A stretch of DNA of 63,979 nucleotides, the filler included, from Stramenopiles sp. TOSAG23-2 (taxonomy: Eukaryota): assembly GCA_900128395.1 (NCBI GenBank). It is 47 parts of 47 records of this genome, joined end to end, with 100 filler letters (N's around TTAATTAATTAA, not from the genome) between each part and the next. Parts side by side here need not be neighbours in the genome. Positions count along the whole stretch, not along the records: positions 55,053 to 56,243 come from LT653517.1; 46 more parts are not named here. One strand, given 5' to 3'. The notes beneath the pieces are model-generated. The model made no database searches. It was given only the letters and a program-made list of their open reading frames with translations, and was not told where the DNA came from. The translations under genes were made by a program, and so were the position numbers. Below, piece by piece: positions 1 through 63,979 of this stretch (the first letter of the stretch is position 1; each line of letters starts with the position of its first letter).

Positions 1-431
1 ACGTGAACATTAATGAATGTCTCTCTCTATCTATCTATATATGTCTATCTATTATATCTTCTTACGAATGAGTTTATCGTTTATCCATTTTTTATAGGAT
101 TTATACTTATACTATACCAAGTAATTATTAATATATTGCTATTATTATTTGCACTTTAAAACTTGTATGTTTGTATGTTGCATTTTTTTTTTAGCTTTTA
201 CATTTTACATGTAGTCGTCGTCTAGCACCTTAATAATAATTTATAAAAAAGTGCATTTGCATTTTAATTTATGTGCATTTCATCATACAACAAAAAAAAA
301 GAATTAAGATATAATATCATATATCGTATATATAATACCATCCTCCCTCTTTATATCGTCTGTATTAAAAGATTCTTTTCAGTTACGTATATAACCAAAC
401 ATATAACATAGTAAATATTATAAATTGAAGC

Positions 432-1778
432 ATGAGCAATATACACCCATTAAATATTACCGTCATGCGTTTGTTTAAACCAAAATTATTAGTAGATCCA
501 CCACCAATATCGGAAATGTATACAACAATTGGGGAACATGATACGAGTGGGCCGTTAACAAGTATGCTTGCGTTGCCTGAAACACCTGGGGATACGTATT
601 TAGGACAAAAATTTTCTGCATACGTGCGTGCAACAAATATGACAACACGGCCTATCAAAAATGTAAAGGTTACCGTCGAGATGCATACACCATCCACACG
701 AATATCATTATTGGATAAACGTATCATACAGATGGATACAAATAGTAGCAACGGGACGGATGGTCCAAAAAATCAAAGTTTAGCATTAAATTTAGACGAA
801 GGTGTTGATATACGAGTAGAACATTTATTGACTGAATTGGACGTCCATCGACTACAGGTAACTGTCACATATACACACCCAGACAAAGGGGAGCCAGTTG
901 AAATAGTCAAACTATACCCAGTGAAAGTCATGCGACCAATAAATGTTACTTTACGTTCACGGGAAAAAAAATTAGATGGTGAAAATAATTTAAATGTTTT
1001 TGTAGAATGTGCGTTAAAAAATTTAACGTCTTCCTCCATTGTTTTACATAGTGTTAATTTTATTTGCAAATCGGGATACAAAGCGATTGATTTAGCAAGC
1101 GGTACATGTGTAGAGCAGCATTGCAGTTATCCAGGACAAGAAGATGAAAAAGAGTCGTTTTTAAATAGTAATATACGTTCAATGAATGAATCTGAACGTG
1201 TCGTCCTACGACCAAATAATGTCCAACATTACATATTTCATGTATCTTCCATAAAAAATGAACCATCATCTAATAATGTAAACAATAACGCACCAAAGAA
1301 ACCACCAAAATCTGCGATTGCAGGGAAAAAAATTGAATTAGGTCGCTTGTTGATGATGTGGCGCACAAGTATGGGAGAATCTGCAAGTTTACAAACTGCA
1401 CCTGTATTTGTTGCAAGCCCTGGCACGATGGATGTTACTTTGAATATTAAAAAAGTAGCAAATAATATAGTTGTAAATAAACCATTTACAATAGATTTTT
1501 CAATTGTAAATAATGCATCAAGAGATTTAAATCTACAAGTACTATGGAACAATAGTAATAATAATGGAGACGGTAATATGAATACAAAGCCATTTGGTGT
1601 ACTTGGTAAATCGACGAAAAATATTGGATGCATAACACCTGGAAGTAAGATCGATTGTTCAGTATCATTTATAGCATATAAAACTGGTTTGTATACATTG
1701 GGCGATATTTTGATCAAAGATATTTTTACCAATAATATTTACAATGTGAAACAAAACAGGAAAATTTTTGTGCCGTAA
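432..1778 (+). CDS. TRAPPC13: Trafficking protein particle complex subunit 13 (DUF974)
   Basis: HPLNITVMRLFKP, LALPETPGDTYLGQKFSAYV and LGRLLMMWRTSMGESASLQT match remembered family motifs. Confidence 0.85.
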   Translation: MSNIHPLNITVMRLFKPKLLVDPPPISEMYTTIGEHDTSGPLTSMLALPETPGDTYLGQKFSAYVRATNMTTRPIKNVKVTVEMHTPSTRISLLDKRIIQMDTNSSNGTDGPKNQSLALNLDEGVDIRVEHLLTELDVHRLQVTVTYTHPDKGEPVEIVKLYPVKVMRPINVTLRSREKKLDGENNLNVFVECALKNLTSSSIVLHSVNFICKSGYKAIDLASGTCVEQHCSYPGQEDEKESFLNSNIRSMNESERVVLRPNNVQHYIFHVSSIKNEPSSNNVNNNAPKKPPKSAIAGKKIELGRLLMMWRTSMGESASLQTAPVFVASPGTMDVTLNIKKVANNIVVNKPFTIDFSIVNNASRDLNLQVLWNNSNNNGDGNMNTKPFGVLGKSTKNIGCITPGSKIDCSVSFIAYKTGLYTLGDILIKDIFTNNIYNVKQNRKIFVP

Positions 1779-2578
1779 ATAGAGGACATCCTAATACCCA
1801 GGGAAGTAATATTAAAAAATATTATATATTTTATTATATAATATATGGTATTTTATCGTAGTTATAAAAATTTTACCCTTCTCGTGTGTTAAGTAATATG
1901 CTCAATGCTCAATCGCAAGAATAATATGCTATCCTACTATTAATAAAGCTCTCATGCGCCGCCGCAAGCTAATATGATACTATCATATATATATCATAAG
2001 CAAAAATATTATTATATACTTTTCAAAGATGGTACGGACAGTTAGAGTTTTTCATTTTTATGTACACGTTCATTATAAAAATATTTTGTATGTTTTTTTA
2101 CATTTTTATATTATATATAAAATATTTTAATATTTTAATATATATATAAAAAAATTAAAAAAGTTTTATATATATATATATATATATATAAAACTTTTTT
2201 AATTTTTTTATATATATATTAAAATATTAAAATATTTTATATATAATATAAAAATGTAAAAAAACATACAAAATATTTTTATAATGAACGTGTACATAAA
2301 AATGAAAAACTCTAACTGTCCGTACCATCTTTGAAAAGTATATAATAATATTTTTGCTTATGATATATATATGATAGTATCATATTAGCTTGCGGCGGCG
2401 CATGAGAGCTTTATTAATAGTAGGATAGCATATTATTCTTGCGATTGAGCATTGAGCATATTACTTAACACACGAGAAGGGTAAAATTTTTATAACTACG
2501 ATAAAATACCATATATTATATAATAAAATATATAATATTTTTTTATATTACTTCCCTGGGTATTAGGATGTCCTCTAT

Positions 2579-3925
2579 TTACGGCACAAAAATTTTCCTG
2601 TTTTGTTTCACATTGTAAATATTATTGGTAAAAATATCTTTGATCAAAATATCGCCCAATGTATACAAACCAGTTTTATATGCTATAAATGATACTGAAC
2701 AATCGATCTTACTTCCAGGTGTTATGCATCCAATATTTTTCGTCGATTTACCAAGTACACCAAATGGCTTTGTATTCATATTACCGTCTCCATTATTATT
2801 ACTATTGTTCCATAGTACTTGTAGATTTAAATCTCTTGATGCATTATTTACAATTGAAAAATCTATTGTAAATGGTTTATTTACAACTATATTATTTGCT
2901 ACTTTTTTAATATTCAAAGTAACATCCATCGTGCCAGGGCTTGCAACAAATACAGGTGCAGTTTGTAAACTTGCAGATTCTCCCATACTTGTGCGCCACA
3001 TCATCAACAAGCGACCTAATTCAATTTTTTTCCCTGCAATCGCAGATTTTGGTGGTTTCTTTGGTGCGTTATTGTTTACATTATTAGATGATGGTTCATT
3101 TTTTATGGAAGATACATGAAATATGTAATGTTGGACATTATTTGGTCGTAGGACGACACGTTCAGATTCATTCATTGAACGTATATTACTATTTAAAAAC
3201 GACTCTTTTTCATCTTCTTGTCCTGGATAACTGCAATGCTGCTCTACACATGTACCGCTTGCTAAATCAATCGCTTTGTATCCCGATTTGCAAATAAAAT
3301 TAACACTATGTAAAACAATGGAGGAAGACGTTAAATTTTTTAACGCACATTCTACAAAAACATTTAAATTATTTTCACCATCTAATTTTTTTTCCCGTGA
3401 ACGTAAAGTAACATTTATTGGTCGCATGACTTTCACTGGGTATAGTTTGACTATTTCAACTGGCTCCCCTTTGTCTGGGTGTGTATATGTGACAGTTACC
3501 TGTAGTCGATGGACGTCCAATTCAGTCAATAAATGTTCTACTCGTATATCAACACCTTCGTCTAAATTTAATGCTAAACTTTGATTTTTTGGACCATCCG
3601 TCCCGTTGCTACTATTTGTATCCATCTGTATGATACGTTTATCCAATAATGATATTCGTGTGGATGGTGTATGCATCTCGACGGTAACCTTTACATTTTT
3701 GATAGGCCGTGTTGTCATATTTGTTGCACGCACGTATGCAGAAAATTTTTGTCCTAAATACGTATCCCCAGGTGTTTCAGGCAACGCAAGCATACTTGTT
3801 AACGGCCCACTCGTATCATGTTCCCCAATTGTTGTATACATTTCCGATATTGGTGGTGGATCTACTAATAATTTTGGTTTAAACAAACGCATGACGGTAA
3901 TATTTAATGGGTGTATATTGCTCAT
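2579..3925 (-). CDS. TRAPPC13: Mirror copy of TRAPPC13
   Basis: Same 448-aa translation as 432..1778. Confidence 0.8.
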   Translation of the reverse strand: MSNIHPLNITVMRLFKPKLLVDPPPISEMYTTIGEHDTSGPLTSMLALPETPGDTYLGQKFSAYVRATNMTTRPIKNVKVTVEMHTPSTRISLLDKRIIQMDTNSSNGTDGPKNQSLALNLDEGVDIRVEHLLTELDVHRLQVTVTYTHPDKGEPVEIVKLYPVKVMRPINVTLRSREKKLDGENNLNVFVECALKNLTSSSIVLHSVNFICKSGYKAIDLASGTCVEQHCSYPGQEDEKESFLNSNIRSMNESERVVLRPNNVQHYIFHVSSIKNEPSSNNVNNNAPKKPPKSAIAGKKIELGRLLMMWRTSMGESASLQTAPVFVASPGTMDVTLNIKKVANNIVVNKPFTIDFSIVNNASRDLNLQVLWNNSNNNGDGNMNTKPFGVLGKSTKNIGCITPGSKIDCSVSFIAYKTGLYTLGDILIKDIFTNNIYNVKQNRKIFVP

Positions 3926-4356
3926 GCTTCAATTTATAATATTTACTATGTTATATGTTTGGTTATATACGTAACTGAAAAGAATCTTTTAATACAGACG
4001 ATATAAAGAGGGAGGATGGTATTATATATACGATATATGATATTATATCTTAATTCTTTTTTTTTGTTGTATGATGAAATGCACATAAATTAAAATGCAA
4101 ATGCACTTTTTTATAAATTATTATTAAGGTGCTAGACGACGACTACATGTAAAATGTAAAAGCTAAAAAAAAAATGCAACATACAAACATACAAGTTTTA
4201 AAGTGCAAATAATAATAGCAATATATTAATAATTACTTGGTATAGTATAAGTATAAATCCTATAAAAAATGGATAAACGATAAACTCATTCGTAAGAAGA
4301 TATAATAGATAGACATATATAGATAGATAGAGAGAGACATTCATTAATGTTCACGT

Positions 4357-4456
4357 NNNNNNNNNNNNNNNNNNNNNNNNNNNNNNNNNNNNNNNNNNNN
4401 TTAATTAATTAANNNNNNNNNNNNNNNNNNNNNNNNNNNNNNNNNNNNNNNNNNNN
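4357..4456. other. Artificial contig linker (N44-TTAATTAATTAA-N44), recurring about every 1.3 kb through the window
   Basis: Identical 100-nt spacer with stops in all six frames; it produces the XXX/LIN tails in the ORF track. Confidence 0.99.
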
Positions 4457-4641
4457 TGATGTCTACCTGCTAATCAAAAATACATGTAGTGCAAAAATGA
4501 AAAGCATGTGTATATCATTAGACGAGCAAATTGTCATAACACAAATGTAATCAGATTTCAAGGGTTGAGTGTGGTGTTCAAGTATGAATTAACATAGGTT
4601 ATTTTATTACCATTAGTGTACTCCACGCCGTAAAGATTTTT

Positions 4642-4874
4642 GTGAGTCAAAATTGATACATCTGTGCACATCTATTAAAACGACTCACACAAAGAAAAAA
4701 TGTCAACAAGATTTTCGTGAGTCAAATCTGATACATCTATAAGAACGACTCACAAAAATTTAAAAATTATTAAACATGTTCAGATGTTATAGTTGGTATA
4801 CAAAATTTAAAAATAGATGTAACCGATGCCAAATTTCGTGAGTCAAATATACATCTTCTATAAGAACGACTCAC
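4642..4874. repeat. Three palindromic units GTGAGTC...CTAT...GACTCAC (47, 37 and 37 nt)
   Basis: Units at 4642-4688, 4717-4753 and 4838-4874. Confidence 0.9.
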
Positions 4875-5093
4875 AAAAAAAGAAACTAGTTTTAGAAGAA
4901 AGGTAATTTTATGCATCTATCATAGTAAATAATTTTTTTAATTCAAAAATCGCTAAAAGTCCCTGACGATTCCCTGGACTCCCTAGCTGGTGATGACATC
5001 GGCTAAAATACCCATATGCATATTGCATCAATTTGTTCGTATATTCTAAGCATATTCTTATGTTTTTATAACCAAAATAATGATATTAAAATT

Positions 5094-5522
5094 ATGTCTA
5101 CCAGCCGCGCATATATCCAAAAAAGCAAAACCAACTATTGGGGAACTCCCACGCACATCCTAGACCAATACAGAGGATGGTTCGACCCGTGTCCATTTCC
5201 TAAACCAGAGTGGGATGGCTTAACCCTGAATTGGCTCTCGCACGACAAAATATTTTGCAACCCACCTTACAATAATCTCAAGGCATGGTCAAGAAAATGC
5301 TACGAGACGCTGACGCAAGCGAAAAGGTACAACCAACCTGTGGAGATTCATCTGTTGATTCCAGTCCGCACGGATACCGCCTACTTTCATGATTATATTT
5401 CTCCATATGCAACGCTTCACTTTATCAGGGGGCGCTTAAAATTCCGTGATTTAACGGGAGTATCAAAGAAACCCACCAATGCGACATTTCCTAGCATGGT
5501 GTGCGTTTATCAACACGTGTGA
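5094..5522 (+). CDS. Phage/virus-type DNA N6-adenine methyltransferase (T1 Dam-like family)
   Basis: W.TP, FDPCP, DGL...W, IFCNPPY, LLIPVRTDTAYFH and FIRGRLKF motifs; intronless; likely start ATG 5094. Confidence 0.88.
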   Translation: MSTSRAYIQKSKTNYWGTPTHILDQYRGWFDPCPFPKPEWDGLTLNWLSHDKIFCNPPYNNLKAWSRKCYETLTQAKRYNQPVEIHLLIPVRTDTAYFHDYISPYATLHFIRGRLKFRDLTGVSKKPTNATFPSMVCVYQHV

Positions 5523-5570
5523 GGAGAGTAAAACAAGCTAAAATGAAATATATTTTATATTTATCCAATT

Positions 5571-5659
5571 TTACAACCTCTCGCCACTATTCCCATACTC
5601 GTCTTGAAGCAGGCTTCTTCTTCTAGCATTACTACCACATGGTTTGCTATTTGGTTCGT
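5571..5659 (-). CDS. 3' end of an unknown gene (...RRRSLLQDEYGNSGERL*)
   Basis: Same peptide LLQDEYGNSGERL* at 55430-55471 with only synonymous changes. Confidence 0.5.
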
Positions 5660-6517
5660 NNNNNNNNNNNNNNNNNNNNNNNNNNNNNNNNNNNNNNNNN
5701 NNNTTAATTAATTAANNNNNNNNNNNNNNNNNNNNNNNNNNNNNNNNNNNNNNNNNNNNAAGAAATTAAAAAATTATTACGTGATGCAAAAACACGAAGG
5801 AAAAAAGATAAAAAATTTGTAAAAGCTATGATGCAAACAATTATACCATCTAATAATAATAATAATAAATCGTCAACAATACAAACAAACAATAAGAAGA
5901 TGGAAGAAGACGAAGATGGAAAGAAGATGATGGAAATGATAATAAATGATAATGCAAATGAAAGGGATGGTCTATTGACAAATAATGATACATCCACATT
6001 GACCACGGATGATATTGATGAAAGTGAAGATGAAAACGATCATCGTGATTTATTTCATACATATCATCATGCAAATAAGAATCAAATTACTTCTTACTGG
6101 TGGTGGTGGTGGAACAATTGTTGTTGTATGAAAAAGAAGAACAAAAAACAAATGAAACAGGAGAACCAGAAATACAAAACCCTTTGAACGAGAGAAAATG
6201 TGGGTACGACGATGAGAACGGTGTAACGTGTTTATTGTAGTGATGAGAGAGAAGAGTAAAGATAATAGATTCTAATGTGTGTTCCTTTGTTCAGTGTGTA
6301 CAAATGTTTTTCTATTTCTTCTTCTTGTGAGTTTTTAAGTTCTTCAGCTTCAATTGTATTTTTTTTGGTTTAGCAACTTTAATTTTATTATTGGTTCCTT
6401 CCTTCTTTAAGCTAAAAGTGAATAATTTGTGAATGAGAATAGAACAAAAATATACACACATATATAATATAATAACATATTTGATACAATATATATCAAA
6501 AACAAAATAAAACAATA

Positions 6518-6962
6518 ATGGCGACACAAAACAACAACAACAACAACATGAAGAAAAAACGTATAGCATATTTAGATTGTCCAACTGGTATAGCGGGTGA
6601 CATGTTATTAGCAGCATGTATTGATGCTGGTTGTGATTTAGGCATTTTAACGTTAATGTTAGAAGGTTTGAAAGATATTAAAAATGAATGGAATATTGTA
6701 GTTAAAGATGTTCGTAAAGGACATGCTGGTATGGCAGCAAAGCATGTGACGGTAGAAACCGATGAACCAAAGCTTGGCCATGGACATAGTCACGGTGGTG
6801 GTGATGGACATGGACATAGTCACGGTGGTGGTGATGGACATGGACATAGTCATGGAGGTCAAAATAATAATACTGATAAAATAAATGAATATGATGCTGA
6901 TATACCGTTTACAAGAAAATATTCAGATGTTAAACGTATGATTGAAGAAGCACCAACATTAA
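6518..6962 (+). CDS. larC: Nickel-pincer cofactor nickel insertase LarC, N-terminal part (3' truncated)
   Basis: IAYLDCPTGIAGDMLLAACIDAG signature followed by three (G)HGHSH His-rich repeats. Confidence 0.88.
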
Positions 6963-7062
6963 NNNNNNNNNNNNNNNNNNNNNNNNNNNNNNNNNNNNNN
7001 NNNNNNTTAATTAATTAANNNNNNNNNNNNNNNNNNNNNNNNNNNNNNNNNNNNNNNNNNNN

Positions 7063-8013
7063 AATTATTTTAATAATAATATTAATAATAATAACAACAG
7101 CAATATAATTAATGATGTACCAGTTCTTGGATCATGTACTATTGTTCAAGCTTCTATTTTGTATGGGTTTTTATTAACAATTTTTTTCATTTCGATATAC
7201 AATTACATATATCATAAAAATGGCATTAAATTATTTGCATTCTTATGGTTTGTAATATCAATCTATCCAGCATCGCATTTAGGTATGAAAATTGGTACTG
7301 TTCTTGCGGAAAGGTTATTGTATACACCTATTGTTGCAGTTTTATTATGGATTTTTTCATCCTTTACTTATTATTATGATATCGATGATGATGAATCGAT
7401 CACCAATGTGGAAAAAGTAGTATTGGATAATAATAAAAAAAATAAAAAGAAATCAACTGATATTTTAATAGTAAATTATGCAACTAAAGAAATACATTAT
7501 AGTATGTTTTACAATTTGATTTGTAATGTTGTATGGAAAACTATTATTTCTGGAATAATTATAATATTTGGCATACATTCTATGAATCGAATTGATAAAT
7601 GGAAAAATAATTCAACATTATTCAAAAGTGCATTGGAGACATATCCAAACAATGCAAGAATGAATAATAATGTTGGAACAACTATTTTGCGTAATAGTGT
7701 CAAATCAAGCACGATGACGAAAGATTTACAACTTGCACAAATGCATTTTCACCGTGCGTTGACTTCCGCCCCATCACATACGATGGCATGGCATAATTAT
7801 GGATTAACTTTGTTAATGTTAAAAAAACCAAGTGATTCGTTGCCATATTTTGAAAATGCTATTAAATTGGAGCCAAATGTAGAAATGATATTGAACAATT
7901 ATGGGATTGCATTGAGAGATTCTGGGGAAAAAAAGAAAGCAAATGAAATATTTAAACGTGCTGAAAAGTTAGGAAGATTCAATCAAGTAAAAAGACCAGG
8001 ATTTGATGGATAA
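7063..8013 (+). CDS. TMTC: TMTC-family protein O-mannosyltransferase, C-terminal part with TPRs
   Basis: GTVLAERLLYTP; W.NNSTLFKSAL...PNNARMNNNVG; TPR repeats. Confidence 0.82.
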   Translation, partial: NYFNNNINNNNNSNIINDVPVLGSCTIVQASILYGFLLTIFFISIYNYIYHKNGIKLFAFLWFVISIYPASHLGMKIGTVLAERLLYTPIVAVLLWIFSSFTYYYDIDDDESITNVEKVVLDNNKKNKKKSTDILIVNYATKEIHYSMFYNLICNVVWKTIISGIIIIFGIHSMNRIDKWKNNSTLFKSALETYPNNARMNNNVGTTILRNSVKSSTMTKDLQLAQMHFHRALTSAPSHTMAWHNYGLTLLMLKKPSDSLPYFENAIKLEPNVEMILNNYGIALRDSGEKKKANEIFKRAEKLGRFNQVKRPGFDG

Positions 8014-8620
8014 TAATAAGGAAGTGTACACGAAAAAAAGAAAGACAATGTACACTCTATAAATTTTTATTTTATTTTATTTGCATATCAAATATTTAAT
8101 TTATTATTTATGCACACACACACACATACATATAATACATTATGATTATACGAGTATATTTAAATTATAATATATACGTCGTATATACTCGCTACGTATT
8201 TTGTAATACTAGTTCGTATTTTTTATACACAAAGTTTGATTATTTTTATCATATCTTTCATTTGANNNNNNNNNNNNNNNNNNNNNNNNNNNNNNNNNNN
8301 NNNNNNNNNTTAATTAATTAANNNNNNNNNNNNNNNNNNNNNNNNNNNNNNNNNNNNNNNNNNNNCAAATATTTTTAAAATATCATTTTATCTTGTTTTT
8401 ATTTTATATTTTTATATTTTTTTCTATTTTATATTTAAAAATAAAAAATATATCACTAGTCTATCTATCATATAAAAAATATTTTATATTATAATTATAT
8501 GGCATATATCTCATAATCTCATAATGTATGTATATACCGACTCGTATTACGTATATGTGTACATATAATTATATGTGCATTATAGTATCATACGTCGTCG
8601 TACATTTCCCCCTCCCGCCT

Positions 8621-9448
8621 CTATAATTCCTCCTCGCCCTCGTCACTACTACTGCTATCATTATCATCACTCTTTTTCACCCAATTATTATTGTTATTAT
8701 TTGATCTACCTCCAGTCACGATTACATTGCTATCATTATCGATACTTTTAGCTGGTAAAATATTTTCAATTTTTAAAAGCTGATACCATGTATTTAATAA
8801 TTGTTCCAATGTATTTATTTTACCATTAAAACTATCAATAACATATTTAATATCATATAATAATTTTGTTTCAATATCATCTTGCGTGGTGTCAAAAATA
8901 AATTCTGGATTAAAATTACTATTACTCAATGGGGATTGATGGTTTTTTAATACATAAAAATAGTTATTAAATCCACCTAGTAATGTTTTAAAAGCGTGTA
9001 TAAGCTCATGTGATTGACTTCTTGATTGTTTTAAAACATTAATATAAACATCGTTATTAAAATTAGTTGTCATCCAGAAATTCACCTTGTAATTTTCTTC
9101 TTCTAATTTCATGTTATTATTATTATTATCGGTTTCATCATTATTATTATGTAGTCTAAGCCATAACACAATATAATGAAACCAACATCGTAAACGGTGT
9201 TCATATATATTTGGGCCGATAAAATATTTTGGATACGTAATATAATTATCATGCTCATTTTTAAACCATGATTTTAACACTGATAATAGGCGCTTAAAAC
9301 AATTTCGATATTGATCAGCAATACCTTTAGATGGTGCACGTAATAATAATTGAGCCGTTGTTAAACCGGCTTGTTTTTTAAAAGTAGTTTCATTAATTGT
9401 AATGAAATTTTCTAAAACAATATGATAGTACATATATATGATTATCAA
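8621..9448 (-). CDS. Hypothetical protein, C-terminal exon
   Basis: Long ORF with host-type Asn runs and an acidic tail. Confidence 0.5.
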   Translation of the reverse strand: MIIIYMYYHIVLENFITINETTFKKQAGLTTAQLLLRAPSKGIADQYRNCFKRLLSVLKSWFKNEHDNYITYPKYFIGPNIYEHRLRCWFHYIVLWLRLHNNNDETDNNNNNMKLEEENYKVNFWMTTNFNNDVYINVLKQSRSQSHELIHAFKTLLGGFNNYFYVLKNHQSPLSNSNFNPEFIFDTTQDDIETKLLYDIKYVIDSFNGKINTLEQLLNTWYQLLKIENILPAKSIDNDSNVIVTGGRSNNNNNNWVKKSDDNDSSSSDEGEEEL

Positions 9449-10086
9449 TTAAGACAACAAAAAATATACTGAGAAGTATAAAATAAAAATCTGGATTTTC
9501 CAACAGATCCTTTAAGTTAATATCATCTCGTTGACCATCATTTCCATCTTCTTCTTCCTCCTCCTCAANNNNNNNNNNNNNNNNNNNNNNNNNNNNNNNN
9601 NNNNNNNNNNNNTTAATTAATTAANNNNNNNNNNNNNNNNNNNNNNNNNNNNNNNNNNNNNNNNNNNNTTTCTTTATAACGTGTCTTTCTATATTTACAA
9701 ATACTGTACAAAGCGAGTCTTATCGAGTTAGTATATTTTCATTCAACATATCCGTATATCGATATATACAGTCGTCTATATATTTAATATCTGATATTGT
9801 CCTTGCGTAGAAGTTTATCTTTTTTTCGTCACCGATATAATAATACATATATATATTTTAATTTCTGTAATAATTTAAATTACTACTGGTACTAACTACT
9901 GCTGCTGTACCGACCAGTTTGTGGTGATGTGGTTATATGGTGCAGTAATTCTGGGCTGTATTGTATGTATAGTATAATAATAATAGCAGGCGAAGATGAT
10001 GAGGGGATCGAGTAATTATAATGGTGCATCATAATGTGGTATATATCTAATATAATATAAAAGAAAAAATTAATTTAAATTTTTTT

Positions 10087-10677
10087 TTAATAATATTGTT
10101 GCTGCCGCTGTTTTTGCAGTGGACTTGCTTGAAATTGATTGGACATCCCTATTGGATTGCTATACATAGGTTGCTGCGGTGTCATAAATTGTTGCTGTTG
10201 TTGTTGCTGTTGTTGAGCGCTTATCATATACACATTCTGTTGTTGTGAATTATACATCATATTTGGTTGGCCATACATAGGTTGTTGCATTTGTTGCATT
10301 TGTTGTGGCTGTTGACCATACGGAGAACCAAACATACCATTTTGTCCATCACTATTATTCATCATCATATTTACTCCACTACCTTGTTGTTGAAATGGCT
10401 GTTGCTGTGTCTGTTGCATCACCATGGGATTTTGTTGTTGTTGGTGCTGTTGTTGTTGCATTTGCTGCCCCATTATGGGATTTTGTTGAACATTATTAGC
10501 GCTAGAAGTGTTCATTGGAGGCAAGATGGTTGTCGTTGGCATGTTGTTATAATTATTAGTCGATGCATTCATGAGCTCTTGATTACGCAATTTCTTTTCC
10601 TTTTTTCTTCTAGTTTGTTCCATTTTCCCTTTCTTTGCTAATTGCTTCTTTTTGTGTCTTTCTCTTATATCATTCAT
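10087..10677 (-). CDS. Q/M/P-rich low-complexity C-terminal fragment
   Basis: ORF track; CAA/CAG-rich. Confidence 0.55.
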   Translation of the reverse strand: MNDIRERHKKKQLAKKGKMEQTRRKKEKKLRNQELMNASTNNYNNMPTTTILPPMNTSSANNVQQNPIMGQQMQQQQHQQQQNPMVMQQTQQQPFQQQGSGVNMMMNNSDGQNGMFGSPYGQQPQQMQQMQQPMYGQPNMMYNSQQQNVYMISAQQQQQQQQQFMTPQQPMYSNPIGMSNQFQASPLQKQRQQQYY

Positions 10678-12585
10678 TTGCGTATCATTACTACGGCCGA
10701 AGACAACAGAAACAGAATTAAAGCCACCAGAATCGATTTTAAAATGCCTAACTTGTAAAGAAATGATATGGATTAGTGCTGTTAATGCGGATCATCAATA
10801 TGAAATAGATAAAACCGTAGTCACAGAAACAAATTTGGTGAGTCTTATTGGCAATGCTTGCAAATATAGCNNNNNNNNNNNNNNNNNNNNNNNNNNNNNN
10901 NNNNNNNNNNNNNNTTAATTAATTAANNNNNNNNNNNNNNNNNNNNNNNNNNNNNNNNNNNNNNNNNNNNAAGAATCAAATAATATATTATATCTCACAA
11001 ACTAAGATTTCTAGAGATATTAAATTAAATTAATAACAATTATTTTAATAATTTGATTGATTTCAAAAAAAAAAATTAAATTCTTTTAAGAAAATGTAAT
11101 AATAATATATATATATATATATATATCTACGTGTTAAGAAATTATGACTATATATATATATATATAAATGTATAAATTGTGTGATATGTATTCGATATAT
11201 CTAATTATTTCTATAGTTTGCCATGTCCCTGCAGCCTGTATAGATGGATCTATGGATCTATATTTTGATGAAGTTTCGACGTACGAAGAACTTTTTTTTA
11301 GCGAGCGCCGCCCTTCGCTGTTGTTGTTGATGAAGATCCAGGAGAATACTATTATATTATACTTTAAAATAATAAATCCCTATCAAATAATCATCAAGGC
11401 CCGCGCGTTCATATGATCTCTAGATTCTAGATCATGCTTCATACTTCATACACTAGTTATTCTAGTGCTATTGCATATTGCATGCCAGGCGCCAGGGATG
11501 CTATTTTATTCGGCTCGGTCGGATCACAGTAGTCGTCTAGACTATATACTGTCTACTGTATCGCAGTGCTATACAGGACAGCCTGGACAGCCTAGCTAGA
11601 GCTTAAGCTATTAATAGCTAGAGCTATAGCCTGGCTAGAGCTTAAGCTACTGTAAGCTCTAGCTGGCCCAGCTGGCCCAGAAGTTGGACGTAATTCTGAC
11701 AGCAGTAGCAGTAGCAGCAGCAGTATATAGTGATGGCAACAGTAGTGACAGCAGCAGCAGTGGTAGTAGTAGTGATGACAGCGATGATTATGATGGTGCA
11801 GCTATTGGTAGTGAACACAATAAAACATAAAAATATACTTTTCGTCTCGCTGGTAAATCTTTGGGGAATAATGCATTTACTTTGTATACGTACTCTCTAT
11901 ATCAATTATATTAAATTCATATTCGTATTTTATTTTTACTTTTGTTCAAATTTTAATGTTTCTTATATATTATTATATCTATACGAACATTGTAATTATC
12001 CAAAATTGTGTCTCTCTCCATATGTATCCTTCGGTACACGTGTACAGCAGGATATTGTGTACGAAATGTTGCTATCTCGTCGTTAAAAATCAATCATCCC
12101 CATCATCATCATAATCCTTTGGTTCTTGTGGTTCTAAATCTTCACCATATTGTATACAATGAAGGCAATCATNNNNNNNNNNNNNNNNNNNNNNNNNNNN
12201 NNNNNNNNNNNNNNNNTTAATTAATTAANNNNNNNNNNNNNNNNNNNNNNNNNNNNNNNNNNNNNNNNNNNNAGAGACGAATCGCAATTTATGAAAATGA
12301 GATCCCTTAAAACTGCCAGTTTTCCCGAGGATATAGGCACTTTTTTTTGATCAAATACGAAAACATGCTACGAAAACATGCTATCATATTTCATGTATTG
12401 ATTGTATATTAATAAGTAAGTAAAGTGATCAAATACGAAAACATGCTAAATAATTATATTTCATGTATTGATTGCATTTTACTTACTAAGTAAAGTGAAT
12501 GAGATGAACTACGTTTGGTCAATTTTGGTGAAGATGAGAATTGCCCTGATTGCTCTAGATTCTAAATGTCACCTACAATGGTATG

Positions 12586-13144
12586 CAGTGCTATACCCTC
12601 TAAACCGTGAAAACTGTGCACTTCACAAATAACACCATTCACTATGGGAAATATGTAAATATCGTTTTCTAAAATGCCAATTTTATTTTTCATATATTTG
12701 TGAAAAAATAGCAAATATCCGAAAATATAGAAAAAATGATGAATATTTCCCCCATAGTGAATAGTGTTAAGTGTACATTTTTTGCATGTTTTAGCTAATA
12801 TCGTCTTTAGTATACAACAAGTATGGCATGAGGCCACATTGCAAGCCTGTGATTTCAGTGAGAGACACCAAATAAAAAAAGATCTTTGTAAAATTATATA
12901 TTTGAATTGAGAATGAAGTTACAATGGTATGTGCATCCTATTTCCACCCTGTTTAGTATGTAAATAGTATTATGCCATATGTTTTAAATACAAAAATATC
13001 ATCAATATAAATTAATTATATACAAATATAATCCCATACACACACACACAAAGAACGCACACAAGCAAATATCCGAAAATATAGAAAAAATGATGAATAT
13101 TTCCCCCATAGTGAATAGTGTTAAGTGTTTAGAGGGTAGCACTG
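12586..13144. mobile_element. MITE-like element, family B (TIR CAGTGCTACCCTCTAAAC...ATTCACTATGGG)
   Basis: Inverted termini at 12586 and 13144; the core recurs at 33632-33902 (reverse) and 59600-59817. Confidence 0.65.
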
Positions 13145-13573
13145 CGTAGCATAGCCATACTGTAGCATATAGCTGTATGCACGTATGTACATGTACTTTT
13201 TAATTTTTTTATACGGAAGGCTGTGTCTCTACTATTTCGTTTTCAATGCTGTGTGTCTGTATTAATAGGTGGTGGTATTTCTATGGTATTTCGATGATAA
13301 ATTAAAAGGAGGAAGAGGAAGATTTTATAAAAAAAGAAGGGAGGAAATTATATATATTTAAAAAACAGTCAAACGGTAGCAAGTACAAACAAACATGAAA
13401 CATACATAGATATTATATATATATATACATATACATACATTAACAACGGTAGATTGTATATTTAGTATTATTANNNNNNNNNNNNNNNNNNNNNNNNNNN
13501 NNNNNNNNNNNNNNNNNTTAATTAATTAANNNNNNNNNNNNNNNNNNNNNNNNNNNNNNNNNNNNNNNNNNNN

Positions 13574-14579
13574 TATTGTTGATGTTGTTCTTTGTCATAT
13601 TCGTTGTTTTAATGTTATTATTATTATTAGTGGTAGTAGTAGTAGCTGTACTGTTCTTGTTACAGTTGGTGGATTTAAATTCGTCGACTTTATTGCCATC
13701 ATTATCATTATTATTATCAATAATATTATTTCGAAGTGACTTTATTGTAACATCTTGTTCTTTCAATGTTTTTTCTGCGAGTTTTAATTTTGTTTCTAAA
13801 AATTTTACTTGATTTTCATTTTCGTCATAATCATTATTATTATTCGCATCGTACTTTCTCGATAATAGTTGCAATTGTTCTTTCAAGGCATTGCGTTCCT
13901 GAACCAATCTCTCTGTTCTTTCCCGATATTCTTCAGTATTTTTATTATATTTCATTTGAGATTTTGCAAATTCTGATTTTAAATTCAATAATCTTTGTGA
14001 CAAATTTGTTGTAGAATGATGTGTTGAGATAGGCGAAACGCTTTTTGCTCTTTCAAGGCATTGCGTTCCTGAACCAATCTCTCTGTTCTTTCCCGATATT
14101 CTTCAGTATTTTTATTATATTTCATTTGAGATTTTGCAAATTCTGATTTTAAATTCAATAATCTTTGTGACAAATTTGTTGTAGAATGATGTGTTGAGAT
14201 AGGCGAAACGCTTTTTGCCGTTGTTGCTTTCAATCTTACTAAAGCGTTTTGGTAAAATTGGAGTTGTTCATCACTATTTGCTTTCATATCCTTTAATTTT
14301 TGATTCTCCATTTGCAAATTTTTATTAATAGATATTAATTTTTCTATCTCAGCCTCCAGATTGTTTTTAAGTTGCACATCAGCTGAAAATTGCTCTAATT
14401 GTAATATTTCTTTTTCCAATTTTCGATTTTCGCTTCGTTCATCAGCCATTATCTCTAACAATAGGTCACTTTCTTCTTTTACTTTGGAATGTCTTTTTGT
14501 TAAATCTATTACTTCTGCTTTCAACTGATCATTTTCTTTTTGTACTCGTTCCAATAGCATTAAAATTTGTGAGTTCTTA

Positions 14580-14614
<35 letters not shown>

Positions 14615-14774
14615 TGTAAACGAATTAGAATATTCTTCATGAGAGGTATGATTCATAACGCTTTTCATAGATGAATATGTTTTTGGGTAGCGATTTCCAT
14701 TCGATGCTTTAACATTTTTTGCATGTTTTTTCCAATCTGTTAATCTCATCGTGTTTGTATCTTTATCTTCTAAT
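13574..14774 (-). CDS. Coiled-coil protein interrupted by an exact 170-nt tandem duplication (13879-14218)
   Basis: Two ORFs share the segment SQRLLNLKSEF...ALKEQ. Confidence 0.65.
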
Positions 14775-15482
14775 NNNNNNNNNNNNNNNNNNNNNNNNNN
14801 NNNNNNNNNNNNNNNNNNTTAATTAATTAANNNNNNNNNNNNNNNNNNNNNNNNNNNNNNNNNNNNNNNNNNNNAAGTTTAATCTATCTTAGATGTATGT
14901 GAAGTTTTTACACTCATATCTCATCTAGAATTTTTTTTATTCAAAATCGTTTCCTGGACATTTATGCCCGAGACCACCATAATATATATGTATATTTTGG
15001 TATTTTTTAAATAATATGATGGTTAAAATCCTAAAAGTTATAATAATTTTACTTCCCGTGGTAAATACTACGCTCAAAAGATACTCAAGCTTTTGGTACG
15101 GGTCGTATTTTTTTATATTTTTTTACGAAAATATATTATATTATTTATTATATTATAATATTTTCTCGCGTGTAAATTAATAACAAAAATTTTAACATTT
15201 TTCTCTATTAAAAAATTACGAACGTATTACTTCGTATATTTTAAATAAATAACTCTCTCGCATATTTTTTTAACTCTCGCACCCCAACAAATAAATTTAT
15301 TACGCACATATCATATATATATATTAAAATATATATCTTGGTACGTGAACAAAATAAACACAAAATACGCTTCGCTCCACCAACGTTACACAGGATTATA
15401 TGGCAGGATTATATCGCTCCGCCAACTTTCTAGGCAGCAGGATTTACAAATACGCTTCGCTCCACCACCCTTAGGCAGGATT

Positions 15483-16074
15483 TTATATAAAATCCAAATT
15501 CCATTTCACAGTTTTCCCTGTAAATCTAGAATGTGCATTACTTAATTCTACAATTAAAATACCACTTTCTGGTACTTCCCATACACCACTATAAACACCA
15601 TTCTCAGCAGATATTTTCAATTTTTCTTGAATAACGATTTGATCCGGTGATTCCTGGTCTTTATTGACTTCCTTTGGATTTTTATGAAACATAGCAGTTA
15701 AATAAACACCTTTACTAACCAATGCAAATTTATAATTCACTTTTCCTTTTGTTGGAGTCATGACCTCACAATATTTTCTACTACGACGTCCAACAGTAAT
15801 TTTATTTAAATCCCCATCACCACGTTGTACAAGTTCACCAGACAATTCTTTTGGTAAATCTTTTGTTGGAAATGTGCCACCAAGATAATCCGGTAAATAT
15901 TCAAGATTAATCCACGTCTTGCCAAATTCACTTTCACCTAAATTTGGAGTAGATGGAAAAATATCAAACTTCTCCATCATTGATCTTGGAAACAATGGTC
16001 CAATAATTTTAATAAACCATGGAATAAATGATGGTGCATTTACAATTAAATATTTATCCACCATTTGTGGATTA
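15483..16074 (-). CDS. SEC14-like CRAL-TRIO + GOLD domain protein, C-terminal part
   Basis: LIVNAP.F...F.II.P, LP.YLGG, and GOLD-type G.L.V..SN.HSRFTGK.V. Confidence 0.8.
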
Positions 16075-16300
16075 NNNNNNNNNNNNNNNNNNNNNNNNNN
16101 NNNNNNNNNNNNNNNNNNTTAATTAATTAANNNNNNNNNNNNNNNNNNNNNNNNNNNNNNNNNNNNNNNNNNNNTAATAGCTTTTATATATATATAATAT
16201 ATATATACAAAAAAACATTTAAAGGTACTTTTCAACATAGAATTTTTTTACATCTCATTCATCATTACCGATATATAGATATATACAAACACAAAAACTT

Positions 16301-17368
16301 TTATTTACCACCATCACCATTTAAAATCTCTTCTGCATCTTTTGCTTCTTGTAATAATTCATTTTCAGTTACTTTTAATTTTTCCCTTCCATGGTCATCA
16401 ATTGATAACCCTTGTACAATGTCATATGTACCATTGCCATTGCATTTCACTGGAAAACTAAAGATAATATCCTTTGCAACATCATAATCACCTTTTGAAT
16501 ACACTCCCATTGAAACAATTTCATTTGGTTTCGTACCAGTAACTAACCATGTTTTCAAATGATCGCAGATGGCATTTGCAGCAGATAATGCACTACTAAA
16601 TTTACGTGCTGCGATGATAGCTGCACCACGTTGTTGTACAGTTGAGATAAATTCATTTTGTAAATATGCCGTATCCTTCACGACATTTGCAATTGATTCG
16701 CCATTGATTGTACCATTTGATATATCTGGAAATTGTGTTTTGGAATGATTTCCCCATATAATAACATTTTGCACGGAATCTACACTAACATTTGCTTTTA
16801 ATGCAATTTGTGCTAAAGCACGATTGTGATCCAAACGTGTTAAACATGTGAAATTCTCCACTGGTAATTTTGGGCATGATTTCAATGCAACGCGGCAATT
16901 TGAATTGGCTGGATTTGCAACTACAAGTACTTTGCAAGTTGGTTTGGCATATTTTTCCATTGCTTCACCCATACCTTTAAATATTTTTGTATTAATTTGT
17001 ATTAAATCTTTACGTAACATACCTTGACGTCTTGGAAAACCACCTACTAATACAGCAACATCGCAATCTTGGAATGCTGCGGCGGGATCAGCCGTTGGTA
17101 TTAAACCCGCTAATGTTGAAAACGCACAATCTTCAATCTCCATTTTCACACCTTCTAATGCTGGCAATGCTGGTGGAATTTCCAACATGCATAATATAAT
17201 TGGTTGATTCATACCAAAAACTTCCCCACTAGCAATTCGTGGTAATAATGAATATCCAATTTGACCAGCTGCACCTGTTACTACCACTTTGATCGGTGGT
17301 AATTTTAATTGTGCTTGAAGTGCTGCCACTTCTTTTCTTACATTATCAGCTGTACTACCTTCAGACAT
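16301..17368 (-). CDS. MDH1: Malate dehydrogenase, cytosolic (MDH1) type
   Basis: [31 protein letters not shown] and VQQRGAAII motifs. Confidence 0.96.
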
Positions 17369-17474
17369 ATTATANNNNNNNNNNNNNNNNNNNNNNNNNN
17401 NNNNNNNNNNNNNNNNNNTTAATTAATTAANNNNNNNNNNNNNNNNNNNNNNNNNNNNNNNNNNNNNNNNNNNN

Positions 17475-18377
17475 AACCAATTATTAACGATATTGGAGGG
17501 AGATGACGACGATGACGATGTACCACCACCACCACCAAATGTAACGTTAGATGACGAAACACCACTGCCACCTCCACCATTATCTTTACGACGAGGTTCG
17601 ATACCACCTGGTCCTCCACCAATACCTAATGTCAAGCTTCCAAGAAAAATTAGCCCTCCACCAATTCCACCGCCTAGTAATAACAGTGGCAATGATAATG
17701 CTAGTAGTAGAGGTGGTCGTAGATCTACGAGCCCCAAAGTTGTACCAGGTAGTAGAATTAGAAGGGCAACTCAATCTTTCATGGATGACCCTATGATGAT
17801 GTCGTTTAAACGCAATAGTAAAACTGCAGGTAGTGATAATAGTAGTAATGATAACAATGACAAAGATAATTTATCAAATAGGAATGTGGGTGCTACAGGA
17901 GAAGAAATGGATATGCAGATGTTGCGTGGTATCTTCGCCGCATTTGATGATAATAAAAATGGTAAATTAAATCGTCGTGAATTATCAGATGCTTTAATAG
18001 CACTTGGTTTTAAACCGACAGAAACATTGTTGTCAAAGTATTATACAGAAAATTTAAATTTAACCGGTAAAAAAGTTTGGAATATATCATTGACTGCGTT
18101 TGTCAATGCATCAATGAAACATTTAGATGCCGCAGATGATTGTACAAACGATGTTATGTATTTATTTAAAGCATTTGATTCTAAATTATCAGGCGATGTC
18201 AGTGCGAAAATGGTACGTCATTTTTTACACGAAACAATGGTCCCAACACGATTATCATCTCAAGAAACAGATGAATTTTTGTTGGAATGTATGGAAGATC
18301 CAAAAAATTTATCAGAAATTTTTAAGTATGAAGACTTAGTAGATAAATTACTGTTTGTTAATAATAATAATAAGTAA
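17475..18377 (+). CDS. Proline-rich protein with a C-terminal calmodulin-like EF-hand domain (5' truncated)
   Basis: Poly-Pro region; FDDNKNGKLNRREL EF-hand. Confidence 0.7.
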   Translation, partial: NQLLTILEGDDDDDDVPPPPPNVTLDDETPLPPPPLSLRRGSIPPGPPPIPNVKLPRKISPPPIPPPSNNSGNDNASSRGGRRSTSPKVVPGSRIRRATQSFMDDPMMMSFKRNSKTAGSDNSSNDNNDKDNLSNRNVGATGEEMDMQMLRGIFAAFDDNKNGKLNRRELSDALIALGFKPTETLLSKYYTENLNLTGKKVWNISLTAFVNASMKHLDAADDCTNDVMYLFKAFDSKLSGDVSAKMVRHFLHETMVPTRLSSQETDEFLLECMEDPKNLSEIFKYEDLVDKLLFVNNNNK

Positions 18378-20479
18378 AAATATAATATTAAATTAATTAT
18401 AACGGGTTAGTGTGAAGGGGGGGAGAGGGGGGAAGCTGAGATTTATGCAACTTTATCTATAATCTAAATCTGGCAATCCATGCACTCGGCACTCCACACA
18501 CTTGAATTTTTAAGTATATATAGCCGCCAGATAGGCGACTGTAATTTAGAGTAGTAGACGACTACCAGATCATACCACGCGGGTACTTAATTTTTCTGGC
18601 ATACTGATACCTTATTATTAGACTTTTAAGGAGCACTTATGAATGGAGTTAGGGATGTTTAGCCGTTTAGCTGNNNNNNNNNNNNNNNNNNNNNNNNNNN
18701 NNNNNNNNNNNNNNNNNTTAATTAATTAANNNNNNNNNNNNNNNNNNNNNNNNNNNNNNNNNNNNNNNNNNNNGTCCAAATCGTGGTAAGTTCACCCTAT
18801 CACCAACTTTTAAATCCATAACTTTACGTTAGTGATTTTTACTACTTTTTTTTTTTTTTGCCTCCCTCTTCCTATGTATTAATATATTTAATATCTTCGT
18901 TGAATATTTTTTATATTATATATTCTGATGTTATAATATGTATGTATATATATTATGATTGGATAATCGTATATGTATACCTTCTTCTCCTTTTGTTCTC
19001 TCCAGTAAGGAATACATTTTAGAAATAGTTCAAAAACTTTTAGAACCACCTAACGGTTTTGATTGTGTGATGATGTCGCCGACCGAACAACAACAAATGT
19101 CGTGTAGCTATCCAGCTATCCAGCTATCCAAGCTATCCAGGCTATACCAGGTAGCTCTATCAGGTAATAATATTTAGTATTATATAACATTGTCGTGCTC
19201 TGTATAGTATACAGTACTGGTAGGCCTATATCATCTAGGTTCGCCGTGTCAGTACTGTTATCATCATAATATTATTTCACAGGCCCTATTGCACCACATT
19301 GTTTTGGTGTTTTGGCCTCTCATCTTCTTTTATTATATCATCATTTTGGAAAAATGAATACACCATAGTATACACTAACACCATGCATGATGATGATGGC
19401 TGCTGGATGGGCCATATAAGATACTGCTGCAAAATATATATATATATACTAGCTATATATGCCAAGGTATTTGCACTATCCAATAATATAACAAATAGAA
19501 AATGCCATTCGTGGAACATATACGTCATACATACACACACATATATATATATATATATTCACAATTATGTATCATTCACGCAACGTTTTTGTGCTTGTTG
19601 CTACGGTACTTCTTTTATTCGTACTCACACCAAATGTGGTAAATAGTAAAAGTTTACGTGCTATGCAACAAATGTTAAATACAGAACGACACCAAACATT
19701 TGTTGATGTAAATGGTGGGTATGTTTTGTATATGTATTCCAGGTATTCTTCCAATTATTAGGTGCTTAGTCGCTAGCCAGCTAGCTATATTAATAGAAAT
19801 AATAATGCTCTACTATAATAATAGGTGGTATTTTCGTCTGACCTTTTACTTTTTTGTTGTTATTATACCACAGGTACCAGGTAAAGGTGAATATTATATT
19901 ATACTATAGCACAGGAATCTCAATAAGTTTGCCTGCCCAGGCCTGGTTTGGTGTTTGGTATCACCTTTCTGGNNNNNNNNNNNNNNNNNNNNNNNNNNNN
20001 NNNNNNNNNNNNNNNNTTAATTAATTAANNNNNNNNNNNNNNNNNNNNNNNNNNNNNNNNNNNNNNNNNNNNATGAAGAATATAATATGGGACAACCAAT
20101 GGAGGATGATGCTTTATTAGAATTTACATTATCGAAAAATCAATTGGATGAGCATAAATGGAATCATATAGAAATAAAAGATGAATTTAATTTTGATTTG
20201 ACAAAAGATGGTGGTGAACATAATGATTTGTTAGATACGTAGAGTGTTAGTAATCGTTCAATCTATTATTTATTTGTGTGTGTCTAAATATACATATTTT
20301 TATATTAACATGTTCGTAATATTTTTACAGTTGTTGCAACACTTCAAAAATCTATCTCCCCTGACGAACGCTTGTAAATAAGTAAATGAGAGATCCCGGA
20401 GATGGCAGATCTCGAAATTTAAACCGTAGAGGGTTGGTGATTTAGTATGGGAATAGTAGGTGTTATAATTTAATCTACG

Positions 20480-21147
20480 TTTTCCCGTGGTTCAGAAGAA
20501 GAAGAACGCCAGATAGTATTTGTAGTTTATTGAGATTAAATTCCGCATTTACGTTTATGTTTCATCAAATATTTAAATCGCATGTAAAACAGTATTGCAA
20601 TGGCTGGTGGAGCAACAATAAAAATGTCGTCCGCGTATGCAAGTATGCACCAATCATCTGCTTCATCCCGTCTCCTTGGATCGTTGGCATACTTCATCCG
20701 CCAAATCTTTCTCTGCAATATTAGATACTCTATTGCCTGTCTATGACTTGGTCTCAATCCACATGTGTATATTAGCATCCCTAGTGGGTCTCCCTGTTGT
20801 GTCCCCTGGTATGATCGAATATATGTATCTACATCTTTTGCTCTTGACACGTACAAAAGTGGACTTTGTCGGCCATACATACTGAATATATACTTGGTTA
20901 CGGAAGGGAATGACGCCATTGTTTCACGTAGTGCACTTTGTCGATCAATTGAATTAAAGGCATTTGCTGCGTCTAACTGAAAACATACAAAGTTTTTATA
21001 TTTCTCGAGTAAAGTTTGTACAACAATTGGTATTTTTGTAGTACCATTGGAGGAACCACTTGCCATTTGCTCTGCTCCAAAATGTGATATTACTTTTGGT
21101 TTAATTCGTCGCATTAAAAATTTACCAGCCACCCGGCGAAGTGCATT
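20480..21147 (-). pseudogene. Truncated, frameshifted non-LTR retrotransposon reverse transcriptase (CRE/SLACS-like)
   Basis: LDAANAFNSIDR, GTQQGDPLG and LAYADD motifs; frameshift near 20536 before NLNKLQIL. Confidence 0.85.
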
Positions 21148-21371
21148 ATATATATATAAATTTATTTTATGATATATATATAATATATAACTGATGATAC
21201 TGATATTGATGAAAATCGAAAATCAAAAATATATAATCTGAAAATTTTTTAAAGTTAACAAAAAAGTATTTNNNNNNNNNNNNNNNNNNNNNNNNNNNNN
21301 NNNNNNNNNNNNNNNTTAATTAATTAANNNNNNNNNNNNNNNNNNNNNNNNNNNNNNNNNNNNNNNNNNNN

Positions 21372-21787
21372 GATTTTAAACCGATGCCTTTTTGCAACAA
21401 CATGATCGCAACACCATCAATAAACATATGCCAAATTCCCCATATTATTCCTACAATCAAACTTTGATATATGTCCCCTCCGTATCTTTTCGACGTTGTT
21501 AACGGTAGGTTTGGAACTGCCACTAAAACTAAAATCGTTATAATCGCAATGGCGAAATTAAATTTAAAAAACAAAACATAAGGTGGCAATATATTAGAAC
21601 GATTTACGAAAGAGCCATTTCTACCATCATTGTCCATATAAAAAAATTTTCCAATGTAGTAATGCCATAATAAACAAAAAAGCAATCCAACCGCTTGCAA
21701 TGTACTCCATAAAAGACGATTGACAAATGGATATTGAAATGAACACACAGGAAATGGCAACTGTGATGGCGCTACATTAATAGTCAT
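21372..21787 (-). CDS. Multi-pass membrane protein, N-terminal part
   Basis: Three hydrophobic segments; truncated at the linker. Confidence 0.55.
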
Positions 21788-22390
21788 GATTTACAATGTG
21801 ATTAAATATTTCACCAATGAATATATATATATATTTGTATCGATAAACTCCCAGAACTCTTTTTCCTATTATATATCGTCTCATTTGAATTTAATAATAA
21901 TAATACATATTTATGAAAAGTGCATATAATTATGTTGAAGGGCATAATTAATAAAAGTTATTTTTGATGATGATGATGGTGTGTGAGGCGGCAACTGAGT
22001 GCCAGTATGCTGGTTTCGTAAAAGTGCCCTACGTAACGTAGACTACGGTGTTAGGTCCTTTTAGAGTTAACTAGACTATAGATAGTAACACAGTGTACAG
22101 TGTTCAATGTTCTACCAGAACACCAGAGCTATGTATTCTGTGTATAGAACCAGTGTATTGCTATACTTAGCTGGTTAGCGTATAGCTACTATTATTACAA
22201 TGTCAAATATATGATATTAATATATAGGTTGGTTACCAGGTTACATACAATCAATCCGATTATTTATTTTAGAAATTATTTTTTTTGCAACTTTTTTATT
22301 TTTATGATTAATATTTTGTGTTGAAGCACAATTATTATTTAGCAATAAATTTCAACTTTATTTGAAAAAAATTCTTTCTGTTTTTTTCCA

Positions 22391-22570
22391 TCAGTTTCGA
22401 CGCATCTGCGATGGTAATTTCTTTTCTTTATTTGCAATGCTTTTTGATGCCTTTCCTTTACTTTCTAAAATTTGTACAATTTCTTGATAACCAGCTTCAT
22501 ATGCCAAATGCAATGCCGTATTGCCTGATGCATCTTGTAAATTAATTTCAATTTTATCTGTTGATATGAG
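22391..22570 (-). CDS. Ankyrin-repeat protein, C-terminal fragment
   Basis: Manual translation INLQDASGNTALHLAYEAGYQEIVQIL. Confidence 0.75.
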   Translation of the reverse strand, partial: LISTDKIEINLQDASGNTALHLAYEAGYQEIVQILESKGKASKSIANKEKKLPSQMRRN

Positions 22571-23011
22571 NNNNNNNNNNNNNNNNNNNNNNNNNNNNNN
22601 NNNNNNNNNNNNNNTTAATTAATTAANNNNNNNNNNNNNNNNNNNNNNNNNNNNNNNNNNNNNNNNNNNNAAACAAGAGAGAAGAGTATCGATATATGAT
22701 ATTTAGGTGGCGGTTTGAGAGGAATGTTGAGAGAGATGTTTTGCTGCAAAAATTTTAGCTAATCTATACACTTAGTCATAAAACAAGGTTAAGAATATCA
22801 ATAAAAGTTTTATTAAACTCCCTGTTTTTGTATATTATAAGAAAATAAATATTTTTTATTAATTTTTTTATTAATGATTTAAATCACCATTTTACCTCTT
22901 CCTACTGTTCTACCTTCTGGACCCTCTACCAATTTTAATTTCATCAAAATAATTAGCTTTTTGCTTTTCCACCTTTTGAACGTAAAAGTGAATAATTTTT
23001 TTATAATTTTT

Positions 23012-23869
23012 TTAATGATTTAAATCACCATTACCTCTTCCTACATGTCTACCATTTTCATCAAAATAATTTGCTATTCCACCTTTTGAACGTAAAAGTG
23101 CAATGATCGCTTGTTTAATTGGACCATGATTATGAAAATATGCCCTGTCCAGGGGAGTGTATCCCCCAGACTCCTTCTTATTAATGCTATCAAGAGTCAT
23201 ATTAGTTAACAACAATTGAATCAACTCAGTACTCGTTCTGTTATTACGTGCTGCTATATGTAATGCATTCTTTCCATCACCACGTGCAATATTAGGATCA
23301 GCTTCACCTTGTTCAAGTAAATATTGAACTATTTGGAAATGTTCGTTCTTTGCAGCCGCCATTAAAGGTGTCAACCCATCATAATATATATACGCCACAA
23401 TCTGTTTCATCGTCATCTCACTTCCGACACTATTTATCTTATATTTATGAAATGGATGTAACGTAAAAAAAATTTTAACACTCTCCAAATTCCCGTTTTT
23501 GCATGCTTGATAAAATACATACCTTCCGAAGGCATACCTTCCATACTCAGCATATAAATCATATAAACGTCTTGGATTTTCAATCAAACGTTCAATACTC
23601 GATATAAAATTTATATCCCCATTATTTTGTATTGTAAGTTGTTTTATTAAACATGATTCTTTTAAATTCAATATCGATTTTACATTTAGATATTTTATAA
23701 TATTTTCAAACAAACCATGAATATTACATACGGAATAGATATTAGTTGTATCTGATTCTTTAACTTTTGTTTTCACGTATGTTTTTATAAAATCTTCTGT
23801 ATTTAGTATTTTCATTACTAATACATTTATTCTTTCAACTATCATGGTTGTTGCTTCTTTATCGATGTT
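23012..23869 (-). CDS. Ankyrin-repeat protein
   Basis: GLTPLMAAA, GKNALHIAA and GYTPLDRA repeats. Confidence 0.9.
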   Translation of the reverse strand, partial: NIDKEATTMIVERINVLVMKILNTEDFIKTYVKTKVKESDTTNIYSVCNIHGLFENIIKYLNVKSILNLKESCLIKQLTIQNNGDINFISSIERLIENPRRLYDLYAEYGRYAFGRYVFYQACKNGNLESVKIFFTLHPFHKYKINSVGSEMTMKQIVAYIYYDGLTPLMAAAKNEHFQIVQYLLEQGEADPNIARGDGKNALHIAARNNRTSTELIQLLLTNMTLDSINKKESGGYTPLDRAYFHNHGPIKQAIIALLRSKGGIANYFDENGRHVGRGNGDLNH

Positions 23870-38139: not shown

Positions 38140-38567
38140 NNNNNNNNNNNNNNNNNNNNNNNNNNNNNNNNNNNNNNNNNNNNTTAATTAATTAANNNNN
38201 NNNNNNNNNNNNNNNNNNNNNNNNNNNNNNNNNNNNNNNGAATGCTCTTTATTTAGCTTTATAATTATTTTTTTTTAAAAAAGTACGAGTAATAATTTAA
38301 ATTGTGCGTATTAATACGAATAATATACAGTAAATTAAATATTATATTTAAATATTTTACGAATTTTTTAATTTTTAAAATATAAAATTATCAAAAATGT
38401 TTTATTCTTTTTTTAAACCCTCGTATTTTTTACATTTTATGACACATGCTTTTTTGTAATGAAAAAACAAAAATCAATATTAACATATGTCTGGTTCCGT
38501 GAATAACGCCCCCTTTCCGCCAACTTGGTGGTCACATCCATTTCATCCCAGAACTAACCATCGCCGT

Positions 38568-39302
38568 TTATTTTTTGAGCATATCGTCTCTTTTGCAGCA
38601 GTATCTCCCTCCACATGGCAAATTCCCTGGTTTGTTGAATATGGTATGAAACCCACCCCGGTTGTGATAGCGGCAGATCCGTGAATAACGTCCCTTTCCG
38701 CCAACTTGGTGGTCATTCGTTTCATCCCAGCCCCAACCATCGCCGTTCATCTTTTGAGGACCAACATGGGAAGGTTGATCTCCCCATCCAACTTGGTGGT
38801 CATTCGTTTCATCCCAGAACCAACCATCGCCGTTCGGCTTTTGAGGACCAACATGGGAAGGTTGATCTCCCCATCCAACTTGGTGGTCATTCGTTTCATC
38901 CCAGCCCCAACCATCGCCGTTCATCTTTTGAGGACCAACATGGGAAGGTTGATCTCCCCATCCAACTTGGTGGTCATTCGTTTCATCCCAGCCCCAACCA
39001 TCGCCGTTCGGCTTTTGAGGACCAACATGGGAAGGTTGATCTCCCCATCCAACTTGGTGGTCATTCGTATCAAATTTCCATGCATAACCATCATTCCAGT
39101 CTCTTTGGCGCTTTGTAAACTGTTTCGTTGCGGATTTCAATGTGATCAGTCTTCTGTTTGATCTGTTCTTGATTTTTCTTTTTGTGAAAAGCGAACGCTT
39201 TGTTGGTTCCCTACGCAACCTTCTACGGCCATGAAGTCTTGCTTCTGAAAATGCAGCAATGGCTAATACGGAAACAAGAAGTATTAAAAATTTGCTTAAC
39301 AT
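38568..39302 (-). CDS. Secreted prepro-protein with four 29-aa W/G/D/H-rich repeats
   Basis: Signal peptide MLSKFLILLVSVLAIAAFSEA; basic pro-region; 87-nt tandem repeats at about 38700-39068. Confidence 0.75.
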   Translation of the reverse strand: MLSKFLILLVSVLAIAAFSEARLHGRRRLRREPTKRSLFTKRKIKNRSNRRLITLKSATKQFTKRQRDWNDGYAWKFDTNDHQVGWGDQPSHVGPQKPNGDGWGWDETNDHQVGWGDQPSHVGPQKMNGDGWGWDETNDHQVGWGDQPSHVGPQKPNGDGWFWDETNDHQVGWGDQPSHVGPQKMNGDGWGWDETNDHQVGGKGRYSRICRYHNRGGFHTIFNKPGNLPCGGRYCCKRDDMLKK

Positions 39303-39843
39303 GTTTTGTATTTTAATCTTTTTAATATAATAATATAATAAACTATAATGTTCGTTTATATATAAAGAGAGTAATTGGAGTAATGCAACTAATAACTTCA
39401 ACTATATTGTATATTGTATATATACAAGAGTAGGANNNNNNNNNNNNNNNNNNNNNNNNNNNNNNNNNNNNNNNNNNNNTTAATTAATTAANNNNNNNNN
39501 NNNNNNNNNNNNNNNNNNNNNNNNNNNNNNNNNNNTTTGAGATGTTAATAAACGGGAGGAAAAGAATTTTATATAACATATGAGTAAGAGAAAAACACAT
39601 ATATTGAGTTTTTTTTTTTTTTATATTTTTATACGGGACACCAGATAAAAAAAATACACAAAAATGTACCCCATATAAACCAAATTTTCAAAAAGAAAAA
39701 AAGTACGACGTACAAGAGTGTGTCAATTTTAAATTTTTATTGACCACACGTAAATAAAATCTTGTGTGTAATGCGTCTAAAATCTGGAAAAAGCAATGTA
39801 CACAAATACACACACACACACATCTTCTCCCTATACTCCACCC

Positions 39844-40730
39844 TCAAGAATGTATCAATAACATTGTTAATAATGCACTTGCCGCTTGCCTTGCCCTTAT
39901 ACTACTACCATATTCTTGAATTCTCATCAATTCATGTTCAATTGGGCCTAAAAAAGCATCTGCTAAATCAACTTTATTACCTTGATTATTCCAACATAAA
40001 TTATGCATTGTAATAATAACAGTTCCTTTTGCTTCATCATCAAGTTCTTCAGATAATAACATCGGTACAAGACCACATGTTCTATCCTTATTTTCATATA
40101 TACCTAAATTTGGTATTTCAAACGGTATTTGATGTTGTAATTCTCTACAATGCCACATCATATTTGCCAATGTTCCAGCAATATTAACTGCAACTGGTCC
40201 ATTTTCCGGTTTCAATAATGTGACAAATAATTTCAATGCACCAGAATCATTTACCATCCTTGCATTTTCTTCATCTGCTGTCATTTCTACTAATTTACAA
40301 CTAGATTCATGACGTTTATCTGGCTCTTTCATATTATTCATTGCTTTTTTCCAATTTCTTAAGCTTAACAACGGTTTTAATGTCTCACTATTCCTTAAGA
40401 ATTTAATTAGTTCCCAATCAATAGTCAATGCATGAAATATCTCATGTTTATCTAAAGTGCCTCCACCATCTGCATCAATTCTTTCAAAACATTCTTTCAA
40501 TTCTTCCGCTTTTGGTACAATTTTACCACCATTACTATTTAACGTTAACTTTGCAAACGTTACAAATTCATCAAAACCTAATTCACCTTTTACATGCGTT
40601 AAATCATGTAATAAATCTGGTAATATTGCATTCACTTCGCTTGCCCAAGGCCGATATCTACCTTGACTACGAAAATCCGATACACTTCGTTCAACTAACC
40701 AAACAAAAGTGTTTGTATGTGGCATTGGTT
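39844..40730 (-). CDS. EF-hand + armadillo-like protein (partial)
   Basis: DADGGGTLDKHE EF-hand; ARM-like helices. Confidence 0.65.
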
Positions 40731-41099
40731 NNNNNNNNNNNNNNNNNNNNNNNNNNNNNNNNNNNNNNNNNNNNTTAATTAATTAANNNNNNNNNNNNNN
40801 NNNNNNNNNNNNNNNNNNNNNNNNNNNNNNAAAATTGTAGAGTATATATAAAAAAAAAAAAAAGATAAAATAAAAAAGAATCGTCGAGAGAAGTTTAAAC
40901 CAAAAGGAAAACCTTTTCTCCTCTTTGAAAAAAAAAGCGTCGTGTGTGTGTGTATTTAATGTACACATTAATAATATATATACCTGGTGTCACCAGAGTG
41001 TAAAAACTATAAAAAATGTAGTGTAAAAATAATTAATTTAAAATAAAAAAAAAGAAAATATATTTTAAACGAGTAATATATTACGAACGTATATTGATA

Positions 41100-41272
41100 A
41101 TGGTTAAAATCTAAGTTTTATACACACACATATATATACGTCGTACGTAATAATTTTACACTTCCCGTGCTAAGTACATGAGTAATATAAGATACTCAAT
41201 TGCAAAGAATAATTTTCTATCATATCCTACGTGTATTATAATAAAGCTCTAATGCACCTCTGCAAACTAATA
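41100..41272 (+). repeat. Dispersed 3'-intergenic repeat, family A
   Basis: tggttaaaatc / ttttacttcccgtg / ctcaatcgcaagaataat.tgctatcctac / taaagctctaatgcacctctgcaa; also near 1870-1975, 15020-15090, 50295, 57800-58180 and 58924. Confidence 0.75.
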
Positions 41273-41342
41273 CGTACGAGCTAATATTATGTACGAATCG
41301 GTAAAAAAAATAAATTAATGCGTTAAATTAAATTATTATTTT

Positions 41343-42002
41343 TTATACAATCAGACAACAACTTTTTGGACTTTGTTCTTCTTCCTGCTTCTTCTTTTCT
41401 ATTTCCGCTTCTTTCCATTCCGATAATGCTGCTTTAATACAATGTTTCTTTCTCTTATTTTCTATTTCCAATTTTCTTTGACTTTCTGTTTTTGTCTCTT
41501 CTGTCGTCGTTGGTGATATTGAAATTGAAACACGAGGTTTTGCTTCCTCAAATAATTCCATTACAATGTCAACATCAGATTCATTAACAGAAAGATTAGC
41601 CTCTTGTCCAATTATTTCCATTTCAGTTTTTAAATCTTGTTTACTAGGTATTTTAAATTCTCCATTTACATCGACATATTTTTTTAAACAATCTTCGTAC
41701 AAATCTTCCTCGCGCCAATAATTATTATATCGTTGTACTACATTCATAACATTTTCTGTCCAAAACTCATTTTTTTCTTGATCTTTTATTAAGTTCATAC
41801 AATATTTAAGACTTTTACTTGTCGGTTCATGTGTCGAATCCAAATCCTTCAGCATAGCTTTCAATTCTTTCTCACTTAGTGTTTTATCGTGGTTGACATC
41901 ATATTTGGAAACCAGCATACCAACACATCTTTCTTGATCGTTAGATCTTTTTTTTAATATTCCTTTTAATTTTTTCGGTTTTGAGGACTTTAGCAATAAC
42001 AT
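41343..42002 (-). CDS. EF-hand protein with a C-terminal CCLIV CaaX box
   Basis: YDVNHDKTLSEKEL; ends KSCCLIV*. Confidence 0.7.
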   Translation of the reverse strand: MLLLKSSKPKKLKGILKKRSNDQERCVGMLVSKYDVNHDKTLSEKELKAMLKDLDSTHEPTSKSLKYCMNLIKDQEKNEFWTENVMNVVQRYNNYWREEDLYEDCLKKYVDVNGEFKIPSKQDLKTEMEIIGQEANLSVNESDVDIVMELFEEAKPRVSISISPTTTEETKTESQRKLEIENKRKKHCIKAALSEWKEAEIEKKKQEEEQSPKSCCLIV

Positions 42003-42125
42003 GATGTATTATTATTCTATACGGANNNNNNNNNNNNNNNNNNNNNNNNNNNNNNNNNNNNNNNNNNNNTTAATTAATTAANNNNNNNNNNNNNNNNNNN
42101 NNNNNNNNNNNNNNNNNNNNNNNNN

Positions 42126-43319
42126 TTTGTTGTCTTCTGCCTTAACTTCTACATCCTCAGCTTTCGTCCCTTCAGCACCCCCCGTTTTTGTTTTAATTTC
42201 TGCAGCGTCCTTATCCTCCTCAGCTTGTTGTGCTAATTGCTCGTCACGGATTTTTTTTTGCTCGGCTTCTTTTTCTTCTTGTTCCTTTTTATGCAATTCT
42301 ATTGCTTCATTGTCTGATTTAATTTGTTCACTTTTTCTTTTTCGTACCGTCTCCGATACGTAGCCATAGCTTTCAGCTAATGTCATTCTTTCCAACATAG
42401 TTTCCGAAAACAACAATAAAGTTTTATTTGCTCCGCCACGATTTTGATATGTCTCCCGGTCATGTTCCGTCATCATCGCCATTGAGTGTAAAAAATTTGA
42501 AATTTCAGATAAGGATATTTCATTATTGTCATCCTCGTCTAGACTTGCAACAACTAATTCGCATACTTCAACAGACTCATATAGGGCAGCTTCATTTTTT
42601 AACATTTTTGAAATTTCTTTTGCGCTAATTGTACCACTATCATCTTTGTCATACTTTGGCCATATTAATTCACATAATTCATACATTACACCATATAAAA
42701 TAGCATCAACGAAAGCAAAAGATACATCACTCATGATTTTATCCACATTGTCTTGAGGTGCCTCTTGAGGTGCCTTTTGAGGTGCCTCGTGTGGCACCAT
42801 CGGCAAAAGCGTAATTGCCTTTGGAAAATATTTGATAAGATTCATTTTATTCAGGGTAAGTCCACCCTCTTCTTCCTCTTCGGTACTTTGTTTTTCCCCG
42901 GCAAATTCATTGACGTCTTTTATAAACTCTGCAATTTCTTCATCTTCAAAATAGCCTCCCTGGTCTTCATCCATCGTTACAAACCTTTCTATTAACCGCC
43001 TAACTTGGTATTCACCTACGGTGTCGACATTTAAAAAAAGATTGTTCCAATGATGATTGAATAAGTGGGCAATTGGTGAGCTCTTTGCAGGTTTGTCCTT
43101 AATACAAGTAAACAATTCCTCATGGGTTAGCACAGCATGATGTACACCCTCTTCCTCGAAGCCTTCCTCAAATTCATCCAGATTAATTTTGGAAAAGTCT
43201 ACTGGTTCATTTTTCCATTCCATATCAATAATTCCTCTCCGCTTTTCTCTAGTTTTGCGTAATTCAGGTATCTTCAACGATGCAATGTTGATTTTATTAC
43301 TCTCATCGCTGGTGCCATA
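42126..43319 (-). CDS. Multi-EF-hand protein (partial)
   Basis: DEDQGGYFEDEE, DKDDSGTISAKE and DEDDNNEISLSE. Confidence 0.75.
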
Positions 43320-44713
43320 NNNNNNNNNNNNNNNNNNNNNNNNNNNNNNNNNNNNNNNNNNNNTTAATTAATTAANNNNNNNNNNNNNNNNNNNNNNNNN
43401 NNNNNNNNNNNNNNNNNNNATTGATAATATTTGCCATGATGCGTTGGTATAAATATAAATATAAATATGTATATTATGTGTATATTCTATTATTTGACTA
43501 GTGTATAGTCGTCTATGGTATGCATGATTTTTATGATTCTTTTTATATTAATATAGTGATTTTAATTTGTGGATTTTGCTGGATTGGACACAACAACAAA
43601 TATAAAAAATACATCATCAAAAATGAAATTTTATTAGTGCTATTCTATAATATATTATAGCGCCTGCTGTGCCCACAGTAACATTCTCTGGCTCTTTAAT
43701 AAGACCTTATTAACATTGTTATAGATGTTATTTACATACTATTTGATAATAAAAATACAGAATCAATAACCAAAACAATTAACAAATACCAATATATACT
43801 TTTATGGTCTTTGTGCACCATGGTGTTGATTTTATTCATCAATGACTCTGGTTGTGACTTTTTGCACACCCCCAACTGATTTTCCACCTCCACATTAGTT
43901 TATCTATATCCATTATAAACTCAGCTGTGGTTTCATCCATCTCTTTGTTTTTATATTTTAACATTAGCTGATGTGTTGGAGGTAGCCGTTGAGCGAAATA
44001 AATCAAAGAAAAAATCATCATCTGTAACAAAGCAAAAATCATCAAGGCATGATGTTGAAATGGCTGAACCTAATGAAAATCATTGTATTGAAAATCATGG
44101 TAATACTGATAATACTTGGTATTCGAAATTCACTAAGCAAAAATGGTAATAAATATTGGTTATGCCCATTTGCATGTTCAATTCATGGAGTATGTGGCTA
44201 TATTTGGAATAATCTCTTCAGTAAATGCCAGGTTATTATGTTGAAAACTTTCATGTTTTATTTAGGGTTTTGTATGTGCTATTCTCATGCTAATCGGTCG
44301 TGCTATTTAATCCATGCCAGAGGAGGAGGAAAAAAAGGTAAAAGTCAATCTCAGGGTGTGCCGCCAATAATAATAAACAATCAAAAAAATCAAAATCAAT
44401 TACAAATTAAAATAGATCGACGAAGTGTGGTTATGGTAAATACATCAGAAGAAAAAATAACTTATACATATATATATATATATATATTTCTGTTTCATCA
44501 AAATAAACTATCAATTATCTCAATTGTATAAATAACAAATAATAAGAATAAGAAGAAGAATAACAATAAACGACAAATAGAGAAATAATAAGTAACATGC
44601 CACGTGAATTAATNNNNNNNNNNNNNNNNNNNNNNNNNNNNNNNNNNNNNNNNNNNNTTAATTAATTAANNNNNNNNNNNNNNNNNNNNNNNNNNNNNNN
44701 NNNNNNNNNNNNN

Positions 44714-45907
44714 ATAATTTACACATATCCTTCGAAGTGATTTCTGGTCCACATAATAAATCTGTATATAACTTATGTGTAAATAGGCAACAATCACAAC
44801 AAAAGAAGATATGGACAATAGGGAGAAGAGACACGATAATGAAAAAAGGAAATGGAATATCTCTAAGCAAAGATAATGAAATATCATCGAAGCATGCTCA
44901 AATTTGTCTAATTCAAACTTCAAAGTTAGAATTTATTGATTTAAAATCTACAAATGGTACAAAAATTAATGGAAATAAAATCATTTCAAATCAATCGTAT
45001 ATTTTGCAACCTAACGATAAAATAAAGATTGGCATCACTGAAATGCTGTATCACGGGATTTTGAAGAATCCAGCATCATCTCAACATAAAGAAGAATCTA
45101 GTGATTTACAACATGTCGTGAAAAAAAGTAAAGTTGTAAATAAACTAGGCACAATAAGTGAAAAAGTAATAGTTAATGAAAAGGAAGAAAATATCAATAA
45201 CAGTAACAATAATAATGAAAATCATTCAACCAACTTAAACGTATTATCAAACAATAATGAAAAAAATGATGAACCATTAGAGATATTATTATGTCCAGTA
45301 TGCAATAAAGATATTACATCGTTGAATTTAATGAAGCGTACAGAGCATATCAATAAATGTATAGAAATTAACGATGATCATAATGAAGGTAACAATAACA
45401 AAGAAAAAGCTGATAGTATTATACGTAAAAAGACAACTGTGAATAATAATACTACAAAAAATAATACTACAAAGAATGATAATGACACTGCAAATGATTT
45501 ACAAATAGCATTAGAATTGCAAAAAGAGGAACAAATAAACCTGCAACAACAAAATTCATTGACAAATATTTATATATGTAGTATCTGTGGAAAAAATATG
45601 AGTCATTTATCCGAAAAACGACGCCAGATCCATTTAAATAAATGTATTGACAAAATGGAAAAAGCAGAAAAAGTAAACCAAAGAAAATTAGACAAAGAAA
45701 AATCAAAGATGAAAAAAACGAATAAAATTAGAAAACAACATGCAGATGACTGTATTGATAAAAATACACCATCCATTACAGCATTTCAAAAAGCAAGCGA
45801 TTTAGATATTGATGTTTGTTTAATATGCAATGCATCTTTGAAAGATTCTAACAATAATAAGCTTGCACGATTGGCGCATATTCAATTTTGTGCGTCACAA
45901 AACAATA
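44714..45907 (+). CDS. FHA domain + UBZ-type zinc fingers (SNM1A/PSO2-like N-terminus)
   Basis: IGR...ISSKHA...DLKSTNGT; CPVC..HINKC, CSIC..HLNKC and CLIC..HIQFC. Confidence 0.75.
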
Positions 45908-46061
45908 NNNNNNNNNNNNNNNNNNNNNNNNNNNNNNNNNNNNNNNNNNNNTTAATTAATTAANNNNNNNNNNNNNNNNNNNNNNNNNNNNNNNNNNNNN
46001 NNNNNNNATTAATATATATAAAAATAACATTATTTCCTTCCTTCGCACCTTCTCTCTCTAT

Positions 46062-46880
46062 TTACTTAAATGGCTCACATACATTTAATAACGCACTCAT
46101 CCCAGCAATAACAGCAACTCTATATGGATATCCTTGATATATTGCTTTCACTCCAATTTGATTCCATAAACGTCGCATTGCTTCCATATTACCTATATTT
46201 TCACCTAGTTCTGCTGCACGCCCAGCAGTTAATGCTGCATTATGAAACATTTGTGTCCCAAATCCACATATACAGCCAGCTATAAAACCACCAAATAAAC
46301 GTTCTAACCTTGATGGGTTACCATTACTATTACTACTTATATATTTTGCTGTTATGATTGGACCTAAAATCAAACCACCACCAACACTATTTGAATCACG
46401 TAGAAACGTCCAACCAAAACCTGGTCTGATTTTTTTCATAAAAAATTCTTTTGCTTGTGTTGAAAATGAACCTTCAGTAGGTTTTGACTGTCCAAAATAT
46501 TGAAATACATCCGCGTTTAATGAATTATATGCCCAAGCTTGGACTGGAACAGAAATTAGACCATAGGCCACGTTTAAATTATATTGCCCTAAACCACCTC
46601 CAGGTAATAAATCAAAAGATTGTTTCAACAAACGGACACCTCCAAAATGTATAACTTTATTCACAGTTTGCGTCGCAATTGCGCGCTTAAATATCTGCAT
46701 TCCATGCTTTTGAAATATATGTATATTCTCAGTTGGCAAAGGCAATTTCGAAGTTTGACTTAAATTAATAATTTGTGGCGTAGTAAATACAATAGTCAAT
46801 GCACCACTACCAAGTGCAGCACTAACAATAGAATTTAATATAGGAAAATTGGGATCAAACGAACGTTCTGATGATGCCAT
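46062..46880 (-). CDS. Divergent mitochondrial-carrier-like membrane protein
   Basis: About 270 aa; GGFIAG and G...IYQG...R motifs; canonical Px[DE] signature weak. Confidence 0.45.
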   Translation of the reverse strand: MASSERSFDPNFPILNSIVSAALGSGALTIVFTTPQIINLSQTSKLPLPTENIHIFQKHGMQIFKRAIATQTVNKVIHFGGVRLLKQSFDLLPGGGLGQYNLNVAYGLISVPVQAWAYNSLNADVFQYFGQSKPTEGSFSTQAKEFFMKKIRPGFGWTFLRDSNSVGGGLILGPIITAKYISSNSNGNPSRLERLFGGFIAGCICGFGTQMFHNAALTAGRAAELGENIGNMEAMRRLWNQIGVKAIYQGYPYRVAVIAGMSALLNVCEPFK

Positions 46881-47300
46881 GTTGTCCCTCTTGTGTATTG
46901 TTATATTATGGATATATATATATCTTATAATTTTTTTCAGTTTCTAAACTTCCAATATATATATATGCACATATTATATATACATACATAGAAATCCAGG
47001 AGGAAGATTAATAATAAAGTGGCTTTTTCTCGGCCCTACTACTACTCGATTCAATTTTAACATCAACACAGCATAGAAAACGATGTTATTAAAATCACCT
47101 TTATTTTTGCGTTTTGCGTGTGTTAATGTTTTCGCAATACTAACGTGATGCTAACGTCAGTGTACTAAAGTTTGTACTATGGAAAACTACTATATTTAAA
47201 NNNNNNNNNNNNNNNNNNNNNNNNNNNNNNNNNNNNNNNNNNNNTTAATTAATTAANNNNNNNNNNNNNNNNNNNNNNNNNNNNNNNNNNNNNNNNNNNN

Positions 47301-48492
47301 TTGTTTTTCATCGCCTTTCACATCTACAACATCACTACTACTGCCATCATCTTCTTTTTGATTTTCCTCCACAGTACTAGTACTACTACTACTAGTAGTA
47401 GTAGTTTCCTCATTTTTTTGTATCGACTCACCATCAAAAACATTTGAGTACCTTTTAAATGGTTTACTTGGAATCGGCGCTAATCCATTTTGATCAATTA
47501 TTTCCATACTTGTAATAGGTTCTTCCATACCAGGTGAAACAAATACTGTTATAGGGGCGCCATCACGAAGATTACATATTGCCACCGTGGAGTCTGCCAT
47601 TCCTAAAATAACGCAAGGCACCGCCTTGACAGCAACATTATGTTCAAACAACGGTACATTGGCTGTTGTTATAGAACGTATTGGGCCATTATCCCTATGC
47701 GATTTCTCCCCAAAAACTAAATTATCCCTACCCGGAACATCTACATCATGTAAGTTACCCGTTTCAACGTCTAATATTGTACATTTACCACTGCTATCTG
47801 CAATAGCAAGCAAACCGCTTTCTGGATGTAGCGATATGCCAACAATACGGGAAGTGTGTATATTTTGCAAACAATGTAAGAGAAATACAGCAGAACCTGT
47901 AGTTCCTTTATTATTATTGCTAGTGCTACCCGTTTCATTGACTCCCCATGTATTCGGCCGCGGGCGTACAGCACAAATAATTACATCACCACATTCGGTA
48001 CCTAAACATAATAGTCTTGACGGCAAATGCAGTTCCATACATGTCAACGCAGGCTTTTGAGGAGCTTTGAATCCTTCTGCTTGGCAAAGTAAGCTTGGTT
48101 CAAATTCATATAATAAATCAAATGGAGCGTTGATTACACCATCCTCTTCTAAATCAACACTTATACCATCTGTTGGTGGGGATGCTGCCCACAAACACAA
48201 AGTTCCATCAACATGCCCTGTAGCGACTAACGAACGTCTTTTGTTTGATTTGTCACAATTTCCACCAGATATTGGATATTTCCAGCCTTGAGGATAGCCA
48301 GGCAAGGGCTTTGCAGCTCTGATGGCTTGAATGACGGCCTCAGGGCATAAACCACAATCCTTCACAAGTACGACCATGCTGCGACGAAGTGGTGACGGAA
48401 AATGCATTATTTGCGGCGTTGGCTCCGGTGGATCACATGCAATCGGTGGCCACCTGGCTTGACCATCACCAAGTCGACTTGGCAACGCTTGG
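47301..48492 (-). CDS. Tomosyn/Lgl-family WD40 protein (internal fragment)
   Basis: YPISGG ... LVATGHVDGTLCLWAAS. Confidence 0.7.
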
Positions 48493-48593
48493 ANNNNNNN
48501 NNNNNNNNNNNNNNNNNNNNNNNNNNNNNNNNNNNNNTTAATTAATTAANNNNNNNNNNNNNNNNNNNNNNNNNNNNNNNNNNNNNNNNNNNN

Positions 48594-49739
48594 AATTATG
48601 GATGGGTTCACGAATAGATTTAGCGAGCGCATAAAAGAGCTTTTAGCCGACGTTGACCCTATGGTGGTATGCGAAGCGATTTTCGTCGTCTCGCAGTTGC
48701 GCGAATACGAGACGTACGACGCAGACACGATGAGTGGAGTGTTGCACTTGCTGACGGAGGAGAACGAGAGCATTCGAGTTACTGCTGCGAAAGTGCTGCC
48801 AAAAATATTGCCATCGTTGGCTGAGCAGTACAATAAAACTCGTAAACGGGCCAAAACGAAGAAACCAGCCGAGAAGAAAAAAGCAAAAGCGGCGAAGAAG
48901 CCGAAAAGGAACGTGAAGAAAAAATTACGAACCTTGGACGACGATGACGACAATGACACGGAAGACGACGAGGACGACGAAGGAGCCAAAACAGGTAACT
49001 TGTTTGGCACCAACGACGACGTCAACGAGATAGAAGACGAAGATTTCGACGCGAGTTTAGGCGTCAGCGAACTCTCGGCTTCCGAGACGCTCGAAAGCGT
49101 TTTGGAGTTGGTGAAAATTTTGTCCAACACGACGCACGCAAAGCATCTTCCAGAAGACGATGCGTTAGAAACGCACTCGAAAATCATCGACGCCGTTTGG
49201 GACGAACTGCCTTTGTTCCACTCGTTTGAATTTTTAGCCTCGAAGTTGAGCGACGAAGAGTTTTGCAGCGACATCGGGGACGCCGCCGCGCTTGCAAACT
49301 TGACGCTTCGCGCGGTGAAGAAATCGCAAATGGAAAACATCATCGCAGACGCGTTGGCGAAATCAAAGGTACCCACGCCGGCAAAAATGAGCATGACGAA
49401 ACGTGACAGAGAATCGTGCGATCAAAGCAGAGAAAAAATCACGCTCGCGTTCACGAGACACCTCCCGACATTGTTAGAGAAATATTCCGTCGAAGACGAA
49501 GTCTTGGCGCCGCTGTTGGAAATCATTCCGTACATGAAGCTCGAACATTATCCTTTGCGACAAAGAGACGAAGAATTTCAATCTTTGTTAGAGACCGTCA
49601 AGAACATCTTGTTTAAACGCATCGATCCGAAGGTATTAAATAGTGCGGCAAAATCGATCGCCTTTTGTGCCAACGACGGCTACGAAGGCACGAGAAGCGT
49701 CGCAGTAAAAGTTTTCGTTTCCATCGCCGAACAACTTGG
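48594..49739 (+). CDS. SCC3: Cohesin subunit SA/SCC3 internal fragment, from a GC-richer foreign organism
   Basis: EKIT.AF...LP.LLEKY...L.EIIP.MKLE.Y...R; codon usage unlike the host. Confidence 0.7.
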
Positions 49740-49785
49740 GATCGGAAGAGCACACGTCTGAACTCCAGTCACATGTCCATCTCGT
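49740..49785 (+). other. Illumina TruSeq adapter with index
   Basis: GATCGGAAGAGCACACGTCTGAACTCCAGTCAC-ATGTCC-ATCTCGT. Confidence 0.99.
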
Positions 49786-50539
49786 NNNNNNNNNNNNNNN
49801 NNNNNNNNNNNNNNNNNNNNNNNNNNNNNTTAATTAATTAANNNNNNNNNNNNNNNNNNNNNNNNNNNNNNNNNNNNNNNNNNNNTGTTTCTGTGCGACT
49901 ATTTTCAGCAGCAAAACTAATGTTTGGAATACAAGGTCTTGGCATGAAGCCAACACACTTGACAGTTGCGGTACCACAACAAGTTGGTGAAATTACATTG
50001 ATGGAGGGTTTTGCAGCAAATAATTTTAATCATGGAATATCCAATAAATCTTTAACTGCAAAGTCGGTCAGTATACTGATAAGAGAAGTACGAGAAGAAG
50101 CCATCAAAGAAATGGAAGAGAGAAATCCAGGACCACCTCCCGAAAATATAGCATTTGTATAAAAATCTACGAAGCGTACGAACGTAGTGTACACCGAATA
50201 TGATTGTAGAAAATGTGGAACAGCCAAAAATACAACTCAAAGGAAAGTTAATCTAATCATATAATGTTTCATTGAGAAAACTGCGTGTTAGTATGGCCAC
50301 GGGAAGTAAAATTTTAAACTTTAAATTTAACCCTTAGATATATATTATATAAATTATATATCCGCTTCGTACGAGAGTATATACGAAGCGTATATTAAAT
50401 TAAATATACGTACACTAGTAAATACATTAAAAAATAAACTCTATACGAGCCGTTATTAAATACGAAGTATATATATATATACACTCGTACTTTTTTTACC
50501 GTGTCATAATTATTCGTGTAGTATGATATATCGTATACT

Positions 50540-51077
50540 TTAACATTTGTACATCAACATCCGACCATCAGTACCACTAGTGTACATGTGATCGCCATGG
50601 AAACTTATATTAGTGACAGAATCATGTATATTTTCATATGTATATTTCAAGTTTAATGTATGCGAATCCCACAATTTAACACACCCATCACTTGATGCTG
50701 TGCTAAATATATTATGCGCTGGGCTGTATGCAACATCAACAACTGAAGATTTATGACATGATTTTTTCCCAAACGAATCGATATTTAACATGCAACGTTG
50801 TCGAATATCAAATGCCATCAATTTCCCACTTCCATACCCACAGATTAATAATTCTTCGTCTGGTAGATATAGCAAAGCATTACAAGATCCATTGTCCATT
50901 TTCTGTCCAAACGAACATAATTTACGAGCAGATGGGGGCAATAACGTATCCCATAGTTGAAACGTGCCGTTGATACGTTTATCATTTGGCGATGAAGCTC
51001 CACCCAACGCTATAACGCTTCCACTATTCAAAAATAAAGCATCTTTCACATTTTCTAATTCTGTATCAATATTTTCA
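50540..51077 (-). CDS. DMXL/Rabconnectin-3-like C-terminal WD40 repeats
   Basis: FLNSGSVIALGG.S...LWDTLLP followed by WD40 repeats. Confidence 0.65.
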
Positions 51078-51387
51078 NNNNNNNNNNNNNNNNNNNNNNN
51101 NNNNNNNNNNNNNNNNNNNNNTTAATTAATTAANNNNNNNNNNNNNNNNNNNNNNNNNNNNNNNNNNNNNNNNNNNNTATAACATGATTACGTTTAAAAT
51201 ACGTACGAGCGTATATACGAGAGAGTATATATTAATATTGTGAGAAAGAATTTTTTTATGCACGCATTATGCAGAACTCCCCTCTACGGATTAAATTTCG
51301 AGATCTGTGCCGTCTCTGATTATGTCTCTGTGTTCATTCCAAAACACGTACGAAGTATATGTAACACATGGAACCACACGCACACAC

Positions 51388-52113
51388 TCATGGCGCTTGA
51401 CAATCCATAGATTCCACACCAACAAAAAATTCATCATTTGGTATATTTATATCAAAATCAATATCATACCAAAATGTTTCCACTTCATTTACAAAACCTT
51501 TTGGTAAACCGCTGAAAATCGATTCATAATATGATCCTGGATATACTTCACCTTGTATAAAATATGGATATACATTATCAAATTTTCTACATAATTCATT
51601 TTTAAAAAAAACAGTTCCAACATAAATTGCTTCCTCACTCCATGAATTATTAAAAATTGGATTTTTATATGGTGCAATTAATGTACAACTAGCTTTTGAA
51701 TCGTCAATATTATTATTATTATTATTATTATTATTACGAATACCATCATCTTGTATTAAATACATTTGTTGTTTATTACCTAAAAAAATATCAGCAAAAT
51801 TTACATATGATGATTTTGATGTATCATTTGTCGGTCCATAAAACCATTGTACATGTCCATATTGTTTATTTTTATCCGCATTATAATAATGTTTTCCATC
51901 AAACGTACAATCTGGACATAACCTTGATTTATTAGTTGTTATTAAATGTGCTGTATATGTAGCAGCCGTTGGAAATGGTCTCGGGGTTATTTTTTGCCCA
52001 TGACTATTGGATATGAATAATAACAATAATAATAATAATAACATGATGATGAACAAGATACTACTACTACTATTACGTTTTAATGATAAAGATATATACA
52101 ACGACATTGGCAT
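51388..52113 (-). CDS. Secreted protein, possibly ependymin-related fold
   Basis: Signal peptide; G.HYY; SC...IF..W...A.YVG......C. Confidence 0.4.
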   Translation of the reverse strand: MPMSLYISLSLKRNSSSSILFIIMLLLLLLLLFISNSHGQKITPRPFPTAATYTAHLITTNKSRLCPDCTFDGKHYYNADKNKQYGHVQWFYGPTNDTSKSSYVNFADIFLGNKQQMYLIQDDGIRNNNNNNNNNIDDSKASCTLIAPYKNPIFNNSWSEEAIYVGTVFFKNELCRKFDNVYPYFIQGEVYPGSYYESIFSGLPKGFVNEVETFWYDIDFDINIPNDEFFVGVESMDCQAP

Positions 52114-53763
52114 AAATAATAATATAATGTATTTAGATTTTCACAATGAATATACAGCTAAGATGTGTTTAATTTCATTTGTTTTCTTTCCTTTTTCTTC
52201 GTATAATATGTATTTCACTTATAATATATTATACACTAAAATATACATCTTCTAATTCCCCATTCAATATAAAAATACATATACGAAAACATTCGAAGGC
52301 GGTACATATATATTAAGTTATTATATCCACTGCGGTTATTAAAATATTTTTTACGAATTCGTCGTACAANNNNNNNNNNNNNNNNNNNNNNNNNNNNNNN
52401 NNNNNNNNNNNNNTTAATTAATTAANNNNNNNNNNNNNNNNNNNNNNNNNNNNNNNNNNNNNNNNNNNNCAAGTGTAGACAACAACCAATTCCTTGACCA
52501 TACAGGCCAGCAAAAAGCAGGATTTTAAGATTTATCAACTACTACAACAACCTTCTTCCAACATGATACATAATATTGTATATTTGAACGAACAAGTATT
52601 TAAAATAATGTTAGAGAAGCCAAGAAATGAGTTGAGTTACATCAATAAGTTAGCACAACTACACCAGCAAAGAAGTGAAGCAATACAGAGTATGAAGCTA
52701 AAGGGAGATGAAAAATCTCGAATCTAATACTAGGTAAAAATGAACCAAGTGCGCAGTTGAAAGTTATTATTTATTTGTTTTTAAACTTATGTTAGTTATT
52801 TGTAAATATATTAAAGTTATATTCAAATACAACTATATGCTTACTAAATGATTGAAATAACATTGACTGATTCACAATTAACGGATGGAATTTTAGAATG
52901 TATGTTAGCCAAAAAAGGTCCTTGTCAAACAGTATCTGGTGCTCTGAATTATGAACGTTTTTAGAAAACATGTATCCTGGTCTGTCATAAAGCATACACA
53001 CAGCATCATTTTCCATTAATTTAAGGTACCTGGTATTCATCTTTTCTTCAAAATCGAGGAAGATGAAAACCGAATTTCATCATAAAATAAAATGGGGAGG
53101 AATATATAAATACTCAAAATATATATATGTACATCATTTAACAGAATGAAATAGACATACAGACAAATGTAGATAAAAACATATCTATACATACCAAGAC
53201 AATATCAACCATTCACATATATATACAACACACAATGCGTACACCATTTCATCAACGTTACAATAATGATAATAATAAGTACAAATTATTCATCCATAAA
53301 CAACAACAACAACAACGTTCTTCTACATTTATCTCAACCAAGAAATGTTATCATTTCATATTTATCATATACATGATCATGATCATATTCGATCATGAAA
53401 CGGTAAATGCTTTAAATATTCGTACAAATATACAAAATAAAAAGCCAGGAGAACCTGCAAAACGTGCACCACCTCAAAAATTATTAGATGCTATCTTTGG
53501 TAAAAAAAATAGCAATGTGATGGTAGATCAAATGAAATATAATCCACATTTAAGAATAAAAGAAGAACGTGCTAAAGTATTATTTCGTTTTAAGACTGGT
53601 GAAATTAAAAATCCAAGAAAAGAACTTGTACGTATGGAACGTGAATATAGATTTAAACAAGNNNNNNNNNNNNNNNNNNNNNNNNNNNNNNNNNNNNNNN
53701 NNNNNTTAATTAATTAANNNNNNNNNNNNNNNNNNNNNNNNNNNNNNNNNNNNNNNNNNNNCA

Positions 53764-54642
53764 GGTAGTAATCTTCTTGACGTAGATACAATAGAATATA
53801 TAATAAAACAAGGTTTCGATATCACACTACAAAATCATAAACAACAAAATATACTACAAATATTTACAAACGTATTCACAACAATAGAAAAACCATCTAA
53901 AACTATATTGTCAGTTAATGAATATATGAAACGTTTCTATATATGGGAAAAAGTATGTATCCTGAAAAGCTCAGAATCGATAGAAACTGTACAGAATATG
54001 GCACGATTACTAAAAATAAACTTTACAAGTATAACTCCCAGACAAGACCTGTGTCAGAAAATAATGGACAAAATTTACACAAATACAACTACATCCACAC
54101 AACCCACTCGCAACTCTATAGTTGAACATACTACACAAACACTTGCAAACTATATAAAAAAAGACAAATGGTTAAGTGAATATTTTAAAGGTAATTACCA
54201 ACAAAAAGACAAATATTATCATCATATGCCAATTGGAAGTGAACGTTTATTGAATATGTATGCAAAATACTCTGGACCAGATATAGAATTGTTTAGAGGA
54301 TACTCTTTTGAAAATTTAGATGAAGCAAGAAATTGGCACAATAGAGAAGTACGCGAGATCTCAAACTCAGATACCATTTTATTAAAAACATCAGGAATGA
54401 CATCTTGGAGTAGTGATTACATTGTTTCAAAACAATTTGCACAAAATGGTCAATATGGGATCGTATTGAGTAAAAAATTCTCAAAAGATGATTGGAAAAA
54501 TCTATGGGATGTACGGAGATTAAGTCACCTAACTCATGAATTTGAATTTTTTGTCAAATCTGGTGTTTACAAATGCCATATCGAAGACGTTTATAAAGAC
54601 GAAATTCAACCTATAAAATCCATACACTCTTGGAAAGAATAA
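53764..54642 (+). CDS. Ankyrin + helical linker + R-S-E-type ADP-ribosyltransferase domain (5' truncated), virus-like
   Basis: Frame open from the contig edge (IEYIIKQGFDITLQNHKQQNIL); LFRG, TSWSSD...FA and EFEF motifs. Confidence 0.65.
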   Translation, partial: GSNLLDVDTIEYIIKQGFDITLQNHKQQNILQIFTNVFTTIEKPSKTILSVNEYMKRFYIWEKVCILKSSESIETVQNMARLLKINFTSITPRQDLCQKIMDKIYTNTTTSTQPTRNSIVEHTTQTLANYIKKDKWLSEYFKGNYQQKDKYYHHMPIGSERLLNMYAKYSGPDIELFRGYSFENLDEARNWHNREVREISNSDTILLKTSGMTSWSSDYIVSKQFAQNGQYGIVLSKKFSKDDWKNLWDVRRLSHLTHEFEFFVKSGVYKCHIEDVYKDEIQPIKSIHSWKE

Positions 54643-54677
54643 TGAACAACGTAAAAAAAATCTCACCAAAAAGCAAG

Positions 54678-54952
54678 TTACACGTTAATTATCACAATCT
54701 CTGACGATTCTTTGGACTTGTTCATACCATAACTCCAACTCGTTGGTACCAGTGTGTAATCTTTATATAAATCCTTGATGTAATCACAGTTATTATACGT
54801 CAATACCCAACTCTTGCGTTTCGACAAACATTCGAACAATTTGACGTGATCAAAAGACTCGTGAAGATCACCATTATTACCATACAATTTCGAGTCCTTT
54901 CCCAAGTAATATGGCGGATCCAAAAATAATAGACAATTGCCTAGTGTACCCG
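54678..54952 (-). CDS. Dam/D12-class DNA adenine methyltransferase, C-terminal part, NCLDV-like
   Basis: LFLDPPYY..., FDH..L, W.LTYN...I..LY, W.YGM and EI.I. Confidence 0.85.
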
Positions 54953-55429
54953 NNNNNNNNNNNNNNNNNNNNNNNNNNNNNNNNNNNNNNNNNNNNTTAA
55001 TTAATTAANNNNNNNNNNNNNNNNNNNNNNNNNNNNNNNNNNNNNNNNNNNNTAGGATAGGGGATTGTATATGTAATCGTACTTAGAGTATACAATGAGG
55101 AAGGAATGTATTAAATGAATCGCAAAAAAAAAAAGAGGACAACTAGACTAATAAATTCGAAATAAATGCACACTCAGCACAGCACAATAAAAAAAATGAA
55201 TAATAATGATACCAGGTACTAGGCACCTACCACCTGGTGGTAGTAATTAGAGTAATATAAAATAAGCCATAATAATTCGAATAATAATATAACTAAAAAT
55301 AATAATAATAATAATTACATGTATATTATGAAGGATGCACATGCATCATCTACATCGCCCGCCACGCTTTACAAAACACAAAACACATTTATTAGATACC
55401 TGCACATTTATTTATCATCGTTGCAACGC

Positions 55430-56243
55430 TTACTCCAAGACGAGTATGGAAATAGTGGGGAGAGGTTGTAAAATTTTTCATATTTCATTAGCTTGTTACT
55501 TGTTAACAAATAAAATATTTAAACTCTCTAGACCAAAATATTTTTGGTTCACTTAATATGACAATTCTCTATAAGAAATAAGTGCACCTTGAAATATATA
55601 TAAATTAAGTTTGGGAGGAAATGATTATAGGCGCCGTCAAATTTTGCTCCAACAGTTGCTGCAGTTCATGACCTTCATCAATACTATGAAAAAAGTTTTG
55701 GGAGTAAATGAATATAGGAGCTGATTTTTTTTGCTCCAAAAGTAAAAACATGATGTTATTGTTGTATGTAACATAAGAAAAAGATTGGGAGTAAATGAAT
55801 ATAGGAGCTAAAAAATTTTGCTCCAAATTTCTGGTTCAGTTAATTTACACATTCTCTATAAGAAATAAGTGAACCATAAATTATCTAAAAGTTTTGGAGT
55901 AAATGAATATAGGAGCTGAATTTTTTTGCTCCAAAAATCTTGACGGCGTATAGTATAGTCATTGTAATAAATAACCTATGTAAATTCATACTTGAACACC
56001 ACATATGAAGAATAATATTTTGTGATAGAATAGGAGTAAATGAATATAGGAGCTTAATTTTTTTGCTCCAAAAATCTTGACGGCGTGGAGTACACTAATG
56101 GTAATAAAATAACCTATGTAAATTCATACTTGAACATCACACTCACCCTCGAAATCTGATTTCATTTGTCCTATGGCAAATCGCGCGTCTAATGCTAAAC
56201 ACATGTTTTTCATTTTTGCACTATTAGCAGGTAGACATTATTT
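55430..56243. mobile_element. Variant 2 of the element at 4457-5659, lacking the MTase
   Basis: Block B (55430-55500) and block A (56069-56240) in the same order as the reverse complement of contig 2. Confidence 0.65.
55614..56069. repeat. Five 37-nt palindromic repeats GGAGTAAATGAATATAGGAGCT...TTTTGCTCC with 50/50/71/100-nt spacers
   Basis: 55614-50 (degenerate), 55701-37, 55788-824, 55896-932 and 56033-69. Confidence 0.9.
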
Positions 56244-57004
56244 NNNNNNNNNNNNNNNNNNNNNNNNNNNNNNNNNNNNNNNNNNNNTTAATTAATTAAN
56301 NNNNNNNNNNNNNNNNNNNNNNNNNNNNNNNNNNNNNNNNNNNCCATGTGGACTAATATGTCTACTATGAATCGTGCACGTTTTAATGCGTAGATTTTAA
56401 AAAAGAAGTTAAAAGAAGAGTTAAGGTGTTTTCGTTTTTTTTCCTACCTATCTACCATCCCAATGGATCGTAAATTAGTATACTAATATGTGATAAATAT
56501 GCACAATCGATTATTAAGTGTATATATTAGTATATGTAATAACCCAATCCCCAAATGAAGATATAGGGGTGCTGGGTTCGTAAAATCTGCCTATCAACCC
56601 TCCACCTGGATTTTACGTTAATATACTAACATGTATCAAAATGTTACCGATTGATTTTATGTACTTATTACTATATACAATACTCCTTCCATGATGTTGA
56701 TATAGGGAATCCGGCCCGGTTTGCAGAAGAATAAAAAAATATCAAAAAATTTCAAAAAATTGCAAAATTGCATGAATGGACACATTTACACATGTGATAG
56801 ACAAGTTTCTTCCCGTCTTCCCTCTGGTGTAATGACAAAAAAAGACAATTTAATATAGATTAAATACATATTTATAAGATAACTACTATATTTTTATCCA
56901 TTGTCGAATATACCACCCGACAACTCATACGCTTTTTTTTTCTTTTTTTCGAATCATTGGTTCCATTGGATAATTATATATAATTGACTCTTTAATTTAC
57001 AATA

Positions 57005-57250
57005 ATGATGACGAGAAAATGGGTACGACAATCAATAAACGTATATATCAGTGTTATCATAATATATATGTTAAAATTATTTGATAATGTTCACGGTATC
57101 GAATGGGATTGTGTTTCATCAACAAATACTGGGATATTTACACGGTCGATAAATTGTATGATTTCTGGAAATAATCATGTTGATGTATCGAATACATTGG
57201 AAATGTTAAAAAAAATCCTCCATCTCTCATCTCCTCAGGGATCTCTATGA
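57005..57250 (+). pseudogene. Truncated secreted/surface-protein N-terminus
   Basis: Signal-like stretch, WDC...TGIFTRS.NC.ISG, then an abrupt end. Confidence 0.3.
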
Positions 57251-58326
57251 TACGAACGTATTAATGATTAAATACTCGTACGTAATACGTATTAATATTT
57301 AATATATATGCATACGATATACGGCGTATATAATATTTTACGCACATGTAGGTTTTTAGGTTTTTTATATATATTTTGTACCAAAATTTTTTTAATTTTA
57401 CTCATTACAAACTTCGTACACTCTGATAATTTCCTTAATTCTCCTTTCAAAAGAATACATTTTTTGAGGAGATCATTAATAAAAATTTTTATAAATATTC
57501 ATTTGGATGTACGATATCAACGACTAAAATAATNNNNNNNNNNNNNNNNNNNNNNNNNNNNNNNNNNNNNNNNNNNNTTAATTAATTAANNNNNNNNNNN
57601 NNNNNNNNNNNNNNNNNNNNNNNNNNNNNNNNNTTTAAATGCATGGATAAATGAAATAAATGTTGGGATAAATGTATTGTTGCAAGATGCGAATGTATGA
57701 GTGAGAAGTTGGGTGGAAAGGGCATATCATAGTATATAACCCTAAAGTTATACGAAGTCGTACGTTCGTACGAATTTGTATGCATACGAATCTCGTGTAA
57801 TAATTTTACTTTCCTGTGGTAAATACTACGGAATACAAACTTAGTACGAGTTCGTACGACGTAATATCTATTTCAAAAAAAAATATTCGTATACTCGTAC
57901 GATCGTACGGTTCGTACGACGTATTTTTTATAATACTCGTGTACATATAAAACTAATTTTTTGTACGATTCGTATGATATATAATATGATATTACAATGA
58001 CCGCGTATCATATTTATAAATTTATTTTATGGGTTAAATATAAATGATCTGGTTAAAATCTACGTCGTACCGAGTAGTCTTCTCGTGTTAAGTACGAGTA
58101 TAATATATGCTCAATACTCAATCGCAAGAATAATATTCTATCCTACTGTAAGTAAAGCTCTAATGCACCTCTGCAAGCATGAGTAGCTTTCTATCCTTCC
58201 ATGCGCGCTCGTTGAACGGGCTGGTATATTTAATAAATGATGATATGTATATATATTTACATCATTTTTATATTTACATATATAATATAAAAAAAATACA
58301 TGATGCGTTGTATAACCAAAAAAAAA

Positions 58327-58823
58327 TTATGTTTTCCTTTTCACCTTACTACTACTACTACTACTACTACTCCCATGAAAAAAGGCATTAATGAATTTCC
58401 GTTTTGCATCTGTTCTGTTAGTAACATTACGAAATAATTTTTCAATTCGACGACGATCATTTGCATCTTTATAGACAGTAGGAATTATCTTTGTTGGTTT
58501 AACAAATTTAATATATTCCAATATTTCATTATAATTACTATGTTCAGAATAAGGAATAATTTTAACAATACATTGAACCCCATTAAAAAATTTTGTTTGA
58601 GTGGCATTTTTTTTGTTATATTTAGATCCATCTGCCCAACCACTAGGTATGAATCCTAGTATTTTCTTTACATAAGTATTGTCATTACTTTTTTCTTCTT
58701 CATCTTGAATAAATTTATTCATATTATCATAATTTGGCCGAAAATAAGGCCATAATTCACCACAAAAACCCATTTTTACACAACAAATGAAAGTTGAACT
58801 TGCATCAGTCGTAAAATATTGTT
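58327..58823 (-). CDS. SNM1/PSO2 (DCLRE1) beta-CASP nuclease, C-terminal DRMBL part
   Basis: GF.PSGW ... IPYSEHS.Y.E...I..VKP.KIIPTV. Confidence 0.85.
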
Positions 58824-58939
58824 NNNNNNNNNNNNNNNNNNNNNNNNNNNNNNNNNNNNNNNNNNNNTTAATTAATTAANNNNNNNNNNNNNNNNNNNNN
58901 NNNNNNNNNNNNNNNNNNNNNNNTAGTAGGATAGCATAT

Positions 58940-59380
58940 TTATTCGCGAGATTGAGTATAAGGATAAATCAAGTTATGGGGAGCTAGTGTGGTGTTAGTA
59001 ATAAAATTGCTGGTAAAAACCCAATTGGTAGTATTTTGTATAAAATCAACAAGTGTTAGGCTTGATATTAAACTAAAAATAATAAAAGCGCATAAAATTC
59101 CAATAAGAATAATAATTGTTGTTTTCCTTGTCTTTATCGTAAATGTACAAGCTTTCTTTGAATTATTTTCTTCTATTAACTTTCTAGATCGTCGCCTTCT
59201 CCGTTTCTTTCTATGTCTTTGTCCTGATATTGATTCATCTCCAAATAATGGATTAAAATGCATTTCTCCTGTTATATTTTTTTGTAAAAAATCATGTATG
59301 TCGTTTGTTGTAGAAGAAGAAGTTGTCATTTCACTCGATCTTTTTTCATCTAATTTTTTATTTACATAAAGCGGTTTCAT
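58940..59380 (-). CDS. Single-TM protein N-terminus running into a family A repeat
   Basis: TM segment; the last codons are repeat-derived. Confidence 0.4.
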   Translation of the reverse strand: MKPLYVNKKLDEKRSSEMTTSSSTTNDIHDFLQKNITGEMHFNPLFGDESISGQRHRKKRRRRRSRKLIEENNSKKACTFTIKTRKTTIIILIGILCAFIIFSLISSLTLVDFIQNTTNWVFTSNFITNTTLAPHNLIYPYTQSRE

Positions 59381-59599
59381 TGTTGTTCTTTGCTATAATA
59401 TCTATAACTCTCTCTATACATATATATCTTTCTCTTTCACATAATATATATATGTATGTATGTATATATATCCACTATAATTCCATTTTAATTTCATACG
59501 CCATGTACATGTTCTGTTTATACAGTTTATATTAAGCTACATGTATATTATATGTGTATAATATGTGCATACTATGTAATGCAACTAATATGTCATTAA

Positions 59600-59817
59600 A
59601 AAATTGATACAGTATAGTGCTATAGTAAATGAGAAATATGTATATATCGTTTTCTAAAATGCCAATTATATTTTTCATATAGTTGTAAAAAATAGCAAAT
59701 ATCCGTAAATATAGAAAAAATGATGAATATTTCCCCCATAGTGAATAGTGTTCAGTGCACAGTTTTCTCACGGTTTAGAGGGTAGCCAGCCAGGCCAGGG
59801 TGCCAGGGTAGCACTGC
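59600..59817 (+). mobile_element. MITE family B copy (right TIR intact)
   Basis: cccatagtgaatagtgttcagtgcacag...gtttagagggtagc...actg. Confidence 0.65.
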
Positions 59818-60425
59818 GTTCGTTTAGTCCACATCATTTTAATTTCAATCTCATCATACCTGGTATACAGATGTTTGCAACCAACACCGGACAGTGAGTG
59901 AGAGAGAGAGACATGCAAGAAAAAAAAAAAATTATTAAATCGGGATTTAGCATATTAGCATATAAATAGCATTAAAATACATGATTTTGACTAAAAATTA
60001 AATCGGGTTTTAATAATTTCAATAATCTACCTGGTATGTATCAATAATCTACCTGGTATGTATAAAAATTATTAAAACCCGATTTAATTTTTAGTCAAAA
60101 TCATGTATTTTANNNNNNNNNNNNNNNNNNNNNNNNNNNNNNNNNNNNNNNNNNNNTTAATTAATTAANNNNNNNNNNNNNNNNNNNNNNNNNNNNNNNN
60201 NNNNNNNNNNNNATCGTTCTTTGCGCTTTCGCTCTCTTTCTTCATTTCGTATTTGCACAACTTTCAATTCGTTTAATAACTTTTGTCTTGCACGCTGTTC
60301 TTTTTCTTTTAGCTTTTGTTTTTCCAACAATTGTTGATCTTCTTTTTTCTTCTTTATTTCTTTAATTTTCTTCAATTTCATCGTGTTCTTCTTTTTCTTT
60401 TGAAGCATTTTCTTGCGCTAGACTT

Positions 60426-61259
60426 TTGTTTAATATTTTTACATCACGAGGAGGTGCCGATGCACAGCGGTTATTGACATTTGAAGAGGTTAGACGATCA
60501 AACTTAACAATCGATTTAGGAGAATGGTTAATTATGCTTAATAAATTGGAATTGTACCCACCCTTGGATAAAATGACTCTTACAGCAATATTTCACAAAG
60601 CATTAAACCATTTGAGAGGGCTAGGGATGGAAATTGACGAGCAAGAATTAGATTATACTGGTTTCCTAACTGCTATACGGATATTGGTTGAAAACTTTGC
60701 TTGCGCCGGCTTAATTGTGGAAGACATTGATGAAAATGGTGATGGGAGTGAAATGGCGTTGCGTATGAAACAATGGTCGTTGCATCGGAAGCAGCAATCG
60801 TTGCGATTGCCATTTGATAACTGGGAACGATTCTGGGAATGGTTTAAAGATGGCGCCGAGAAAAAATTAAAAGATTTTGGTGTTAAAAAGAAGCATTTAG
60901 ATGATTTAGAAATGAAACGATCCCTGGAGAAACAACAAGCATTCATAGATAGAAACTTAAAAAGGCGCGCGTCTTTAGCTCAAGATATGGAAGCAGCAAG
61001 AGAAGAAGCACTTGCAACGGGGAAAATAAAAGAAAAAGAACCAGATCGCATGGAGCGTCTACAAGGTTTCGGTTCCACATTAAAAATACATGAAGATGAA
61101 TTGAAATTGAAGAAGAAGAAAATCACTAGTAGAAAAAAAGTTAATAATAAAGACATTTATGGAAATATAATTGATGAGGAGAGGTATGGATATGGACACA
61201 ATACATTGGAGACATTACCTGTCAAATCTAAGCGTGCTGGTAAAGAAATGTTATGTTAA
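60426..61259 (+). CDS. Hypothetical protein with an EF-hand-like/coiled-coil region (fragment)
   Basis: Long ORF; ELDYTGFL.A. Confidence 0.5.
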   Translation: MFNIFTSRGGADAQRLLTFEEVRRSNLTIDLGEWLIMLNKLELYPPLDKMTLTAIFHKALNHLRGLGMEIDEQELDYTGFLTAIRILVENFACAGLIVEDIDENGDGSEMALRMKQWSLHRKQQSLRLPFDNWERFWEWFKDGAEKKLKDFGVKKKHLDDLEMKRSLEKQQAFIDRNLKRRASLAQDMEAAREEALATGKIKEKEPDRMERLQGFGSTLKIHEDELKLKKKKITSRKKVNNKDIYGNIIDEERYGYGHNTLETLPVKSKRAGKEMLC

Positions 61260-62147
61260 GTGGAAGCGTTGATTGAAATAACTGTTTCTAGATCACATCA
61301 AGATGGCAAGTCATATAATCAATTGGCAAAAGAAGCTACTTCTATCCGCGCCCGTAATGGTTTGTTGGAAATTATTAAAATTAGGAAACAAATGAAAATA
61401 TNNNNNNNNNNNNNNNNNNNNNNNNNNNNNNNNNNNNNNNNNNNNTTAATTAATTAANNNNNNNNNNNNNNNNNNNNNNNNNNNNNNNNNNNNNNNNNNN
61501 NATTTTTCTTGTTGTTAATATTGGTTCGTAAGTTTGAACCGTTTACTACTATTATAGCGATACTACTGTATAATATGATGATTTGTTTAAATAATACTTG
61601 CATTATGTGTTTGTAAATTTTTATGCTATTATTATTATTATTATTTCCTATTGTTTCTATCTGTTTTCACGATGTATTATATGTATGTATATATTATCGT
61701 GTTGTATATATGTATATATATCTTCGTCTTTTTTTCGTCTCAATATAAATTATATATACTATTCCTATTTTCGTTGTTTTGTTTTTTAACTAAAGTTTTT
61801 TTGTTGATAATAATATTTTATATATATATAATATCAATCTTAAAAATTATATTAATCTATATTATATTATTGTTCAAAACTACGTATGTACTTTCTTTAC
61901 TATATGTATTGAAGAAACAAAACACAAAAAACACACAAACGCGCACGCACACAAATACGCTTCTCAATGAATATTTGTATGAATGCAACGATCTTGTAAA
62001 CTGTTCTTTCACTGACTGTGTATCGGTTTGTTTCCACTTGTTCAAACTATCTATGTGTTTTTTATATATATTTATTTCAATAGTACGCAGTGTTATTTTG
62101 TTGTGTCGAAAAAGGAGGAGGAACGAGGTTGAGGACTCCTCCTCCTT

Positions 62148-62535
62148 TTTTTCATCGAAGGTTGAGTTTATAGTGCTGTGATCATGCTATTGTACGATAG
62201 GATGATCACAGCAGGTGTTTTTCATCGAATGTTGAGTGTATAGTGCTGTGATCATGCTATTGTACGATAGCATGATCACAGCAGGTGTTATAAAATTGAA
62301 AGATTAAACGGTGCATAGCATTGTAATCTATATTTGATAGCGATTTTTAATAGATTTAGTATATAATAAGTGCATATGTCACCTCCTCACAGACAAGGTT
62401 TATAATGCTGTGATCATGCTATTATAGGGAAAGCACCATCACAGCAGGTGTTATATAAAATTGAAATATTCTTTATTTGATAGCAGTTTTTAATAGATTT
62501 AGTATATAAAAAGTACAATATGTCACTCCTCACAG
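62148..62535. repeat. Tandem units containing a 17-bp-stem hairpin
   Basis: tgctgtgatcatgctat-tgtacg-atagcatgatcacagca at 62174 and 62244, degenerate copy at 62406. Confidence 0.85.
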
Positions 62536-62790
62536 CTCACATCACAGCTCACAGCAGTGTATGTGTATACAAGGTGTTTACCTCCGGGTTTGTATCCCTT
62601 GCTATGTCGATGCTATTAGAAATAGCAGTGAAAATGGCTGGAAAATATTCGCTTGTATCCCTTGCTGTGTGAATGCTATTATATTAGAGGNNNNNNNNNN
62701 NNNNNNNNNNNNNNNNNNNNNNNNNNNNNNNNNNTTAATTAATTAANNNNNNNNNNNNNNNNNNNNNNNNNNNNNNNNNNNNNNNNNNNN

Positions 62791-63127
62791 AGGTAAAATG
62801 GTATATGTAGAAGATTCAAATCATTCGGAAAAGCATCTTAACCATCATGCAGGTGATGTTTATGAAGGTGATTGGAAATATGATAATCGGGATGGAAATG
62901 GTACATATACATGGTCTAATGGTAATGTATATGTTGGTGAATATAAAGATGATAAGCAACATGGAAAAGGTACAATGACATTTAATAGTGGATCGATTAA
63001 AGGTGCTGTATATGTTGGTGAATATAAAGATGATAAGATGCATGGATATGGTAAATGGACTAAAGCAAATGGTTTCTTCTATCATGATGGAATGTGGAAA
63101 GATGGTGAACCAGTGTATGATGAATGA
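62791..63127 (+). CDS. MORN-repeat protein, C-terminal part
   Basis: YEGDW..D.RDG.G.YTW.NG..Y.GEY.DDK.HGKG repeats. Confidence 0.9.
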
Positions 63128-63651
63128 AAGAGAAAGCGGGGATTTTACTTCTACAGATTCTATAAAACTTTATAATTATTATCATCTATATTTACAATAT
63201 ACAATTAATACTATCCTTAATACCATTATTACTAAAATATTTCCCATTCCTTCAAAATTGGATTTCAATTACCAAAAAACTATGAAAAATCAACCATCGA
63301 AATATTTAAAAAATAGAATCAATATAAGCACTATATAGAAATGAAAAAGTATCAAACAATTTTATATCAAAATTCATTTCATCATTTCCTTCTTCCACCT
63401 AGAGTTCACTTGTTTCATTTCGATATACGAAAAGTATCATCGTTCTCTTACAGTATTTTTTTTTAATATATATACATATATATTTTATTAAAAAAATAAT
63501 TTTGCAACATCATTTGAAATTTTGAATATTTTTCTTTTTGAAAATTTTGGCATAAAATATTTGAAATTGTGAAAGCAAAGTTGTAAAACCATATTTAATA
63601 TATATATACAACACATAGAAAATACAAACAAAAACAACAATCCAAAATACT

Positions 63652-63979
63652 ATGGACGACATACCAAATCACTTATCCAACCAACAACCAACCATGAACA
63701 TCGATGCCATCAATACAATTCCTATGAATAATTCAACACCATCAAAAGTACATCAACGTAATAAGACATTTAGTAACATAGAAACGACAATCGACACTAA
63801 TAATACGTCAACAACAGTAGTGAACATAACACGTATGATAATATTTGAATCTGGATTAGTATATGCATCCAATACAAATGGCGATAGTATATTATTAGAA
63901 CCACATTGCATGACATTCACCTTCATATTACATAATGGAATGCATCGTCAACATGTATCGAAATATGCACCAAGGGAAA
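63652..63979 (+). CDS. Hypothetical protein N-terminus, cut by the window end
   Basis: Manual translation MDDIPNHLS...; open to the end. Confidence 0.55.
   Translation, partial: MDDIPNHLSNQQPTMNIDAINTIPMNNSTPSKVHQRNKTFSNIETTIDTNNTSTTVVNITRMIIFESGLVYASNTNGDSILLEPHCMTFTFILHNGMHRQHVSKYAPRE

Follow-up and report, generated by a model that had tools for sequence, protein, structure and literature searches.

Examples of DNA recognised by its structure include the REP/BIME sequences, the ends of IS200/IS605, the 3' hairpins of Helitrons and the attC sites of integrons; REP/RAYT and integrons are bacterial systems, and Helitron hairpins have short loops and are rich in GC. In eukaryotes, MITE clusters, foldback elements and the sub-terminal repeat arrays of DNA transposons are multi-copy, non-coding DNA that bears inverted repeats and lies in gene flanks or UTRs, and such arrays consist of short sub-repeats remodelled by recombination. 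Hairpins also cluster in RNA, as do the five iron-responsive elements of the transferrin-receptor mRNA, and CRISPR arrays are made of identical direct repeats with near-uniform spacers (about 30–40 nt) in a prokaryotic or viral host, with cas genes. REPs and BIMEs are described, in two reports (PMC2817692, PMC3733652), as imperfect palindromes of 20–40 nt that are extragenic, often placed behind genes, high in copy number and organised in composite arrays.

Here we analyse an array of hairpin modules at positions 55546–56069 of a 63,979-nt stretch of DNA from Stramenopiles sp. TOSAG23-2 (the window), which consists of 47 joined contigs of ~1.2 kb each and is AT-rich (~30% GC). Two of the 47 contigs bear such an array, and a match to one 22-nt flank word found the same array in four marine metagenome contigs (L081–L084). 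Its palindromes of 37–43 nt lie behind genes, in two orientations per array and in many metagenome copies, and it shares with REPs and BIMEs, as those reports portray them, variable linkers, the use of both orientations and structure kept over arm sequence (PMC2817692, PMC3733652). It differs from them in its eukaryotic host, in a 23-nt loop that is long and conserved, in modules that occur only in arrays attached to a conserved block, and in the absence of a GTAG or CGTC tag from the ends of the 21 units. Like MITE and foldback clusters, it is multi-copy non-coding inverted-repeat DNA in gene flanks, organised in remodelled arrays of short sub-repeats; its units, however, are smaller than usual MITEs, and the interior is conserved while the arms are free, the reverse of what transposase-bound terminal repeats show. 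Of the marks of a MITE, neither a target-site duplication around terminal inverted repeats nor dispersed solo copies were found, with no solo unit in 90,832 bases; the left flanks are rich in T and the right flanks in A, so that they prolong the palindrome and are not direct repeats. With 3'-UTR stem-loop clusters of the transferrin-receptor type the locus has in common several hairpins per 3' region, a conserved loop and differing stems that pair, but here one module type is inverted, some copies are truncated and the cassette is common to unrelated genes. The hairpin rule of Mimiviridae, as described in PMC4402537, likewise concerns an AT-rich genome with palindromes of unrelated sequence right behind genes, whereas our contigs are cellular, one locus can hold as many as seven copies of the module, and its stems are short and its loop long and conserved. 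The likeness to CRISPR arrays consists in a ~37-nt repeat with partial dyad symmetry and unlike sequence between repeats; in contrast to them the spacers are irregular and in part repeat-derived, repeat types are mixed, and there is no cas context on a contig of only 1.2 kb. Our search of the literature on palindromic repeats and UTR stem-loops in stramenopiles, and on REP/RAYT in eukaryotes, found no eukaryotic description.

Layout and gene context of the array

The window encodes N/Q-rich proteins, TRAPPC13, malate dehydrogenase and a reverse transcriptase, and the array-bearing relatives L081–L084 encode an Alg9-type mannosyltransferase and further ORFs of eukaryotic type. Judged from this gene content, the host, an uncultured and apparently abundant marine protist, is a eukaryote. 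An atlas comparison of the malate dehydrogenase resolved its lineage no further than eukaryote-like. Neither the window nor L081–L084 contains a tRNA or tmRNA. The locus has the following features.

55428–55471, plus strand: block A, the last 14 codons and TAA stop of a gene family (..QDEYGNSGERL*), 92% identical to the end of a 1125-aa ORF
55472–55545, plus strand: 74-nt stretch from stop codon to first hairpin, common to L083 in alignment
55546–55588, minus strand: T3a, 43-nt module with 10-bp arms (one mismatch) and 23-nt loop, TATAG on the minus strand
55614–55650, plus strand: V2.1, 37-nt module, sub-type with GGCGCC in the loop, fold not significant
55701–55737, plus strand: V2.2, 37-nt module
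55788–55824, plus strand: V2.3, 37-nt module
55833–55875, minus strand: T3b, 43-nt module
55896–55932, plus strand: V2.4, 37-nt module with a perfect 8-bp outer stem, TTTTGGAG/CTCCAAAA
55933–56003, plus strand: partial duplicate of the start of the downstream block, within a 137-nt duplication
56033–56069, plus strand: V2.5, 37-nt module, the last unit, adjoining the constant flank AAAAATCTTGACGGCG
56070–56243, plus strand: conserved downstream block, non-coding, cut by the contig end

The initial annotation had described five repeats of exactly 37 nt with spacers of 50, 50, 71 and 100 nt, and this is the layout that we find: the units start at 55614, 55701, 55788, 55896 and 56033, and a search at no more than three mismatches gives five matches vs none in 100 shuffles. 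The two interleaved 43-nt units of opposite orientation (55546–55588 and 55833–55875) are also as described, and are 79% alike over 67 nt. No tandem array is called at the locus by Tandem Repeats Finder, and the layout is therefore truly one of repeat and unlike spacer. The 137-nt duplication joins 55896–56003 to 56033–56141 at 92%. The opening of spacer 1 resembles the truncated T3 of L083, and this spacer is, judging by its sequence, a truncated and decayed module. The resemblance of spacer 2 to an inverted spacer 2 of the V1 array is weak (its score, the best of 16 comparisons, was reached by 8 of 500 shuffles), and on this comparison an inversion between units is statistically not solid.

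What had been taken for a leader-like block A is a C-terminal coding end with its stop codon, as comparison with the 1125-aa ORF of L083 indicates; another copy lies at 5567–5609 on the minus strand. At four of five loci the array stands behind a plus-strand frame, a different one each time. The gap from stop codon to array measures 74–75 nt in the window and in L083 and 44 nt in L081, and shrinks to 0 nt in L084. In the window this gap holds AATAAA at 55509–55514, 32 nt ahead of the first hairpin, which might serve as a poly(A) signal. The remaining locus, on the contig at 4457–5659, is laid out as follows.

4642–4874, minus strand: array of three V1 modules, GTGAGTC..GACTCAC
4838–4874 and 4717–4753, minus strand: V1 modules of 37 nt each
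4642–4688, minus strand: V1 module of 47 nt
5016–5522, plus strand: ORF of a Dam-type N6-adenine DNA methyltransferase (Pfam PF05869, E 1.1e-10)

V1 units had been reported as also 37 nt long, which is true of two of the three, the third (4642–4688) being the 47-nt variant. The methyltransferase ORF sits between block A and the V1 array; its nearest relatives in IMG/VR are ~41% identical and led to no related array.

A conserved non-coding block of 0.2–0.66 kb follows the array in all five loci (90% identity over 660 nt between L083 and L084), and the block after the V1 array, at 4457–4641, is the same as at the V2 locus. It is without conserved RNA structure, Rfam match or conserved ORF, and RNAalifold gave it compensatory pairs in 1 of 40 with a positive covariation term. 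A spliced-leader or snRNA-like reading of its minus strand (GGTGAGT and a U-run before a hairpin, noted by eye) was dropped in view of the loss of GGTGAGT in other copies, of this RNAalifold result and of the lack of an Rfam match. No Rfam model matched the whole window at gathering score, the best sub-threshold match on the contig being a plant miRNA model (E 0.084, 23.9 bits vs a cut-off of 90), and L083 3300–4600 gave nothing with E up to 1. Two further candidates were rejected: a C/D-box snoRNA, for which the sole model was SNORD69 at a sub-threshold 18.5 bits vs 37, and an ultra-short intron or introner GTGAGT..TATAG, given that the units lie outside reading frames and that their 3' ends are not AG.

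Geometry and folding of the modules

The 21 units from five loci align without gaps as stem, 23-nt loop and stem, and the module can be defined by a loop of 23 nt that has TATAG at its positions 6–10 and is closed by 7 bp or more of stem. Units that depart from this definition are the 47-nt variant, the first one of L081, which has lost its 5' arm, and three of type T3 with TTAAG or TATGG in the core. TATAG is present in 18 of the 21 units (T and G invariant; A, T and A each at least 90%) and occupies unit positions 13–17 in both 37-nt types, in agreement with the fixed CTATA core of the initial annotation; in the 43-nt type this loop recurs, but reversed. Units start with GTGAG, GGAG or GGTTC, and the conserved letters sit in the loop. 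The three arm sequences (V1, V2 and T3) are unrelated, with 2–5 of 14 positions identical between types, so the different arms ascribed to each type are confirmed; the loops agree at 14 of 23 positions both for V1–V2 and for V1–T3. A covariance model of the module, from which the absence of solo units derives, matched nothing in 90,832 bases beyond the 21 units that it was trained on and the 47-nt variant (E 0.17).

Length, loop size and arm pairing are thus kept in further copies. Stem positions pair in 81.7% of cases across the 21 units vs 57% in shuffles, and, as regards the covariation that had been proposed as a check, 11 of 12 stem pairs are changed on both sides. Since only three unrelated arm sequences exist, they represent only three independent lineages, and selection on palindromy, which the initial annotation had deduced, is suggested but not proven for this reason.

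The V2 arms are short: GGAG/CTCC, or 7 bp if one G.T and two A-T pairs are included. The units of the 55546–56069 array taken alone fold no better than shuffles (z −1.7/−2.5; +0.3 for the first unit), and only the V1 hairpins are clearly stable (z −4.6 and −5.1). The strand that reads TATAG gives the better RNA fold in 19 of 20 distinct units, and recurrent non-Watson-Crick stem pairs in V1 and V2 are G.T in 16 cases vs A.C in one; folding and G.T bias together hint at a strand-specific folded form. It should be said that a strand rich in T and G tends to fold better anyway, which tempers the preference for the TATAG strand. A longer hairpin of 136 nt, formed by T3b with the flanking halves of V2.3 and V2.4 (z −5.5), was rejected, as it is lost in L084 (z +0.3).

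Remodelling of the array among its copies

Copies of the array are numerous, stand in differing gene contexts and share one geometry, and the gain and loss of units that had been suggested for inspection is seen, both number and order of units varying between copies. Two marine DNA runs contain 115 and 145 contigs that align to the 1.2-kb contig at 85–100% identity. The modules of L083 are mixed in the order T3, V2, T3, V1, V1, and L084 has 2.4 tandem copies of a 108-nt V2+T3 unit. Comparison of the window paralogue with L083 reveals one extra 75-nt unit with a direct AAAATCTT repeat at its bounds; metagenome contigs skip 93–97 nt (a unit plus spacer) or 142 nt, and the joint 56002->56145, found in two runs, marks copies without the 137-nt duplication. 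No match was found in IMG/VR for exact words from the V2 and T3 units, for two flank words or for words from two spacers, nor in prokaryotic genomes for the T3 unit and the V2-flank junction. The one IMG/VR match to a V1 word (L085) is a phage-like coding stretch without a hairpin on which the covariance model is silent, and was therefore taken as chance.

Our leading reading, which we put at a little under an even chance, is that the array is the variable part of a composite dispersed non-coding repeat whose hairpin modules are remodelled by recombination. This multi-copy repeat consists of a hairpin-module array and then the conserved block of 0.2–0.66 kb; on the same tentative footing, it would belong to the nuclear genome and would have reached the 3' flanks of unrelated genes as DNA copies. 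V1, V2 and T3 may be sub-families of one ancestral unit with a 7–10-bp stem, a 23-nt loop and TATAG. Because each module is an inverted repeat, neighbouring modules have both direct and inverted homology, and because of this homology arrays grow, shrink and reshuffle, for which unequal crossing-over, tandem duplication and deletion are the probable routes. For the way in which whole stems were replaced with the fold-back geometry surviving, we infer that complementarity could have been re-created at the DNA level, by intrastrand templated repair or by replication template switching in quasi-palindromes; template switching, according to one report (10.1101/2021.04.15.439925), creates and maintains hairpins. 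Selection for a hairpin on the TATAG-reading strand might have helped, and protein recognition of the arm sequence is not taken as the cause.

Between close paralogues, counted over the two of four pairs that align well, units differ at 6 of 154 positions and spacers and flanks at 25 of 435; the units are no better conserved than spacer or flank, and show no sign of constraint at this distance. Against the remodelled-repeat reading, the same register, 23-nt loop and TATAG across unrelated arms look like constraint and not drift, and the arms (2–5 of 14) diverge far more than the loops (14 of 23), so that plain neutral decay is insufficient. The better folding of the TATAG strand and the array sequence in RNA-library contigs also count against it, as does the fact that neither a target-site duplication nor a transposase was seen, the sole terminal-repeat-like feature being a 16-nt inverted repeat that encloses, in L081, the gene together with its array and block. 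The copies all belong to a single paralogous family, and their orientation and order are therefore not independent observations. If the locus is only remodelled repeat DNA, its value is descriptive: stems replaced wholesale, with loop and geometry kept.

Other explanations of the modules

It is less probable, though worth serious attention, that the modules act in cis as RNA hairpins within the 3' part of transcripts from the upstream genes. The loop (..UCUUAUAGA..) would then be shown to an RNA-binding protein or processing enzyme, for 3'-end formation, termination or stability, and the inverted T3 modules would act in antisense or convergent transcripts. The position of the array 0–75 nt past the stop of a plus-strand frame at four of five loci agrees with this, but on the contig at 4457–5659 the array is upstream of and antisense to its nearest gene, and in the window AATAAA precedes the first hairpin by 32 nt, so the poly(A) site may perhaps lie ahead of the array. 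Stems are swapped with the loop conserved, the sense strand has G.T and not A.C (V1, V2) and the TATAG strand folds better (19 of 20); units, however, are no better conserved than spacers, those of the 55546–56069 array fold weakly (z −1.7 to +0.3), and truncated units persist (the first unit and T3 of L081, and spacer 1 of the window). Array sequence is present in contigs of both RNA libraries analysed, including one 134-nt piece with zero differences and some pieces joined to coding-looking sequence, but such contigs show neither strand, ends nor even transcription, and one variant among them (joint 55874->55729) is, judged by eye, without a complementary 5' arm. Stretches of the contig that the RNA runs leave uncovered were excluded as evidence. 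Hairpin-directed polyadenylation is known in Mimiviridae (PMC4402537), but a crude test on a small sample of 34 ORFs found no such rule here, the best local fold behind them averaging −12.95 vs −12.92 kcal/mol inside coding sequence. If the fold is functional, it would be a new cis-element common to unrelated protist genes, with a fixed loop and a free stem.

By analogy with the systems introduced at the outset, the modules might be a eukaryotic counterpart of structure-recognised hairpin elements, folded as an RNA or a DNA strand, which we consider quite unlikely. A putative dedicated protein would bind the 23-nt loop on the TATAG strand and ignore the stem sequence, and arrays in 3' flanks would determine where transcripts end or how stable they are, or else promote recombination. 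The genes affected would include a large secreted Cys-rich protein family with a conserved C-terminus. Were this true, the cassette would amount to a "3'-end module" that can be transferred among unrelated genes in an abundant marine protist.

It is doubtful, more so than the counterpart just described, that the modules are folded single-stranded DNA sites of a structure-specific enzyme (an HUH/Y1 transposase, a rolling-circle enzyme or a recombinase) that spreads or rearranges them. Free arm sequence with structure and loop kept and the strand preference of the fold would suit such an enzyme, as would both orientations in one array, an extragenic place behind genes and a high copy number, comparable to REPs and BIMEs as described in PMC2817692 and PMC3733652. 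On the other side, modules occur only in arrays beside the block, with no solo module or target-site duplication, unit ends carry no GTAG or CGTC, REP/RAYT and integrons are bacterial, and Helitron hairpins are unlike a 23-nt loop. A Helitron-like CTAA is present behind T3b and the T3 units of L084 and L081 and absent behind T3a and the T3 of L083.

We give very little credence to an artefactual origin, with chimeric inverted joins made during single-cell amplification or during assembly, or to a region that codes for a short repeated peptide. A 448-aa ORF does occur twice, in inverted orientation, on the window's first contig, as in amplification chimeras. The junction 55427/55428 is unsupported by the metagenome runs (it is bridged by none of the metagenome contigs listed, and is therefore possibly chimeric), and many metagenome contigs diverge from the window sequence just before 55428. 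Four independent metagenome contigs, and many from two DNA runs, nevertheless have the same modules with their order relative to the flanks preserved. As to coding, a 73-aa minus-strand frame is open across units 1–3, and the array periods 87, 87 and 108 nt are each divisible by three, but the frame is interrupted by the 137-nt period and by those of the V1 array, and V1 and T3 have no reading frame in common with V2.

The repeat-spacer reading as a CRISPR-like adaptive array with spacers from invaders, to which 37-nt repeats with partly palindromic ends and unlike spacers lend a superficial likeness, has next to no chance of being right and is already refuted on spacer length (50, 50, 71 and 100 nt here and about 8–85 nt in other copies, thus 8–100 nt), on repeat heterogeneity (three types in one array, alternating in L083 and L084) and on the eukaryotic host, while spacer 1 is a decayed module and an insensitive exact-word search with 22–24-nt words of two of the four spacers, in answer to the suggestion that spacers be compared with viral contigs, gave no exact IMG/VR match. 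If it is only remodelled repeat DNA, the locus would also caution against taking repeat-spacer patterns in fragmentary single-cell assemblies for CRISPR-like arrays.

Array layout and further copies

The array (window 55546-56069) lies on a contig of 1191 bases, 55053-56243, and is built of two types of hairpin module, V2 (GGAG..CTCC) and the inverted T3:

starts 55614, 55701, 55788, 55896 and 56033: five V2 units (V2.1 to V2.5), each exactly 37 nt
55546-55588 and 55833-55875: two T3 units (T3a and T3b), 43 nt

The unit starts leave spacers of 50, 50, 71 and 100 nt between the 37-nt units. A search for the 37-nt unit allowing up to 3 mismatches gave five matches and none in 100 shuffles, and Tandem Repeats Finder reported no tandem array in the 55546-56069 region. 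The contig at 4457-5659 is a paralogue in reverse orientation (93% over 43 nt of block A, which is the segment at 55428..55471 (+), and 90% over 166 nt past the last unit), and it carries three hairpins of a further type, V1, with arms GTGAGTC/GACTCAC. The layout described in the initial annotation stands, and its statement that the V1 units are also 37 nt holds for two of the three, the other being 47 nt long. The inside of the first V2 unit (55632-55645, CGCCGTCAAATTTT) is the inverted complement, at 86%, of the sequence that opens the downstream flank (AAATCTTGACGGCG), copies of which matching inverted CGCCGTCAAATTTT lie at 55935-55948 and 56072-56085, so a 14-nt inverted repeat brackets the array.

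Metagenome contigs were scanned with one 22-nt word from the downstream flank, which yielded four named marine contigs (L081-L084). Arrays co-linear with that of the window are present in L081, L083 and L084; L082 has only a decayed hairpin beside a flank fragment. When the six sequences were scanned without gaps, L082 showed no unit and the other five together had 21 (7, 2, 2, 5 and 5); all 21 are 37 or 43 nt long, and each type keeps a constant orientation relative to the flanks. All three types stand together in the single array of L083 (T3, V2, T3, V1, V1), so the variants belong to one system instead of each marking a locus of its own. Run with filters off on 90,832 bases, a covariance model of the module recovered the 21 units that it was trained on, at E up to 5e-6, and the 47-nt variant, at E 0.17; all else in those bases had E of at least 1, and no solo modules were seen. 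Two marine DNA runs contained 115 and 145 contigs matching the array contig at 85-100% identity, with 46 and 42 of these, respectively, being partial fits.

Geometry and fold of the modules

When each unit is taken with five flanking bases (37-nt types) or two (the 43-nt type, reverse-complemented), all 21 align in 47 columns with zero gaps, and the structure proposed for this alignment is a 12-bp stem whose two arms enclose a 23-nt loop. Standard pairs occupy 81.7% of stem cells (shuffles 57.0%, sd 2.6), both-side changes occur in 11 of the 12 stem pairs, and the covariation score is 0.618, compared with 0.202 in shuffles, a control blind to the kinship of copies, and 0.09-0.23 after a shift of the pairing partner by 1-3 columns. 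The members of one type are paralogues that hardly differ, so the independent stems number just three; across them, the constant unit length and arm pairing noted initially are kept in the further copies. In the common register the stem of the V2 units of the array is 7 bp long (GGAGTAA/TTGCTCC, including one G.T) and closes a 23-nt loop, as in V1, and T3 has 10 bp and a loop of the same length.

Identity between module types (arm positions; loop positions; shuffles reaching the loop score)
V1 vs V2: 2/14; 14/23; 129/20,000
V1 vs reverse-complemented T3: 2/14; 14/23; 96/20,000
T3 vs V2: 5/14; 9/23; 6,302/20,000 (not significant)

The T and G of the TATAG core are invariant and its A, T and A are each present in at least 90% of units, with the full motif in 18 of 21. 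Stability as a single RNA strand is clear for the V1 hairpins (-16.3 and -19.0 kcal/mol; z -4.6 and -5.1) but not for the V2 units of the array (z -1.7/-2.5 on the two strands; +0.3/+0.4 for the first unit), and T3 is marginal (z -0.7 and -1.65). The better fold is on the TATAG-reading strand in 19 of 20 distinct units, this being the opposite genomic strand for T3, and the recurrent non-Watson-Crick stem pairs of V1 and V2 are G.T in 16 cells, from two alignment columns, versus A.C in one. A strand-specific fold of the modules is hinted at, yet a T/G-rich strand folds better anyway.

Gene context and remodelling

Sequence upstream of the arrays, and distance from stop codon to first unit
Window contig 55053-56243: block A stop; 74 nt
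L083: 1125-aa ORF; 75 nt
L081: unrelated 387-aa ORF; 44 nt
L084: open frame, Kelch-like by eye; 0 nt, TGA stop inside the first unit
Contig 4457-5659: Dam-type methyltransferase ORF between block A and the V1 array, other strand; not applicable

Block A, first taken to be leader-like, proved to be a C-terminal coding end: in L083 it forms the last codons and stop of the uninterrupted 1125-aa ORF, which has Cys-rich repeats, an ephrin-receptor-like Pfam match at threshold and, by eye, a signal-peptide-like start. The Dam-type ORF, at 5016-5522 (+) and thus within the eukaryotic repeat cassette, encodes an apparently intact N6-adenine DNA methyltransferase of a phage-like kind (PF05869, E 1.1e-10), whose closest IMG/VR relatives are about 41% identical. 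Genes beside the arrays in L083 and L084 are ordinary cellular ones, including an Alg9-type mannosyltransferase and an ORF that by eye is GH10-like. The element of about 95 nt at 55333-55427 has by far the highest metagenome depth (up to 618) and recurs at L081 1648-1740, about 90 nt upstream of the 387-aa ORF start; its junction with block A (55427/55428) is bridged by no listed metagenome contig. This element is possibly a repeat of the promoter side, and its join to block A a possible chimera.

Whatever the last unit type, the right ends of the arrays share one flank (AAAATCTTGACGGCG...), which opens a non-coding block of 660 nt with 90% identity between L083 and L084 and an internal deletion in L081. 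We found neither a conserved ORF nor a match to Rfam in this block, and no RNA fold is conserved there (of 40 pairs, 1 is compensatory; covariation term +2.28). A 16-nt inverted repeat in L081 (26-41 and 1971-1986, 15/16 complementary) encloses the 387-aa gene, array and block, and the same 12-nt word occurs twice, directly, at the block end of L083 (3402-3413, 3446-3457); these may be the termini of a larger mobile unit.

Gain and loss among copies, which the initial annotation had raised, were both seen. Some run contigs skip 93-97 nt, which is one V2 with its spacer; others, from one DNA run and one RNA run, skip 142 nt, corresponding to a 137-nt duplication of the last unit and flank; and the V1 units of the window paralogue outnumber those of L083 by one, the extra piece of 75 nt being bounded by a direct AAAATCTT repeat. 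In one run contig T3b leads, by way of 38 other letters, back to where V2.2 ends, and in L084 a 108-nt composite of V2 and T3 is repeated in tandem (2.4 copies, 92%). At least some of the spacers are decayed modules, since the start of window spacer 1 resembles the truncated second T3 of L083. Conservation between close paralogues is no higher in the units (6 differences in 154 positions) than elsewhere (25 in 435 spacer, UTR and flank positions), as counted in two cleanly aligning pairs, with two pairs misaligned in the spacers left out.

Interpretation and genomic setting

Our tentative first choice is a remodelled composite repeat without proven function. Array and block would together form a composite dispersed repeat, copies of which have reached the 3' flanks of genes unrelated to one another; recombination among the modules, each an inverted repeat in itself, would keep remodelling the array. 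This reading alone leaves unexplained why three arm sets of unrelated sequence share one register about the conserved 23-nt loop, for which two mutually compatible answers may be offered. Complementarity in quasi-palindromes might be re-created by DNA-level processes; the creation and maintenance of hairpins by template switching has been reported (10.1101/2021.04.15.439925). Alternatively or in addition, there may be selection for a fold on the TATAG-reading strand.

Stem-loops with fixed loops occur in clusters in 3'-UTRs, and these are among the nearest working models under such selection. The corresponding reading, an element of RNA 3' regions, is possible but unlikely. Array sequence is present in 8 contigs of an oligo-dT library and 13 of a metatranscriptome, which, being assembled, indicate presence in the library only and not strand, ends or transcription; one RNA-library contig has a 134-nt piece across V2.3 and T3b with zero differences, and several pieces continue into other sequence, part of which looks coding. 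Among 34 ORFs of at least 150 codons ending inside a contig, the best 60-nt local fold averaged -12.95 kcal/mol in the 200 nt after the stop and -12.92 in the last 200 coding nt, so hairpins are not a general feature of gene ends in the window. Hairpins described in PMC4402537 as the sites where Mimiviridae transcripts are cut and polyadenylated are also among the nearest models, as are the structure-recognised DNA sites of bacterial REP/BIME (PMC2817692 and PMC3733652), to which a structure-specific DNA site, a distinctly doubtful reading here, would correspond. The modules depart from each of these three systems on at least one defining feature. An artefact or coding sequence is very improbable, and a CRISPR-like reading was excluded with near certainty. 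The probability left over was given to none of these readings.

A thin literature search found no published description of such modules in eukaryotes. We rated them a variant of dispersed palindromic repeat arrays, a kind already known; the geometry of conserved loop and free stem is unusual for a eukaryote, and any function is putative.

The 47 contigs of the 63,979-base window (one of 4.4 kb, 46 of about 1.2 kb) are ordered by falling length and joined by N44-TTAATTAATTAA-N44 linkers, so adjoining contigs are not genome neighbours. GC is about 30%, and the reading frames include N-/Q-rich proteins, TRAPPC13, malate dehydrogenase and reverse transcriptase; no tRNAs were found in the window, and Rfam gave 0 matches at gathering score. 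Parts of the window occur in 20 of the 23 public runs listed, almost all of them marine or seawater metagenomes by their labels, and the host is accordingly an uncultured AT-rich marine eukaryote. Other features of the window are:

432-1778 (+) and 2579-3925 (-): the same 448-aa TRAPPC13-like ORF, inverted, on the first contig
20536-21132 (-): reverse-transcriptase (PF00078) ORF fragment, from a retroelement of the same genome
38568-39401 (-): ORF of tandem repeats with a unit of about 25 aa (..WGWDETNDHQVGWGDQPSHVGPQK..)
54678-54923 (-): D12-class fragment of a second DNA methyltransferase (PF02086, E 9.6e-06), terminal on an unrelated contig
62174-62446: palindrome array
11526-11663: overlapping GC-richer palindromes (GCTAGAGCTTAAGC type), clustered in a non-coding stretch

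The doubled ORF looks like an amplification or an assembly chimera, and the former would fit a single-cell assembly. The array at 62174-62446 has two copies of a 40-nt hairpin, perfect or near-perfect and with a 17-bp stem (62174-62213 and 62244-62283), together with a variant copy (62406-62446), with ..TATAG before the first two copies and GGTGTT after all three.
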